Part shown: positions 1 through 64,000 of the stretch, in pieces
How positions within the stretch are numbered: position 1 is the first letter of the stretch
Layout: each line of letters starts with the position of its first letter
Assembly (NCBI GenBank): GCA_965248855.1
Contig: CBDFKQ010000004.1
Coordinates: 243,342 to 307,341, forward strand
Length of the DNA: 64,000 bases
Reading direction: 5' to 3'
Origin: Spirosomataceae bacterium
GTDB lineage: Bacteria; Bacteroidota; Bacteroidia; Cytophagales; 172606-1
Notes under the pieces: generated by a model
What the model saw: only the letters and a program-made list of their open reading frames with translations
Databases searched by the model: none
What the model was told of the DNA's origin: nothing
Position numbers and translations under genes: made by a program

Positions 1-16
1 AACCCGCCCTGTAAAT

Positions 17-508
17 ATGGAAGCACCAAACAAAACATTTTATGATTTTAGTGCCAAAGCTATTGATGGCAAACCAATTGATTTTTCGAAATATAAAGGA
101 AAAAAAGTATTGGTTGTAAATGTAGCTTCAGAATGTGGTTATACACCGCAGTATAAAGATTTGGAAGCATTAAATGAAAAACATGGCGATAAGGTTGTTA
201 TTCTTGCATTTCCATCAAACGAATTTGGCGGACAAGAGCCAGGTTCAAATGCTGAAATTGCTAAATTTTGCTCAACAAAATTTGGTGTAAAATTTCAAAT
301 GTTCGAAAAAGTGATGGTTAAAAAAGGTAAGGAACAATCTCCTTTATACCAATGGTTAACAAATAAAGCAAATAACGGTTGGAACGATCAAGACCCCACA
401 TGGAATTTTTGCAAATATTTAATAAATGAAAAAGGGGAATTGGAAAAATTCTTTCCTTCAAAAGTAAACCCAATGAGTGAAGAAATTATAAAAGCAATAG
501 GTGCTTAA
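17..508 (+). CDS. glutathione peroxidase (Cys-type)
   Basis: 163 aa with GPx/BtuE hallmarks: VNVASECGYT (active-site Cys), FPSNEFGGQEP and WNFCKYLI. A terminator follows. Confidence 0.9.
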   Translation: MEAPNKTFYDFSAKAIDGKPIDFSKYKGKKVLVVNVASECGYTPQYKDLEALNEKHGDKVVILAFPSNEFGGQEPGSNAEIAKFCSTKFGVKFQMFEKVMVKKGKEQSPLYQWLTNKANNGWNDQDPTWNFCKYLINEKGELEKFFPSKVNPMSEEIIKAIGA

Positions 509-531
509 TTTTTAATATTATTTTGTTTTAA

Positions 532-562
532 AGCCGCTTGCGTAAGTAAGCGGCTTTTTTAT
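532..562 (+). terminator. Rho-independent terminator after gpx
   Basis: Hairpin gccgctt / aagcggc followed by a T6 run. Confidence 0.7.
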
Positions 563-929
563 TTAAAAGAAGATTGTCATTTGTGTTTTAAAACAAAATA
601 TGAATTTGAAATATCTGCAAAAAAACTTGCAGTATAATCAAAAGCTATATTTTTAAAACTTTATAAAATTTTTTAAAATTATTTCCCTATTAATTTTGTA
701 GGGTATTGACTTTTAAAAAAATTGATTTTACATTTGCCGTATGCAAAGGCAGTTACTTACATATCGGCTTTCTATCTCCTCCGCAATATTTTTTCCGGGT
801 CATACCTGTTGTTGCCGTTAGGCATAACTATACGCAGTAGCGCCTGTTGTTTCAACATGCCCCAGGGGCAAAAGGTGCCTAAGTTTTTATACTTAAATTA
901 TTTATTTAATTCCGGAAATTAAATTTTAT

Positions 930-1838
930 ATGACAGTTATACGCCAACCTTTATTTACATTGGGTGATGTTCTCACACCGGAACAAAACAATTTTTTTCA
1001 AAAAAATGGTATCATTCAATTCAAGCAATTCATAGATAAAGACACTGTGTCCTTGTTCAGGTCAGAAGTTAAAAGAGTACAGGAAAGATTCATTAACGAT
1101 GATATTAAAAAAGTAAATGGTATCCCATTAAAATTTGGGAAGGATTGGAATGGTTCACCACTCATTCAAAGATTGGCTTTTACATCACATTACAGTAAAG
1201 TATTAAGCGATTTTTTAAAAGACCCACGGTTGCAGGCATTGTTAAACCTTTTGGGAATTTATGAAGCTCGCATAGGTGAAAACGAAAAAGATGGCCTGGT
1301 GGTAAACCATTATGTAAATTCACCTTTCAGTCAGTTTAAGCAATTAGGATGGCATACCGATAGCCCTCGCGATTTATTTTTAGGCTCGAAAATATTACCG
1401 ATGCTTAACGTAGGCTTGCATCTTGATGATTGCCCTTATCAAAATGGTGGTTTAAGAGTATTGGCAGGAACACATAACCAAGGGCTGTGGAAATTATTTT
1501 TTAGGAAAAAATATTTTGTTGACAATCAACCCGACGAAAGAGAAACTGGTTTTGATATTGAAGCGGGTGATCTTACTGTTCACGATGGAAATATTTGGCA
1601 TCGGGTACAACAATCACCCTTTACAGGCGAACAAAGTCGCAGAAGAGTAATGTATATACCTATCATTACAGGCGCTTATCAACCCAAACATGCTGAAAGC
1701 CCTACACCATTCTATCATACGCTGGCACAATTAAAATGGAACCCTTATGGTGGCGGTGTAAAAATTGTAAAACCTTTGCAGGTACGCTTCAAAAAATGGA
1801 TTGATAAAGGTTTAAAATTATCGTTGGTAAAAAATTAA
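930..1838 (+). CDS. phytanoyl-CoA dioxygenase (PhyH) family Fe(II)/2-oxoglutarate oxygenase
   Basis: 302 aa with an HxD facial-triad motif (WHTDSPRD) and a distal His (IWHRV). Size and layout are typical of PhyH. Confidence 0.7.
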   Translation: MTVIRQPLFTLGDVLTPEQNNFFQKNGIIQFKQFIDKDTVSLFRSEVKRVQERFINDDIKKVNGIPLKFGKDWNGSPLIQRLAFTSHYSKVLSDFLKDPRLQALLNLLGIYEARIGENEKDGLVVNHYVNSPFSQFKQLGWHTDSPRDLFLGSKILPMLNVGLHLDDCPYQNGGLRVLAGTHNQGLWKLFFRKKYFVDNQPDERETGFDIEAGDLTVHDGNIWHRVQQSPFTGEQSRRRVMYIPIITGAYQPKHAESPTPFYHTLAQLKWNPYGGGVKIVKPLQVRFKKWIDKGLKLSLVKN

Positions 1839-1842
1839 AAGG

Positions 1843-2637
1843 ATGGCAGATAATAATCAATATTCATTAATAACGGGCGCTGCCGGAGGAATAGGAAAAA
1901 GCATAGCAGGGTCTTTGGCTAAAAGGGGGTACAGCCTGCTTATTATTGATATCAACGAAAGGCAACTGCATGAGACAGTTGCCTTTTACAGACATCAATA
2001 TCCAAGCTTGATTATTGAAGGCTTATGGCTTGATATCTCAAAAGAAAATGCGGCCGGTGAAATTATTAAGTGGGCCGGCCCATATTTAAGCAATATCAAA
2101 ATAGTGGTAAACAATGCCGGATATGGCATCAACGGTCAATTTGAAACTGTTGAAATCCATTCGCACCTCAACATTATTGATACCAACCTTAAAGCGCTTG
2201 TGGCAATATCTCATGCTTTCATACCAATATTAAAAAATAACGGAAAAACCTATCTTTTGAATGTAGCCAGTACTACTGCTTATCAATCAGTTCCCTATTT
2301 AAGCATCTATGCTGCCTCAAAAGCTGCAGTACTTTCATTTACACGAAGCCTTAGATACGAATTAAGAAAATCTTCTATTTCTGTATCATGCCTGAGCCCG
2401 GGCAGTACGGATACTAATTTTGTTCACAGGGCGCTGATGGGTGAGGAAATTCAAAAGCTGGCACAAAAAGTAAATATGAAACCTGATGAAGTTGCAGAAA
2501 TTGCATTGAAAGGCTTATTTGCAGGGAGAGCTGAAATTATACCGGGTTTTGTGAATATACTAAATGCCATATTACCCAGATTTTTTTCTAAAAAACTGGT
2601 TGAAAGGGTTTCCGGAAATATTTATGAGACAATCTGA
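1843..2637 (+). CDS. SDR-family short-chain dehydrogenase/reductase
   Basis: TGAAGGIGKSIA (TGxxxGxG), NNAG and the YAASKAAV catalytic YxxxK. It starts 4 nt after the PhyH stop. Confidence 0.9.
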   Translation: MADNNQYSLITGAAGGIGKSIAGSLAKRGYSLLIIDINERQLHETVAFYRHQYPSLIIEGLWLDISKENAAGEIIKWAGPYLSNIKIVVNNAGYGINGQFETVEIHSHLNIIDTNLKALVAISHAFIPILKNNGKTYLLNVASTTAYQSVPYLSIYAASKAAVLSFTRSLRYELRKSSISVSCLSPGSTDTNFVHRALMGEEIQKLAQKVNMKPDEVAEIALKGLFAGRAEIIPGFVNILNAILPRFFSKKLVERVSGNIYETI

Positions 2638-3183
2638 TTAAGAGGCCATTTTAAAATTTTCTTTTAGATATGTTTTTATGGATTGATTTATTGGGTTCAC
2701 TTCATTCATTTGCCTCAGTTTTTCCCAAGATTCAAAATTAATATCTTTGCTTTTTGCAGTTTTATTTTCATTTAATACGGTCGAAAAATTTTGTTTTTGT
2801 ATTATAATTTTATTCAGGTCAGCTTCTAAGCTAATTAAAGCTTGTTTGGTTTGTTCCAGTTTGGATTGATTTATTATAAGTTTTGTAATATCGATTTTAT
2901 TTTTTCGCAGGTTGAGCTTAAAAAGCTTGTATTCGGCTTTAGTTTTCCAAACCGTGAGTTTATCTGCCACCTTGCCTTTTCCGGCAGCTTGAATGGCGTC
3001 ATTCAATGATATTATATTTTGTTCTTCCTCCATAATAAGCAGAGTTACTTCATTCAGTTTTACTAAGCTTTTATAAATCCTATATTCCAACATTGCAATC
3101 CGGTAAATGAATTGCTTTTGTTTCATATTTAATTTCATTAAAACAGTTTCAGCAGCAGCGAGAGATGGAAGTTGATTAAGCAT
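2638..3183 (-). CDS. hypothetical coiled-coil protein (full-length paralog of the fragment at 62606-62950)
   Basis: 181-aa ORF rich in heptad-like K/E/L/Q sequence, with no recognisable catalytic motif. Its C-terminal ~114 aa align with the ORF at 62.6 kb. Confidence 0.5.
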   Translation of the reverse strand: MLNQLPSLAAAETVLMKLNMKQKQFIYRIAMLEYRIYKSLVKLNEVTLLIMEEEQNIISLNDAIQAAGKGKVADKLTVWKTKAEYKLFKLNLRKNKIDITKLIINQSKLEQTKQALISLEADLNKIIIQKQNFSTVLNENKTAKSKDINFESWEKLRQMNEVNPINQSIKTYLKENFKMAS

Positions 3184-3247
3184 AATTTTATTGGTTTATA
3201 ATTTGTTTTGATACTTAAATTTAACCAATTTTTGATAAACGACCTAA

Positions 3248-3282
3248 ATTATCAATATTTTGATATCGGTATATTGATAATT
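3248..3282. repeat. dispersed AT-rich intergenic repeat, copy F
   Basis: attatcaatattttgatatcggtatattgataatt shares the core atatcggtatatt(c/g)ataat with copy C (reverse complement). Confidence 0.45.
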
Positions 3283-3373
3283 AATATTTGTTAAGCCGGT
3301 AAACTTTAAGATCATCATTTTCTTAAATGGAATAATTTACTTATTTTTCACAAAAGCAAAAATATTACTAATT

Positions 3374-3592
3374 ATGATAAGGACTATAATTATTCCAAGC
3401 ACTACTAATTATAAAGTTACTTTAGATTTTCCTATAGATTATATTGGAGAGGAAATAGAAATCATTGCTTTTAAAAAACAAGAAGGATTACAGGAAAAAA
3501 CAGACCTTTCAAAGAAATTTACATCTTTTGATAATATTAAGATCGATACTTCTGATTTTAATATTAATAGGGAAGAAGCAAATGAAAGATAA
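3374..3592 (+). CDS. putative type II antitoxin (orphan)
   Basis: 72-aa ORF whose stop overlaps the ATG of a 15-codon remnant with a PIN-toxin N-terminus. Size and position fit a VapB-like antitoxin. Confidence 0.45.
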   Translation: MIRTIIIPSTTNYKVTLDFPIDYIGEEIEIIAFKKQEGLQEKTDLSKKFTSFDNIKIDTSDFNINREEANER

Positions 3593-3629
3593 AGTATTTT
3601 TAGATTCTAAGCATTCTTATACCCTATAA
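3582..3629 (+). pseudogene. remnant of a PIN-domain (VapC-like) toxin gene
   Basis: The ATG overlaps the upstream stop. It encodes MKDKVFLDSKHSYTL*; VFLDS matches the first acidic PIN motif ((I/V)(F/L)LD(T/S)N), then the ORF ends. Confidence 0.4.
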
Positions 3630-3701
3630 TTAATATACATATCAATCATTAGCGGACGCTCTCTTTTTTAACTCTTTGCAGATGTGGCTTTTAAATTTAA
3701 A

Positions 3702-3746
3702 AGAAATCGCTTTCAAATTATATTCATTTGAAAGCGATTTCTTTTA
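3702..3746. terminator. bidirectional terminator hairpin
   Basis: agaaatcgctttcaaat / atttgaaagcgatttct, a 17-bp stem flanked by A and T runs. Confidence 0.6.
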
Positions 3747-3762
3747 TACTGAAATTATTACC

Positions 3763-4209
3763 TTATTTTTTCTTTGCCGGTTGCCCTTCGCCATCATTAA
3801 TTAATTTAAATAAACTTCCTTTTATATATTGATCCCAACCTTTTACACACATATCGTAGCATTCTACTTCGGGTACCAAACCGATGTGAGTAAAATTAAT
3901 TTGAGTTGAATTGTCTTTCGTTGTGAGTTCAAAACTCATTTTGGTGTTTGTCCATTCGGTTTTGTCATTAAGCCAATCAAGAAAGCAGTCGGTAACCAAC
4001 CAAACAACTTTTTTGTCGGGAATAAATTCAACTATTTTATGAGTTACAAAATTATTCCCTCCGAAATTTATTTTAAAAACATCATTTAGCTTGTGTGAAC
4101 CGCCTTCTAAATTTTCATTCCACCATTCTGTAACATTGTTAATACTTTTGAATGCTTTTTCGACATTGCCTTTTACCTCAATACTTATATTGTAATTTTG
4201 CTTTTCCAT
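3763..4209 (-). CDS. SRPBCC-superfamily protein (AHSA1/START-like fold)
   Basis: 148 aa. Composition and motifs (VTEWWNENLEG, KVVWLVTD, GWDQYIKGSL) are typical of Aha1-like SRPBCC proteins. Confidence 0.7.
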   Translation of the reverse strand: MEKQNYNISIEVKGNVEKAFKSINNVTEWWNENLEGGSHKLNDVFKINFGGNNFVTHKIVEFIPDKKVVWLVTDCFLDWLNDKTEWTNTKMSFELTTKDNSTQINFTHIGLVPEVECYDMCVKGWDQYIKGSLFKLINDGEGQPAKKK

Positions 4210-4290
4210 TTTGTTTTTTTTTAGTTATTTATAAATCTTATACAAAGAAAAGAATAGATTATATATTGATTTTGTAAAAATCGGAAGTGC

Positions 4291-5118
4291 TTATTCTTTA
4301 TAGAATAGTTTTCCAAAATCGTTTGTTGTGTTTTCAAAACCGGAATATGATTGGCCTGTAAATCTTTTAAACTCTTTTATAAAATGTGACTGGTCGTAGT
4401 AGAAATCATAAAAATCGTTTTTCATGAATGATAATACATCATTATTGGCTACGGCATTATAATATTGCTTGAAACGGATAATGGTAGATAAATTTTTTGG
4501 ACTGACTCCCAACCTTTCTTCAAATTTCATATTCAGCCATCGGCTACTGTAACCGCTTTTCTTTTCTAGTTCTTTTATAGTTATTCTTCCCTTTGATGAA
4601 ATTATTTTTGATACACAATATTCAAAAATAGAATCCTCACCATGATTCATAAGTTGTTTAAGCAAAAACTGTTGTAAATAAGCAACTTTACCTTCAATGC
4701 TTTCAACGTTTGAAATTTGCTCTTCTAATTGATTGGCAATAATTCCTAAAATATCTGTAAGTGAATAAATTTGGTTTTTTAGGCTGTTTAATGGCAAACG
4801 AAAAAAACGATAAGCTCCTTGAGGATTAAACTCTGCACAAAGTGTACCTGTAGCAACATTTTTATCAACATCTAATATAACAGGCACATCAACCAATCCT
4901 GTTAATGTAATGCCCTGTTCTTTTGATGTAAATATTTTATCACCCATTGCAGCTACAATACCATTGCGAAAGGCTACTGTCAATTTAATATTTCCATTGG
5001 GCACAACCAACTTCAAATCGTCAATAGGTATTTTTCCGCTGCTTTCAAACACCCACATTTTTTCTATGTAACTTTTAAGCAAGGGATGTGGTTCGATATT
5101 TTGAAATCGCATTTGCAT
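4291..5118 (-). CDS. AraC-family transcriptional regulator
   Basis: C-terminal double HTH (ITIKELEKKSGYSSRWLNMKFEERLGVSPKNLSTIIRFKQ). Confidence 0.8.
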   Translation of the reverse strand: MQMRFQNIEPHPLLKSYIEKMWVFESSGKIPIDDLKLVVPNGNIKLTVAFRNGIVAAMGDKIFTSKEQGITLTGLVDVPVILDVDKNVATGTLCAEFNPQGAYRFFRLPLNSLKNQIYSLTDILGIIANQLEEQISNVESIEGKVAYLQQFLLKQLMNHGEDSIFEYCVSKIISSKGRITIKELEKKSGYSSRWLNMKFEERLGVSPKNLSTIIRFKQYYNAVANNDVLSFMKNDFYDFYYDQSHFIKEFKRFTGQSYSGFENTTNDFGKLFYKE

Positions 5119-5273
5119 TGTTTTTCTTTTAGTTGAGGTTTGGTAATGCGTTTATAAAGCAATTAATATAGATTGTAAAAAAAAATATGTTTATATTTTT
5201 AATAAATTTCATATATATGGTAGACAATACCATGATTTTTAAGATTATGTTTCTGCCTTTCCTTAAATTATCA

Positions 5274-5879
5274 TTAATGATTTTCTACCATTTCTTTTAA
5301 ATTTACAAATGTTTGGTATGGACCAATCGTGGCAGTATAATTTACCAGCCACGAAGGAAGAGTACCTCCCGGATTTACGCTTAAAGTATAATCAATTTTA
5401 ATATGATTGTTCGGCAAAGAATTTAATTTATATAATCCCAATGAATATGGCACTCTAATAATGTTTTTCTTATACGGAACAAGTTTTGGGAAACTTCTAA
5501 CTGTAATAATCGCTTTTTTACTTAAAGAGTCTTTCGCTACAGCTAATTCTACTGAGGCATCTCGGTTGCTTGCCGGCCAGGGTAAGGAAATTTCCGAATA
5601 AAAATATAATGTATCGGCATTTTTTTTATTAATTAAATAAGACACAGTGGTTTTATAAACCCAGTTTTTATGATTATCAACATCTTGTAATATTTTTATC
5701 AGTTTTTCTATAGATCCATTAAATTCGCAAATAACCCTTACTTGTTTATATCTTTCGCTATTTAGCATTCTCGTATATACCGAAATACCATTCTTCTCTT
5801 TTGCTAAATTCCAATTTTCCTGAGCATATATGATAAGAGGAATAAAAAATAAAAAAAATGTTAAAAGTAATCTTGTCAT
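5274..5879 (-). CDS. secreted START/SRPBCC-like lipid-binding protein
   Basis: Signal peptide (LLLTFFLFFIPLIIYAQ). The ~180-aa mature domain resembles START (WNLAKEKNGISVY, RDASVE, LPSWLVN). Confidence 0.55.
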   Translation of the reverse strand: MTRLLLTFFLFFIPLIIYAQENWNLAKEKNGISVYTRMLNSERYKQVRVICEFNGSIEKLIKILQDVDNHKNWVYKTTVSYLINKKNADTLYFYSEISLPWPASNRDASVELAVAKDSLSKKAIITVRSFPKLVPYKKNIIRVPYSLGLYKLNSLPNNHIKIDYTLSVNPGGTLPSWLVNYTATIGPYQTFVNLKEMVENH

Positions 5880-5990
5880 AATTAAAATTAATCGGAATCG
5901 TTTGTTAATATTATTATCTGGAGATTTATTTTTGTCCGGCTTGAAATTAAATATATTTCACAATTTTATTAATCCTTTTCGGTATTAAAT

Positions 5991-7268
5991 ATGGCATCAT
6001 CCATGAATAAGTCATTAATGGCATTGAAAACATTAAAAGCTTTACACAACATAGAAACAGTTATTGAAAACATTAAAAATAAACCACAGACATTTAATAG
6101 AAATATTAGTTTACCCGGAGAATTTATTGTTACTGAAGAAGGAATTAACAAAAGGCTCAAATTTTTGTACGAAGAAACGAAGAAAGAGCTTGCCTATGTT
6201 TCGGAAAAAAATACATTTAATGATTTTAATCGATTAGAAGGGAATATTGAAAATTATATTGGGATGACAATGGTTCCAACAGGAGTTATTGGTCCACTCA
6301 GGGTAACCGGTTCTGCTGCCAATGGTGATTTTTATATTCCATTAGCTACTACAGAAGGTGCACTTGTTGCTTCATACCAAAGGGGAGCTAAAGCTTGTTA
6401 TTTAGCAGGAGGTGCAAGCTCAGTTTGTTTAATGGAGGGTGTACAACGCTCTCCGGTTTTTAAATTTATTAATTTAGGGGAGCTGGGAACATTCCTAATT
6501 TGGATTTTAGGTCAGCTGGATAATTTTAAAAATATTACCGAGCAATCAAGTAATTATGCCAAGTTAATTGAAGTAAAACCAAATATTGAAGGCAACCAAC
6601 TTATAATAACTTTTGAATACCATACAGGCGATGCTGCAGGGCAGAATATGGTTACTTTTTGCACAGATGCTATCTGTAATTTCATTATTGAACACGCTCC
6701 TATAAAACCACAATTTTGGTCAATTGAAAGCAATTATTCAGGGGATAAAAAAGCCACTGCTCTTTCTTTTAGCAGCGTTAGAGGTAAAAAAGTTACTTCA
6801 GAAATTGTTTTATCATCTCAAATAGTTAGGGATGTATTAAAAACTACACCCTATGCCATGGCCGAATATTGGAAATTATCTACAGTTGGTACTGTTCAAA
6901 GTGGAGCTATTGGAGCTCAAGGTCATTTTGCAAATGGGCTTGCAGCTTTATTTTTGGCAACCGGTCAGGATGTGGCTTGTGTAGCAGAAGCGGCTGTAGG
7001 AATTACCAGAATGGAACTTACTTCAGATGAAAATTTATATGCATGCGTTACATTGCCAAGCCTGATTGTTGGAACTGTTGGAGGTGGTACAGGGCTGCCC
7101 ACTCAAAAAGAATGCCTTGAATTAATGGATTGTTATGGTAGTGGCAAAGCAAAGAAATTTGCTGAAATATGTGGAGCTTTAGTGCTTTCCGGAGAGCTTT
7201 CAATCGCCGCTGCACTATCTAATGGGCATTTTTCAGCCGCGCATAAAAAATTTGGTAGAAAGAATTAA
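5991..7268 (+). CDS. hydroxymethylglutaryl-CoA reductase, class I catalytic domain
   Basis: ENYIGMTMVPTGV, TTEGALVAS, GDAAGQNMV, GTVGGGT and the C-terminal GELSIAAALSNGHFSAAH with the catalytic His. Confidence 0.9.
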   Translation: MASSMNKSLMALKTLKALHNIETVIENIKNKPQTFNRNISLPGEFIVTEEGINKRLKFLYEETKKELAYVSEKNTFNDFNRLEGNIENYIGMTMVPTGVIGPLRVTGSAANGDFYIPLATTEGALVASYQRGAKACYLAGGASSVCLMEGVQRSPVFKFINLGELGTFLIWILGQLDNFKNITEQSSNYAKLIEVKPNIEGNQLIITFEYHTGDAAGQNMVTFCTDAICNFIIEHAPIKPQFWSIESNYSGDKKATALSFSSVRGKKVTSEIVLSSQIVRDVLKTTPYAMAEYWKLSTVGTVQSGAIGAQGHFANGLAALFLATGQDVACVAEAAVGITRMELTSDENLYACVTLPSLIVGTVGGGTGLPTQKECLELMDCYGSGKAKKFAEICGALVLSGELSIAAALSNGHFSAAHKKFGRKN

Positions 7269-7276
7269 ACTCAAAT

Positions 7277-8236
7277 ATGCTTTCAAATCAATTTAGTAAT
7301 ATAAAAGAAAATAATTCTTCCTTTCTAAAACGGTTTTATATCTATCAAAAAGAAAGGTTTTCATTTTTAGGCCATGGATTGATTGTAACTTCATTTAGCT
7401 TTTCTGCCATTTCTTACTCCAGAATATGCAGAGGTGCTACAGGATTTATCAATACAAATATTTTTATTGCCGGTATCTTTATTACAATATCTCTTTTTTT
7501 TTTAGTTAGGATATTTGATGAATTTAAAGATGCAGATGATGATGCTAAGTTTAGAAGTGATTTACCGGTTCCCAGAGGATTAATCTCTCTATTGGAATTG
7601 GGAAGCATTGCGGTAATAATTATAATATTTCAAATTATCGTAATTCTTCTTTTTTTTTCTCAGATGATAGTTTTCTACTTAATAGTTATGTTTTATTTAC
7701 TATTGATGGGAAAAGAATTTTTTATTCCGGATTGGCTAAAAAGACACCGGTTTTGGTATGTAACTTCTCATATGTTTATTATTCCCTTAGTAGATATGTA
7801 CGCAAGCGGCCTTGACTGGAAATTGAGTAATGTTAACCCTCCAAAAGGATTAATTTTCTTCTTTGCAGTTTCTTACATGAACGGAGTAGTATTAGAAATT
7901 GGAAGGAAGATACGTATTCCTCAAAATGAATCGGAAGGAGTTTTGACATATTCTGCACTTTTAGGTGTTAATAAAGCAACCTATCTGTGGATTTTTATTT
8001 TAATAATCACATTAATTTTAAGTATTATAGCAAGTGCATTTGCCGGATATGGTCGGATCATCTTTATTATACTTACCGGTTGTTTCTTTTTGTGCTCATT
8101 CCCGGCGTTTGCTTTCTTATTTAAAAAGTCTAAAAAACTATCCAAAACTATAGAATATGCTTCTGCACTTTGGACAATAGCCATGTACTTAACTTTAGGT
8201 GGAGGACCAATAATTTCAAAATTCTTTTTTAAATGA
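7277..8236 (+). CDS. UbiA-superfamily prenyltransferase-like membrane protein
   Basis: Multi-pass hydrophobic 319-aa protein with an Asp-rich motif (FDEFKDADDD). It starts 8 nt after the HMGR stop. Confidence 0.7.
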   Translation: MLSNQFSNIKENNSSFLKRFYIYQKERFSFLGHGLIVTSFSFSAISYSRICRGATGFINTNIFIAGIFITISLFFLVRIFDEFKDADDDAKFRSDLPVPRGLISLLELGSIAVIIIIFQIIVILLFFSQMIVFYLIVMFYLLLMGKEFFIPDWLKRHRFWYVTSHMFIIPLVDMYASGLDWKLSNVNPPKGLIFFFAVSYMNGVVLEIGRKIRIPQNESEGVLTYSALLGVNKATYLWIFILIITLILSIIASAFAGYGRIIFIILTGCFFLCSFPAFAFLFKKSKKLSKTIEYASALWTIAMYLTLGGGPIISKFFFK

Positions 8237-10848
8237 CATATCCAATTATTACAAGTCAAAAATCAATTAAGGATTTTAATATTGGGGGAAAGGCTAAAAA
8301 TCTTTTTCGTCTCATTGAATTAGGTTTTAACGTTCCAAAGTTTGTAGTTATTCCTCATGAAGTTTTAAATGAATTTTTACCTCAAAACATAGACGAACTC
8401 CATGAAAATGACATTATAATTTTTTTAAAAGAAATAGTTATACCGGAAGAAATTATAAATGAAATTCTTTCTTACTTTTCTCCTGATTCATATTTTGCTG
8501 TTCGCTCATCTGCCTCAGATGAAGATAATCTTAATTTTTCGTTCGCTGGCCAGTATGAAAGTTATTTGTTTGTTAATAAAGATCATCTGGCTGAGAAAAT
8601 TAAAAGTGTTTGGAGTTCTCTTTTTTTAGTAAGAGTAATTGAATATAGAAAAAACAATAATATTTCCGGTACTTCCAAAATGGCAGTTATTATTCAGGAA
8701 ATGATAAATGCTGATGTTTCGGGAGTCGCGTTCGGAATAAATCCCATCAATAAAAATCAAAATGAAAAATTAATTAACTCAGTGTATGGCTTGGGTGAAG
8801 GGCTTGTTTCAGGAGAACTGGATGCAGATATGTTTATTATAAGAAACTCTGATTCCGCAGTAAAACAAATCCATAATAAAACTCATAAAATTGTTTTTGA
8901 TTCAATAAAATGTTGGGGGGTCAGGAAAGTAGAAGTTAACAAAGAATTTCAAAATTTGCAATCCTTAACTGATACACAAATAAATGAACTAGAAGAAATT
9001 CTTGATAAGCTTAATATTGAATATCAAACGCCACAGGATATAGAATTTGCAATAAAAGAAAACACTATCTTTTTAACACAAACCAGACCTATTACTACAT
9101 TAAATCAAACAAGCAAAAACCCTCAGGAGTCATATATAGTTTGGGATAACAGTAATATTATAGAATCTTATCCCGGAGTTACAACCCCTCTTACCTTTTC
9201 TTTTATAAGTCAGTCTTATAAAGGTGCATACAAACTATTTTGCGAATACATGGGTGTTAGTCCTAAAGTAATAAAAAATAACGAAAGGGTTTTTGCAAAT
9301 ACATTAGGTTTTATAAACGGAAGGGTTTACTATAATCTTAAGAGTTGGTATTACATGCTTGCCATGGTTCCGGGTTATAGTATCAATGCGCGGTTTATGG
9401 AAAATATGATGGGTGTAAAGGAACGTTTTGATGTTCCTGAAAGCTACAGATTATCGCACGGTAAAGCATTTTGGCAAATCTTTATAATGGCTATAAGGAT
9501 GTATTTTCGTCTTCTTTTGCTTCCTAAAAAAAAGAAAGAATTTTTTATATTGTTGAATGACACAATTAAGAAATACAAAAAAATAAATTTCAGAGAAAAA
9601 AATGCTTACGAATTAATGGATTTATATTATTCATTTGAATCCACATTGTTAAACCAATGGAAAGCCCCTTTAATAAATGATTTTTTTGCCATGATTGGCT
9701 ATGGAAGGTTGCAAAAGCTTTGTCAAAAGTATTTAATAGGTAATAATCCCAATATTCATAATGATTTATTGTGTGGCAGCGGTGATATAATTTCAACCCA
9801 ACCCATTCATAGATCTATAGCAATTGCATCAAAAATATCGAAAGAAAAGAATCTAAAGGAGTTGTTTATCAAACAAGATGAAATATTTATATGGAAAAAT
9901 TTAAATGAAAATAAATCTGAAGAAAGCAAATCATTAAAGTTAGAAATCGATAATTATATTGAAGACTTTGGTGAACGCTGCATAGGTGAACTTAAATTGG
10001 AAACCGTTTCATATACACAAGATCCTACCAAATTTATTAAAATATTAAAAGCTTATGTTGTTTCTGAAATTACTTTAAACAGTACTTCCGGAAAAATAGA
10101 AGAAGAAATAAGAATTACCGCCTTAAAAGAAGTAAATGAGACCTTGAAAGGAAATTGGTACAAAAAATTTAAAATGAAACGGGCTATTTCCCGGGCCAGA
10201 GAGTTGGTAAGTGCTAGAGAAAATCTTAGATATGAACGCACAAGGGCCTTTGGTATAGTTCGTGAAATATTTTCCGGTATTGGTTATCAATTTTATTCCA
10301 ATAATATTATTAATGCGCCAAGTGACGTATTTTATTTAACTAAAGATGAAATTTTTTCTTTTATAGAAGGCACAAGTGTGTCTCAAAATATTAGGGAACT
10401 TATTGGGTTTCGTAAACATGAATTTGAAACATACAGAAAACAAAACGTTCCTTCAGAGCGCTTTTCTACATCCGGTATAGTTTATCATGACAATGATTTT
10501 TTTAATATTAATAAATTACAAAAATTTGATGGCGATCTGAATGGAATTGGTTGTTGCCCGGGTATTGTTAGGGCTAAAGTTCAAGTAATTTTTGATCCTA
10601 TAAATGCTCTGCCATTAAATGGAGATATTTTAATCACTTCAAGTACTGACCCCGGCTGGGTTACTCTTTTTCCGAGTGCATCGGGGATAATTACTGAAAG
10701 GGGGAGTGTTTTAAGCCATTCTGCAATTGTTTCCAGAGAAATGGGTAAGCCATGCATTGTTGGAGTGCAGGGATTATTAAAAACTTTAAAAACAGGAGAC
10801 GAAATAATTATGAATGGGAGTACAGGTGCTATTACATTGATAAAGTGA
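8233..10848 (+). CDS. PEP-utilising-enzyme family phosphotransferase (PPDK_N ATP-grasp plus C-terminal swivel-His domain; rifampin-phosphotransferase-like architecture)
   Basis: N-terminal GGKAKNL and AVRSSASDEDNLNFSFAGQYES. C-terminal TSSTDPGWVTLFPSASGIITERGSVLSHSAIVSREMGKPCIVG. No PEP/pyruvate TIM-barrel region. ATGA overlap with the UbiA gene. Confidence 0.8.
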   Translation: MTYPIITSQKSIKDFNIGGKAKNLFRLIELGFNVPKFVVIPHEVLNEFLPQNIDELHENDIIIFLKEIVIPEEIINEILSYFSPDSYFAVRSSASDEDNLNFSFAGQYESYLFVNKDHLAEKIKSVWSSLFLVRVIEYRKNNNISGTSKMAVIIQEMINADVSGVAFGINPINKNQNEKLINSVYGLGEGLVSGELDADMFIIRNSDSAVKQIHNKTHKIVFDSIKCWGVRKVEVNKEFQNLQSLTDTQINELEEILDKLNIEYQTPQDIEFAIKENTIFLTQTRPITTLNQTSKNPQESYIVWDNSNIIESYPGVTTPLTFSFISQSYKGAYKLFCEYMGVSPKVIKNNERVFANTLGFINGRVYYNLKSWYYMLAMVPGYSINARFMENMMGVKERFDVPESYRLSHGKAFWQIFIMAIRMYFRLLLLPKKKKEFFILLNDTIKKYKKINFREKNAYELMDLYYSFESTLLNQWKAPLINDFFAMIGYGRLQKLCQKYLIGNNPNIHNDLLCGSGDIISTQPIHRSIAIASKISKEKNLKELFIKQDEIFIWKNLNENKSEESKSLKLEIDNYIEDFGERCIGELKLETVSYTQDPTKFIKILKAYVVSEITLNSTSGKIEEEIRITALKEVNETLKGNWYKKFKMKRAISRARELVSARENLRYERTRAFGIVREIFSGIGYQFYSNNIINAPSDVFYLTKDEIFSFIEGTSVSQNIRELIGFRKHEFETYRKQNVPSERFSTSGIVYHDNDFFNINKLQKFDGDLNGIGCCPGIVRAKVQVIFDPINALPLNGDILITSSTDPGWVTLFPSASGIITERGSVLSHSAIVSREMGKPCIVGVQGLLKTLKTGDEIIMNGSTGAITLIK

Positions 10849-10850
10849 AT

Positions 10851-11942
10851 ATGAATAAATCAATTTCCACAAAAGTAAATTTTAATTTTATTCGATATGC
10901 AAACTGTTGGGAGGATGCTGATATTTTATTAAAAGGATTGTCTTTAAAAGCAGGTTCGAAAATACTTTCTATTGGATCAGGAGGTGACAACTGTTTTGCT
11001 TTGCTTACTACTGATCCTCAAATGGTGGTAGCAATTGATATTAATAAAACTCAGTTGAGTTTAATAGAGTTAAAAAAGGTTGCAATAAAAAATTTAACTT
11101 ACGAGGAAACATTAAAATTTCTGGGGTTTCTACCATCCACAAATAGAAAGGAAGTATTTAATAAAATCAAATCAGAAATGAGCCTTTCGGCTAATAGTTA
11201 TTGGGAAGCTAATACTAACATCATAGAAAAAGGAATAATATATTCCGGCAAATTTGAAAAATATTTTATATTATTTAGCAGTAAAATTTTACCTTGGATT
11301 CACTCAGGTAAAAAGATCGAAAGTATTTTCACAAAAAAAACAAAGGAAGAACAAGAAAGCTATTATAACCAAATATGGAACTCGTGGAAATGGAAACTTC
11401 TATTTAAAATCTTTTTTAGTAAATATATAATGGGTAGATACGGTCGCGACCCAAAGTTTTTGAAAGAGGTAAATGTACCAGTTGCTAAAACAATTTATAA
11501 CAAAGCGGCTATACATTTGCAGTCATTAGAAGCGCAGCATAACTTTATTCTTCATTTTTGCCTTAAGGGAAATTTTGGAGAAAATCTTCCCTTTTATATG
11601 CGAAAAGAAAATTTTGACTTTGTAAAAGCGAATATTGAGAAACTTATATTAATGGAAGGATTGGCTCAACATGCTATTGATGTTCATGGTAAATTTAATG
11701 CAATGAACCTTTCTAATATTTTTGAATACATGGATACCGATACATTCGAAACTACATCTAAAGAATTGCTAAAAGGCTTGGAGGATAAAGCGAAAATATG
11801 TTATTGGAATTTAATGGTTTCAAGAAAGATTTCAAAAACTTTTCCCGAAGAAGTAGAGTACCAACAAAAAATTTCAAAAGACTTAACTGATAAGGATAAA
11901 GGTTTTTTTTATAGTGAATTTATAGTCGAAAATAAAAAATGA
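10851..11942 (+). CDS. DUF3419 / BtaA-like putative SAM-dependent 3-amino-3-carboxypropyl transferase
   Basis: IRYANCWEDADILLKGL and GSGGDNCFALL, as in the BtaA family. I chose the ATG at 10851, 2 nt after the upstream stop, over the track start at 10752. Confidence 0.65.
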   Translation: MNKSISTKVNFNFIRYANCWEDADILLKGLSLKAGSKILSIGSGGDNCFALLTTDPQMVVAIDINKTQLSLIELKKVAIKNLTYEETLKFLGFLPSTNRKEVFNKIKSEMSLSANSYWEANTNIIEKGIIYSGKFEKYFILFSSKILPWIHSGKKIESIFTKKTKEEQESYYNQIWNSWKWKLLFKIFFSKYIMGRYGRDPKFLKEVNVPVAKTIYNKAAIHLQSLEAQHNFILHFCLKGNFGENLPFYMRKENFDFVKANIEKLILMEGLAQHAIDVHGKFNAMNLSNIFEYMDTDTFETTSKELLKGLEDKAKICYWNLMVSRKISKTFPEEVEYQQKISKDLTDKDKGFFYSEFIVENKK

Positions 11943-12601
11943 ATAAAGAATACATTAATACCATCTTATTAGCCATTTTATTTTTATTGCTTTTTGGGAT
12001 CGCTGAATTACTTTATTATAAATTCCATGTAAAAGCTGATACGACAAGAAAGGTAGTTCATTTAGGTACCGGACTTCTTTGTTTATTATTTCCTTCCATG
12101 CTTCATAGCCATTGGTTTGTTTTTTTTCTTTGTTTCGGTTTCGCAGTAATCCTTTTTGCCAGTTTAAAGTTTAATTTATTAAAATCAATAAATGCTATAG
12201 AAAGGGTTTCTTATGGTAGCTTACTTTATCCATTAATTATATATATCTGTTTTTTAATTTACAATTACTTTAATAATAATTACATCTATTTTTATCTTCC
12301 ATTATTAATCATGTCAATTTGCGATCCTTTTGCTGCTATAATTGGAAAGAGATGGCCTTATGGAAAGTTTTATATTAGAAAAGATAACAAGACAATTATG
12401 GGTTCTGCTGCCTTTTTTATTTCCAGTTCTATTATAACGTTGATACTTTTTTATTTTTTATTGCCGAATAGCGATAAATTTTTAATTACTTTTTCAGTCG
12501 CATTATCAGCCACCTTGGCTGAAGCTTTATTTGTAAAAGGGTTCGACAATTTTACAATTCCTTTGAGTGTAATAATGATTTTGATTGTGTTACATGTATG
12601 A
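11939..12601 (+). CDS. CTP-dependent polyprenol/phytol kinase-like membrane protein (dolichol kinase / VTE5 / CdsA superfamily)
   Basis: Multi-pass 220-aa protein with RKVVHLGTG and CDPFAAIIGKRWPYG motifs. ATGA overlap with the upstream gene. Confidence 0.55.
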   Translation: MNKEYINTILLAILFLLLFGIAELLYYKFHVKADTTRKVVHLGTGLLCLLFPSMLHSHWFVFFLCFGFAVILFASLKFNLLKSINAIERVSYGSLLYPLIIYICFLIYNYFNNNYIYFYLPLLIMSICDPFAAIIGKRWPYGKFYIRKDNKTIMGSAAFFISSSIITLILFYFLLPNSDKFLITFSVALSATLAEALFVKGFDNFTIPLSVIMILIVLHV

Positions 12602-13601
12602 AATAATAAAAACAAGGCCTGGAGATACTAATTTTAATTTATTTGAGGATTTTCCAAATGAAATTTATCCTGAAGGCAGTCTGTATTATCAACAATCAAG
12701 GCATATTAATGAAATTTACTTAGAAAATTGTTTTCTTCTTTTAGAGAACGGAAAGGTAAAAAGCCGTGCAAGTATGTATTGCAATCCATACATGTATTAT
12801 CAAAATAAAAAAACCGTTACAATTGGGCATTATGAATCGTCAGAAGATAAAAATTGTTCAAAAAAACTAATCTCCCATATTATTTTGGAAGCCAAAAAAT
12901 TAGAAGCCGAATTTTTAATAGGCCCTATGAATGGAAGCACTTGGGATGAATATCGTTTTAGCCTTAATCACCAATATCCTACATTTTTTTTAGAACCTTA
13001 CCACCAATTGTATTACAATCAGCACTTTTTAAATGCTGATTTTGAAATTATAGCCAAGTATTATTCAAGCATTGAAACTAACCTAATTTTTAATAGCGCA
13101 TTTGTATTAGAAAGAGAAAATGAGCTTCGAAAAATCGGTGTAAATTTCAGGAACATTAATTTGGAAGAATTTGAAAAAGAACTGGAAAAAATATATGAGT
13201 TTAATTCTGTTTCTTTTAAATCAAACTTCTTGTTTACACCTATTAAAAAAGAAGATTTTCTTAAAAAGTATACTGAAACTAAAAAATTTATAAATCCACA
13301 ATTTGTAATGCTTGCTGAAGATAAAGAAGAAAACCTTATAGGATATTTTTTCTGTATACACGATTTTTTTAATAAAAATTCAAAAGCATTAATTGCTAAA
13401 ACAGTAGCCAGGCATCCTGATAAAACGTGGAGTGGTGTTGGGCATGTGTTAGGTAATATTATTGCTGCAAGGGCATTAAAAGATGGTTACCAAGCTATTA
13501 TTCATCCTTTTATGCACGAGGAAGGAACATCAAAGAAAATGTCAAATAACTTTTCCGGCAAATCATACAAAAACTATGTACTGTATGGAAGAAGTATATA
13601 A
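12594..13601 (+). CDS. hypothetical protein with a weak GNAT-fold acyltransferase-like C-terminus
   Basis: The ATG at 12594 overlaps the upstream stop (ATGTATGA). C-terminal KTWSGVGHVLGNIIA resembles GNAT motif A. No firm family assignment. Confidence 0.4.
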   Translation: MYEIIKTRPGDTNFNLFEDFPNEIYPEGSLYYQQSRHINEIYLENCFLLLENGKVKSRASMYCNPYMYYQNKKTVTIGHYESSEDKNCSKKLISHIILEAKKLEAEFLIGPMNGSTWDEYRFSLNHQYPTFFLEPYHQLYYNQHFLNADFEIIAKYYSSIETNLIFNSAFVLERENELRKIGVNFRNINLEEFEKELEKIYEFNSVSFKSNFLFTPIKKEDFLKKYTETKKFINPQFVMLAEDKEENLIGYFFCIHDFFNKNSKALIAKTVARHPDKTWSGVGHVLGNIIAARALKDGYQAIIHPFMHEEGTSKKMSNNFSGKSYKNYVLYGRSI

Positions 13602-15132
13602 CGATGCTTTTAATATTACAGATCTTTTTTTTAATACTGCAAAAAAATATCCTAATAAAACAGCAGTAATTTTTAAAAATAAAAACATTTCCTTTGGCGA
13701 ACTTGAAGTTAAAATTGAAAATACAGCGCAATATTTTTTAAACAAAGGAATAGGAAAAAACGACAGGGTTTTAGTTTTTGTGCCTATGAGTATTGATTTG
13801 TACCGAATTGTATTAGCATTATTTAAAATCGGAGCAATAGCTGTTTTTCTTGACGAATGGGTTAATAAAAACAGGATGGAAGAGTGCTGCAAAATAGCGC
13901 TTTGTAAGGCAATTATAACTACATTAAAAGCAAGAATATTCATTTTTTTTTCAAAGGAATTGAAAAAAATACCTATAAGATTGGGAGTTGGATTTAACGA
14001 AAAAAATGCAAGAAAAAATTTACCGGAAACATTTTACGATGATATTGCTCTTATTACTTTTACCACCGGCTCAACAGGTATTCCTAAAGCTTCTATTCGC
14101 ACTCACCGACTTTTATTTAACCAATTTATAGCACTCGAAGAGAAATTGGAATACAGAGATGATGATATCTCTATGACAGTACTGCCAATAGTATTATTAA
14201 TTAATTTGGCAGTTGGTGCTACCTCTGTAATTGCTGATTTTAAGAGCTCCAAACCCGATAGTTTACTACCTGAAAAAATAATTCGACAGTTAAAAAGACA
14301 TTCAGTCAATACAATAATCGGATCTCCTTTTTTTATTAAAAAACTGGCAGAATATATAATTAAAGAAAAAAAATTTCTTCCTAATATTAAAAATTTTTTT
14401 ACGGGAGGAGCCCCTGTTTTTCCTTCGGAAGCAAAAATTTATAATGATGCCTTTCCTGAAACAAAAATAGAAATTATTTATGGATCTACGGAGGCTGAGC
14501 CAATTAGTAGCATTTCTGCTAACGATTTGTTGAACTTAAAAAATGACATTTTAAATGGTTTAAATGTTGGAAAAGTATCAGCGTATGCAGAAGTTAAAAT
14601 CATCAAAATTGACGATAAAAATATTTTTTTAAATTCAGAAAATGATCTAACCGGAATTGTCTTACCTCATAATACAATTGGTGAAATAATTGTGAAGGGT
14701 AAACATGTTCTTCGTGATTACCTCAATAATGAAGAAGCCTTTAAAAGAAACAAAATTTTGGTGGGTAATGAATTCTGGCACCGAACCGGTGATAGTGGTT
14801 ATATTACTGAAAGTGGAAACCTTTTTTTAATGGGAAGGTGCAATTCATTAATTGAAAAGAATAAAAAAATACTTTATCCTTTTGTTTATGAAAATTATTT
14901 TCAGTTAAATGAACATATAGAAATAGGGACGATTATCAATACAAATAATAAAGTTTCCGCTGTTGTTCAACTTCGAGATAAATCAAAAGAATTCCTCGTC
15001 AAAGATTTTATAAAAGAAGTAGAACCATTAATTGATCGAATTATTTTTATAAATAAAATCCCCCGTGATCCTCGTCATAATTCTAAAATTGATTATCAAA
15101 AATTAAGTAGTTTGCTTGAAAAATATAAATGA
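13585..15132 (+). CDS. AMP-dependent synthetase/ligase (adenylate-forming enzyme)
   Basis: TFTTGSTGIPKA, YGSTEAEP, TGDSGY and the C-terminal PRDPRHNSKIDYQKL with the A10 Lys. The start is at ATG 13585 or 13576 and overlaps the upstream gene. Confidence 0.85.
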   Translation: MEEVYNDAFNITDLFFNTAKKYPNKTAVIFKNKNISFGELEVKIENTAQYFLNKGIGKNDRVLVFVPMSIDLYRIVLALFKIGAIAVFLDEWVNKNRMEECCKIALCKAIITTLKARIFIFFSKELKKIPIRLGVGFNEKNARKNLPETFYDDIALITFTTGSTGIPKASIRTHRLLFNQFIALEEKLEYRDDDISMTVLPIVLLINLAVGATSVIADFKSSKPDSLLPEKIIRQLKRHSVNTIIGSPFFIKKLAEYIIKEKKFLPNIKNFFTGGAPVFPSEAKIYNDAFPETKIEIIYGSTEAEPISSISANDLLNLKNDILNGLNVGKVSAYAEVKIIKIDDKNIFLNSENDLTGIVLPHNTIGEIIVKGKHVLRDYLNNEEAFKRNKILVGNEFWHRTGDSGYITESGNLFLMGRCNSLIEKNKKILYPFVYENYFQLNEHIEIGTIINTNNKVSAVVQLRDKSKEFLVKDFIKEVEPLIDRIIFINKIPRDPRHNSKIDYQKLSSLLEKYK

Positions 15133-15801
15133 ATGAGCTCCCATGATAATAAATTATAGATGCGTTCAATTAAACATATGATTCATTTATGATTATCTTT
15201 TATCAAGAATTTAATCCAAACGAAATATATTTAGCCCCATTTTTTACATACACCTATATTTTTTCTCCTGCGTGTATAATAATAACCGGGAAAGTATTTG
15301 GAATCCATTCATTATGAAAAAATAAAAACAAAAAAGTTTAATATCGATTTTAACATATTTAAATTATTTATTGAATTTTAATTGCAAATAGAAAAATTGG
15401 GGAATTAAAACAAAGATTAGTTTATCTAAATATTAAAAAAGGTAATTTTAATATTAGGAAGGATCTCTATTGAAAATAAAATCTTTTGGTTCCGGATGAG
15501 TAGTGTGGAAGTATGCCAATTATTTTTATTAAAGATTTCTTACTCCTCTTTATATGTCTAAATCCTCTAAGTACCTCAAAATAAATTAGAATATTCTATG
15601 GCGATTATAATCTAAAGGTCAATTAAATGAAGTTTTTATATTCTTTTTTATAATAAAGCAAAAGAGTATATTAGTTTTAGAAAAATTTATTAAATAAAAT
15701 TTTAGTTTTAGTTTAACAAAATAATGTTATGAGGAACGATTTTAACGTAAATTAAAAAAAAAATATATTCGCTTATTTTACCAAGGCTGCATTTTGATTA
15801 T

Positions 15802-17847
15802 ATGGATACTTTAAAATTAGATTTTGAACAGGCAAAAGCAAGACATTTATTATTTAAAACAAGATTAAGGTCAATTTTATTTGGAATAGAAATAGATGAA
15901 ACTCCCGTTGTATCGCATTATGAATGCGCTGTTGGTAAATGGATTTATGGCCACGCATTAAAAGAATACGGACACATCCCCGAAATGAAAGAACTTGAAA
16001 GGGTTCATGCCAACATTCATTTATCTGCACGTGAATTAATAACTTTATTCAGGCAGGGTGATGTTGAAGAAGCCCATGCCGGCCTGGCAAAGATGGAAAT
16101 GATTGCCGATGATTTAATCGACTTGTTAAATATTATTGAAAAGAAATTAAAAGAAAGTGATCAAAAACCTCAAAATTACTCTAACAAAGAGGAATTATTA
16201 AGTATAAATTACAATGAATTGCTGGAGCTGCACGGCACAATTCAACAACTGGACGCTAAAATCAAGCAACAGGCAAATGAATTATATCAGGCTAAATCAT
16301 ATACTGATTTGCGTTTGAAAACACTGTTTAAACAGGCACCTATTGCGCTTGCTATTTTTAAAGGCAGTGATTATATGGTTGAAATGGCAAATGATTTAAT
16401 GCTGTCATACTGGGGTAGAAAAGAAGAGGAAGTATTAAACAAACCGGTTTTTGAAGCAATATCAGAAGTAAGAGATCAGGGTTTTGAATCAATTCTTGAT
16501 CAAGTTTTTAAAACCGGAAAATCATATATTTCTACGGAAAGTACAGCAACTCTGTGGCATAATGATAAATTTATTACTATCCATGTAACATTAAATTTAG
16601 AAGCCTTAAGAGAAGCTGATGGTACCATTTCAGGAATATTAAGCCTTGTGCATGATATTTCTGAACAGGTGGAATCAAAAAAGAAAATAGTAGAGGCTGA
16701 AGAAAGGACAAGGATTGCAGTTGAAGCTGCAATGCTTGGTACTTTTGATGTTGATATGGTTTTTGATAAAATTATAAGTTCTAAGCGCTTCAGTGAAATT
16801 TTTGGATTTAAAGAAACAAATATTTCTCATGAAGAATTATTAAATGTTGTTCATCCTGAAGATTTAAGTATAAGAAACGCTGCCCACGAACTTGCATTAA
16901 CTACAGGAATTTTAAGCTACGAAACAAGACTTTTATGGAAAGATGGAACAATTCATTGGGTGAAAGTTCAGGGAAAAATGTTTTTTGACAAAAAGAAAAA
17001 TCCGACACGGCTTATAGGGGCAGTGATGGATATTACCGAACAAAAAGCGTTTATGGAAGAGCTTGAAAATAAAGTATTTGAACGCACCCAGGAATTACAA
17101 TATGCCAATAAGGAGCTTAAAAATATAAATCAGGAGCTTGCCTCTTTCGCCTATATTTCAAGTCATGATTTGCAGGAACCATTACGAAAAATACAAACAT
17201 TCGGGGGACGGATTTTTAAATCCGATTATGATAATCTTTCTGAAAATGGAAAGGATTACTTAAACAGAATGCAAAATTCAGCCGGCAGAATGCAAACGCT
17301 AATTGATGATTTGCTTACTTATTCAAGGACGAGTGCCGTCGAAAGAGTTTTCTATAAAACAGACTTAAATGTTTTATTCACCGAAGTTAAAAATGAATTT
17401 AAAGAGAAAATAGAAGAGAAAATAGCTGAGATTGAAATTTCCGAGATGCCCGAAATAAAATCTATCGCATTTCAAATCAGGCAATTATTTATAAACCTGA
17501 TTTCAAATGCCATTAAATTTGCCAAACGAAATGAAACAGCAAAGATTATTATTAAATCCCAAATTTTAAAAGGCTCAGAAATTAATATTCCTGATGTTTT
17601 AATTAATGAAAATTATATTCGCATCAGTATTTCTGATAATGGAATTGGTTTTGAAGCTCATCACAGTAAAAAGATTTTTGAAGTTTTTCAAAGGCTGCAT
17701 GCAAAAGGCGATTATGCCGGTACCGGTATCGGGTTGGCTATTTGTAAAAAGATAGTTGATAATCACAGAGGATTTATAGAGGCCAATGGAGAATTGAATA
17801 ACGGAGCTACTTTTAACATTTATCTTCCAATAAATGCGGATAATTAA
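15802..17847 (+). CDS. sensor histidine kinase with an N-terminal CZB (chemoreceptor zinc-binding) domain and PAS domains
   Basis: CZB motif SHYECAVGKWIYGH...RVHANIH. Two PAS-like regions. H-box FAYISSHDLQEPLRKI, N-box LISNAIKFA, and G-boxes DNGIGF and GTGIGLAICKKIV. Confidence 0.85.
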   Translation: MDTLKLDFEQAKARHLLFKTRLRSILFGIEIDETPVVSHYECAVGKWIYGHALKEYGHIPEMKELERVHANIHLSARELITLFRQGDVEEAHAGLAKMEMIADDLIDLLNIIEKKLKESDQKPQNYSNKEELLSINYNELLELHGTIQQLDAKIKQQANELYQAKSYTDLRLKTLFKQAPIALAIFKGSDYMVEMANDLMLSYWGRKEEEVLNKPVFEAISEVRDQGFESILDQVFKTGKSYISTESTATLWHNDKFITIHVTLNLEALREADGTISGILSLVHDISEQVESKKKIVEAEERTRIAVEAAMLGTFDVDMVFDKIISSKRFSEIFGFKETNISHEELLNVVHPEDLSIRNAAHELALTTGILSYETRLLWKDGTIHWVKVQGKMFFDKKKNPTRLIGAVMDITEQKAFMEELENKVFERTQELQYANKELKNINQELASFAYISSHDLQEPLRKIQTFGGRIFKSDYDNLSENGKDYLNRMQNSAGRMQTLIDDLLTYSRTSAVERVFYKTDLNVLFTEVKNEFKEKIEEKIAEIEISEMPEIKSIAFQIRQLFINLISNAIKFAKRNETAKIIIKSQILKGSEINIPDVLINENYIRISISDNGIGFEAHHSKKIFEVFQRLHAKGDYAGTGIGLAICKKIVDNHRGFIEANGELNNGATFNIYLPINADN

Positions 17848-17871
17848 AGCTGTTTCATAAAACATATAAAA

Positions 17872-19086
17872 ATGAAATTTTTTCTTAATTCTTATAAATC
17901 TTTTCTTTTTTTTTGTTGCCTAATTTTAATCTCAGGTTGCAGCAAAAAAATAAAAACACAGGTTATATTTACAAATACGAATAAAAACATTCTTATTGAT
18001 ACATTATTACGAGTTGGAGCGGAGCAACCGGATTTTTATTTACCCGCATTAAAAAATAAAAGAATTGCTTTAGTAGTTAATAATACTTCGCTCATCAACT
18101 CTACCCATCTGGCAGATTCTTTATTAAAACTAAATATTATTGTAAAAAAAATATTTTCTCCTGAACATGGCTTCCGTGGTGAAGCAGATGCCGGGGAGAC
18201 GGTAAAGAACAGTATTGATATAAAAACGAATTTACCGTTAATCTCTTTATATGGAAAAAATAAAAAACCAACTCCGGAACAATTAAATGATATTGATATA
18301 ATTTTATTTGACATGCAGGATGTGGGTGCAAGATTTTATACCTATTCAAGCACCATGCAATATGTGATGGAGGCCTGTGCAGAGCAAAAAAAAATATTAA
18401 TTATTTTAGACAGACCAAACCCAAATGGTGAATACATTGCCGGGCCCGTGCTCGATTTAAAATATAAATCCTTTGTAGGTTTAAACCCTATTCCCATCGT
18501 TCATGGGCTCACTTTAGGTGAGATGGCTTTAATGATAAATGGAGAAGGATGGCTGAAAGATAATTTAAAATGTGATTTAGAAATTATTAAAATTAAAAAT
18601 TATAACCATCATCGAAAATATATTTTGCCCGTAAGGCCTTCACCAAACTTACCCAATCAACAATCAATAAAATTATATCCGTCATTGTGTTTATTGGAAG
18701 GCACTGTAATAAGTGTAGGAAGAGGAACCGATTTTCCATTTCAGTTGGCAGGCGGTATAGATTCTACTTATGGTAATTTTAATTTCACACCGCAAAGCAA
18801 CGCAGGTAACAAAGCACCCTTATATAAAAATACAAAATGCTTCGGAATGGATTTTAGAAATGAAGAAAATACTGATTTTACTTTAAAGTACTTGATAGGT
18901 TTTTATCAAAAGTGTGTTGATAAACCCAAATTTTTCAATAAATATTTTGATACTTTGGCAGGTACAGATTCTTTAAGAAAACAAATCATTGAAGGGTTAT
19001 CGGAAGAACAAATAAAAATATCCTGGCAAGCAGATTTAGAAAAGTATAAAATTTTGAGGAAAAAGTATTTACTGTATGAAGAGTAA
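17872..19086 (+). CDS. namZ: DUF1343-family exo-beta-N-acetylmuramidase (NamZ-like) lipoprotein
   Basis: Lipobox LISGC. IFSPEHGFRG and LFDMQDVGARFYTY are typical of the DUF1343/NamZ (YbbC) family. Confidence 0.75.
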   Translation: MKFFLNSYKSFLFFCCLILISGCSKKIKTQVIFTNTNKNILIDTLLRVGAEQPDFYLPALKNKRIALVVNNTSLINSTHLADSLLKLNIIVKKIFSPEHGFRGEADAGETVKNSIDIKTNLPLISLYGKNKKPTPEQLNDIDIILFDMQDVGARFYTYSSTMQYVMEACAEQKKILIILDRPNPNGEYIAGPVLDLKYKSFVGLNPIPIVHGLTLGEMALMINGEGWLKDNLKCDLEIIKIKNYNHHRKYILPVRPSPNLPNQQSIKLYPSLCLLEGTVISVGRGTDFPFQLAGGIDSTYGNFNFTPQSNAGNKAPLYKNTKCFGMDFRNEENTDFTLKYLIGFYQKCVDKPKFFNKYFDTLAGTDSLRKQIIEGLSEEQIKISWQADLEKYKILRKKYLLYEE

Positions 19087-19227
19087 AAAATGAAGTGCTG
19101 ATGATGAAAAATTATTACTCAGAAAATCATAATTCTAATTTTAAACTTTAAATATGTATTTAATAATTTTCGGTAAATAATAATGTATATGGTTTATAAA
19201 ACAGTTAAATAAAATTCAGTTAAAATA

Positions 19228-19260
19228 AAAAAAGACTTTCAGTACAGAAAGTCTTTTTTA
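19228..19260. terminator. bidirectional terminator between namZ and dnaB
   Basis: aaaagactttc / gaaagtctttt hairpin flanked by A and T runs. Confidence 0.7.
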
Positions 19261-19276
19261 TGATTAAGATTTAAGA

Positions 19277-20827
19277 TTAAAAAGGAGCATCATCAAAATC
19301 GTTATTTAATGGTTTTTGTTGTTGATTCATTCTGCTTTTAACAATCATAGTGCCTGCCTCATTTTCGAAAGAAGCCAAGCCATCAGGCATTTTACCTTGC
19401 AAAGGAACAAGATCCGTATTATCAAAATCAGTAAACTTGGTATATTTTCCGATAAAACGTAAACCGACAGTGTCTAAAGATCCGTTTCTGTTTTTGGCGA
19501 TAATTACTTCACCCAATCCTATTGTAGAGTTTCCTGCTTCATCGGCAGTAATGTTGTAATATTCCGGTCTGTATAAAAACATTACCATGTCAGCATCCTG
19601 CTCAATAGAACCGGATTCACGCAAATCAGATAATTGAGGTCGTTTATCGCCACCGCGCGTTTCAACAGCACGTGATAATTGTGATAAAGCGATAACGGGT
19701 ACATTTAATTCTTTGGCTATGCTTTTTAAAGATTTAGAAATTAAAGCAATTTCCTGTTCGCGATTTCCACCTTTATTTTTTCCGCCGGTGTCGGCAGTCA
19801 TCAATTGTAAATAATCGATTATTACCAATTGAATGTCGTGTTGAGCTTTTAATTTTCTGCATTTTGCACGAAGTTCAAGAATAGAAAGAGCGGGTGTATC
19901 GTCAATAAAAATCGGCGCTTCTTCTAATCTTCTAATGGCTTGGTTTAATTGTTCCCATTCATAAGGTGCAAGTTGTGCTTTCTTTAATTTTTCGCTTTCC
20001 AGCTCTGCTTCAGAAGATACCAAACGACTCATTAATTGCAATGACGACATTTCTAAAGAAAAAATAGCCACAGGTTGCTTAAAATCAACTGCTGCATTTC
20101 TCGCTGCAGAAACTACAAATGCTGTTTTACCCATTGCAGGCCGGGCGGCAATAATTACCAAATCAGATTTTTGCCAACCAGATGTTACTCTGTCTAAATT
20201 ACTAAATCCACTCGCAACACCTGTTAACCCATCTTTATGATCCTTCTTTGCATCTAAATCTTTTAAAAACAAAGCAGCCAAGGCCGACATGTTAGTAAAA
20301 TTTTTGCGGATATAAGATTCCGATACATCAAAAAGAGATTGTTGTATGCGATCCATAAAATGAAAAACATCTACAGTTTCGTCATAACCATCTCTTTCAA
20401 TTTCAGATGCAACAAGTAGCAAAGCTCGCCTGATAGCATGTTCAGATACTATACGGGCATGAGCTTCAATATTGGCTGCTGAGTTTACTCTCTCCGTTAA
20501 ATTAGCAATATAAAATGCACCTCCGGCAGGATCCAATTTTCCGGTTGATCGCAGCTCATGAGTTACTGTTAAAATATCAATTGGCTCAGATTTAGAGAAT
20601 AAGGCTTTAATCGCCAAAAATATTTCTCTATTCGCATCCCTGTAAAAACTTTCGGGTCTTAAAATATCAATTACGGCTGTCAATGCATCTTTTTCCAACA
20701 TTAATGCACCCAGTACTGCAGATTCTAAAGCTGTGGCTTGTGGTGGTATTTTTCCTAAACCTCTGCTACCCGGCTTGGCATAGGTCGGGCGCAATTTTCG
20801 CAACGGCTTTTGTTCTTCTGAATCCAT
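19277..20827 (-). CDS. dnaB: replicative DNA helicase DnaB
   Basis: 516 aa with Walker A ARPAMGKTAF, IIDYLQLM and SQLSRAVE. Full DnaB N- and C-terminal domain organisation. Confidence 0.95.
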   Translation of the reverse strand: MDSEEQKPLRKLRPTYAKPGSRGLGKIPPQATALESAVLGALMLEKDALTAVIDILRPESFYRDANREIFLAIKALFSKSEPIDILTVTHELRSTGKLDPAGGAFYIANLTERVNSAANIEAHARIVSEHAIRRALLLVASEIERDGYDETVDVFHFMDRIQQSLFDVSESYIRKNFTNMSALAALFLKDLDAKKDHKDGLTGVASGFSNLDRVTSGWQKSDLVIIAARPAMGKTAFVVSAARNAAVDFKQPVAIFSLEMSSLQLMSRLVSSEAELESEKLKKAQLAPYEWEQLNQAIRRLEEAPIFIDDTPALSILELRAKCRKLKAQHDIQLVIIDYLQLMTADTGGKNKGGNREQEIALISKSLKSIAKELNVPVIALSQLSRAVETRGGDKRPQLSDLRESGSIEQDADMVMFLYRPEYYNITADEAGNSTIGLGEVIIAKNRNGSLDTVGLRFIGKYTKFTDFDNTDLVPLQGKMPDGLASFENEAGTMIVKSRMNQQQKPLNNDFDDAPF

Positions 20828-20869
20828 AAAAAAGAAAAAAATAAAAATTAAACAAAAAATATTTCTTTT

Positions 20870-21319
20870 TTACAAAGCCGGTTCTTCATTCACTACAATC
20901 TTTTCAATTTTATCTCCTTGTTTTATTGAGTTTATAAATTCTTCGCCCTTAATTAATTTTCCAAAGCAGGTATGTACCCTATCCAAATGTTTTGTAGCCT
21001 CTCTTGATAAGCAAATAAAAAACTGCGAGCCTCCCGAATTGGGTGCACTTGTTTTTGCCATTGATAAAATTCCTCGGTCGTGATATTGATTATTTCCTGT
21101 TACTTCATCAGGAATAGTATAACCGGGGCCACCGCCACCCGTTCCTGTAGGGTCACCACCTTGTATAACAAATGTTGGGATAACTCTGTGAAATATAGTG
21201 TTATCATAATAACCTTTTTTGGCAAGCTTAATAAAGTTATCTACAGTTACAGGTGCATCTTCTTCAAAAAAAGATACTTCAATTATACCTTTCGACGTAT
21301 GTATTTCTGCTGTTTTCAT
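20870..21319 (-). CDS. peptidyl-prolyl cis-trans isomerase, cyclophilin type
   Basis: FHRVIPTFVIQGGDP and GSQFFI. Start placed at MKTAEIHT (ATG at 21319). Confidence 0.9.
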   Translation of the reverse strand: MKTAEIHTSKGIIEVSFFEEDAPVTVDNFIKLAKKGYYDNTIFHRVIPTFVIQGGDPTGTGGGGPGYTIPDEVTGNNQYHDRGILSMAKTSAPNSGGSQFFICLSREATKHLDRVHTCFGKLIKGEEFINSIKQGDKIEKIVVNEEPAL

Positions 21320-21603
21320 AAGAAATTTAATAATAAAAATGGAGGGCAAATGTAATCAAAAAAACAAGCCTGATATGAATGGGGTATGCAAAAGTTGTAA
21401 AATTTTTATTATCAAAAAAAAACATTATTAAATTATAAACTGTGGATAGATTATTAAAAATAAAATTTAAAAAATTTTTAAAATGGTTCGATTTTTTGTA
21501 TAGTTATATTGATTGTAGATTAATAACTTTTAATGAATAATTATGAATATTATTTAATGTAAAATGTTTTGTTAAAAGTTAAATCAAGTCAAATAATTTT
21601 TTG

Positions 21604-21640
21604 ATTATGAGTTTATCAATATCAATATATTCATAATTTA
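21604..21640. repeat. dispersed AT-rich intergenic repeat, copy A
   Basis: attatgagtttatcaatatcaatatattcataattta matches copy B at 35 of 37 positions. Terminal 7-bp inverted repeat attatga/tcataat. Confidence 0.6.
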
Positions 21641-21699
21641 TAGATCATTAAAGCAATAAATTTTGCAAAAATATGGTATTATTTACAAAATGAAATTTG

Positions 21700-22113
21700 A
21701 TGGAGGAGCCGGAAAACTTAAGCTTTAAAAACGAAATTAAAGATGCCTGTAAAGATTTACTATTTATAAGTGAAACGGATGAACCTTTAGTTTATATAGA
21801 GTTTGCAGACATTACAACAGAAGATCAATTAAAAATAAAGTTAATGATCTTCGAAAATAAATCTGATACAGTAAAGTTAAAAACCGAAACACTTGGTGTT
21901 TTTTTTAAAAACGCAATTACTGTTCAACCCTGGTTTGAAAAAGAAGAAAAAGAAACCGTTAAAAAATTTTTAAACTTAAAAAAAGTGCTTGAAAAAAACT
22001 TGAAAGCAATAAAAGTTTTTAAAATGGGTAAGGTAGAGCAAAATGTATTTATTTTGGGAAAAAATTCAATTGGCACTTTTGCAGGGCTAAAAACAAAGGT
22101 TGTTGAAACATAA
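21700..22113 (+). CDS. nuclease A inhibitor (NuiA)-like protein
   Basis: ~137 aa. DACKDLLFISETDEPL and the C-terminal GTFAGLKTKVVET* parallel Anabaena NuiA (LLFMSESEYPFE ... GISTKVVET). Confidence 0.6.
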   Translation: MEEPENLSFKNEIKDACKDLLFISETDEPLVYIEFADITTEDQLKIKLMIFENKSDTVKLKTETLGVFFKNAITVQPWFEKEEKETVKKFLNLKKVLEKNLKAIKVFKMGKVEQNVFILGKNSIGTFAGLKTKVVET

Positions 22114-22158
22114 TTATGTTCATATCATTTACTTTTTTTCTTCTATATCCTATAAAAT

Positions 22159-22476
22159 ATGATTATTGTTGTTACAAAATTAGGTGTTCGCGGTATGGCT
22201 TTATATCCATTTATATTGATTCGAAATGCAAAGGACCGATATGATTTTCAGCTCATTCAACACGAACTTATACATCACAAACAGCAGATCGAATTATTAA
22301 TTTTACCTTTTTATATATTTTATCTTTTAGAATACCTGTATCACAGGTTTAAAGGTAGAAATCACAATGAAGCATATCTTAATATATCTTTTGAGAAAGA
22401 AGCTTATTTAAATGACGATGTTGAAAATTATTTGCAAAAAAGAAAGTTGTGGAGTTTTATGAGGTATATGAATTGA
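22159..22476 (+). CDS. hypothetical small protein with an HExxH motif
   Basis: 105 aa with HELIHHKQ followed by a hydrophobic helix. No firm family. Confidence 0.4.
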   Translation: MIIVVTKLGVRGMALYPFILIRNAKDRYDFQLIQHELIHHKQQIELLILPFYIFYLLEYLYHRFKGRNHNEAYLNISFEKEAYLNDDVENYLQKRKLWSFMRYMN

Positions 22477-22560
22477 TTTTTATTTTTTATTTATTTCCTA
22501 ACAGTTAAATTACATGTCAGAATCATCTTTTAATAATATATTTTTGATTAAACAAACGTT

Positions 22561-22980
22561 ATGGGTTTAATATACGCAGAAATACAATTAATTAACGGCG
22601 ATGACTTGGCGCTTGTAAGAAGAAATTTAATGGATAAGGATGAGGTAAAATCCATTTGGGTAACTGCCTTGGTTGATACAGGATCTTATATGTTGGCCAT
22701 TAATGAAAGCATTCAGGAACAATTACAATTTCCTGTGCTCGACAAAAAATTTGGATTAATGGCAGATGGTTCTAGGTTGGAATGTGATATTGTCGGCCCT
22801 GTTGAATTGCGTTTTAAAAATCGTCAAACAACAGTAAGAGCGATGGTTTTACCGGGAGATGCTGAAGTATTATTGGGCGCAATACCAATGGAAGACATGG
22901 ATGTACTTATTCATCCCTTAAGGCAAGAATTAATTGTAAATCCTGAGCATCCTTATTTTGCTGTTACAAAATTGAAGTAA
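22561..22980 (+). CDS. clan AA (retropepsin-like) aspartic protease
   Basis: 139 aa with ALVDTGSYML (DTG active-site motif) and GAIPMEDMD (flap/dimer region). The size fits a single-lobe retropepsin. Confidence 0.65.
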   Translation: MGLIYAEIQLINGDDLALVRRNLMDKDEVKSIWVTALVDTGSYMLAINESIQEQLQFPVLDKKFGLMADGSRLECDIVGPVELRFKNRQTTVRAMVLPGDAEVLLGAIPMEDMDVLIHPLRQELIVNPEHPYFAVTKLK

Positions 22981-23014
22981 TATTTACTTATGAGTTTATT
23001 AATATTAAATTCAA

Positions 23015-23380
23015 TTAATTTATATTTTTCTTTTTTGTGAGAGAATACACACAACAAATCATCATAAAAAAAACACAAATTACCATTCCCATCGCCTCTC
23101 TTGCCAGTTCCTGATTTGGAGTTTTCATTGCCATTCCCGTACCTTTTGATACAAAACCTTCCCATGCAGTCATTAGCATCCAACTGTTTATAGCAATTGA
23201 TAAATATAAAATTGATAAAATTATAAGTAACTCACTATTAAATTTCCATCTGAAAGCCTGTATACCAACATAGGCAACAATCAAATATAAGGTTGCCCAC
23301 CAAATTGGATCAGGGTCGTTCAATTGTAAATAAGCCGACCAGATAAATAATACGGAAAATAAAATTGCAAAGTATCTCAT
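23015..23380 (-). CDS. TMEM220-family membrane protein
   Basis: Four hydrophobic helices and AYLQLNDPDPIWW near the N-terminus. Start placed at MRYFAIL. Confidence 0.5.
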   Translation of the reverse strand: MRYFAILFSVLFIWSAYLQLNDPDPIWWATLYLIVAYVGIQAFRWKFNSELLIILSILYLSIAINSWMLMTAWEGFVSKGTGMAMKTPNQELAREAMGMVICVFFMMICCVYSLTKKKNIN

Positions 23381-23439
23381 TATAAAAAAGAAAAAAAATA
23401 AAGACTCCAAAATTTGAAGTCTTTATTCAGTGAAAAAAA

Positions 23440-24150
23440 TTATAAATTTTTTACTTTTATATTTCTAAACCATATTTTATCTCCATGGTCTTGCAAGGCG
23501 ATGTGGCCTTTACGAAATTTTGCAAAATCGGGCATAGAATTAAATTTACTTCCTTTTACGAGTGCCATAAACTCAGGGCTGTTTAAATCAAAACTCAATA
23601 CCTTTTTGTCGTTAAACCAATGCTCCACTTTTCCTTTATTTACAACAATTTTAATTTTATTCCATTGCCCAACAGCATTTGTAGTTGCTTTACTTGGAAT
23701 TAAATCATAAAGCGAACCTGCCTTTCTATTTTCATCTTTACCCAACTTCGCATCCGGATGTTTATCATTATCAAGAATTTGCATTTCCGGACCGGTTAAC
23801 CATGGCGCATTGTATTGCTCACCTTCTTCTACCAAATACATAATTCCGCTGTTTCCACCTTCTGAAATCTTCCATTCCAATTGAAATTCAAAATTTTCAA
23901 ATTCTTCGTCTGTTACCAAATCACCTGAATTTTTTTCGTTTAATTCTAAAATTCCATTTACGGCTTTCCACCCCTTCGATACATCTTTTTTATTATAATT
24001 ATGCCATCCTTTTGTTGTTTTGCCATCAAATAAAACCTTCCATTCACCATTATTTTTTTTATTTACCACCTTTTTTCCGAAAGTTAAAGATTGAAAAATA
24101 AATAAGGCAACAAGGCCCAAAATCCATAATATACCTTTTTGAAGTTTCAT
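23440..24150 (-). CDS. DUF1080-family protein (3-keto-disaccharide hydrolase-like), secreted
   Basis: Signal peptide, WKVLFDGKTTKGW, SGIMY and the C-terminal HIALQDHGDKIWFRNIKVK. Confidence 0.75.
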   Translation of the reverse strand: MKLQKGILWILGLVALFIFQSLTFGKKVVNKKNNGEWKVLFDGKTTKGWHNYNKKDVSKGWKAVNGILELNEKNSGDLVTDEEFENFEFQLEWKISEGGNSGIMYLVEEGEQYNAPWLTGPEMQILDNDKHPDAKLGKDENRKAGSLYDLIPSKATTNAVGQWNKIKIVVNKGKVEHWFNDKKVLSFDLNSPEFMALVKGSKFNSMPDFAKFRKGHIALQDHGDKIWFRNIKVKNL

Positions 24151-24179
24151 TAACGCTTTTATTTAAATGTAAATAATAA

Positions 24180-25226
24180 TTAAACTAAACCTAATATTTT
24201 TTTATTGGTTTCATTATCAATTCCTGCATCGGCAAAATCATCAAATGCCTTTTCTGTTTTCCTGATCATGTGCGCTTCAATATAAGGTGCGCCTTCTGCA
24301 GCCCCATCTTCAGGATGTTTTAATGCACATTCCCATTCCAATACACACCAACCTTTATAATCATATTGTGCGAGTTTGCTAAATATAGAACCAAAATCAA
24401 CTTGTCCGTCACCTAAAGAGCGGAATCTTCCCGGCCTGTCAACCCAACCTTGATAACTTCCATAAATTCCTGAGCGACCTGTAGGGTTAAATTCAGCATC
24501 TTTAACATGAAACATCTTTATAAACTCATGATAAATATCAATATTTTCTAAATAATTAAGTTGCTGTAATACATAATGACTGGGGTCATAAAGTATTTTT
24601 AAGGCAGAATGTTTTCCTGTCGCCTCATAAAAACGCTCGAATGTTATTCCATCATGCAAATCTTCACCCGGGTGTAATTCGTAACATAAATCTACTCCGG
24701 CATCGGCAAAAGCATTTAAAATGGGGATCCATCTTTTAGCTAATTCTTTAAATGCTTCTTCAATCAATCCACCCGGCCTTTGTGGCCATGGATAAATATA
24801 TGGCCATGCTAAAGAGCCCGAAAAAGTAGCGTGGGCTTTTAATCCTAAATTTTTACTTGCCTTTGCAGCCAATAATAATTGATTAATCGCCCAATCTGTC
24901 CTTGCTTTCGGGTTATTATGTACTTCTTTAGGTGCAAAACCATCAAATAATTCGTTATAAGCAGGGTGAACAGCTACCAATTGGCCTTGTAAGTGTGTGG
25001 AAAGTTCTGTTATCTCTATCCCAACATTTTTCGCAATTCCTTTAATCTCATCACAGTAAGCTGTACTGTCTGCCAGTTTTTGCAAATCAACAACTCGTGA
25101 ATCCCAAGAAGGAATTTGAACACCAACATACCCTAAGTCACTTGCCCATTTGGTTATATTTTCAAATGAATTAAAAGGAGCGCTATCTCCCATAAATTGA
25201 GCCAGAAAAATGGCAGGTCCCTTCAT
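24180..25226 (-). CDS. sugar phosphate isomerase/epimerase (xylose-isomerase-like TIM barrel)
   Basis: 348 aa with motifs typical of this family (YELHPGED, FHVKD, LEWE). It is adjacent to DUF1080, a common pairing. Confidence 0.7.
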   Translation of the reverse strand: MKGPAIFLAQFMGDSAPFNSFENITKWASDLGYVGVQIPSWDSRVVDLQKLADSTAYCDEIKGIAKNVGIEITELSTHLQGQLVAVHPAYNELFDGFAPKEVHNNPKARTDWAINQLLLAAKASKNLGLKAHATFSGSLAWPYIYPWPQRPGGLIEEAFKELAKRWIPILNAFADAGVDLCYELHPGEDLHDGITFERFYEATGKHSALKILYDPSHYVLQQLNYLENIDIYHEFIKMFHVKDAEFNPTGRSGIYGSYQGWVDRPGRFRSLGDGQVDFGSIFSKLAQYDYKGWCVLEWECALKHPEDGAAEGAPYIEAHMIRKTEKAFDDFADAGIDNETNKKILGLV

Positions 25227-25526
25227 AATCAGTATAATTTACTTTTTGAATATTAAAAATTAATATGCCGGCTAAAACACTATTAAAAATATGTTTTGTA
25301 CAAAGAAAATAAATAATTATAGAAATCACACTTTAAAATTAAATTCACACATTTTTTTTAAATAAAAAAAATATTTTTAGGCATTTTAAAAAAATATTTA
25401 ATAGAATTTGAACAAAGTATTTTTATTTTAAGTTAAGTACATAATTGATATCACTTACCTTTGAACAGTTGCTTTGAACGACAAACTTTCGTTTTAGAAT
25501 TGTTAAAAATTGAATTTCCATTATAA

Positions 25527-25961
25527 ATGATTAAAGAGATAGTTTCAACAAAAAAGGCAGCAGTATTCAGAAAAGAACATTTTAATGCAGCCCATCGATT
25601 AAACAATTCCGATTGGGATGATGAAAAGAACAAAGCTGTTTTTGGAAAATGTAACAATGCCAACTACCATGGCCATAATTATGAATTGATTGTAAAAATT
25701 GTTGGAAATATTAATCCGGAAACCGGTTATGTAATTGATATAAAAATACTATCGGATATAATAAAAGAATTTATTATTGAAAAATTTGATCATAAAAATT
25801 TAAACCTTGATACTGAAGAATTTAAACATACTAATCCAAGTGCCGAAAATATTGCTGTGGTTATTTATGAAATTATAAAAAGCAAGATTGATCCGCAATT
25901 TGATATTAAAATTACATTATATGAAACCGAAAGAAACTATGTTGAATACCCCGCATATTAA
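25527..25961 (+). CDS. queD: 6-carboxytetrahydropterin / 6-pyruvoyl-tetrahydropterin synthase
   Basis: FNAAHRL, HGHNYEL and the 144-aa size. Confidence 0.85.
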   Translation: MIKEIVSTKKAAVFRKEHFNAAHRLNNSDWDDEKNKAVFGKCNNANYHGHNYELIVKIVGNINPETGYVIDIKILSDIIKEFIIEKFDHKNLNLDTEEFKHTNPSAENIAVVIYEIIKSKIDPQFDIKITLYETERNYVEYPAY

Positions 25962-26643
25962 AGAAGTTGGAGATTTACCCGAAATGAATATTGACGAAAT
26001 GGGTGACGAACATTTTTCCACATCTATTGAAACTCCTTTGCGAAATGATGCATTTGAAATGAGTGATGAACTTAAAATAGAGTTAATTGAAGAGCATTTT
26101 CACGAAATTATGCAAATTTTAGGATTAGATTTAACAGACGACAGCCTGAAGGGCACGCCACACAGAGTTGCAAAAATGTATGTAAAAGAAATTTTTACCG
26201 GTTTAAACCCCGCCAACAAACCTAAAATTGCGCTTTTTGAAAATAAATATAATTATAACGAAATGCTAGTTGAGAAAGACATCACGTTTTTCTCTAATTG
26301 CGAACATCATTTCGTGCCTATTATCGGAAAAGCTCATTTGGCATATTTTTCTAATGGAAAAGTAATTGGTTTATCAAAACTTAACCGCGTAGTCCAATAT
26401 TTTGCGAAACGCCCTCAAGTTCAAGAGAGATTAACTGTTCAAATTGCCAATGAACTGAAAAAAATATTAGATACCGATGATATTGCAGTACTAATTGAAG
26501 CCAAACATTTATGCGTTTCTTCACGTGGAGTGCAGGACATAAATTCAGGAACTGTTACCGCTCATTATAGTGGAAAATTTAAAAATGATGAGGTTAAAAG
26601 TGAATTTTTAAAATATGTTTCACTCAAAACCATTGAATATTGA
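25921..26643 (+). CDS. folE: GTP cyclohydrolase I
   Basis: TPHRVAKMY, CEHHFVPI and RPQVQERLT. The start is uncertain (ATG 25921 or 25939) and overlaps the queD end. Confidence 0.9.
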   Translation: MKPKETMLNTPHIKEVGDLPEMNIDEMGDEHFSTSIETPLRNDAFEMSDELKIELIEEHFHEIMQILGLDLTDDSLKGTPHRVAKMYVKEIFTGLNPANKPKIALFENKYNYNEMLVEKDITFFSNCEHHFVPIIGKAHLAYFSNGKVIGLSKLNRVVQYFAKRPQVQERLTVQIANELKKILDTDDIAVLIEAKHLCVSSRGVQDINSGTVTAHYSGKFKNDEVKSEFLKYVSLKTIEY

Positions 26644-26674
26644 TATCTATATTTTATTATTGAATATAATTTTG

Positions 26675-26699
26675 GCCTGTTTAATATAACAGGCTTTTT
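26675..26699 (+). terminator. Rho-independent terminator after folE
   Basis: gcctgtt / aacaggc hairpin followed by a T5 run. Confidence 0.65.
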
Positions 26700-26732
26700 G
26701 ATTTCTTTTAAATTTTAAATATAATTTTTGTG

Positions 26733-28322
26733 ATGATGTTAAGAAATATTTTTAAAGTTGGTTTTCTATTAATGCCAATAATAGGTTTTGCACAGTTAAA
26801 AGCTCCTGAAAATTGGTTCAACCTTGATTACAGTGAAAATAAAGTTCGAGGTGTAAGCACTGAAAAGGCATATGATTTTTTAAAAGGCAAAACTTCCAGA
26901 ACAGTAATTGTGGCCGTTATTGATGGTGGAGTTGATATAAATCACGAAGATTTAAAAGGTAAAATATGGGTAAATGAAAAAGAAATTGCAGGTAATGGTT
27001 TGGATGATGATAAAAATGGTTTTATAGATGATGTAAACGGTTGGAATTTTATTGGGGGTAAAGATGGAAAAAACGTTGGCCCAGATAATTTTGAATTAAC
27101 AAGAGAAATGAGCAGGATTTCTAAAAAATTTGAAGGAATAAGTGCGGAAAAAATTAAAATGTTAAAAGGAAAAGATAAAGAGGAATATGAGAGCTTATCT
27201 AAAATAAAAGGAGAATTCGAAAAGAAAAAAACTGAATATGAAGGTAATTTAAATAATATTAAACAATTTCATGAAATGTATAAATCTTCCGCCTTGGTGC
27301 TAAAAGGATATTTAAAAAAAGATTCTATTACAAAAGCCATGGTGGATACTATTTCATCAAATGATGCACTTGTTTCTACCTCAAAACGCTTAATGCTTTA
27401 TGCATATGAAATTAATTTTTCTGAACCGGATATTGCAGAATATGAAAAAAGTATTAGTGAAAGGTTGGAATTCGGTTTAAATCCTGATTTTGATACCCGA
27501 AAGATCGTCGGTGATCATTACAATGATTTAAAAGAAAAAGGATATGGTAATACTGATGTTAAAGGCCCCGATGCAAGCCATGGAACTCATGTAGCCGGAA
27601 TTATTGCAGCAGGTAGAAAAAATGGAATTGGTATGGATGGTGTTTGTGAAAATGTTAAAATTATGGCCGTAAGGTGTGTTCCTAATGGAGATGAACGCGA
27701 TAAGGATGTTGCAAATGCAATAAGATATGCTGTTGATAATGGTGCAATGATTATTAACATGAGCTTTGGAAAAGATTTCTCTCCAAACAGAGAATATGTT
27801 GAAGAAGCCATCAAATATGCAACTTCAAAAAATGTACTTTTAATTCATGCAGCAGGTAACGATCATAAAAATGTAGATTTAGAAAATAATTATCCTAACA
27901 ATAAAAGAGTTAAATCAAAAAGTTGGATTGAAATCGGAGCCTCAGCATGGGGTGATACAAGTAATTTCGTAGCCGATTTTTCAAATTATGGCAAAAAAAC
28001 GGTTAATCTCTTTGCGCCCGGTTTAGATATTTATTCTACAATGCCTGATAATAAATATAAAAATCAAAGTGGCACGAGTATGGCTTCGCCGGTTACAGCA
28101 GGGGTAGCGGCATTAATATGGTCTTACTTTCCAAATTTAAATGCGGTTCAATTAAAAGATGTTTTAATGAAATCCACCATTAAATATTCAGATATTAAAG
28201 TGAATAAACCCACGGAAGAAAAATCTGATGAAAAAATATCATTTGGTGAGCTTTCTGTTTCCGGGGGTATTGTCAATGCTTTAGAAGCTGCTAAATTGGC
28301 TTCAAAAATTCCAGCTAAATAA
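26733..28322 (+). CDS. S8-family (subtilisin-like) serine peptidase, secreted
   Basis: Signal peptide plus the catalytic triad motifs VAVIDGGVDINHEDL, HGTHVAGIIAA and SGTSMASPVTAG. Confidence 0.9.
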   Translation: MMLRNIFKVGFLLMPIIGFAQLKAPENWFNLDYSENKVRGVSTEKAYDFLKGKTSRTVIVAVIDGGVDINHEDLKGKIWVNEKEIAGNGLDDDKNGFIDDVNGWNFIGGKDGKNVGPDNFELTREMSRISKKFEGISAEKIKMLKGKDKEEYESLSKIKGEFEKKKTEYEGNLNNIKQFHEMYKSSALVLKGYLKKDSITKAMVDTISSNDALVSTSKRLMLYAYEINFSEPDIAEYEKSISERLEFGLNPDFDTRKIVGDHYNDLKEKGYGNTDVKGPDASHGTHVAGIIAAGRKNGIGMDGVCENVKIMAVRCVPNGDERDKDVANAIRYAVDNGAMIINMSFGKDFSPNREYVEEAIKYATSKNVLLIHAAGNDHKNVDLENNYPNNKRVKSKSWIEIGASAWGDTSNFVADFSNYGKKTVNLFAPGLDIYSTMPDNKYKNQSGTSMASPVTAGVAALIWSYFPNLNAVQLKDVLMKSTIKYSDIKVNKPTEEKSDEKISFGELSVSGGIVNALEAAKLASKIPAK

Positions 28323-28407
28323 TGCTTGCTTAAAATAAAATATTATTTAACCTTTTCCGGATGAGTACTTTAAATTTTTTCGAGTTATATATTAAACGCA
28401 TATAATT

Positions 28408-29019
28408 ATGATGCTTGTAGAAAATTTTATTAATGGTTATTCTATCAGGTTTTCAAAAAATGTAAGGGATCAATTCACTGATGATGAATTCTATGAATTC
28501 TGTAGGATGAACAATTCACTCAAATTTGAAAGAGACCAAGAAGGAAATATTTTAATTATGGCACTTACCGGAGGTAAAACAGGAAAAAGAAACGGAGAAA
28601 TAATTGCGGATTTAATTATTTGGAACAGGAATTCAAAGGCAGGAAATGTTTTCGATTCCTCAACCGGTTTCAGACTTCCAAACACCTCGGTCCGTTCACC
28701 GGATGCTGCCTGGGTTAATAATGAAAAATGGACTACATTGAGTGAAACGGAAAAAGAAAAATTTCCTCCTTTATGCCCCGAGTTTATAATTGAATTAATG
28801 TCAGCAACGGATGAAATAACACATGCATTTGTTAAAATGAACGAATACATGGAAAATGGTTGTGAATTGGCATGGCTCATTTATCCTGCCGAGAAAAAAA
28901 CTTTTATCTACCGCAAAGGCGAAAATCAGGAAATTATTGAAGGCTTCGATAAAAAACTTTCAGGTGAAAATGTTTTAAAAGGGTTTGAACTTGATTTGAA
29001 GAGGATTGGGTTGGAGTGA
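28408..29019 (+). CDS. Uma2-family (DUF820) endonuclease
   Basis: PD-(D/E)xK-like motifs SPDAAWV and PEFIIELMS, with the typical ~200-aa size. Confidence 0.75.
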   Translation: MMLVENFINGYSIRFSKNVRDQFTDDEFYEFCRMNNSLKFERDQEGNILIMALTGGKTGKRNGEIIADLIIWNRNSKAGNVFDSSTGFRLPNTSVRSPDAAWVNNEKWTTLSETEKEKFPPLCPEFIIELMSATDEITHAFVKMNEYMENGCELAWLIYPAEKKTFIYRKGENQEIIEGFDKKLSGENVLKGFELDLKRIGLE

Positions 29020-29045
29020 TGGTGAATTAAAATTGATTTAATAAA

Positions 29046-29081
29046 AAAAGGTATCCAATTAAAATTTGGATACCTTTTTTT
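29046..29081 (+). terminator. Rho-independent terminator
   Basis: ggtatccaa / ttggatacc hairpin followed by a T7 run. Confidence 0.7.
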
Positions 29082-29217
29082 ATTTTTATGAGATTTTTTT
29101 AGCAAAACCTTTAAGAAATTTTTTTAAGTTACCATTAACTAAAATTATATTTATAATCCTTTTACAACTACGCTTTTTTTCAAAAATAATTCAACAATAT
29201 TTATTTAATTTTACCAA

Positions 29218-29430
29218 ATGAAAACAATAAGAATTAATATAATTAACCCAAAAGCTTCTAAGCTGTTAAAAGGCATGGAAGAATTAAATCTTATTACTAT
29301 TCAGAATACATCTAAAAATGGTTTTATGAATGTTTTAAAGAAATTACGTTCTAAATCTCAATCTGTTCCAACGATCGATGAGATAACCAAAGAAGTCGAA
29401 ATAGTAAGAAGTAGGCGATATGCCAAATAA
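29218..29430 (+). CDS. putative antitoxin of the PIN toxin
   Basis: 70-aa ORF overlapping the downstream PIN gene by 11 nt. Confidence 0.5.
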   Translation: MKTIRINIINPKASKLLKGMEELNLITIQNTSKNGFMNVLKKLRSKSQSVPTIDEITKEVEIVRSRRYAK

Positions 29431-29842
29431 TGTAAGAAGGATTGTAATTGACACCAATCTTTGGATCAGCTTTCTTATTACAAAAGATTTAGATAAACTT
29501 GATGAACTAATTTTCTCAAGAAAGGCGGTTTTAGTTTTTAGTCAAGAATTGCTTTGTGAATTTTTAGAAGTTGCAAGGCGACCGAAATTTAGAAGGTTTT
29601 TTCCTATCTCAGATATTGAACAAATACTTGAAACTATAGATGAATTTGCGGACTTTGTAAATGTACAAAGTAAAGTTGAAGTTTGCAGGGATCCAAAAGA
29701 TAATTTTCTTCTGTCATTATCAATTGAAGGCAATGTTGATTTTTTATTAACAGGAGATAAAGACTTATTAGATCTAATCAAATTTGGAAAAACCTCGATT
29801 ATTACTATCAGTGACTTTCTTAATCTAGGTCCTTTATTATAA
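29420..29842 (+). CDS. PIN-domain toxin (toxin-antitoxin system toxin component, PIN family)
   Basis: IVIDTNLWISFL (first acidic motif) and LLTGDKDLL (C-terminal acidic motif). 140 aa. Confidence 0.8.
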   Translation: MPNNVRRIVIDTNLWISFLITKDLDKLDELIFSRKAVLVFSQELLCEFLEVARRPKFRRFFPISDIEQILETIDEFADFVNVQSKVEVCRDPKDNFLLSLSIEGNVDFLLTGDKDLLDLIKFGKTSIITISDFLNLGPLL

Positions 29843-29943
29843 TATGAAAACCAAAAACATTAAAAGGTTACGAAAATTTTAAAATTGACTCGTTAATTCA
29901 CCATACCCTCATTGAAATGGGAATGACAAAGGAAGAACATATT

Positions 29944-29978
29944 TTATGATTATAACGATATTGATAAATCAATATTCA
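29944..29978. repeat. dispersed AT-rich intergenic repeat, copy D (reverse orientation)
   Basis: The reverse complement, tgaatattgatttatcaatatcgttataatcataa, shares gatttatcaatatcg plus tcataa with copies A-C. Confidence 0.45.
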
Positions 29979-30523
29979 GAAAGTGATTTTTTTATTTTAA
30001 ATTTATTCTTTAAAAAAAACTTCCTTAATTCAGGAAATCGCATGTTATCAAAGTCAAGCATATAAGGTGAATCGGGATTGAATTCCGTTTTTTCACACTC
30101 AAAACAAACATTTATAAAACCAATGGGTCTCTTTTTTAAATAAAATACGATTGCATCTCTATAAATGTAAATACAATCTGTAGTAATTTCCGTATCTCCT
30201 TTAGTTGGTTTCAAAATACCAATCAAATCTTTTTTTTGACTATCATTTAAATTTCTTGAATAATATTTTTTATGAAGAGGATTGCCTAAACTATCTAAAA
30301 AAGTTAATCCTGCTGATTTTTTAGATTGAACCATAAGTTTTGAAGAAATTAAATATTGATAATCTCCATTAAAAAAAGCACTATCAAAACTTAATATTTT
30401 AATTCCATCGTACTCAAGTCTAGGGAATGGTTTCTCTAAATTAACTTTATTGAGAGAAACAATATATTCTTTAGTGGTAGCCTTATTATTTTTTTCTTCA
30501 CAAGAAAAAATAAAAAAGATCAT
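29969..30523 (-). CDS. hypothetical protein, possible lipoprotein
   Basis: 184-aa ORF with a very short N-terminal hydrophobic stretch ending in Cys (MIFFIFSC). The upstream frame is closed by a stop, so the signal peptide may be truncated. Confidence 0.4.
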   Translation of the reverse strand: MIFFIFSCEEKNNKATTKEYIVSLNKVNLEKPFPRLEYDGIKILSFDSAFFNGDYQYLISSKLMVQSKKSAGLTFLDSLGNPLHKKYYSRNLNDSQKKDLIGILKPTKGDTEITTDCIYIYRDAIVFYLKKRPIGFINVCFECEKTEFNPDSPYMLDFDNMRFPELRKFFLKNKFKIKKSLSEY

Positions 30524-30631
30524 TGCAATAAAAAAAGATATCTAATATAATTTTTTTAAAAATAATTTGTATTAAATCATTGTAAGATATCATAAATAAT
30601 TAAATTGGCAGAAACCAATAAATCTATAATT

Positions 30632-32953
30632 ATGAAATCAGGCAATTTAGTAAATATCAAAATATTTGCATTGGTTATTTTAATATTCTCATCTTATTTA
30701 AATTCATTTTGCCAAACAGATCCTTGGCAGGCACAATGGATTGGCTTAGAACATTCTCCAAAAGATACCAACATCTGGACCTGCTACCGCAAAGAAATTT
30801 CATTGGGCGTTTTACCTGCAACAGCGTATATTAAAATAGCAACTGACAGTAAATATTGGCTATATATTAATAATAAACTTGTTATCAGAGAAGGGCAATT
30901 AAAACGCGGTCCTGATCCAAAAAGCACATACTACGATGAATTAAATGTCTCAAAATATCTTACAAAAGGAAAAAATATTATTGCAGTTTTAACTTGGTAT
31001 TGGGGTAAAAACGGATTTTCTCATAATAATAGTGGAAAATCAGCATTAATTTTCGAATCAGGTGATATGAATGTAGTAAGTAATAATACCTGGAAAGTGT
31101 CGAGGCATCCTGCTTATTACAATGTTGAAGCACCTTCACCCAATTTTCGTTTAGCCGAAACAAATGTAGGTTTTGATGCTCAAAAAGATATTAACTGGTT
31201 GGCTGTTAATTTTTCTGCGGAAAATTGGAAGGATGCAACAGAATTTGGCCAGCCTCCTGTAAACCCTTGGGGTGATTTGCTAAAAAGGCCAATTCCTTTT
31301 TTTAAAGAAAGTAATTTACTTTCTTATTTCAACAGTGCACAAATTCCAAAAATTTCTACCGGTGATACAATAAAATGCAAATTGCCTTATAACGCACAGG
31401 TTTTACCCTATTTTAAAATTAATGCTCCTGCAGGATTAAAAATTCAGATCATGACTGATAATTATTTCGTAGCAGGTAATAAAAGTTTTGTTTCGGTAAG
31501 AACTGATTACATCACAAAACAAGGCGTTCAGGAATTTACTTGTCCAAATTGGATGAATGGCCATCAGGTTTATTATATTATTCCAAAAGGTGTTGAATTA
31601 AGCTTGATAAGATATTACGAAACAGGTTATGCAACAGAATTAAACGGAAAATTTACTTGCAACGATGAATTTTATAATAAACTTTGGCAAAAAGCACAAC
31701 GGACTTTATATCTGGGGATGCGTGATAATTATATGGATTGCCCGGATAGAGAAAGGGCTTTATGGTGGGGTGATGCTGCATTACAATTTCATGAAGCATT
31801 TTATGCTTTGGATACAAATGCCACTTATTTAACTAAAAAATCCATTTTAAATTTATTAGACTGGCAAAAAGCAAATGGCGTTTTATTTTCTCCTGTACCT
31901 TCCGGTGCTTGGGATAAAGAACTACCACAACAAATGCTGGCAAGCATTTATTCATTATGGAATTATTATTTATACAGCGGAGATATAAAAACAATTCAAT
32001 ATGCCTATCCTAAAGTAAAAAAATACCTTGATTTGTGGAAAACAGGTTCCGATGGATTGATAATTCATCGGAAAGGAGATTGGGACTGGGCTGATTGGGG
32101 AGAAGAAATTGATATGCCCATCCTCGACAATGCATGGTATGTGATGGCCTTACAAACTGCAATTAACATGGCAAAAGTTTCTAAAGCTGATCCGGACGTG
32201 GCAGGTTACGAAAAGAAAATTGTTTCTGTAAAAAATAATTTTAATAAATCATTTTGGAATGGAACCGCTTATCACTCAAAAAACTATAAAGGTAAAAATG
32301 ATGACAGAGCAAATGCAATGTCAGTTTTATCAGGAATGGCAGATACGACAAAATTTGCCTCAATCAAAAAAGTTTTAAATACAGAAATGCACGCAAGCCC
32401 TTATATGGAAAAATTTGTATTGGAAAGTTTTTATTTAATGAACGACCCTGATGGAGCATTAAACAGAATGAAAACCCGATATGAAAAAATGGTAAAAAGT
32501 GAGCGAAGTACGCTTTGGGAACTGTGGGATCTTGATAAAAATTCAACCGATAACCACGGTTGGGCCGGTGGGCCATTAACTTTATTGAGTCAATACAATG
32601 CCGGTTTATCTCCTGAAAAACCGGGATACAATTCATTTAAATTAATTCCTCAAACAGGAAATTTAAATGAAATTCATACCATCACAAAAACGGTAAAAGG
32701 AACTATAACAATCGATATAAAACGAACAGATAATACATTTTCCATTGCTACACAAGCATTAGTACCCGGTATGATTGCTATTCCCAAATTAATTGGAACT
32801 AAACGGCTGGCCAATATTACTGTAAATGGTTTATCACTTTGGAAAATGGGAAAATTTAATTCGGGAAACCCGGGTAAAATTACTTTTCAGGAAAAAGAAA
32901 ATTTTTATTATTTCATGGCTCCCGGAGGAAAATGGAGCTTTGAGGCTTTTTAA
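30632..32953 (+). CDS. alpha-L-rhamnosidase-related (GH78-like) six-hairpin glycosidase, secreted
   Basis: Signal peptide. N-terminal AQWIG...YIKIATDSKYWLYINN (rhamnosidase N-domain pattern) and the catalytic-domain motif YMDCPDRERALWWGDA. Confidence 0.6.
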   Translation: MKSGNLVNIKIFALVILIFSSYLNSFCQTDPWQAQWIGLEHSPKDTNIWTCYRKEISLGVLPATAYIKIATDSKYWLYINNKLVIREGQLKRGPDPKSTYYDELNVSKYLTKGKNIIAVLTWYWGKNGFSHNNSGKSALIFESGDMNVVSNNTWKVSRHPAYYNVEAPSPNFRLAETNVGFDAQKDINWLAVNFSAENWKDATEFGQPPVNPWGDLLKRPIPFFKESNLLSYFNSAQIPKISTGDTIKCKLPYNAQVLPYFKINAPAGLKIQIMTDNYFVAGNKSFVSVRTDYITKQGVQEFTCPNWMNGHQVYYIIPKGVELSLIRYYETGYATELNGKFTCNDEFYNKLWQKAQRTLYLGMRDNYMDCPDRERALWWGDAALQFHEAFYALDTNATYLTKKSILNLLDWQKANGVLFSPVPSGAWDKELPQQMLASIYSLWNYYLYSGDIKTIQYAYPKVKKYLDLWKTGSDGLIIHRKGDWDWADWGEEIDMPILDNAWYVMALQTAINMAKVSKADPDVAGYEKKIVSVKNNFNKSFWNGTAYHSKNYKGKNDDRANAMSVLSGMADTTKFASIKKVLNTEMHASPYMEKFVLESFYLMNDPDGALNRMKTRYEKMVKSERSTLWELWDLDKNSTDNHGWAGGPLTLLSQYNAGLSPEKPGYNSFKLIPQTGNLNEIHTITKTVKGTITIDIKRTDNTFSIATQALVPGMIAIPKLIGTKRLANITVNGLSLWKMGKFNSGNPGKITFQEKENFYYFMAPGGKWSFEAF

Positions 32954-32989
32954 AAGTAGTGTTCAAATAATCAGCAAAAAGTTTATAAA

Positions 32990-33027
32990 GGCCATCTCTA
33001 AATTTAATTTTGGAGATGGCCTTTTTT
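32990..33027 (+). terminator. Rho-independent terminator
   Basis: ggccatctc / gagatggcc hairpin followed by a T6 run. Confidence 0.7.
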
Positions 33028-33096
33028 ATATTTAAATAAGAATTTATTTGAAATTACTATTTAGATTTGGCTGCAATTTATTATTATCCCCAGTTT

Positions 33097-35367
33097 ATGA
33101 TTTTTTTTCCATTAAGATTTGCCTCAATTTTTTTTATATGCTTTTATATTTTTTTTATAAATGTCGAAGCACAAACCCGCAAAGCAAAATATAAACTTCT
33201 TTGGAAGATTTCCGGAAATGGAATTACTAAACCATCCTATCTCTTTGGTACTATGCATTTAAAAGATAAAAGGGTTTTTGATTTTAGTGATTCCGTGCTC
33301 ACAAAAATTTCTGAATGTCAAACTTTTGCCTTAGAAATACATCCTGACACCTTATTTGAAACTATTTATCAAAAAAGTAATTTTAATAAGGTCAAAAAAA
33401 AGTATTCATCTAGTTATTATAAAAACAAATTATCAAAAGAAGAATATAAAAAACTTGATGATAAAATTAAATTCGAGACAGGGAATTCATTGGATAATAT
33501 TCCAAATCAATCTCCATCAATCATTAATTTTTTATTAAAGCAATCGTTTAAATCAAAGTCAGAAAAACATACTTTTTTGGATGCCTATTTATATTATTTG
33601 GCCAGAATTCAAGGTAAGCAGATATTAGGTATTGAAAAGGTAAATGAGCAAATTAACATTAATGATACCTCCAAAATCGAGAATCAAATCACCGAAATTA
33701 AATATAAGCTCGACAAAAATGATTCGGAAGATGAAATTCAAAAATTAATTTCTATTTATCAATCAGGTGATATAGAACGAATTTACAAGCAGGTTTTTCC
33801 AAATAACGACAGTTATTATTTAAAGGACTTAACTATCAGAAATATAACAATGGTAAGAAGGTTGGATAGTATAATAAAAAACCACTCTATTTTCTTTGCT
33901 GTTGGAGCTGCACATTTAGCCGGGGAAAAAGGTTTAATCCAATTATTGAAAAATAAAGGTTATACCTTAAGTGTTGTTGAATCTCCATTTACAAGTTTGG
34001 CTGAAAAATTTATAATTGACCCAACTAAAGACAAATGGAGAAAATTTACTCCACCTGCAGATTTGTATTCAGTTGATTTACCCGGCAAACCTTATGATAT
34101 GCATTTAAATATGTTTATAGCCAGCGGGATGTTTACCTACAATGACATTGGTACAGGAGTAAACTATTTTATGGTTGGCGTACCAAATGTAGTAGAATAT
34201 AAAAACGAAGTGGATCGTGAAAAAGCATTAAAAACATTTTTAAAAAATGCTGTTGAGAAGGAAAAGAATAAAGTATTAAATCAGAAAAAGATAATTTATG
34301 AAGGTAAGAATGGGTATGAAATTGAATTTTTCAATCCATTAAATAATGTATATTTTAAAATCAGATTACTTTTTAATGAAAATATTGAATTTTTATTAAT
34401 GGCAGGAGGTGAAGGTAAATATTTTTTAAACGATAAAGATATTGACCGATTTTTTACATCATTCAAAATTAATAATGTACTTCCTGATGAATGGAAATAT
34501 TTTTCAAATTCGAAAGGAGCTTTTTCCGTTAAGCTGCCGGGAAAAATTAAAACGGATTCTATAATAAATGACGAAATTAAAGTGTATACATATAGTGCTC
34601 AAAGTATAAAAGATGGCAAAGCCTATGCAGTTCTTTTTGGGGAATTCCCTTCAGGTAAATATCTTTCTAATGATAGTATTTATTTTAATAATATAATGCA
34701 GGGATCTATCGATAGAATAAATCTACAAATAAAAACTAAATCATATTCAGAAATAAATAATATTCCAACACTGGAATATTCAGGTTTAAATAAATCGATT
34801 ATTTATATTAGTAAAGTTTTATTGCGTGACAATAGACCATATATCCTGATAATGGCTACCTCTTTAAATGACTCTTTATCAAAAGAAAAAAAATTATTTT
34901 TTGATTCATTTTCATTTATCCCTTACTTAAAAACAGATAGAATTTCTTATTCTCCTCCTGATAAATCATTTACAATTAATTTCCCGGCAAATCCAATTAT
35001 TACAAAAGATTCCATAGAAAATGAAGGATTACTCACTACTGAATATGTAATAAATGATCCTTCAACAGGAATACCTTACCAACTAAATGTAAGTAAAGCT
35101 TCACCTTATTTATATTTTGTAAATTCTGATTCTCTCTTCAACAAAATGAAAAAGAATATATTAGAAAAGGGAGATTCTATAGTTTTTGAAAAGAAATCAG
35201 GATTGGGATCGGAGCAAGAAATTGAATGGGTGATTGAATCAAAAGGCGATCATATTTCAATAAGAAGAAAAGTATTAATAAAAAATGATCGTGTGTATGA
35301 ACAGATATCTTTCAACACTAAAAAGGATATATTTTCAAATGAAATAAATTCATATTTTAATTCTTAA
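33097..35367 (+). CDS. TraB/GumN-family protein with a long uncharacterised C-terminal extension
   Basis: LLWKISGNGITKPSYLFGTMHLKD and FFAVGAAHLAGEKGL define the TraB/GumN domain (first ~300 aa). The remaining ~450 aa have no recognisable motif. Confidence 0.6.
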   Translation: MIFFPLRFASIFFICFYIFFINVEAQTRKAKYKLLWKISGNGITKPSYLFGTMHLKDKRVFDFSDSVLTKISECQTFALEIHPDTLFETIYQKSNFNKVKKKYSSSYYKNKLSKEEYKKLDDKIKFETGNSLDNIPNQSPSIINFLLKQSFKSKSEKHTFLDAYLYYLARIQGKQILGIEKVNEQININDTSKIENQITEIKYKLDKNDSEDEIQKLISIYQSGDIERIYKQVFPNNDSYYLKDLTIRNITMVRRLDSIIKNHSIFFAVGAAHLAGEKGLIQLLKNKGYTLSVVESPFTSLAEKFIIDPTKDKWRKFTPPADLYSVDLPGKPYDMHLNMFIASGMFTYNDIGTGVNYFMVGVPNVVEYKNEVDREKALKTFLKNAVEKEKNKVLNQKKIIYEGKNGYEIEFFNPLNNVYFKIRLLFNENIEFLLMAGGEGKYFLNDKDIDRFFTSFKINNVLPDEWKYFSNSKGAFSVKLPGKIKTDSIINDEIKVYTYSAQSIKDGKAYAVLFGEFPSGKYLSNDSIYFNNIMQGSIDRINLQIKTKSYSEINNIPTLEYSGLNKSIIYISKVLLRDNRPYILIMATSLNDSLSKEKKLFFDSFSFIPYLKTDRISYSPPDKSFTINFPANPIITKDSIENEGLLTTEYVINDPSTGIPYQLNVSKASPYLYFVNSDSLFNKMKKNILEKGDSIVFEKKSGLGSEQEIEWVIESKGDHISIRRKVLIKNDRVYEQISFNTKKDIFSNEINSYFNS

Positions 35368-35419
35368 AAAAACTATAAACAAAGTAGACCTTTTTACCAA
35401 CAAAACAAAAGTTTTATTA

Positions 35420-36583
35420 TTGGATCTCACATCGACAGATACAACAATAAATAAAAAAGCACATGAGGCCTTATATTGGTATCCATTTGTAAAAAGTGAT
35501 ACTAAAATTTTAATAGAAACTTTAAATAAAAAATATGCAGATGATACAGCGCAATATGGTGGGTTAAGGCAACTGTTGTTTAATAATCTTGATAACCATG
35601 AAGACGTAGTTCCATTTATTGAAAAAATATATCCAACATTATCTGATAACAGTACTTTGCAAACAAGTGCACTGCGAGTGTTAATACGAATAGCTTCTAA
35701 AAAATCATTAAATAGTTTGGTTAATTTGCTTTTAAAACAACCACTTAAAGATTCAACAGAAGCATTTCATATATTTATAGATGATTCAATTACTAATTTA
35801 AAAGCTCTTTATCCTAAAATTTATGGATTACTTGATCAAAAAGTTCTTTCCTATTCAGTTTATCAAAATACTTTAAAAGCACTGGATAGTAATGTTATTT
35901 CAAAAAATGAATTATTACCAATTAAAGAAAGGCTTTTATCAGAAGCAAATACCTATTTATCGCATAATAAAAATAATAAAGAGGATGATGGTGAAGGATC
36001 CGGTAACTTATCAATAATATTAAGTTTATTGTCATATTTCCCTGAAGATAAAAATTGTGAAAAAGTCATTAAGTCCGCACTTGATTTTAAAGACAATTAT
36101 ATAAAATGGCACGTAATGAAAATTTTTATAAAAAGTGGGAAAACCGTTGAAAGTAAATATTTTAATCTAGTCGCTGCTGATAAATCTTATTTGATAGAAA
36201 TGTATACATGGTTAAAAGAAAATAAAAAACTTTCACTTTTTCCTAAATCATTTCTTAATCAACAATTGTTTGCTGAAAGTGCTCTTTATACATCACTGAA
36301 TGAAGATTTTGATTCGAAATATAATTTTCAGTTTAAATTGATTGAAAAAAGAATCGTTACTTACAAGGAAAAAAAAGGTATCGTTTACTTATTTAAATTC
36401 GAACAGGCTAATGAAGATGGGAAGCTTGAATGGTATACAGGTATGAGCGGTTTATATCCTATTGATAAAAACGAAATGGAAAGTGATTGGAATTTAACAT
36501 ATTCAAAGTTTGAAACATTAAAATCTAAAAATATTAATGAACATTTTACAAATTATTTATCAGATAAAGAGGATATAAAATAA
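35420..36583 (+). CDS. hypothetical protein (helical-repeat-like)
   Basis: 387-aa ORF with a TTG start on the same strand as the TraB/GumN gene. No motif recognised. Confidence 0.35.
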   Translation: MDLTSTDTTINKKAHEALYWYPFVKSDTKILIETLNKKYADDTAQYGGLRQLLFNNLDNHEDVVPFIEKIYPTLSDNSTLQTSALRVLIRIASKKSLNSLVNLLLKQPLKDSTEAFHIFIDDSITNLKALYPKIYGLLDQKVLSYSVYQNTLKALDSNVISKNELLPIKERLLSEANTYLSHNKNNKEDDGEGSGNLSIILSLLSYFPEDKNCEKVIKSALDFKDNYIKWHVMKIFIKSGKTVESKYFNLVAADKSYLIEMYTWLKENKKLSLFPKSFLNQQLFAESALYTSLNEDFDSKYNFQFKLIEKRIVTYKEKKGIVYLFKFEQANEDGKLEWYTGMSGLYPIDKNEMESDWNLTYSKFETLKSKNINEHFTNYLSDKEDIK

Positions 36584-36610
36584 TTTGAGTTAATGAAAAA
36601 TAAAAATTAT

Positions 36611-36660
36611 TATAGGAAAGATAACTTTTGTTTAATGCAACAAAGGTTATCTTTCCTATA
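36611..36660. terminator. bidirectional terminator hairpin
   Basis: tataggaaagataacttttg / caaaggttatctttcctata, a ~19-bp stem between convergent genes. Confidence 0.7.
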
Positions 36661-36734
36661 AATACAAGTTAATAATTAATAATGATTTTATTTATTAATT
36701 TCAAAGAATTAAAAAGCTTCTTACTAAGTTATCA

Positions 36735-39194
36735 TCAAAATGGTATTAATAACTTTAATGATATATTTCTGCCCATATTATAAATACCTAATTTTCCGTT
36801 AGGTGATGCACTGTATTGTTCAAAATATTTCAATCTGCTTAAATGGTCTTGATAAGCTTTATCAAAAATATTATTTGCCAAAATATAAAAATTAAAAAGT
36901 GTGTTGCCTTTTTTATTTTTGAAACCTGATCCTGCACCAATGTTTACAAGAGTATAACCGGTGGTACTTGTTTCGGTATTATTACTTGTGTAAACTCTAT
37001 TTTGATCACCTGTATAACTTAATTGGATCTTAATAAAAGGGTTTGAAAGTATTTTACTTTTATTTGAAAAATCGTAACGTAATTCTGCCAGATAACGAAG
37101 AGGAGGCATAAAAGGAACGTATTTGTTTGTATTATTTCTTATGGAACCTTTAAAACTATAATTATCTCCATAAATAAATGAAAAAGTATTTTCAAAATGA
37201 AGATGTTTTATTAAATGAATATCAAAATTAGTTTCCAGTCCATATAAAATAACTTTCCCTTGTTGAAATTTATAGGTCGGATAGTTTTGGCCTCCACTTA
37301 CCTTCATGGAATCTGATCCGGTTGCACCAACTAATTTTGAATTAAAAATATAATTATCAACTTGGTTAATAAAAATACTTGCTCTTGTACTTACTTTTTT
37401 TGAAATAAAAGAAAATCCTAAATCGCCCTGAAGGCTGAATTCCGGTTTAAAATTATCATTTCCAATTTGAAAAAAACCGGTACCGGGATGTACACCATTT
37501 GCGGAAATTTCAGAAATGTTTGGTGCTCTGTATCCTCTGGCAATATTTGCTTTTAAAGACCAACTACCGTTCAACAAATAAGCCAAGCCTATACTGCCTG
37601 ATACTCCGGTAAAGTTTTTAGAATATTTAGGAAATGGATTGTCGGCACCTAATGTATCAACACCATCTACGGGTTTATCAAAACCTGTAACAGCATTCGT
37701 TTTAGTATAAAGCTGATTGTTTGAAAAAGATCTTAAATCATATCGTAAGCCGCCTGAAATATTCAGCTTTCCTAATTCTTTTTTAATAGTAGCGAAGCCT
37801 CCCAAATCAAATTGTTTATAGGATGGAACTACAAATTCAGTTCCTTTATTTACATCATTGGTTTGGTACATTCCATTTGCACCTACTATAATAGCCCAAT
37901 TATTAAACTCAGGTAAATAATATTTAAAATCGTAATTAAATGTATTTAATTGCAAATACAAACCGGGAATTTGTTGATTAGGATTCTCAGGATGGCTAAA
38001 TTCTCTTCTTACGCTTCTCTGAAACCCCAAATTTAAACTTATCCGATTATCACCAAAAAAAATAGTATTTTTTAAAAATGCCCTGTAATGTTGTATTCTT
38101 TGATGCAAAGGTGTGATGCTGTAAGATTTCAAATCGCTTTCACTTACAATTAATCTTAAGGCATCTGCCTCTGTTATTTGTTTAGTAAATTTTCTGCTAA
38201 GAGAATCCCTGCTTCCATCAGGTATTTCTTGCGAATTGTCATAAAGAGAAAAATTAAGGTCTGAAAATCCCCAATTTTTATGCAAACCTATAAATACGTT
38301 TGCTGCATTTTCGTTAAATGATGTTCCATATACCCTTCCATCTACAGAATTGCGATAATTTGTTGCTAATCTTTTTGAAATCCTTCCTCCCCATTCAAAA
38401 CCTTTTTTGTTACCCATCAAAGCAAGAGAATTACCAACCATACCATTGTTGGTTTGGTATTCGGAAGTAAAATCTCCGGAAATTTTATTTAGTTGACTTG
38501 GTTGAAAAGGAATTAAGTTGACAACACCTGCCAAAGCATCCGAGCCATACATTAAACTTGCCGGGCCTTTTATTATCTCTATTCTGTTTATTAAATATTT
38601 ATCAATTTCAATACCATGTTCATCTCCCCATTGTTGACCTTCTTGTCTTACCCCATCAAATAAGGTTAGTATCCTGTTATATCCTAAGCCTCTGATATAT
38701 GGTTTGGAAATATTTGGCCCTGTGGTAACAGTAGTAACACCGGGTAATTTTGCAATGGCATCGATAATATTTGTTGATAAATTAGTGGTGAGGTATTCAT
38801 TGTTAATCGTTACAACTGGCAAAGGGGATTTTTTTATTTCTGTGGCTTTAGATGTACCGGTAATTATTACCTCCGATAGTTCGGTATTACTTTTATCCAA
38901 TTCAATATCAAAATTGGTTTCGCCTTTTACATTTATTAAAACTGATTTAATTTTATAACCCACATACGAAACATTTATATTATAAGCGGCTGCAGGTAAT
39001 TTTATAAATTTATAATTCCCATTGATATCCGTTTGTACGGTAGCGTGAAGATCAGGAATGTTTATATAAGCAAATGAAATTGCCTCTTTCGTTTCCTTAT
39101 CAATTATTTTACCCGATAAAGAATTTACCTGAGCAAATAATGTATTGTTAAGTATAAAAAAAATAATGATTGTATAAATGATTTTTAGTTTCAT
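36735..39194 (-). CDS. TonB-dependent receptor (CarboxypepD_reg N-domain, plug, barrel)
   Basis: Signal peptide. SGKIIDKETKEAISFAYINI...GNYKF (CarboxypepD_reg), plug (DAIAKLPGV, IEIIKGPASLMYGSDA) and a C-terminal aromatic residue (LLIPF). Confidence 0.85.
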   Translation of the reverse strand: MKLKIIYTIIIFFILNNTLFAQVNSLSGKIIDKETKEAISFAYINIPDLHATVQTDINGNYKFIKLPAAAYNINVSYVGYKIKSVLINVKGETNFDIELDKSNTELSEVIITGTSKATEIKKSPLPVVTINNEYLTTNLSTNIIDAIAKLPGVTTVTTGPNISKPYIRGLGYNRILTLFDGVRQEGQQWGDEHGIEIDKYLINRIEIIKGPASLMYGSDALAGVVNLIPFQPSQLNKISGDFTSEYQTNNGMVGNSLALMGNKKGFEWGGRISKRLATNYRNSVDGRVYGTSFNENAANVFIGLHKNWGFSDLNFSLYDNSQEIPDGSRDSLSRKFTKQITEADALRLIVSESDLKSYSITPLHQRIQHYRAFLKNTIFFGDNRISLNLGFQRSVRREFSHPENPNQQIPGLYLQLNTFNYDFKYYLPEFNNWAIIVGANGMYQTNDVNKGTEFVVPSYKQFDLGGFATIKKELGKLNISGGLRYDLRSFSNNQLYTKTNAVTGFDKPVDGVDTLGADNPFPKYSKNFTGVSGSIGLAYLLNGSWSLKANIARGYRAPNISEISANGVHPGTGFFQIGNDNFKPEFSLQGDLGFSFISKKVSTRASIFINQVDNYIFNSKLVGATGSDSMKVSGGQNYPTYKFQQGKVILYGLETNFDIHLIKHLHFENTFSFIYGDNYSFKGSIRNNTNKYVPFMPPLRYLAELRYDFSNKSKILSNPFIKIQLSYTGDQNRVYTSNNTETSTTGYTLVNIGAGSGFKNKKGNTLFNFYILANNIFDKAYQDHLSRLKYFEQYSASPNGKLGIYNMGRNISLKLLIPF

Positions 39195-39257
39195 ATAAAT
39201 ATCTTTTAAAATGGAAAAAATAGTTTTCATGGACAATAAACTTGTCCTTGAAAAAAA

Positions 39258-39641
39258 TTATAATGCAAAAGATGAAACTAGGGGAGGGCTTTTATTAGAA
39301 AAAAATAAAATCGAGCTAAAAAAGAATTGAATAGGAGTTTCAACAAAACTTATTTTTGAACCAAAACGAATAATATGTAATCTAAAAGGTTGAAAATTAT
39401 GAAGTGATACTATGTGTTTATCACATAATGAACATTTTTCAGTGGTTTTAGATATATGAAATTTATGATGGCAAGTATTATTATTTTCTGAAAAATAAAT
39501 TACTTTTTCACAAGCCGTGGCTGCTTGATAAGGTGAAATTTCAGACTTATGATGGTGATATAAAACAGGAGGGATATGACTTATTATATAAGTCAATAAT
39601 AGCAGTAAAGCGCTTATTTGTACGTTCTGTTTTTTTTTCAA
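39258..39641 (-). CDS. hypothetical membrane-anchored His/Cys-rich protein
   Basis: TTG start and an N-terminal hydrophobic helix, then YHHHKSE, CHHKFH and CSLCDKH. It lies between a COG0523 GTPase and a TBDR. Confidence 0.4.
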   Translation of the reverse strand: MKKKQNVQISALLLLLTYIISHIPPVLYHHHKSEISPYQAATACEKVIYFSENNNTCHHKFHISKTTEKCSLCDKHIVSLHNFQPFRLHIIRFGSKISFVETPIQFFFSSILFFSNKSPPLVSSFAL

Positions 39642-39647
39642 CTACTT

Positions 39648-39704
39648 AATGTAATATTGTTGCAAATGTATAACTTAAAATTTCTATTGCAACATAGTTA
39701 CATT
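39648..39704. promoter_or_regulatory. candidate operator: 18-nt imperfect inverted repeat
   Basis: aatgtaatattgttgcaa (39648-39665) and ttgcaacatagttacatt (39687-39704) are near-perfect reverse complements. They sit just upstream of the His/Cys-rich gene. Confidence 0.3.
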
Positions 39705-39727
39705 TTCTTTAATATTTAAAAAGATGA

Positions 39728-40729
39728 TTAGATATTAATACAAGATATTATTTTTTGTTTAAAGTTAACTAAATCAGGTTTTTCATTGGAGGAATATATT
39801 AATTCTGCACGACTATCATTATTATAATTTACCGGATCAGCGGAATAAAAACCATCAACCATGTTAATTAATAAATAGCCTCTATTTGTTTTGAAAACAC
39901 CTTTAAATCTTTCTGTTTTTATAAAAGTTTTTAAGGTTTCTGATAGTGTTTTATAATTAAAAATATCTACTGAAGAAAATAATAAACCAAAAGCTTTAAA
40001 ATCTTGAGATTCATCAATAAAAGTTTGAGGTTTTTTAGATTCTATTTCATAATTATTTATTGATATATCAATATCGTTTTTTAGATGGGAATGATGCCGG
40101 GATAAAATTTTTAAATTTCTTATTTGATTTGGGATAATATTTAATAAATCAAAATCAATTTTTCCTTTTTGAACATAAATTATTTTATTTTTTGGAGGAA
40201 AAAGATTTTCACTCCATATTTTAAATTCATTTATTTCTTCTACTGTGGCTAAATCCGTTTTATTAGCTACTAAAACGTCAGAAATAATTACCTGATCAAA
40301 AAAGGTTGTAGAATTAGCCAAATTAATTTCAGATAATTTTTGAGGATTTATTAAACAAATTGTTGCTCTTATATCCAAATAATTTATTAAATCCTTATCT
40401 TTTAATATATCAATTATTTGCGCCGGATGGCCAATTCCTGTTGGTTCAATAACAATTCTATCCGGTTTTACTTTTTTTAAAATTTCCACCAATGCAACTT
40501 TTAATGGCAAGTTCATGGTACAGCAAATACATCCGCCGGGTATATCTTTAATAAAAACTTCGTTTGAAATATTTTCGTTCAGGATAACCTGATCAATTGG
40601 TACAGATCCAAATTCATTAACGAGTATAGCCCACTTCTCTGATAAAGGTTTATTTTTAAGCAAATGATTAACGGCTGTGGTTTTACCGACACCTAAAAAA
40701 CCTGTAATGATATTTACTTTTACCTTCAT
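39728..40729 (-). CDS. COG0523-family G3E GTPase (CobW/ZigA/YeiR-like putative zinc metallochaperone)
   Basis: Walker A ITGFLGVGKTT, the CxCC metal motif GGCICCT and the NKxD-like VANKTDL. Confidence 0.85.
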   Translation of the reverse strand: MKVKVNIITGFLGVGKTTAVNHLLKNKPLSEKWAILVNEFGSVPIDQVILNENISNEVFIKDIPGGCICCTMNLPLKVALVEILKKVKPDRIVIEPTGIGHPAQIIDILKDKDLINYLDIRATICLINPQKLSEINLANSTTFFDQVIISDVLVANKTDLATVEEINEFKIWSENLFPPKNKIIYVQKGKIDFDLLNIIPNQIRNLKILSRHHSHLKNDIDISINNYEIESKKPQTFIDESQDFKAFGLLFSSVDIFNYKTLSETLKTFIKTERFKGVFKTNRGYLLINMVDGFYSADPVNYNNDSRAELIYSSNEKPDLVNFKQKIISCINI

Positions 40730-40767
40730 TGCGTTATAAAAAATTTAATCATTTGTACTCGAAAACA

Positions 40768-40801
40768 AAAAAAGCAATGAAATTAATTTCATTGCTTTTT
40801 A
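40768..40801 (-). terminator. terminator after the C25 peptidase gene
   Basis: aaagcaatgaaat / atttcattgcttt hairpin with a T-run on the minus strand. Confidence 0.7.
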
Positions 40802-40820
40802 AAAGTAATCTTTTAAATTA

Positions 40821-43800
40821 TTATCTTAAAATATACAATTTCCCGAAATCTTTTTTAAAACCTCTATCAGCAGATGTATTTCGATGGTTTATTTGTTCTC
40901 CCGTACTATTTCTCATTATAACACGATATAAATAAACACCATTAGCCAATTTATCACCAAACTCATCAGTGCCGGTCCAAGCATATTGAGTAATATTATT
41001 TCCAATTTTTATTGGCCCTATTTCATCCTGCATTATTTCTCTTACAACTTTTCCGGTAACAGTCATGATTTGAATTTTAATCTGATCCGGAATAATATTT
41101 CCTGTAAGTGTAAAAACAAATTTTGTACTCGTTGAAAAAGGATTTGGATAAGGATAAAAATGGGTAACGGTAGATTCATTTATTACTTCAAAATTAATTT
41201 GATAAGGTTCTCCAAAAATTTTATCGCCGGTATAACCTGATAGATTACCCGAAACATCACTTCCCTGTACTTTTAAAGTATAAATTCCATTTGGTAATTT
41301 TTGTGCCGGCCTGTATTCCATTCTAAAATTATTATCAGGCCCTGCAGGAGTCCATTTAACTTCTCCACTTGAAAGTGAAATTTTTTCAAACTGACAGTTT
41401 CCGCCTGCTGTACACGGCCTCCGCAAATAAATAAACATTCCTACCGTGTCTTTTCTTATCTGAACTTTATTATCATCTTTTAAATTTATTGAAACAAGAG
41501 GATTTGGAGAAACTATATCTCCATTCATAATTCTGATACCATCAAAAGTTACTTCCAATAAAGGATTTCGATTATCTTTATTTACATTAAAAGGAATTTC
41601 AATAAAATTATTTGAGTAGTTCTGTTCAGGTAAAATACGTGGGTTTACAAAAACCTGCAAAACAGTGTTCCCTGCTGAACCAAAGGTGGTTTTTATAGGA
41701 ATTGAAAAAGAAGCCGTATCTCCTGCAAGTAATTTTTTTATTTTAAACGTTGTTAAAATTCTCTTTCCTGTCGTTTTATTTAAAATAGTAGCTTGAACAG
41801 TTAAAGAATCAGTAAAATCCATTTTTGAAATATTTTGGAAAACGAAAGGAATAGTAAATTTTTCTCCCTCCATTTTCTCTGCAATTTTATATGAGTTTAC
41901 CGGTACAAGATCAGCATTGTAAATCCCTTCAGGCACTCCTTTATAAATAACCTGCCAAAGTTTTAATTGTGGTGGAACCTGATTAACGGTATCCTGTACA
42001 TTTAATTTTAATCTTAAATATGGATATTGGTTAACATTAATATAATTTATTGAATAACCATTTGTTGGTACATTTTGAAGAATTGTACTTGTTTTTCCTT
42101 GCAAATCAACTCCCAATAAATCCAATGACCAATTACCTGTTGAAGGATTTTTATTAGGCAAAACATTTCGCCATATATTTCCCCAATCGCTTGCAGGGCC
42201 AATTAGCGATGAAGTAATTGTTCCCTGATTACTTCTTCCATTTATTACTGTATCTAAACTAATAATTTGTTGGTTTGGAAGCATTGAAGCATTTGAATAA
42301 TCACCTAAAACTTCAATTGCTGAACCGGGTGAAGAATTTTTTCGCCCTAAAAAAATATATGGATCTCCCGCCTTTAGCTTATTGATATTATTTATATCTG
42401 CTCCGACACTAATTAATTTTGATTTTGTAGTTGAAGGTAAGCTGGGCCAATCGATATAACCGTTGGTAAAAAGTACAAAGTAATCATTATTTTTTAACCC
42501 GTCTATATATCCGGAAATAGCATCTGCACTTACTTGTACACTGGTAAAATAATTAGAAATGAGAGGATATGTGGGTCCACATTGTTGACTATTGCTTGCA
42601 GCATAAGGATTGGCACTATTTTTATCAAATGCTACTGCTATTAAAACATTATTATTACAATATCCATTAAAGACGACCGGTAATTTATTAATGTTTAAAA
42701 AAGTTTTCTGATCGTACTTAGGGTCACTGGCCGTACCATATACTTTAACATTAATTTTTGATTTGGTCGGGGTAAAATCCCATTTTTGTAATGGAACTTC
42801 CAACACCGTCTGTTTTAAGCCGGCCTTAATAAATTGATGATAGGCACTTTGCGACCAACCTTCAGGGCTGTTGTTAATAAATATAAATGAACTTTCGGCC
42901 CAAGTATTATTCAACCCCTCAGGTATATCACCGAATCTAACACGCCAATAATATACAATACTATCTTTTGTAGAAATTAGAGAAATATTATCCCAGGTTG
43001 GGAGTGAGGCCCCGGTAGTAGTATAAATTCTCTTTGCACTGCTGTTAAATAAATAAGATGTATCAATTTCCATTATAAATTGCCGAACATTATTTATTAT
43101 TCCTGTTGTTTGAGCAATAAATTTAATGGGTTGCTTATTTACAACACTGTATTCTTGTGGGAAAAGAGGGATAGCACCTATTGTTGGCATCAAATAATCT
43201 AATATGGCAATATTATTTGTTTTACTTAACTCATCAATTTGGTTTTTGGGATCAATTATTATTTCAAACCTATTATCCCCACCTTCTGTAAAATTTGTAT
43301 TTTTAATTGTATAGTAAAGAGTATCCTCATAAAAAACAGGTGGATAGCTTAAAGTATCGTATTGTTGAAAAGTTCCATTACTATACGTCCGTCGTATGGT
43401 TATTCCAACATTTTTGTAATCTACTTTTCCTAAATTTGCTACTATTATACCTACTCTAAAAGAATCAACAGCTGCTGAAACGGGAAGATTATTAAAAGAT
43501 TTTAAAAAAATCTTATCTGGAGTAATTGCATAATCCGGTTTTGTTGTTTTAGTAAGAGAGATAGAAGGATCGCCTTGTAAAACATACTGCTGCGGATTTG
43601 ATATATATATCACATCAGCAGGAGTGAAAATATTTGAATATTTTTTCGCAGTTTCTTTCAATCTTACACCTATCGGTTTTCCGACAAAAATACTATCGGC
43701 ATAAAAAGTATTATAAAGCTGATCAGCCCAGGTTTTTAATGGATAACTGTAACCAATATAACTGTGTGCATAAAATAGTATGCATCCTTTATCAGGTGTT

Positions 43801-45905
43801 TTTATCCAATTTTCGCCTAAGGTTTGTCCATAAGCTTCAGTACTGAATATATCACCTGCGTCGCAACCATTTACTAAAATCATAGGGTACTTACCCTTAT
43901 TATTGTAACCATATTGTGGATTGGAGCAATATCCAATATCAATGTCAATAATATTAGGTGAAGCATGTCCAAAAAAAGTTATCATAGATAGTCCTCTATT
44001 TACCTGGTCTGCAACATTGATAAGTTCGACAGGATTATCCGTTTTTTTAGAAATAGTGGCCACTTTACCGCCAAAATATTTTCCTTCAACAATTGATTTT
44101 AAATCATTCACCCAAGACCTGAATAAAGAAAGTTCACTTGTAGATCTTCCTCCGCTTAAATGAACCAAATCTTTTTGCCAAAGTTGTGGATCAAGTGCTT
44201 CATGTTCTTTAACTTTATTTAAATAATAAATAATTTCTTCAGGGCTATCGGCAATTAACCTTCCAATAGGAATTGCCGGTATAAAAATATTATTTCCACC
44301 TATCCCACTTACCAAGGCAACGTCAGACCCCGGAAAACCGGCGGGTGGTATAAAATCTCTGGCATATTGTGCACCACTAACTCTTGCATAAAAAGGTAAT
44401 TTACCTCTGCCAATTAATAGCATATAGAGTTGCCTTGTTTTATTTTGTAACATAAAATCCGCAAAATGCCTGATAGCCAATGGCGATTTTTCTCCATATG
44501 AAAACTGATTGTAAAGCATATCGATATTGACAGTAATTGTATCATTATTACCCCCGGCTATAGAAGCTCGATAATCAGAGTATGCTTTAACAGCATCGTA
44601 ACCAAGGCCGGATGTCTGCCTTAATTCTTTATGGGATATGATTAAAAAATTATGATTAAGTGGATTTATTAATCTGAAATTAATGGGTTTTAGACCTATA
44701 ACACTTAAAAAACCATTATATAAATAAAGATTTTTTCCGGTATTTGTTCCATTAATAACACTTGATAATTTACTTGAAGAGTTAAATGTGTTTATTAATT
44801 TTATATTATTTACATCCGAAATATCATATAAAAGCGATCCTGTTATATAATTATTAATTTCTATATATGAAGTTCCGGAAGGATCAGGTGGCAAATTGAT
44901 AAATTTAGAAGACGAATTAGATGCATCAATAGTTTGTGGGTAAGTCAATAAAATATTTGCGACAGAAATCATATCATTGTTTCCTGCTATCTTAAATTTC
45001 ACCACCAGTTGACCATTTACAATATCGCTCCACGAAATAGGTAAAGTAACCACTTTTGTTTCACTATAATTATAGTTTATGATAGATAAGGAACGAAGTG
45101 AAGATTGTGAACCCCCAACCAAAATTTCTGTGGCATGAGGTAAATTATTTCTCCCAACCAACGTAATGTTTAATGTAGGAGGCTCAACGGCAGCATTATA
45201 TGTATTTGTAATATTATTAATAGTGTAACTAATGGTATCATACAAAAATCTTTTATCGGGGGGATAATAAAAAGTTGGTACTACAATTCTATAACCAACG
45301 AAACCTTCACCTGAATCGTATTGACTTAAATATGATTTATAATCCGAGTCGCCTACCGGGTAATTTTGCCCTTCAGCATACTCTTGCGTAAAAAATGAAA
45401 CTTTTTGTTCAAAGTGATATGGAACAGGTAACAAACCGGTTGTATTTGGCTGACCTGTTGCAATCATTCTCTTTCCTTTTAAATTATCTATTCTATAAGT
45501 TAAAAAGTAGGCTGAAGTATCAGAATATAAATTAAAATATTTATTTACCTGAAATTTTGGGTCTATATATAGCTTAGAATCCAGAGTACCATCGTTACCT
45601 TCTCCATAAAATTCCAAAAAATCACTTGCATCTAAAACGCCATCAGTTTCTCCAAATACATTAATTGCCTGTTCTATACCTCTTTTATAAATTTGAATTT
45701 TTCTTGGATCAATTGTAGTGGGGAAACCGGCTGCCTGCAGTTCGGGCTGAGTGATGCGGTATATACCTTTTTGAACAACAGGAATCTTAAAATATTGTTG
45801 GCCATAGTTAATCCACTCATTGCCATATTGTTGGGCAAAAATTTGTATTGAAAATAGAAAAACTATTATCAGAAAAAAATATTTCTTATACTTTAGTATT
45901 CCCAT
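40821..45905 (-). CDS. C25 (gingipain-family) cysteine peptidase with a T9SS C-terminal sorting domain; PorU-like sortase paralog (PorU2-like)
   Basis: 1694 aa with a signal peptide. His/Cys dyad context ITFFGHASP and LVNGCDAGD. C-terminal YPYPNPFSTSTKFVFTL...IQIMTVTGKVV...GVYLYRVIM is a T9SS CTD. Confidence 0.7.
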   Translation of the reverse strand: MGILKYKKYFFLIIVFLFSIQIFAQQYGNEWINYGQQYFKIPVVQKGIYRITQPELQAAGFPTTIDPRKIQIYKRGIEQAINVFGETDGVLDASDFLEFYGEGNDGTLDSKLYIDPKFQVNKYFNLYSDTSAYFLTYRIDNLKGKRMIATGQPNTTGLLPVPYHFEQKVSFFTQEYAEGQNYPVGDSDYKSYLSQYDSGEGFVGYRIVVPTFYYPPDKRFLYDTISYTINNITNTYNAAVEPPTLNITLVGRNNLPHATEILVGGSQSSLRSLSIINYNYSETKVVTLPISWSDIVNGQLVVKFKIAGNNDMISVANILLTYPQTIDASNSSSKFINLPPDPSGTSYIEINNYITGSLLYDISDVNNIKLINTFNSSSKLSSVINGTNTGKNLYLYNGFLSVIGLKPINFRLINPLNHNFLIISHKELRQTSGLGYDAVKAYSDYRASIAGGNNDTITVNIDMLYNQFSYGEKSPLAIRHFADFMLQNKTRQLYMLLIGRGKLPFYARVSGAQYARDFIPPAGFPGSDVALVSGIGGNNIFIPAIPIGRLIADSPEEIIYYLNKVKEHEALDPQLWQKDLVHLSGGRSTSELSLFRSWVNDLKSIVEGKYFGGKVATISKKTDNPVELINVADQVNRGLSMITFFGHASPNIIDIDIGYCSNPQYGYNNKGKYPMILVNGCDAGDIFSTEAYGQTLGENWIKTPDKGCILFYAHSYIGYSYPLKTWADQLYNTFYADSIFVGKPIGVRLKETAKKYSNIFTPADVIYISNPQQYVLQGDPSISLTKTTKPDYAITPDKIFLKSFNNLPVSAAVDSFRVGIIVANLGKVDYKNVGITIRRTYSNGTFQQYDTLSYPPVFYEDTLYYTIKNTNFTEGGDNRFEIIIDPKNQIDELSKTNNIAILDYLMPTIGAIPLFPQEYSVVNKQPIKFIAQTTGIINNVRQFIMEIDTSYLFNSSAKRIYTTTGASLPTWDNISLISTKDSIVYYWRVRFGDIPEGLNNTWAESSFIFINNSPEGWSQSAYHQFIKAGLKQTVLEVPLQKWDFTPTKSKINVKVYGTASDPKYDQKTFLNINKLPVVFNGYCNNNVLIAVAFDKNSANPYAASNSQQCGPTYPLISNYFTSVQVSADAISGYIDGLKNNDYFVLFTNGYIDWPSLPSTTKSKLISVGADINNINKLKAGDPYIFLGRKNSSPGSAIEVLGDYSNASMLPNQQIISLDTVINGRSNQGTITSSLIGPASDWGNIWRNVLPNKNPSTGNWSLDLLGVDLQGKTSTILQNVPTNGYSINYINVNQYPYLRLKLNVQDTVNQVPPQLKLWQVIYKGVPEGIYNADLVPVNSYKIAEKMEGEKFTIPFVFQNISKMDFTDSLTVQATILNKTTGKRILTTFKIKKLLAGDTASFSIPIKTTFGSAGNTVLQVFVNPRILPEQNYSNNFIEIPFNVNKDNRNPLLEVTFDGIRIMNGDIVSPNPLVSINLKDDNKVQIRKDTVGMFIYLRRPCTAGGNCQFEKISLSSGEVKWTPAGPDNNFRMEYRPAQKLPNGIYTLKVQGSDVSGNLSGYTGDKIFGEPYQINFEVINESTVTHFYPYPNPFSTSTKFVFTLTGNIIPDQIKIQIMTVTGKVVREIMQDEIGPIKIGNNITQYAWTGTDEFGDKLANGVYLYRVIMRNSTGEQINHRNTSADRGFKKDFGKLYILR

Positions 45906-45933
45906 ACAGGATTATTAAATTTCAATAAAACTC

Positions 45934-47010
45934 TTAAAAGCCTGCTTTTATAGAAAAAACATTGGAATATAAGGCTTCAGCTTTATCTCCAATATCTGTT
46001 AATGCGTAATCAATTGTAAATTTACTTACTTTAAAACCTATACCAAAGTTAGGTTGAAAGGTTGTTTTATACGTTTTATCAAAGTTTTTTATCTTTTGAA
46101 TATTTCCTACACCAAACCTTAAAAAAGCAATTTTATTATAAGCAACTTCAAAACCACCTTTTGGATCGATCGATATTAAATTACTTTTTATTACATCGCT
46201 AAATGTGTTGTTTCTTCTTCCATCAAAGGTTACATTTAAATCTATTCCTGCTATTAATCCAAACTTACTTCCAAAAGTGAATGATCTTCCTACACCCAAT
46301 ATAGCTTGAGGAAGTGTAACTTCAATAGAATTATCAGGAACCACGTTTGATGTTAGTTTATATGTTTTTACAAACAGTGATGAATTGTAAGACCAGGCAT
46401 TAAACGTGCCCGTGATATCTTTTACAACAGCTCCGAGTTGCCAGTTTTTTCTTTGATATTGCAAACCTACATCAAAACCAAAACCCCATGCTGCACCGAA
46501 ATTACCTGCTACCCTGTGAATAATCTTTAAATTCGCTCCAAAATTTAAACCTTTTATCCTTTGAGATTTACGTGCGTATGAAAATAAAAATGCATAATCA
46601 GCCGACGAGAAGAAAGTTATATTATCATAATTAACAGAACCATCAGCATTGAACAAATTTAAAGTATTAGGTATATCATCAACACCAAACCTAATAATAC
46701 TTACACCAAGCTTGCTTACGGAATCAATTGCTGTTGTAAAAGAAAGATAATCGTACTTGGCTATCCCGGCAAAATATTCAGCATGCATTAAAGAAACCTG
46801 ATATTTATCTTTTACTCTTATTAAACCCGCAGGATTCCAATAACCGGATGTAACATCATTAACAATGGCTACTTGAGTGCCCGACATGCCTAAAGCCCGG
46901 GCTCCAACACCAATTGCAAGAAATTCATTACTGTATTTTGGTGCCCTCAACTGACCGAAAATATTTAAAGTCAGGCCGGAAAACAAAATAATGAAAATGA
47001 TTTTTTGCAT
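45934..47010 (-). CDS. PorV/PorQ-family outer-membrane beta-barrel protein (PorV2-like)
   Basis: Signal peptide, then YSNEFLAIGVGARALGMSGTQVA...GYWNPAGL. Alternating beta-strand pattern and C-terminal F. It lies directly upstream of the C25 peptidase gene. Confidence 0.6.
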   Translation of the reverse strand: MQKIIFIILFSGLTLNIFGQLRAPKYSNEFLAIGVGARALGMSGTQVAIVNDVTSGYWNPAGLIRVKDKYQVSLMHAEYFAGIAKYDYLSFTTAIDSVSKLGVSIIRFGVDDIPNTLNLFNADGSVNYDNITFFSSADYAFLFSYARKSQRIKGLNFGANLKIIHRVAGNFGAAWGFGFDVGLQYQRKNWQLGAVVKDITGTFNAWSYNSSLFVKTYKLTSNVVPDNSIEVTLPQAILGVGRSFTFGSKFGLIAGIDLNVTFDGRRNNTFSDVIKSNLISIDPKGGFEVAYNKIAFLRFGVGNIQKIKNFDKTYKTTFQPNFGIGFKVSKFTIDYALTDIGDKAEALYSNVFSIKAGF

Positions 47011-47100
47011 GTAAAATTAAATACATTGATTAATTGAAGAATACAAAATTAATTTTTTTTTTGAGTGTAAAAATTTTCTTATTAAAACAAATAATACATC

Positions 47101-47790
47101 TTATAAAATTTGTTTTAATTCATTCAGGTTTTTGATTTCAAAGGTGGGCGTTGAGTTGTGTGGTTTTACAAAGGGATTATAAAAAACTGTATCAATTCCG
47201 GCATTTTTTGCACCAATTATGTCAGATTCTATTGTATCACCAATCATTATACTATTTTCAATGTTTGCTTTGGATTGGCTTATAGCATATTCAAACATTT
47301 CAATTTCAGGTTTTTTAAAACCCGAAATACAGGAAGTAAATACGTTTTTAAAATAATGATGTATTTTACTTGATTTTAACTTTATGAATTGTGTATCTGA
47401 AAAGCCATTGGTGATGATATGGAGATGATAATTTTTATCGCTCAAATAATCTAATATTTCTATTGCAAATGGCATTAAATGGGGCTTTTGGGGAGTTTTA
47501 CTTAAATATTCATCAGCAAACTCTTCAGGGCGATAAAAATTTATAAAGTCTTTAAAAACAAGATTAAATCTTTTATTTCGTAAATCTGCCTGAGAAATTT
47601 TACCAATATTATATAAATCCCAAAGGTTATTATTAATGCTGTGAAAGTTTTGAAGAAAAACTTCTAGAGGCTCTTCGGTAAATTGATTTAAATTATATTT
47701 TACAAATAATTCTGAAAGTGTTTCATTGGCATTTCGTTCAAAATCCCAAAGAGTATGGTCTAAATCAAAAAAAATATGTTCGTATGCCAT
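47101..47790 (-). CDS. HAD-superfamily hydrolase (YjjG-like nucleotidase subfamily)
   Basis: DxD motif FDLDHTLWDF, ITNG and IGDTIESDIIGAKNAG. Confidence 0.85.
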   Translation of the reverse strand: MAYEHIFFDLDHTLWDFERNANETLSELFVKYNLNQFTEEPLEVFLQNFHSINNNLWDLYNIGKISQADLRNKRFNLVFKDFINFYRPEEFADEYLSKTPQKPHLMPFAIEILDYLSDKNYHLHIITNGFSDTQFIKLKSSKIHHYFKNVFTSCISGFKKPEIEMFEYAISQSKANIENSIMIGDTIESDIIGAKNAGIDTVFYNPFVKPHNSTPTFEIKNLNELKQIL

Positions 47791-47954
47791 TAAATCTTAA
47801 TTGATTATATATTGCTTTAAATGCTTTATTTGATTTAAATTTAACATCCCTTTTTTAATCTTTAATATAAGATATATATACAGTTCTCAAAGGTATAAAA
47901 GAAGTAATCATATTTTAAACTGTTTTGTTTTTGAAAAATAAAAAATTATAAATA

Positions 47955-47991
47955 ATTATGAGTTTATCGATATCTATATATTCATAATTTA
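47955..47991. repeat. dispersed AT-rich intergenic repeat, copy B
   Basis: attatgagtttatcgatatctatatattcataattta matches copy A at 35 of 37 positions. Confidence 0.6.
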
Positions 47992-48114
47992 ATTTCTAGT
48001 TTGCTTACTTTAAAAGTAGATCTTCGGGAAACATAAATTATCCATGATTTATTGATTTATATTCTTCACTTGCTTTCTATTATTTTTAATAGTAATATAT
48101 TTCCTGAAGGGAAT

Positions 48115-48169
48115 GAGTTATTTAAATATTCTTTATTGAATTTTTCAATAAAGAATATTTAAATAACTC
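48115..48169. repeat. perfect palindrome (26-bp arms, 3-nt loop)
   Basis: gagttatttaaatattctttattgaa ttt ttcaataaagaatatttaaataactc. The arms are exact reverse complements. Confidence 0.9.
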
Positions 48170-48261
48170 AAAAAGTGTCAATGAAAACACTTAACATTAA
48201 GAAAGATTATCAGTACTTTGATTCTTCAAGAAGATAATTACAATTTACTTTATGTGTGATA

Positions 48262-48306
48262 AAAAAAAGAAGGGTTGCCTTGTATCAAGCAACCCTTCTT
48301 TTTTTA
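48262..48306. terminator. bidirectional terminator-like hairpin in the gene desert
   Basis: agaagggttgccttg / caagcaacccttct stem, flanked by A8 upstream and T7 downstream. Confidence 0.6.
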
Positions 48307-48329
48307 TTAATCAATATCTATTTATTAAA

Positions 48330-48450
48330 GATCACTTTCTCCTTATAATCAGCTTGGGTTCTGGAGCGAAGGGAGCCAATTCCGAATGCTGTCCGCGCAC
48401 AAACCCCGCCGGAATTTCAGTCTTACATCTTCTAATTCTTGTTTTTTTTA
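48330..48450 (-). ncRNA. candidate small RNA or decayed gene fragment (GC-rich island)
   Basis: A ~120-nt stretch clearly more GC-rich than its surroundings (ggttctggagcgaagggagcc...gtccgcgcacaaaccccgccggaatt) with a 7-bp palindromic stem aattccg/cggaatt. On the minus strand the 48262-48306 terminator follows it. No known RNA family recognised. Confidence 0.2.
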
Positions 48451-48522
48451 CATAATAGATTACGTAATACTATATGCCTATTTCAATAATCGGGTAAAGA
48501 TGAATGTGGATTTTTATTAGAT

Positions 48523-48559
48523 ATTATGAATATACCGATATTGATAAATCGATAATTAT
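48523..48559. repeat. dispersed AT-rich intergenic repeat, copy C (reverse orientation)
   Basis: The reverse complement, ataattatcgatttatcaatatcggtatattcataat, matches copy B at ~32 of 39 positions. Confidence 0.55.
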
Positions 48560-48630
48560 AAATAAATTTTTTGTGATTTGATTTCAATGTTGTTTAGCTA
48601 AACGCAAGAAGGGCAGATTTTTTTAAATCC

Positions 48631-48670
48631 AATTTATCAAAATATCAATATTGATAAAACGATATTAATA
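48631..48670. repeat. dispersed AT-rich intergenic repeat, copy E (degenerate)
   Basis: aatttatcaaaatatcaatattgataaaacgatattaata contains the tttatcaa / atcaatat / gataaaacgata submotifs. Confidence 0.35.
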
Positions 48671-48906
48671 TCACAAAAATCTTTTTAATCCTATTCCGAA
48701 AAAAATACCATTAAATAATTTCATATTTAAGCAAATCCAATTTAACATAATTGTAAGTCTTAATTATTTTGTGTGCAACGCCGGTTAATTAAGTTGTTAA
48801 CAGAATAAAAATTCCTCTCTTTATAAATTTATTGTTATCCAATCTTCAAATTCCTATTTTTACATTTTTCTTTGAGTAAATAAATTTTAAAATACTTTTC
48901 CATAAA

Positions 48907-50772
48907 ATGTCGGATAATAAAAGTGTAGTGTATGATGAAAGCAGTATTCGTTCTTTGGATTGGCGCGAACATATTCGCTTAAGACCCGGAATGTATATTG
49001 GCAAATTAGGTGATGGAACAGCACAGGATGACGGAATTTATGTATTGGTAAAAGAAGTTATTGATAATTGCATTGATGAACATACCATGGGCTTTGGTAA
49101 AGTTATCGATGTGGAAGTAACAGACCATCATGTAAAAATAAGGGATTACGGACGCGGAATACCATTAGGTAAAGTAGTAGATGTAGTTTCAAAAATAAAT
49201 ACCGGCGGTAAATATGATTCGGGCGCCTTTCAAAAATCTGTTGGGTTGAACGGTGTGGGTACAAAAGCGGTAAATGCATTGTCAGCGCATTTTAAAGTGC
49301 AATCCTTTAGAGAAGGTAAAACAAAATTGGCTGAATTTGAACAGGGAATTTTAAAAAATGATCCGAAAGAAGGAGAAAGTAAAGAAAAAAATGGAACACT
49401 CGTTATTTTTGAACCTGACGAAACTATTTTTAAGCATTATCATTTTATTCCTCAGTTTTTAGAAGAACAAATTTGGAATTATGCTTATTTGAACTCCGGG
49501 TTAACAATTGTTTTCAACGGACAAAAATATTTTTCACCCAACGGTCTTCTGGATTTATTAAACAGAAAAATTGATGAAGAAAGCAAACGTTATCCCATCA
49601 TTCACCTAAAAGGTGAAGACATAGAATTTACATTAACCCACGGCAGTGCCTATGGTGAAGAATATTATTCGTTTGTAAACGGACAATATACCACTCAAGG
49701 CGGAACGCATTTGCAGGCTTTTAGAGAAGCTTTTTCGACAACAATAAAAGATTTTTTTAAAGGAAAATACGAAACGACTGATATTCGTTCTTCAGCTGTT
49801 GGTGCAATTTCAATAAGAGTTCAGGAACCTGTTTTTGAATCGCAAACGAAAACAAAATTAGGTTCTCAAAATATGGCACCGGAAGGGCCATCAGTACGGG
49901 GCTTTATTGTAGATTTTCTTAAACGATCTTTAGATGATTACCTGCATAAAAATAAAAACGTAGCCGATGCACTTGAAAAACGCATACAGCAATCGGAAAG
50001 GGAAAGAAAAGAAATTGCGGGAATAAAAAAACTGGCCAACGAAAGGGCAAAAAAAGCTGCATTACATAATAAAAAATTACGCGATTGCCGTATTCATCTT
50101 ACCGATATAAAAGATGATTTGCGTTACGAATCCACTTTATTTATTACCGAAGGAGATTCTGCAAGTGGTTCTATTACAAAAGCTCGAAATGTGCAATTGC
50201 AAGCAGTATTTAGCTTGAGGGGTAAACCATTAAACTGTTATGGTTTGACAAAGAAAATAGTTTATGAAAACGAAGAGTTTAATCTTTTGCAACATGCTCT
50301 CGATATTGAAGATGGTTTGGAAACACTAAGATTTAATAAAGTAGTAATCGCTACTGATGCTGATGTGGATGGAATGCACATACGTTTACTTCTTCTCACT
50401 TTTTTCTTACAATTTTTCCCCGATCTAGTTCGAAACGGGCATGTTTATATTTTAGAAACACCTTTATTTAGGGTTAGAAATAAAAAAGAAACGATTTATT
50501 GTTATACCGATCCTGAAAGAAGGAACGCAATTGAAAAACTGGGGCCAAAACCGGAAATTACACGTTTTAAAGGATTGGGTGAAATATCACCGGATGAATT
50601 TGGAAATTTTATTGGAGAAGATATCAAGTTGGAACCTGTTATTTTACAACAGGATACCTCCATCCCTAAAATTTTATCATATTACATGGGTAAAAATACG
50701 CCGGACAGGCAATTGTTTATTATAGAAAATTTAAAAGTAGAAAAGGATTTAGAAGAGGTTATTTTAGCATAA
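48907..50772 (+). CDS. parE: DNA topoisomerase IV subunit B (type IIA topoisomerase ATPase subunit)
   Basis: 621 aa. GHKL ATPase [16 protein letters not shown] and [18 protein letters not shown] / [11 protein letters not shown]. The short length favours ParE over GyrB. Confidence 0.85.
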
Positions 50773-50798
50773 GTGAATTAAAATCAAGTAATGATAAT

Positions 50799-51773
50799 TT
50801 ATTTCTTTTTATAAAAATAAAGGGTTTGAGAACTTGTACTTGATCTTTCACTAAAGGTAAAAAAACCGCTTTGATCTGTATTGAAACAAATAGCTTCGCC
50901 TTGAGGCTCAATATAATATGGTAAAGTTTGCGGGGTTGTTTTAATGAGGTCAAGGATGGTTTGGTTGCCGCTTTTTTTCCAATAAAAAATTTGAGTCTTG
51001 GTTTTTATTACCATTTCATTTCCATCCGGAGAAATATCGCCTGCGGTTACAAAACTTAGTGGAAGAACAGCAATTTTTTTCATCATCGCAGCTTTTTTTA
51101 AATCCTGAGGGTAAGTAGCGATATAAATGCATGCAGCATCTTCTTTGCTGACCAAATAAATATCTTTCGTTATTGGATCTATTAAAAGGGCCTCAACATT
51201 TTTTGGTCCATCGGGTAAGGTCAATTCAATTTTATCAATATTTTTGATATCTTCTATTACAGGAAAGTTTTTTCCGTTAATGTCAGGCTCTGGAAATCGA
51301 TAAACGTATTTTGATGGATATTGTAATTTATTATCTCCGGTTTCTGATACATATACATAACTTACACCTGCCAGAGGGCCCGGGGCAACCGATAAATCTT
51401 CCCAATCATTATTACTAACACCCGATAATGTAAAATAACCTTTAATTTTACCATTTTGATCAATTAACTGAACAGCATTAGGGTTTTTAGAATCTTCTTC
51501 GACCCACAATAAGTCTTTATTAGTTTTACTTTCACCAATACCCGATGCTTCGTTTAAGGTATCGTTAGTAACAGTTGCCAAACTTTGCGGTGACAATGCA
51601 TAAGAAGTATTAACTGCAAGATTGTTGGGTTGGTAACTCGCGATAAAAAAAGAATCCTTTTTAATTATTACAATACTGTCTTTTTTAATTACCGAAATAG
51701 AATTTTCTTTTTTACAAAAAGAAAATAAAAAACATAAAAACAAAATGGTTATTGAAGAAAAAGTATTTTTCAT
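50799..51773 (-). CDS. hypothetical lipoprotein, possible beta-propeller (phytase-like / SdiA-regulated-like fold)
   Basis: Lipobox LFSFC. Pattern EASGI...LWVEEDS...DWEDLSV...YVSETGDN resembles that family only loosely. Confidence 0.4.
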   Translation of the reverse strand: MKNTFSSITILFLCFLFSFCKKENSISVIKKDSIVIIKKDSFFIASYQPNNLAVNTSYALSPQSLATVTNDTLNEASGIGESKTNKDLLWVEEDSKNPNAVQLIDQNGKIKGYFTLSGVSNNDWEDLSVAPGPLAGVSYVYVSETGDNKLQYPSKYVYRFPEPDINGKNFPVIEDIKNIDKIELTLPDGPKNVEALLIDPITKDIYLVSKEDAACIYIATYPQDLKKAAMMKKIAVLPLSFVTAGDISPDGNEMVIKTKTQIFYWKKSGNQTILDLIKTTPQTLPYYIEPQGEAICFNTDQSGFFTFSERSSTSSQTLYFYKKK

Positions 51774-51802
51774 TATTATTTGTATTAAAAATTAATTCCT
51801 TA

Positions 51803-52756
51803 TTAATTGCCTTTAATTAAAAGCTGTTCGGTTTTAAATAAACTTTCAGAAGTAGGATCGAATATTATTTTTACTGCATGCATATCCTGTTCACCAAATA
51901 CCTGAACTCTTGTAAAGTTTTCCAAAACTTTTTTAGTTTTAGCATCCTTTAAAATAGGTTTGTCTACAATATATTTATGCGAATCGCCATTTACCAACAG
52001 AACAGGTTTTTGAAAATCAATCGTTAATTTTTTAAGGGCAGCAATGATATGTTTAAAGCCGGATGCCTCTTTATCCGCGTTGAACATATCAGCCTGAGTA
52101 AAAATCACAACACCTTTACTGTTGTTTTGACTTGCGTTTTTAAAAACTTCATCAAGCCAGGCAAGGTTGGCTGCATCTCTTTCAAAAAACTCTTTATTAT
52201 AATTTTTACTATCGGCAACAAGGTTATTGTTAGTACCTGAAGTATTAAGAGTGGCAAAAGAAATAGTATTGTAATCCCACCTTCGGTTTTCAACAAATTT
52301 AGAAAAATCTTTATTTTCTGATTGTGAGATAAGAGTTAGCTTTTCTTTTCCAAAACTTTTATTGTCTTTAAAGAAGGTTTTTCTAATTACTTCAAGCCTT
52401 TCTTCCGGGTCATAACTTCCGGCTTCTTCTTTATTACAATCATTCCATTCATTATCGCCGGGTGTATATATTAAGGGTTTATTAAATTGCTCAAAGTAGC
52501 CATGTATTTTGTTATAATATTCTTCTGTACACTTTGTTTTACTTGATTTTATATCGCCTACATGAACATTAAATGCTTGGTTTTGTGTATTTACAGTCTT
52601 TATTAGGTTTTCAAACCTTGCATAATCTTCAGGAAGAAAATATGGCATATCACCGAAGGTAATTATGGAGAAAGTTTGATCTTTTTTTGTTTGAGAAAAG
52701 GCTTTTGGCAAATTAATTATTGAAAAAAACAAAAAGAAGTAAAAAATACTTTTCAT
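51803..52756 (-). CDS. secreted calcineurin-like metallophosphoesterase
   Basis: Signal peptide plus FGDMPY, VGDIKS, PGDNEWNDC and NGDSH motifs. Confidence 0.8.
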   Translation of the reverse strand: MKSIFYFFLFFSIINLPKAFSQTKKDQTFSIITFGDMPYFLPEDYARFENLIKTVNTQNQAFNVHVGDIKSSKTKCTEEYYNKIHGYFEQFNKPLIYTPGDNEWNDCNKEEAGSYDPEERLEVIRKTFFKDNKSFGKEKLTLISQSENKDFSKFVENRRWDYNTISFATLNTSGTNNNLVADSKNYNKEFFERDAANLAWLDEVFKNASQNNSKGVVIFTQADMFNADKEASGFKHIIAALKKLTIDFQKPVLLVNGDSHKYIVDKPILKDAKTKKVLENFTRVQVFGEQDMHAVKIIFDPTSESLFKTEQLLIKGN

Positions 52757-52783
52757 AATAATATTTGAGTTTATGAATTAAAA

Positions 52784-52823
52784 AAATCGCCGGAAAATAT
52801 TTAAATATTTTTCCGGCGATTTT
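52784..52823. terminator. terminator hairpin between the lipoprotein and phosphoesterase genes
   Basis: aaatcgccggaaaatatt / aatattttccggcgattt, a ~18-bp stem. Confidence 0.7.
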
Positions 52824-52846
52824 GTAACATTATAGTTTAAAAATAT

Positions 52847-54307
52847 TTAGTGTTGATTTCCTGTTCCATCACTAGGATACGCACCCAAATCTTTATTTGG
52901 AAGAGTAATTCCATAAGTTGTACTGGCACCGAAGTTATCACTCACAGGAACTACTGATAGTGGACTAAAAGATGTGTACCCCTTACCCAATGCCGGAGAA
53001 GAAGGTTTTAAATGAAAATCAAAACCTGTTGCATAAGAAATACTGCTTAATGTACCACCTGATTGCGGTAATGGAAAGTTTACAAATTGTGGATTAGTGC
53101 CCGAAGCTTGAACGGCTTTTGTTCCATCATAAACTTGACCAACTTGATAATTGGCAGGTAAATATGATGTTGGTAATGGAAAATCTGTTGCTTGAGGAAA
53201 GGTATAAAAGCCAACAGGGTAAATTTGATTAGCCACTGTTACTGAATCTGTATAATTTAAATTATATCCATAATGGTTCCTTAAACTTGCAGTATCAGCA
53301 ACTACTAAAGCATTACCATTATAATTTTTTGTTGCGCCAACTATTCTTAAACCATATTTACAATTTACCATAATATTATTATAGGCATTACCTTTTGCAC
53401 CTTCTTCAAAATTCATAGAACCACCTCTACCAGATTCATTTCTTCTAAATCCACAATTCACCATGGTATTATTATACATATAAATATTTGTTTGGGTTGC
53501 AGTAACGCCTTTATTAGAAGCTTTTGGTCCATTTGTACCTGAACCAATAAATAAATTATAAGCAACATTACCCACTGTATTTCCTTTAATATTTATACAT
53601 TCTCCACCCTGAAAACCGCTTTTTTCAAAGGTGTTTCTCATAATGTTTATTTTACCACCTTGAACTCGAATAGGATCGTCCACACCACCATAAACCCAAG
53701 AATCTTCTAAAATAAATATTCCCTTAGGTGAATCAAAAGTAATCATCCATGCAGTTTGTCCATTCTTTACACCGCTAATTGGTGTAGTAGCAATTGTATT
53801 GCCTCCATATTCTACATGTGTCCATTTAAGCACTAATGATTTGCAAGATGTATCACACAAAATCCCTCCCCAAGGAGTTATCCCGGAGCTAACTTGACCA
53901 TATGCAGGATCAGGGCCTGCAGGAGCACCTTGAGTATCTGTCTTCTTTACACCTTCTATTGAGATATAGTTCTGTTTAGCTTTAATTCCTAATGATAGAA
54001 GTGTTCCTTTTACAACTAAGTTATAATTTCCTTTGAAATAAATTTTTGCCCCGGGTTGTAAGAGAAGAGTATCTAATGCATTTATATATGTATCACCGGT
54101 AATATAATAAGAAGAATCACTTTTCATATAACCCTTTATTGAACCTGAAACAGGATTACCTACTCCCGATTTTACAGGCTGGCCTACCTTGAAATACGCT
54201 ACAGATACATTTGTATTATCTGTGCTTTTACAAGAAAATATACCAATTCCGAGCATAAAGATAATTGCAGCACACATTAATTGTTTTGAACAATTCACTT
54301 GTTTCAT
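52847..54307 (-). CDS. surface lipoprotein with predicted right-handed beta-helix repeats
   Basis: Lipobox GIFSC. Repeated G/N-rich ~22-25-aa segments (NIMRNTFEKSGF, NLFIGSGTNG, NNTMVNCGF, NNIMVNCKYG) are typical of parallel beta-helix proteins. It lies immediately downstream of a TBDR. Confidence 0.5.
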   Translation of the reverse strand: MKQVNCSKQLMCAAIIFMLGIGIFSCKSTDNTNVSVAYFKVGQPVKSGVGNPVSGSIKGYMKSDSSYYITGDTYINALDTLLLQPGAKIYFKGNYNLVVKGTLLSLGIKAKQNYISIEGVKKTDTQGAPAGPDPAYGQVSSGITPWGGILCDTSCKSLVLKWTHVEYGGNTIATTPISGVKNGQTAWMITFDSPKGIFILEDSWVYGGVDDPIRVQGGKINIMRNTFEKSGFQGGECINIKGNTVGNVAYNLFIGSGTNGPKASNKGVTATQTNIYMYNNTMVNCGFRRNESGRGGSMNFEEGAKGNAYNNIMVNCKYGLRIVGATKNYNGNALVVADTASLRNHYGYNLNYTDSVTVANQIYPVGFYTFPQATDFPLPTSYLPANYQVGQVYDGTKAVQASGTNPQFVNFPLPQSGGTLSSISYATGFDFHLKPSSPALGKGYTSFSPLSVVPVSDNFGASTTYGITLPNKDLGAYPSDGTGNQH

Positions 54308-54393
54308 GATGTTGATTAATTAAGTTTGAATAAATTAATTATTAATTTCTCCCTATTATTAAATATAATCCTCAGGGAGTTTTAAGAATTATA

Positions 54394-57147
54394 TTAAAAG
54401 AATTTATATTTAATACCTAATAAATATGTTTGATTGAAAACGTCTTTTTGAACAAGAATTCTATCATCTTTTGTTTGCTCAGGTAACCCACTAAATCCTT
54501 TATTTGAATGTAATATTTCAACTATTACAGGATTATTTAAAAGATTAGTTACTTTTCCAAACACTGTAAAGTATTTACCAAATCTCTTCTCTCCTGAAAA
54601 ATCAAGTTGATTGGTTGCCCTTTGCCACCAATCCAAATCTTTCCAAGCAGAAACATAATTGATCCTTCTTCCTGTGTAAACCCAACTTAATTGTGCATCA
54701 ATATTGAAACGAGAATTTTTATAGATTAAAGAAATATTAGCAATATGTGCAGATTGGCCTTGTAACGGTCTTGTTTGACTTACTATTGGAGCAGTATTAT
54801 TTAAGTCGAGATATCTTTTTGTTGTCGTTATTGAAGATTGAGTAAATGTATAGTTTCCTGTAATTCCTATATTTTTATAATATTTTGAAACGACGAACTC
54901 AAATCCATAATTTGTTGCATTTCCAAAATTTTGTGGTTGATAAACCTGAGAACTCACTCCGGAAGAAACAAAAGCATATTCTATAGGATTAGTAATAGAT
55001 TTATAGAATATGCCAGCCAAAATTTGCTCATTTCCTTTTGGAAAAAATTCATACCTTAAATCCAAATTATCAGATTGGGTATGATTTAAATATGGGTTTC
55101 CTTTTTCTGTATTATAATCTCCGGAAATTTCAGCCGGAATCAAGTCAAAAAAACTTGGTCTGCTGATAGCTTTATAATATGATAATCTTAAATTTTGTTT
55201 ATCATTAACCATAAACTTAAAATGAACGCTGGGCAAGATATCTAGATATTGATTAGTACCTTCTTTGCCATCAGCAGTAATTATAAGTTGAGAAAAATAA
55301 TATTGATTTGTATTTTCAAATCTCACACCTCCCAATATTTGTAATTTGTTGCCGACTAATACTTTTCCTTGAACGTAACCGGCAGTTATTTTTTCATCTG
55401 AATAATAATTGTTGGCATTTGTAGAATCAGGACGTTGATTACTTGTTGGCCAGTTAAATGTTGCGTTGCTTACATTTATATCTATTGAATTATAATAAAT
55501 CAACACTCCGTTTTTATCAGTTCCTGATAAATTAAAAGAATTATAAAACCTGTTTCTGTGTTTACTTCTATATAAACCGCCAAATGAAAATTCAAGTTTA
55601 TTAGATGGGTTGAAAATAAAATTAGTGTAAACTGATTTATCTTCATCTTTATTATGCGTCCACCTATGAGTTATAGATGCAGCACTAAACATTGTTGAAT
55701 AAATTTGCTTACTATGTGTTGAATCTTGAACATTCGTATATTTTCTTTCATAATCCATCCAATCAGGAATGAGATTAGTTGCCACTGAATACACACCTGA
55801 AATATCAAATTTTAAAGTATTTGATATCACCTGCTCGATTTTTAATGTTCCATTATATATTCTCTGCCTTTGAAACCTTGACCTATCATACTTATAACCA
55901 TCCCCTAAAGTATAGCCAACCGTAGTTTTATCAGTATATCGATGATAATTTTCATCTAACTGACTAAAAAAGTTATAAAGGCTTATCTTATTTTTTTTAC
56001 TAAATGAATACTCAAATTTAGCATGTAAGCCAAGGCGGGATTGTAAATAAGAGTTTGTACGTTGATGAACATAATTGAAGGCAGGCGAGTTTCCGGCATT
56101 TGGCTGCTCATTTGGTTCAATATAGGTTACATGCGAACCTCTAAATGTATGTTGAAAGGTACCGGCAATTATATATCCTATCTTATTATTAAAAATCTTA
56201 TCTCCAATTGTAAAGTTAAATAATGAATTTATTGGGTTCTTTACATCTTTAAATTTTAATTGATCAACTTTAAAATCTGTAACAGGGATATTATATCCAT
56301 TGCCATGAAGTTCACCCGGGGATTTAAAATCTATAGTTTTATGTGAAAAGCCTGAAAAATTTTGTTGTCCTAATATTGAACTGAACCCGCCTGAAGCAGT
56401 TGTTGAAATTGTAAAATGGTTTGGAGCGCTTTTCATTACTAAATTCATTGCTCCACCTATTGCATCACCCTCCATATTAGGCGTGAGAGCTTTTACCACT
56501 TCTAATCTTTCAATAAGGTCCGCCGGAAAAATATCCATTGGTACATATCTATTTTTATCATTAGGACTGGGTATTTTAATGCCATTTATTAAAGTATAGT
56601 TATATCTTTGATCCATCCCCCTAATAATCGCATATTGCCCGTCTCCACTCCCGTTTCTAACCACTGATACACCCGAAACCCTTTGCAAAACATTTCCAAC
56701 TGTTACATCAGGTAATAATTCAATGGCTCTTGCTCCGATAATATTCATTACATTATCCGCTTTTTGTTCTGCTCTTCGCATTACATTATCGGATTCTTTA
56801 TCGTTAGATGTAGCGGTTACTACTACCTCATCGAGATTTTTAGTGTTTTCAATTAGATTTAAATCTAATTTTAAAGTTTGTTGGTTTACAGAAATGCTAC
56901 TTTCTATATTTTTATAACCTATGTAAGTAATACTGATTATGTAATTACCATCAGGCACGTTTTTGATTTCATAACTTCCATCCAAGCCTGAAGATGTAGC
57001 GAAAGTTGTATTTTTTAATGTAATTGTAGCTCCTATAAGTGGCTCTCCGGTTTTGCTGTCTGTTAAGAAGCCTTTAATGGTGGCGGCATTAGATACTGAA
57101 GTAATAAAAAAGGATAAAATGTAAAATAAGAGTAAAGATTGTTTCAT
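54394..57147 (-). CDS. TonB-dependent receptor (CarboxypepD_reg N-domain, plug, barrel)
   Basis: Signal peptide, TIKGFLTDSKTGEPLIGATITL...GSYEIKNVPDGNY, plug (VLQRVSGV, VEVVKALTPNMEGDAIGG) and C-terminal KYKFF. Confidence 0.85.
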   Translation of the reverse strand: MKQSLLLFYILSFFITSVSNAATIKGFLTDSKTGEPLIGATITLKNTTFATSSGLDGSYEIKNVPDGNYIISITYIGYKNIESSISVNQQTLKLDLNLIENTKNLDEVVVTATSNDKESDNVMRRAEQKADNVMNIIGARAIELLPDVTVGNVLQRVSGVSVVRNGSGDGQYAIIRGMDQRYNYTLINGIKIPSPNDKNRYVPMDIFPADLIERLEVVKALTPNMEGDAIGGAMNLVMKSAPNHFTISTTASGGFSSILGQQNFSGFSHKTIDFKSPGELHGNGYNIPVTDFKVDQLKFKDVKNPINSLFNFTIGDKIFNNKIGYIIAGTFQHTFRGSHVTYIEPNEQPNAGNSPAFNYVHQRTNSYLQSRLGLHAKFEYSFSKKNKISLYNFFSQLDENYHRYTDKTTVGYTLGDGYKYDRSRFQRQRIYNGTLKIEQVISNTLKFDISGVYSVATNLIPDWMDYERKYTNVQDSTHSKQIYSTMFSAASITHRWTHNKDEDKSVYTNFIFNPSNKLEFSFGGLYRSKHRNRFYNSFNLSGTDKNGVLIYYNSIDINVSNATFNWPTSNQRPDSTNANNYYSDEKITAGYVQGKVLVGNKLQILGGVRFENTNQYYFSQLIITADGKEGTNQYLDILPSVHFKFMVNDKQNLRLSYYKAISRPSFFDLIPAEISGDYNTEKGNPYLNHTQSDNLDLRYEFFPKGNEQILAGIFYKSITNPIEYAFVSSGVSSQVYQPQNFGNATNYGFEFVVSKYYKNIGITGNYTFTQSSITTTKRYLDLNNTAPIVSQTRPLQGQSAHIANISLIYKNSRFNIDAQLSWVYTGRRINYVSAWKDLDWWQRATNQLDFSGEKRFGKYFTVFGKVTNLLNNPVIVEILHSNKGFSGLPEQTKDDRILVQKDVFNQTYLLGIKYKFF

Positions 57148-57489
57148 GCAATTCAAAATTATTGCACAAAATTATTCGATGTAAACTTTATAGGTGTTAA
57201 TTTAATATTAAGCGAACAATGGAAGTATTTTTAATAATTTAAAAAAAAATCTTAAATAGGGATCTAAAAGTTAGTTTTTTGTAAAAAACACTTAAAAAAT
57301 AAATTAATCTTAATCTTTAAGTAATATATCTACCACGAAGACCCTTTTTTAATAATCAATAATTAACATATTATTAATATAAAAATAATTCAGGAATAAA
57401 TTTATAATTTTTATGATAATTAATAAAGGGGATTGCCGGTAGGAGTTAAAATAATCTTTTATTTTTATGGATGTCATGTGAGCTTAAAA

Positions 57490-58212
57490 TTACAATTTAA
57501 TTCTGCTCCATGATAAAACTTTTACTCCCTCCGAATAATGTACTAAGTTGGGTTGCGTATTTGATAAGTTTATATCCCCAATTTTATAATTTAAATTAAG
57601 GTTGTTGATTTTCACATTTTTAAGTTCCCATTCTTTATGATGTATGTCATATCGAAATATTTTTTTGTTTATATCAAGGTAAAGACAATATCGTTCTGTT
57701 AACCATTTGTCTAATTCGGATTTATTTGAAATCTTTTCTTCAACTTCAAAATCTATGTCAAAAACAAAATCTTTTATTTCATTTTTAGAATTAAACGTTT
57801 TTTCTGTCCTTTTCATTATTGATTTCTCGTAAGGCAGCCCCGACAATTTTTTTGCAATAAAAACAGATAAGTGTTTTTCGGCTTCTATATTCAAAAAATA
57901 AACACCTTTTTTATTGTCGTTATCAACATATGTTCTAAGATTAATTTCGTGAAAATCGGAAATGAATTTAACGGCAGGTAAGTTTTTGGGTCTGATTTTT
58001 TGCATGGTGAAAGCAACTAATGAGACATAACAGTTACCGGCAAAACTGTCTATTTGAATATATTCCGGTACAAATTTTCGTAAAACTTCAAATGGAATTT
58101 TCCAGTGCATAAAAAGTGCATCGTTCCATTCCTGATAATATTTCCACTGCCCTAAAGGAAGTTCATAAGGTCTATGTGAGGTGTCAGCAAGTAATGTTTT
58201 AATAGCTGTCAT
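57490..58212 (-). CDS. DUF2071 (YqjF-like) family protein
   Basis: ALFMHWKIPFEVLRKFVPEYIQIDSFAGNCYVSLVAFTM matches the family N-terminal pattern. ~240 aa. Confidence 0.6.
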   Translation of the reverse strand: MTAIKTLLADTSHRPYELPLGQWKYYQEWNDALFMHWKIPFEVLRKFVPEYIQIDSFAGNCYVSLVAFTMQKIRPKNLPAVKFISDFHEINLRTYVDNDNKKGVYFLNIEAEKHLSVFIAKKLSGLPYEKSIMKRTEKTFNSKNEIKDFVFDIDFEVEEKISNKSELDKWLTERYCLYLDINKKIFRYDIHHKEWELKNVKINNLNLNYKIGDINLSNTQPNLVHYSEGVKVLSWSRIKL

Positions 58213-58419
58213 ACTGAAGTTAAATAACAAAACATAAAATAAGAAATAAAAGAAACTTGGGATTATAATATTTTCACCTTTTCTTTCTCAAACATTAAGT
58301 AATGATCACAACATATATCAAATTGTCGCAGTATAAAACCCGGAAAAAAAATTTAAAATCATGAAACAGCGACACTGCTTATATATTTGTAGCATCGCTT
58401 TTTCTTTAAGTAATCCTTT

Positions 58420-59076
58420 ATGGCAAAAATATATTTTATAAGCGGCTTGGGTGCAGATGAAAGGGTATTCCGATACTTAAATATTGTAGGCTTTGAAACC
58501 AAAAATATAAAATGGGAAGATCCTTTAAAAAACGAAAGCCTTACTGATTACAGCAAAAGATTAATCAATCAAATTGATTTGAATGATAAGGTTATTTTAA
58601 TCGGCGTTTCTTTTGGAGGAATGATTGCTCAGGAAATTGCTGATTTAATTGATTGTGAAAAAATTATTATTATTTCCAGTATTAAATCGTTGAAAGAGCT
58701 TGATGCAAAAATGCGTTTGGTAAAGCAAAGCACAATTTATAAATACATTCCCTCGGGATTCTTAAAATGGACCAATTCTTTATCCGCTGATTATTATTTC
58801 AGTACAAAAACTAAAGAAGAATCTGATTTATTAAACCAAATAATTAAGGATACCGACAGGTTTTTTATGAAATGGGCGATTGAAAAAATTATGAATTGGA
58901 AGTTTGAAACAACAAATTCAAAAGAAAATTTGACCCACATTCATGGAACTCATGATCGAATTTTCCCAATCAACAATATAAAAAATTCAATTAACATTAA
59001 AGAAGGTGGGCACTTTATGATTGTAAATAGAGCTGAAGAAATAAGTTTAATAATTCAGGAAAAACTAAGAGAGTAA
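58420..59076 (+). CDS. alpha/beta-fold hydrolase
   Basis: Nucleophile elbow LIGVSFGGMIA (GxSxG) and a C-terminal EGGHF with the catalytic His. Confidence 0.7.
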   Translation: MAKIYFISGLGADERVFRYLNIVGFETKNIKWEDPLKNESLTDYSKRLINQIDLNDKVILIGVSFGGMIAQEIADLIDCEKIIIISSIKSLKELDAKMRLVKQSTIYKYIPSGFLKWTNSLSADYYFSTKTKEESDLLNQIIKDTDRFFMKWAIEKIMNWKFETTNSKENLTHIHGTHDRIFPINNIKNSINIKEGGHFMIVNRAEEISLIIQEKLRE

Positions 59077-59146
59077 AGCAATACTTGCTTTTGGTAAGTC
59101 AATGTTAAACTTACATTATGAAAATAATTTAGATAAATCATCAAAA

Positions 59147-59827
59147 TTATTTTAGGATGTAAAATATTTGTAAGTTTAATCCAACAGTTATATCATCAAT
59201 TGTATAACCCATTCCTTGAACATAAACAGGTTTCATTTTAGAACCTCTATAGGGAACATCTTCATAATTAACTTTCGGTAAACCAATTTTAGGTTGAAGG
59301 CAAAGAATAATTTTTTGAGATACCGGTATGTGCAGATTCCCTGTGAGCTCTAAACCTAATCCGGCTTTGTTTTTTCTTTCAAACTTTATATTCCCATCTT
59401 CAAAATAATTATTACTAAAAACTATATTTCCGGTTTCATTGTATTTGAATAAAACAAAATTTAAACCTCCGTTAAATTTAACTTTTTTTAAAGTTTTTAA
59501 ACGGGTTTCAATACCTAGTTTTAGATAATATCCTTCATTTATGTAATTATCCAAATTTGCCATTATTCTATCAACCCGGTATTTTGAGTAACCTACTGCT
59601 AAGGCAACCACAGGTTTGTATTTTCCGGTGATCAATTTTACAATTGGTTCAATCACGATTCCATTCCTATCGTCGGAATGCATATATATATTTTGTGTGA
59701 GATCTAAGCCGACTAATATTTTTAATTTTGTTGGAGGATTATCAATTTTTGTTTCTTGTGCTGTTAATTTTATTGTAATAAGAAAAAATAATAAATTAAT
59801 AACGAGATACCTCAGCCATGTTGCCAT
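59147..59827 (-). CDS. hypothetical secreted protein, possible outer-membrane beta-barrel
   Basis: Signal peptide (FFLITIKLTAQ) and an alternating hydrophobic pattern. No family recognised. Confidence 0.35.
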   Translation of the reverse strand: MATWLRYLVINLLFFLITIKLTAQETKIDNPPTKLKILVGLDLTQNIYMHSDDRNGIVIEPIVKLITGKYKPVVALAVGYSKYRVDRIMANLDNYINEGYYLKLGIETRLKTLKKVKFNGGLNFVLFKYNETGNIVFSNNYFEDGNIKFERKNKAGLGLELTGNLHIPVSQKIILCLQPKIGLPKVNYEDVPYRGSKMKPVYVQGMGYTIDDITVGLNLQIFYILK

Positions 59828-60230
59828 TTAATTCTAATAGTTTAAAGGTTGAAGGTTTGATTAATTTAAAGTCGCTTATCTCAATTTCAAAGCCGCATAG
59901 ATTAGAATAGAAGACAGACGATCTCTTATAAGAAATAGTTAATGTATCTGTTCTTTTAGTTCCTTTAAAAATATACGTCGTGACATCTTCTTTAAAAGAA
60001 ACCGGCAGATTAAATTGATTATATCCATAATTAAAGGCACTTGTAGAATCAATACCGGCAATCGGTTTAAGGGCTTTAAGAGCAGTGATAGAATAATAGT
60101 AGCCATACTTGGGTTTACTTAAGGTATCGCTAATTTTTAAATTAAAATCATATGTTACATGGTCACGGCAACGACAGCCTGAAAAAATTAATATAATAAA
60201 AACCGGAAGAAGGATAAATGTAATTTTCAT
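59796..60230 (-). CDS. hypothetical lipoprotein
   Basis: Start at MKITFILLPVFIILIFSGC (lipobox). It overlaps the downstream gene by ~30 nt. Confidence 0.4.
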   Translation of the reverse strand: MKITFILLPVFIILIFSGCRCRDHVTYDFNLKISDTLSKPKYGYYYSITALKALKPIAGIDSTSAFNYGYNQFNLPVSFKEDVTTYIFKGTKRTDTLTISYKRSSVFYSNLCGFEIEISDFKLIKPSTFKLLELNGNMAEVSRY

Positions 60231-60348
60231 GAATCTTTTTTTAGCATGACCCATCTCATTTGAAAATGGTTGCATGCAAAAAAAATAAATTTTTCTCTAC
60301 TTTGTCGGTTGTTTAAAAAAAGATGTTTTCTCACCTGCTCTTTCCTTA

Positions 60349-60606
60349 TTACTCATAAATTTTAGCTCCTTTAAAAAGGTCGGCAAACATTTGCCAGTCA
60401 GCTTTGTTAGCATCAACATTTTGTTTCATATTGTCATAATATCCTTGAATATCTTCTGTGTATGCACTTAGAGCCTCTAAAAAATCGGAAAGTGTTTTGT
60501 TTTCCCAATCTTCCGGGTTGTCTAAAAAGTCTTTACGTAATATGTTGAGGAACTTAATGAAAGTTTGTCTGTCAGTTACTTTAAAATTGTTAAGTGTGTC
60601 GTTCAT
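60349..60606 (-). CDS. small hypothetical protein (about 85 aa; resembles small immunity-like proteins with a PxxWEN..L..FLEA motif)
   Basis: The true start is probably MNDTLNNF (ATG at 60604-60606); the N-terminal extension in the track runs into the IS3 left end. Motif DNPEDWENKTLSDFLEALSAY...FADLFKGAKIYE. Confidence 0.5.
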   Translation of the reverse strand: MNDTLNNFKVTDRQTFIKFLNILRKDFLDNPEDWENKTLSDFLEALSAYTEDIQGYYDNMKQNVDANKADWQMFADLFKGAKIYE

Positions 60607-60653
60607 AAATTTTGTTGCTAGAACCACAAGTTGCAAACTTGCGGGAGAGGGGT

Positions 60654-60677
60654 TGTCTTGTCCTGAAATAGGTTTAC
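60654..60677 (+). repeat. IS3 left inverted repeat
   Basis: tgtcttgtcctgaaataggtttac. Confidence 0.75.
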
Positions 60678-60693
60678 ACAAAGTAAACTAAAA

Positions 60694-61115
60694 ATGGAAA
60701 AGTATTCAAAAGTTTATCCAAGTAAATGGCAGAGTCAATATAGTAAAGAATTTAAGCAGTCGGTATGCAAGGAATATCTGCTTGGCAATGATTCCAGAAC
60801 CGGTATAGAAAAAAAGTATCATTTAGGTCATGGTCGTATATTAAATTGGCTTAAAGAGGATGGTTATGTTGAATTACCCTGCTCTTTAAATAAATCTGTT
60901 TATATTGTAGGTCTTGATAATTATAATCCAATGTCTGCAGATAATCCTCAACTTCCATCTCAAACTACAACAGGTTTAAATGAGGTTTGCGAAGATCAAT
61001 CAGAAATTCTGCGCCTTAAAAAGAACTTTTAGAAGCTAAGATAAAAGCCGAAGGCTTTGAAAGGATGATAGAAATAGCCGAAGAGCAATTTAAAATACTC
61101 ATCAAAAAAAAGTAA
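60694..61115 (+). CDS. IS3 transposase OrfA (HTH), reading frame apparently interrupted by a 1-nt indel
   Basis: The HTH-like N-terminus stops at 61030-61032. The -1 frame continues ...LLEAKIKAEGFERMIEIAEEQFKILIKKK*, the expected leucine-zipper tail. The switch point is an A5G run at 61018-61023. Confidence 0.6.
61104..61112 (+). promoter_or_regulatory. programmed -1 ribosomal frameshift site (A8G) joining orfA and orfB
   Basis: The A AAA AAG heptamer lies within an A8 run. The orfA-tail frame stops at 61113-61115 while the -1 frame (orfB) is open through the run. Confidence 0.6.
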
Positions 61116-61123
61116 AATACCGG

Positions 61124-62041
61124 GTAATCCATGAGTTAAAGGACAAATACAGCGTAAACCTTACCTGTATTTGTCGGTTATTTGGTATCACCCGTCAGGC
61201 TTATTACCAACACTTTTGGCATGAAGATGAGGTGGGATTAGAAGAGGAGATGATTATAAAACAAGTGGTGATGATCAGGCAAAACCACAGAGCAATGGGT
61301 ACAAGAAAACTATTTGAGATCCTGCAACCTTTTTTGATGGAACATCAGATTAAAATAGGTCGTGATGCTTTATTTGATTTATTGGCCCGTCACCAATTAT
61401 TAGTTAAAAAACGAAAAAGAAAAATAAGTACCACCATGAGTTACCACCGGTTCCATAAATGGCCTAATCTGATTAAAGACTTTATTCCGTCTGCACCCAA
61501 TGAACTTTATGTGAGTGATATAACATATTGGAAAATAGAAACAGGATATGTTTACATCAGTTTTATTACAGATGCTTATTCTCATAAAATCGTTGGTTAT
61601 CGGGTAGCAGAAACTCTGGAAGCAGTAGAAAGCTTAAGCGCATTAGAAATGGCACTTGAATCGTTTCCGGCTAAAATAAAAGAAAAACTTATTCACCATT
61701 CGGACAGAGGGGTACAATATTGCAGTGATGGATATGTAAAGTTATTGCAGGACAATCACATCCGGATCAGCATGACACAAACCGGCGATCCTCTAGAAAA
61801 CGCAATAGCCGAGCGGGTAAACGGTATATTAAAAGAAGAGTATCTGTCGCATTTTAAAGTAAGTACCCTTGAAGAAGCGAAAAAAGTATTGGAAGAAAAC
61901 GTAAAACTTTATAATAGGGAGCGACCACATATGAGTATAGGCAACCTTACACCTTCTTTTATTCATGAAAACAACGTTCCAACAGAAAGGCTGTGGAAAA
62001 ATTATTATCAAAAGAGAAAAGAAGAAGTAATTACATGCTGA
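61124..62041 (+). CDS. IS3 transposase OrfB (DDE integrase/rve domain)
   Basis: VIHELKDKYSVNLTCICRLFGITRQAYY (HTH_21-like), then DDE residues in YVSDITYW, HHSDRGVQY and NAIAERVNG. It is expressed as an OrfAB fusion, so it has no independent ATG. Confidence 0.9.
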   Translation, partial: VIHELKDKYSVNLTCICRLFGITRQAYYQHFWHEDEVGLEEEMIIKQVVMIRQNHRAMGTRKLFEILQPFLMEHQIKIGRDALFDLLARHQLLVKKRKRKISTTMSYHRFHKWPNLIKDFIPSAPNELYVSDITYWKIETGYVYISFITDAYSHKIVGYRVAETLEAVESLSALEMALESFPAKIKEKLIHHSDRGVQYCSDGYVKLLQDNHIRISMTQTGDPLENAIAERVNGILKEEYLSHFKVSTLEEAKKVLEENVKLYNRERPHMSIGNLTPSFIHENNVPTERLWKNYYQKRKEEVITC

Positions 62042-62254
62042 AAGTTTTAAAGCATACCGCCCAAAACGAGAATAACTTTTTTTGCCTGTAGGAGGGCAAA
62101 AAGTTATTTCCCGCTTTGGGCTACTCCATAGAAGAATAGTAAACTTATTTTAGGATTAAAGAAAAACAAATAATCATCAGAAAGGGTAAAAATGTAAATC
62201 AATTTTAGGATTATATTTGAAGTGTAAATCAATAGCTGTATTATAAATTAAACT

Positions 62255-62278
62255 GTAAACTTTTTTTAGGACGAGACA
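62255..62278 (+). repeat. IS3 right inverted repeat
   Basis: gtaaactttttttaggacgagaca, the reverse complement of the left inverted repeat with 4 mismatches. Confidence 0.75.
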
Positions 62279-62292
62279 GGTAGTTGTATTGA

Positions 62293-62670
62293 TTATATCA
62301 CTATTCCATTTATTGAAATATAGCATTCTCCAACATCTAAACCGATTTCGTCAAAAATGTCAAAATTTCTAAACTTCATTGTTGCCTCTGGTTCTTTTCC
62401 TTTATTTGGAACAACAACAGAGAATAAGTCAAATTTAAATTGATTTATTCTTACTAATTGTAAATCACCTCCGATCGACTCAAACATATTTTGTTCAATA
62501 ATTTCTTTCAAAACTTTCACAGGTGCTCTCCAATATTCTAGATTATTCTTTTTTTCTTGAACTTTTAATTCATTTTCAACTAAAACCTTTATTTTAACCG
62601 TAAGTGGAAAGGGAAAAGTACCGGATAAATTAACGGCATGGAAAATAAAAGCTGAGTATAAATTATTCAA
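62293..62670 (-). CDS. hypothetical protein with an uncertain 5-prime end
   Basis: 125-aa ORF ending 12 nt from the IS3 right end. Its first ~22 codons are antisense to the truncated paralog fragment, so the real start may be internal or lost. Confidence 0.35.
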   Translation of the reverse strand: MNNLYSAFIFHAVNLSGTFPFPLTVKIKVLVENELKVQEKKNNLEYWRAPVKVLKEIIEQNMFESIGGDLQLVRINQFKFDLFSVVVPNKGKEPEATMKFRNFDIFDEIGLDVGECYISINGIVI

Positions 62671-62950
62671 ACTTCACTTACGCAAAAATAAAATTGACGT
62701 GGTTAAAATTGTGATCAACCAATCAAAATTGGAGCAAACAAAGCAGGCATTAATTGCCTTAGAAAAAGATATTCACGATTTGGAAAAACAACAATTAAAA
62801 TTAAAAGTACCATTAAATGTGGAGGTTGTAAAAGGAGCTTTTACTATTGAAAACTTCAAAACGGGTGAGTATAAAATCGAAAATCCTAACAAATTAATTT
62901 TGGAATCTATTGATAAATATGTGAGGGATTATCTTAAAATGGCATCCTAA
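62606..62950 (+). pseudogene. 5-prime-truncated paralog of the coiled-coil gene at 2638-3183
   Basis: GKGKVPDKLTAWKIKAEYKLFKLHLRKNKIDVVKIVINQSKLEQTKQALIAL...YLKMAS* aligns with residues ~68-181 of the 181-aa protein (GKGKVADKLTVWKTKAEYKLFKLNLRKNKIDITKLIINQSKLEQTKQALISL...NFKMAS*). There is no equivalent of the first ~67 residues. Confidence 0.6.
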
Positions 62951-62969
62951 TTAAGCTATGGAATAAAAA

Positions 62970-62994
62970 AACTCCTGACCGATGATCAGGAGTT
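62970..62994 (-). terminator. terminator of the DegT-family gene
   Basis: aactcctga / tcaggagtt hairpin with a T7 run on the minus strand. Confidence 0.65.
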
Positions 62995-63005
62995 AAATGA
63001 GCGTT

Positions 63006-64000
63006 TTATATTTTGCTTTTTACTGCTTCCATTACGCTTTTTAATTTTTCGCAGCGCTCTTTTAGTTGGGCATCCGTCCACCCGATTTTAATTTGCAGGG
63101 AAATTAATCTGCCAACTATATTATCAGATTTTGGGAAACTTAAGTTTTTCCAATCCTGAGGTTTATCTTGAAATTCGATTGCTAAAGGTGCTAATGTTTT
63201 TAAATTGGTAAGGTGGTCCCAATTTTTAATATAATGGTAATTATTGTCGTACCAATATTGGAAACCATCTAAGCCTTGTGCTTTCATTTCATCAATAGCC
63301 AACCTTGCAGTAGCTTCGTCGGGCAGAAAGATGGAAAGAAAAGTAGCAGAGTCTCCGGCTTCATCAGGTTGTTCGCGAAATTTGATAAAAGAGAATTTGT
63401 TTAACGTATCAACTATTACTGCTTTATTTTTTCGTTGAACCTCTATAAATGTTTTTATTTTACGCATTTGCGCTAAGCCGACAGCCGCGTTAAACTCTCC
63501 TATTCTGAAGTTGATACCCAGCGCCGGATGTTTTTCTGCACCTCTGTTGTTACCGATATGGTCGTGACCATGATCGGAGAACATATCTGCATTTTTATAT
63601 AATTGCTCGTCGTTGGTAACCACCACTCCACCTTCACCACAGGTAGTAATTTTAAAAAAATCAAAAGAATAGCAGCCCATCATACCAATAGTGCCTGAAA
63701 ATTTTCCTTTATAACTTGCACCTAATGCCTGAGCAGAATCTTCAATTAATTTTATATTATTTTCTTTACAGACCTCTACAATTTCGTCCATTTTGCCCAT
63801 TGCACCGCACATTTGAACCAGCAAAACGGCTTTTGTTTTTGGTGTGATAACAGCCTTAACACCTTCCGGAGATAGGTTTAAAGTTTCATCTATTTCTGCA
63901 AAAACAGGGATAGCACCTGCCCATAAAACAGCTTCGATAGTTGCGATATATGTAAAGGGTGGAACAATCACTTCGTCGTTATAGCCAACTCCGCATGCTG
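63006..64000 (-). CDS. DegT/DnrJ/EryC1/StrS-family PLP-dependent aminotransferase (partial; N-terminus beyond the window)
   Basis: CYSFDFFKITTCGEGGVVVTNDEQLY (PLP-Lys region) and FSDHGHDH. The ORF is open to the window edge. Confidence 0.85.
   Translation of the reverse strand, partial: ACGVGYNDEVIVPPFTYIATIEAVLWAGAIPVFAEIDETLNLSPEGVKAVITPKTKAVLLVQMCGAMGKMDEIVEVCKENNIKLIEDSAQALGASYKGKFSGTIGMMGCYSFDFFKITTCGEGGVVVTNDEQLYKNADMFSDHGHDHIGNNRGAEKHPALGINFRIGEFNAAVGLAQMRKIKTFIEVQRKNKAVIVDTLNKFSFIKFREQPDEAGDSATFLSIFLPDEATARLAIDEMKAQGLDGFQYWYDNNYHYIKNWDHLTNLKTLAPLAIEFQDKPQDWKNLSFPKSDNIVGRLISLQIKIGWTDAQLKERCEKLKSVMEAVKSKI

Follow-up and report, generated by a model that had tools for sequence, protein, structure and literature searches.

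The window, a stretch of 64,000 nucleotides, carries seven tightly packed plus-strand genes between positions 5991 and 15132, which we call g1 to g7, and a divergently oriented gene just upstream. The predicted features are as follows.

5991-7268, + strand: g1, soluble class I HMG-CoA reductase (HMGR), 425 amino acids (aa) (Pfam HMG-CoA_red, 2.5e-115)
7277-8236, + strand: g2, divergent UbiA-superfamily membrane protein, 319 aa (motif RIFDEFKDA(E/D)DD; Pfam UbiA, 30.6 bits)
8233-10848, + strand: g3, Rph/PigC-type dikinase, 871 aa (PPDK_N, 1e-64; PEP-utilizers, 1e-24)
10851-11942, + strand: g4, DUF3419 protein (BtaA family, SAM-binding fold), 363 aa (Pfam DUF3419, 2e-62)
11939-12601, + strand: g5, integral membrane protein, 220 aa, distantly CTP_transf_1/COG0170 polyprenol (phytol/dolichol) kinase-like
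12594-13601, + strand: g6, tandem GNAT acyltransferase, 335 aa (structure model and Foldseek)
13585-15132 (alternative start 13576), + strand: g7, adenylate-forming (ANL) enzyme, 515 aa (Pfam AMP-binding, 7e-45)
5274-5879, - strand: START-like secreted protein (Pfam START, 7e-8)

The junctions range from -26 to +8 nt: an 8-nt gap between g1 and g2, an ATGA overlap at g2/g3, a 2-nt gap at g3/g4, a second ATGA overlap at g4/g5, an 8-nt overlap (ATGTATGA) at g5/g6, and a 17-nt overlap at g6/g7 (26 nt with the alternative g7 start). All positions and junctions listed in an earlier note on this DNA were reproduced. That note had also described the operon as free of internal terminators; between positions 5000 and 16500 we counted 7 terminator-like hairpins, close to the 5.4 +/- 2.0 found in shuffles, which gives no evidence of internal termination.

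Predicted functions of the seven genes

When g1 is aligned with human HMGR, Glu559, Arg590, Ser684, Asp690-Lys691-Lys692, Lys735, Asn755, Asp767, and His866 are all kept, residues that we take to be the catalytic and HMG-binding set. Because g1 has the full catalytic and substrate-binding complement of a true HMG-CoA reductase, we predict from residue conservation that the first product of the operon is mevalonate. The top solved relative is the Methanothermococcus enzyme (6hr7, 283 bits). HMGR is the best-conserved gene of the block, with 52 to 77% identity across 50 related loci and a median of 68%.

The g2 protein is predicted to be an integral membrane protein distantly related to prenyltransferases. 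Residues D81, E82, K84, D85, D89, D173, and D180 are invariant in 28 sequences of its family. The family profile found no solved UbiA structures, and comparison of g2 with DGGGPS models did not rise above noise (PRK12884, 22 bits). The earlier assignment to the UbiA superfamily holds in the sense that g2 is a divergent UbiA-like protein whose homologues carry a precomputed PF01040 match; its own score, at 30.6 bits, falls short of the Pfam cut-off of 34.2 bits.

The layout of g3 comprises an ATP-grasp domain, a substrate domain, and a swivel His, with the PEP/pyruvate barrel absent, and its homologues additionally match Rph_4th. Its best solved relatives are 5fbs and 5hv1, deposited under the name "phosphoenolpyruvate synthase," which we take to be the Listeria rifampin phosphotransferase. 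The His in SVLSHSAIVSRE aligned to position 825 of 5fbs, presumably the catalytic His825. Bit scores against NCBIfam models were 353 for PigC, 308 for RedH, and 289 for Rph, far lower than the equivalog cut-offs of 1300 bits for PigC and 999 bits for Rph. As judged from its sequence, g3 is a protein of Rph/PigC architecture, including the phospho-carrier His.

In g4, the match covers positions 6 to 384 of the 385-position DUF3419 profile, that is, its full length; the longest open reading frame begins at 10752, and we found no solved relatives. BtaA is the sole characterised member type of DUF3419 (PMC6642084). By analogy, g4 is presumed to be an aminocarboxypropyl transferase; an alternative activity is possible. 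Among NCBIfam models, g7 comes nearest to PRK09274, "fatty acid CoA ligase family," with a score of 347 bits that stays under the cut-off of 478; OleC-type models follow at about 180 bits, and solved relatives are distant only. Its product could be an acyl-AMP or a beta-lactone instead of a CoA thioester. The Pfam, NCBIfam, and residue evidence thus bears out what the earlier note had claimed for these genes: an intact class I HMGR, a PPDK_N ATP-grasp and swivel-His protein without the PEP/pyruvate barrel, a DUF3419/BtaA-like protein, and an adenylate-forming enzyme.

Neither g5 nor g6 had a match in Pfam or NCBIfam. Weak CTP_transf_1 matches occur in 5 of 30 g5 homologues, and JGI labels homologues as phytol or dolichol kinase. 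The structure model of g5 (pLDDT 91.4) gave one meaningful fold match, to the CDP-DAG synthase 4q2e (E 0.01, TM 0.38). These matches suggest that g5 is weakly linked, as distant kin, to CTP-dependent lipid kinases and cytidylyltransferases; of its earlier description as VTE5/dolichol-kinase-like, the membrane location and a distant tie survive, the tie being weak and lacking a Pfam match of its own. The 335-aa g6 had been credited with a weak GNAT-like C terminus. Its structure model (pLDDT 89.7) instead indicates that g6 is a tandem GNAT throughout, with full-length Foldseek matches to VipF, MAB_4324, GlmA, MshD, and a clavulanate tandem GNAT (E about 1e-12, TM 0.5 to 0.6). The g6 family comprises at least 204 clusters, and every named one is from Bacteroidota.

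Conservation and variant loci

Related loci from species-representative genomes of other species (80 loci, representing Chitinophagales, Cytophagales, Saprospiraceae, Flavobacteriales, and Parapedobacter) were all collinear with the window, and 48 of them held all seven genes. Median projected junction gaps were -4 to +8 nt. Since the order is identical in 80 of 80 loci at 35 to 77% amino acid identity, the arrangement is far beyond chance: the seven genes are one conserved operon-like block and not chance neighbours, a positive outcome for the synteny comparison that the earlier note had proposed. Among metagenome loci 6 kb or longer, the block was found in 24 of 37, with partial blocks cut by contig ends in four more. 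Relatives occur in 223 of 185,579 species-representative genomes in a patchy distribution, and the block, present in a minority of Bacteroidota, tolerates insertion sequence (IS) and toxin-antitoxin insertions and frameshifts. In the full-text literature we found neither a description of this seven-gene operon nor a matching cluster, in keeping with the earlier statement that no characterised pathway joins these families. A conserved operon of many Bacteroidota thus appears to be undescribed.

Where the locus extended far enough upstream (53 loci), HMGR preceded g2 in 48 and was absent from 5 clusters that were otherwise complete. It has been lost from L001, L016, L045, L056, L066, and L077 (L numbers denote individual loci); in L001, a cultured Dyadobacter, an IS element has destroyed it. 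The cluster HMGR is therefore not strictly required. Where contigs of high-scoring HMGR homologues could be retrieved, 5 of 5 homologues adjoined cluster genes (those of L088 being detected by tblastn). The annotated neighbours in the window, in L001, L003, and L084 to L088, and in the L137 operon included no prenyl-diphosphate synthase, mevalonate kinase, or decarboxylase, so a role of HMGR in isoprenoid supply is an assumption.

The most constant partner of HMGR is g5, which it accompanies always, across three operon types. One of these is a short operon led by HMGR and g5, with a cytidylyltransferase and a CDP-alcohol phosphatidyltransferase (L099, L119, L121, L122, L126, L128, and L129); in the short operon of L084, the cytidylyltransferase is CarS-like. 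Another (L137 and L147) encodes an Rph-like dikinase, a methyltransferase, a PlsC acyltransferase, and a desaturase, with HMGR and g5 at its end. The recurrence of HMGR and g5 in these two further, shorter operon types supports an isoprenoid-linked polar-lipid pathway.

Block loci also vary in accessory genes. A dedicated pair of CTP_transf_1 and CDP-OH_P_transf genes follows g1 in L046, L053, L059, L085, L087, L103, L110, and L135 and, in reversed order, g3 in L055, L057, L061, L076, and L139. The inserted CdsA-like and CDP-alcohol phosphatidyltransferase proteins score far under the thresholds that NCBIfam sets for housekeeping CdsA, PgsA, and PssA; neither gene was found in the window. A membrane-anchored SRPBCC gene lies between g6 and g7 in 21 of 76 loci, desaturase and PlsC-type acyltransferase genes occur in related loci, and one block locus (L037) has a methyltransferase gene. 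Together, these CdsA-like or CarS-like, CDP-alcohol phosphatidyltransferase, desaturase, PlsC, and SRPBCC genes strengthen the lipid reading.

The neighbouring genes, which the earlier note had read as fitting a lipid theme, lend it little support. The START-like gene was absent from the 80 genome loci, and L101 and L157, the two nearest relatives, were the only loci to have it in the equivalent divergent position (68% identity); it is probably lineage specific and outside the core operon. The AraC and AHSA1/SRPBCC neighbours had no match at any related locus, and neither the START-like nor the AHSA1 protein resembled the in-block SRPBCC gene of other loci.

Proposed product and competing explanations

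We tentatively suggest, with somewhat less than even confidence, that the operon makes a membrane-bound, isoprenoid-linked polar (amino)lipid, the most likely product given its gene content. The accessory genes of related loci favor the lipid pathway envisaged earlier, while its product and order of steps are conjectural. In our scheme, the UbiA-like g2 would use a mevalonate-derived prenyl diphosphate to form a lipid alcohol, the hydroxyl of which could be phosphorylated by g5 (CTP dependent) and/or g3 (ATP to AMP and Pi via phospho-His). As BtaA does on diacylglycerol, g4 would move a 3-amino-3-carboxypropyl group from SAM to a lipid hydroxyl, leaving a homoserine ether head group that contains no phosphorus and carries a free amine. 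We speculate that g7 activates a carboxylic acid and that g6, in the position of the N-methylase BtaB of betaine-lipid synthesis, uses the thioester to N-acylate the g4-derived amine. In variant genomes, the CdsA/CarS-like and CDP-alcohol phosphatidyltransferase proteins may provide CDP activation of the phosphorylated lipid and a phosphodiester head group.

The "isoprenoid-based" part of the earlier claim is one reading of the constant HMGR gene, and others can be proposed, since the architectures seen included neither a prenyl-diphosphate synthase nor a further mevalonate-pathway gene. Mevalonate could itself be the building block, its carboxylate activated by g7 and an (anhydro)mevalonyl group transferred by g6 to an amine such as that introduced by g4; we consider this distinctly unlikely. 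Across three architectures, HMGR is the sole mevalonate-pathway gene in annotated loci and keeps its genuine residue set, and a ligase and a GNAT beside a mevalonate source parallel fungal siderophore synthesis, where these roles fall to SidI (mevalonyl-CoA ligase) and SidF (GNAT-type transacylase). However, the UbiA-like g2 and polyprenol-kinase-like g5 would be left unexplained, SidF is not among the 50 best fold matches to g6, and some otherwise complete clusters lack HMGR. Its extension to the short operons, where the 5-OH would serve as acceptor for the CDP-alcohol phosphatidyltransferase and yield a mevalonate-bearing head group, seems to us similarly improbable. Chance juxtaposition of a housekeeping HMGR with unrelated genes that form no single pathway, to which the losses of HMGR listed above might point, is very improbable: synteny contradicts it, with HMGR directly 5' of g2 in 48 of 53 loci from several taxonomic orders, next to cluster genes wherever contigs were retrieved, and again with g5 in the other operons.

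A prenylated small molecule, such as a meroterpenoid signal or antibiotic, is an unlikely product that nevertheless accounts for part of the evidence. Its polar scaffold would come from g7, g6, and g4, with activation through phosphorylation by g3 (compare PigC) and prenylation by g2 (compare EboC). The kinship of g3 with the PigC/RedH condensing enzymes and rifamycin phosphotransferase, the EboC precedent, the patchy distribution, and the SRPBCC/polyketide-cyclase-like accessory gene of some loci agree with it. Against it, the recurrent accessory genes encode membrane enzymes of phospholipid type (CdsA/CarS-like, CDP-alcohol phosphatidyltransferase, PlsC, and desaturase), and no conserved PKS, NRPS, cyclase, or transporter genes were seen with the block among annotated loci. 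We give only a small chance to undecaprenol kinase-type salvage and decoration of a housekeeping polyprenyl-phosphate carrier lipid for cell-envelope synthesis, with HMGR linked because it sets the flux to this carrier. The likeness of g5 to CTP-dependent polyprenol kinases and the strong conservation of HMGR would suit such a role, as would the mevalonate pathway used by non-Bacteroidales Bacteroidota, e.g., Flavobacteriaceae (PMC4026382). The block's restriction to a minority of the phylum and its tolerance of insertions and frameshifts speak against it, and no conserved glycosyltransferase or flippase genes were seen with it.

Comparison with known systems

For the polar (amino)lipid that we favor, one close parallel is the BtaA/BtaB pathway to the betaine lipid DGTS of Rhodobacter sphaeroides and algae, with which the operon shares a full-length BtaA family member in a membrane-lipid context, a presumed SAM-dependent aminocarboxypropyl transfer to a lipid hydroxyl, and a phosphorus-free head group. 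In contrast, the window and most loci lack a BtaB-type N-methyltransferase; a tandem GNAT follows instead, together with an acyl-activating enzyme, and the HMGR, UbiA-like, and polyprenol-kinase-like partners imply that the acceptor is probably other than diacylglycerol. With Rph and PigC/RedH/HapC, g3 shares the three-part, barrel-free architecture and the catalytic His; it differs in scoring far under the equivalog cut-offs and in lying within a lipid-type operon beside a UbiA-like gene.

Bacterial homologues of the archaeal-type ether-lipid head-group pathway (DGGGP synthase, CarS, and CDP-alcohol transferases) occur in the FCB group (PMC7852524). The operon resembles that pathway in its link to mevalonate, its UbiA-superfamily enzyme, and, at variant loci, its CarS/CdsA-like and CDP-alcohol phosphatidyltransferase genes. 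It departs from it in that the window lacks the latter two genes, g2 matches DGGGPS models at noise level, and nothing in archaea corresponds to the BtaA-like, GNAT, and ligase genes. Of the annotated neighbours in a handful of loci, none encoded a GGGP synthase (PcrB family).

The ebo operon (eboA-F) of Bacteroidota and cyanobacteria is likewise conserved in Bacteroidota and centres on a prenyltransferase of the UbiA family; its function was long obscure before the link to thallusin, in whose pathway EboC farnesylates a quinoline (bioRxiv 10.64898/2026.05.21.724671; PMC9235831). In gene content it is otherwise wholly distinct, encoding a TatD hydrolase, a sugar-phosphate cyclase, a TIM-barrel protein, and a phosphodiesterase, with no HMGR, dikinase, DUF3419, GNAT, or ligase. 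Phytol salvage in plants and cyanobacteria employs the phytol kinase VTE5, VTE6, and the homogentisate phytyltransferase VTE2. Although g5 is distant from the VTE5 kinase family, g3 is unrelated to VTE6, and an aromatic acceptor pathway is absent, g5, g3, and g2 together could convert free prenol to a prenyl donor, which would then be transferred.

A conserved seven-gene block

Seven ORFs on the + strand of the window, spanning positions 5991 to 15132, encode in order an HMG-CoA reductase (HMGR; g1), a UbiA-like protein (g2), a dikinase (g3), a DUF3419 protein (g4), a membrane protein (g5), a GNAT protein (g6), and a ligase (g7). The earlier note had described these genes as coupled, and its account was accurate when we rechecked the positions and the six junctions, whose spacings were computed from the most plausible start codons.

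Junctions between the seven + strand genes at 5991-15132
g1/g2: 8-nt gap
g2/g3: ATGA overlap
g3/g4: 2-nt gap, with the g4 start at the ATG at 10851
g4/g5: ATGA overlap
g5/g6: 8-nt overlap, ATGTATGA
g6/g7: 17-nt overlap, or 26 nt with an alternative start

Promoter-like and terminator-like matches in the operon region showed no excess over shuffled sequence, and the counts neither support nor oppose internal signals. A megablast comparison of the entire block with plasmid sequences gave no match, and thus nothing points to a plasmid-borne island.

Scanning one genome per species with an alignment of g6 homologues identified 223 stretches encoding a g6 relative. We fetched the best 80 of these 223 loci and searched them with the seven window proteins by tblastn. 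Conserved gene order, on which the earlier note had staked its claim, was found throughout: all 80 loci were collinear with the window, 48 carried all seven genes in the window order, and most of the others were cut by contig ends. HMGR lay upstream of g2 in 48 of the 53 loci having room there. Projected junction gaps in the related loci had medians of -4 to +8 nt, and median amino acid identity to the window proteins ranged from 46% (g6) to 68% (g1). In a metagenome scan with a g5 alignment, the block was complete in a further 24 of the 37 loci that were 6 kb or longer. All five high-scoring HMGR homologues with a retrievable contig adjoined cluster partners, those in a Saprospiraceae MAG (L088) being identified by tblastn.

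Carriers of the block belong to the Chitinophagales, the Cytophagales (many Dyadobacter, Spirosomataceae, and Marivirga), the Saprospiraceae, the Flavobacteriales (Crocinitomicaceae and Fluviicola), and Parapedobacter. Cultured carriers include several Dyadobacter species, Parapedobacter, and Botryobacter.

Predicted activities of the seven proteins

The g1 protein matches Pfam HMG-CoA_red almost end to end (2.5e-115; profile positions 2 to 368 of 368), and its nearest solved relative is the archaeal HMGR 6hr7. When g1 was aligned to human HMGR and 6hr7, the segments ENYIG, RG, SNYSGDKK, RGKK, HFAN, GQD, GTVGGGT, and GHFSAAH were all conserved. We take the catalytic and substrate-binding set of human HMGR to be Glu559, Arg590, Ser684, Asp690-Lys691-Lys692, Lys735, Asn755, Asp767, and His866. 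The score against TIGR00533 (326 bits) is below the cut-off of 442; by domain and residue set, g1 is a class I HMG-CoA reductase. Since g1 retains the catalytic and HMG/CoA-binding residues, we assume that it forms mevalonate, and for the same reason it is unlikely that it reduces some other acyl-CoA made by g7.

Dyadobacter sp. NIV53, a cultured strain (L001; complete genome CP081299.1), retains no more than the final 40 codons of its cluster HMGR. This remnant (65% identity) lies directly upstream of the UbiA-like gene, and an IS3-family transposase (L001:3072-4648) stands in the HMGR place. Five further loci are without a cluster HMGR. The cluster copy is therefore dispensable, at least there. 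The mevalonate pathway has been reported in Flavobacteriaceae (PMC4026382), and we found nothing equivalent to that report in the literature on mevalonate use by Cytophagales or Chitinophagales.

UbiA enzymes were recognized as multi-pass membrane proteins with a PF01040 match and two Asp-rich motifs that bind Mg (NDxxDxxxD and DxxxD). The g2 protein scores 30.6 against Pfam UbiA, under the gathering cut-off of 34.2, and its homologues have a PF01040 match in precomputed tables. Its first motif is D-E-x-K-D-x-x-x-D, the acidic residues of which are invariant in 28 aligned orthologues; the second is atypical (D173-x6-D180), both Asp residues being invariant in the same alignment. No UbiA enzyme was detected when the g2-family profile was compared with solved structures, and we therefore place g2 tentatively on a deep branch of the UbiA superfamily.

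In g3, a PPDK_N domain (residues 17 to 297) and a PEP-utilizers domain (796 to 865) were found; the chain ends at residue 871, and there is no PEP/pyruvate TIM barrel. Homologues of g3 contain an Rph_4th domain. The best solved relatives are 5fbs and 5hv1, which were deposited as "phosphoenolpyruvate synthase" and which we take to be the Listeria rifampin phosphotransferase. The swivel His of g3 aligns with position 825 of 5fbs, presumably the catalytic His825. This domain composition (ATP-grasp, substrate domain, and swivel His) makes g3 a member of the Rph/PigC-type dikinase family. It falls under every equivalog cut-off and is thus no orthologue of Rph or PigC.

BtaA is the S-adenosylmethionine:diacylglycerol 3-amino-3-carboxypropyl transferase of betaine lipid (DGTS) synthesis, and the only activity that we know of in its family is attachment of a homoserine-type head group to a lipid hydroxyl. 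The g4 protein matches Pfam DUF3419, the family of BtaA (PMC6642084), over its full length (2e-62; profile positions 6 to 384 of 385). A search of solved structures with g4 gave nothing useful. No BtaB-type N-methyltransferase is encoded in the window operon, and among the genome loci examined one methyltransferase was detected. In that locus (L037:5815-9264), the gene immediately after the DUF3419 gene encodes a SAM methyltransferase (Methyltransf_25/23), and genes for a DUF4337 protein and a prolyl oligopeptidase come next, ahead of g5. The methyltransferase might be a BtaB-like partner or a mere part of an insertion.

The g5 protein of the window has no Pfam or NCBIfam match. Five of 30 homologues weakly match CTP_transf_1 (PF01148; best E-value, 0.001), and databases name homologues phytol kinase or dolichol kinase (both names used by JGI) or phosphatidate cytidylyltransferase. 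Searches of solved structures with g5 gave nothing useful; with the confident g5 model, the only sensible Foldseek match was the CDP-DAG synthase TmCdsA (4q2e), and it was weak (E-value, 0.01; TM score, 0.38).

Judging from its predicted structure (pLDDT, 89.7), which tandem GNATs match along the entire length with E-values of about 1e-12, g6 is a tandem GNAT acyltransferase; some of its homologues match PF00583. The g7 protein covers the whole of PF00501 (AMP-binding; 7e-45; positions 1 to 384 of 384) and carries the motifs TFTTGSTGIPK (TSGTTG-like), YGSTE, and a C-terminal NSKIDY. Its closest model is PRK09274, "fatty acid CoA ligase family," with a score below the cut-off. These features identify g7 as an ANL adenylate-forming enzyme and a candidate CoA ligase, acyl-AMP ligase, or lactone synthetase.

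Shorter operons and candidate products

A gene for an SRPBCC/Polyketide_cyc2-like membrane-anchored protein occupies the gap between g6 and g7 in 21 of 76 loci. The START-like and AHSA1-like neighbours of the block in the window showed no similarity to it and were rejected as counterparts of this gene. Some loci have a paired insertion, at either of two sites, of genes for a CTP_transf_1 cytidylyltransferase and a CDP-alcohol phosphatidyltransferase, and HMGR and g5 also occur in shorter operons (L numbers denote related loci from species-representative genomes or metagenomes).

Loci with the inserted pair or with a shorter operon
Pair after g1: L046, L053, L059, L085, L087, L103, L110, and L135
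Pair after g3, in opposite order: L055, L057, L061, L076, and L139
Type B short operon (HMGR, CDP-alcohol transferase, CdsA-like, g5; without g2, g3, g4, g6, and g7): L099, L119, L121, L122, L126, L128, and L129
Type B variant (HMGR, g5, CarS-like, transferase): L084:10001-13100
Type C operon, tightly overlapping: L137:1253-9591 and L147

Wherever they are inserted, the transferases of the pair are homologous to one another (35 to 65% identity), and the inserted enzymes score far under the cut-offs for the housekeeping enzymes PgsA, PssA, and CdsA. The inserted transferases are dedicated paralogues. The idea that g5 is a copy of one of the accessory enzymes was rejected (hhalign probability, 4% against the cluster's CdsA-like protein and 0.2% against the CarS-like protein). 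The type B operons are flanked by unrelated housekeeping genes. Type C operons start with a distant Rph-like dikinase, a 213-amino-acid protein, a Methyltransf_23 protein, a PlsC-type acyltransferase, and a fatty-acid-type desaturase; HMGR, CdsA-like, and g5 genes follow the desaturase gene and end the operon.

Across architectures, HMGR is constantly paired with g5, a lipid-kinase/cytidylyltransferase-like membrane protein, and the two are repeatedly joined by enzymes for CDP activation of a lipid phosphate and replacement of CMP by an alcohol. We regard the seven-gene block as a lipid or secondary-metabolite operon that brings known enzyme families into an undescribed combination. In the most economical reading, which we put forward tentatively as quite possible, its product is a membrane lipid with a mevalonate-derived hydrophobic part. 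What we observed are family assignments and gene associations, and we infer every substrate in the following scheme. A prenyl group would be transferred by g2, a lipid hydroxyl would be phosphorylated by g5 and/or g3, and a 3-amino-3-carboxypropyl head group would be attached by g4. The head-group amine would then be N-acylated by g7 and g6, in the slot that N-methylation by BtaB holds in DGTS synthesis.

Other products must be weighed against this lipid. Mevalonate could itself serve as a building block, either acyl or alcohol, a use with a precedent in fungal siderophore synthesis. Such a role would account for HMGR being the sole mevalonate-pathway gene present (neither a prenyl-diphosphate synthase nor another gene of the pathway was seen in loci with annotated neighbours), but it leaves g2 and g5 unexplained, and we consider it improbable. 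A prenylated small molecule seems to us an unlikely product, and there is little reason to favor decoration or salvage of a housekeeping polyprenyl-phosphate carrier, to which we assign a low probability. Accidental juxtaposition of HMGR with the other genes is contradicted by the synteny data and is very hard to credit.

The block corresponds to the defining set of none of the systems with which we compared it. DGTS synthesis has the BtaA family in common with the block (g4), whereas its partner BtaB is absent from the window operon. A g3-type enzyme is common to the block, rifampin phosphotransferase, and the prodigiosin-condensing enzymes PigC and RedH, but the equivalog thresholds are missed. 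Archaeal-type head-group attachment shares CarS and CDP-alcohol transferases with the block's related loci, although GGGP synthase is not among the annotated neighbours of block loci. The ebo/thallusin operon of Bacteroidota is centred on a UbiA gene, the family to which g2 is tentatively assigned, but no other genes are shared: it consists of eboA, B, D, E, and F with the UbiA gene eboC (PMC9235831), and neither the seven genes nor those flanking them include a member of the eboA, B, D, E, and F families. In the full-text literature, mostly outside subscription journals, we found no description of the block or its short relatives; the searches returned only ebo/thallusin, lipocone, and prodiginine clusters.

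More broadly, it is conceivable, if doubtful, that HMGR and g5 mark an unrecognised modular operon family of Bacteroidota, with three architectures, for a new class of membrane lipid defined by mevalonate or a mevalonate-derived prenol. The head group of the long form would then be a phosphorus-free N-acylated homoserine ether and that of the short forms a CDP-activated phosphodiester, and the products would be bacterial isoprenoid polar lipids distinct from both fatty-acyl glycerolipids and archaeal diethers. An isoprenoid-anchored amino- or phospholipid would add to the lipid classes of bacteria and put BtaA-type chemistry to a new use. Several large families now labelled "hypothetical" would also gain a function, namely the tandem GNAT, the g5 membrane protein, and the deep UbiA branch. 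It would be relevant to the "lipid divide" because mevalonate synthesis would be linked to CarS/CdsA-like enzymes and CDP-alcohol transferases in Bacteroidota. Taxonomic descriptions of Dyadobacter and other Bacteroidota genera frequently mention "unidentified aminolipids," and the operon lipid might account for some of them. Because cultured carriers exist, the question is directly testable.

Flanking sequence and irregular loci

In the window, the last operon gene is followed by 670 nt of non-coding sequence with a GC content of about 24% (15133-15801). Next comes a histidine kinase (15802-17847) that has PAS domains and, at its N terminus, a CZB zinc-binding domain. On the upstream side, about 3 kb from the operon, the + strand encodes a PhyH-family protein resembling phytanoyl-CoA dioxygenase and a short-chain dehydrogenase (930-2637). 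Two adjacent ORFs at 60694-62041 resemble, from their translation, an IS3-type transposase, the second having an integrase-like HHSDRGxQY.

Among the related loci, an HTH_3 and HipA toxin-antitoxin pair occupies the gap between g3 and g4 at L053:6635-8148, L059:6624-8137, L085:16237-17753, and L087:19205-20718, and these loci also bear the CDP-alcohol transferase/CdsA-like pair. One locus has a fatty-acid desaturase-family gene inserted after g3 and before g4 (L071:5254-6087). The full block of the Saprospiraceae MAG GCA_016706925.1 (L088:11281-19131) has g2, g3, g4, g6, and g7 each in at least two frames, reflecting either an assembly error or a decaying cluster. The accessory proteins of L055, labelled as the gammaproteobacterium Hydrocarboniphaga daqingensis, are 92 to 93% identical to those of L057, labelled as a Flavobacterium MAG, and the L055 contig is probably mis-binned or mislabelled.
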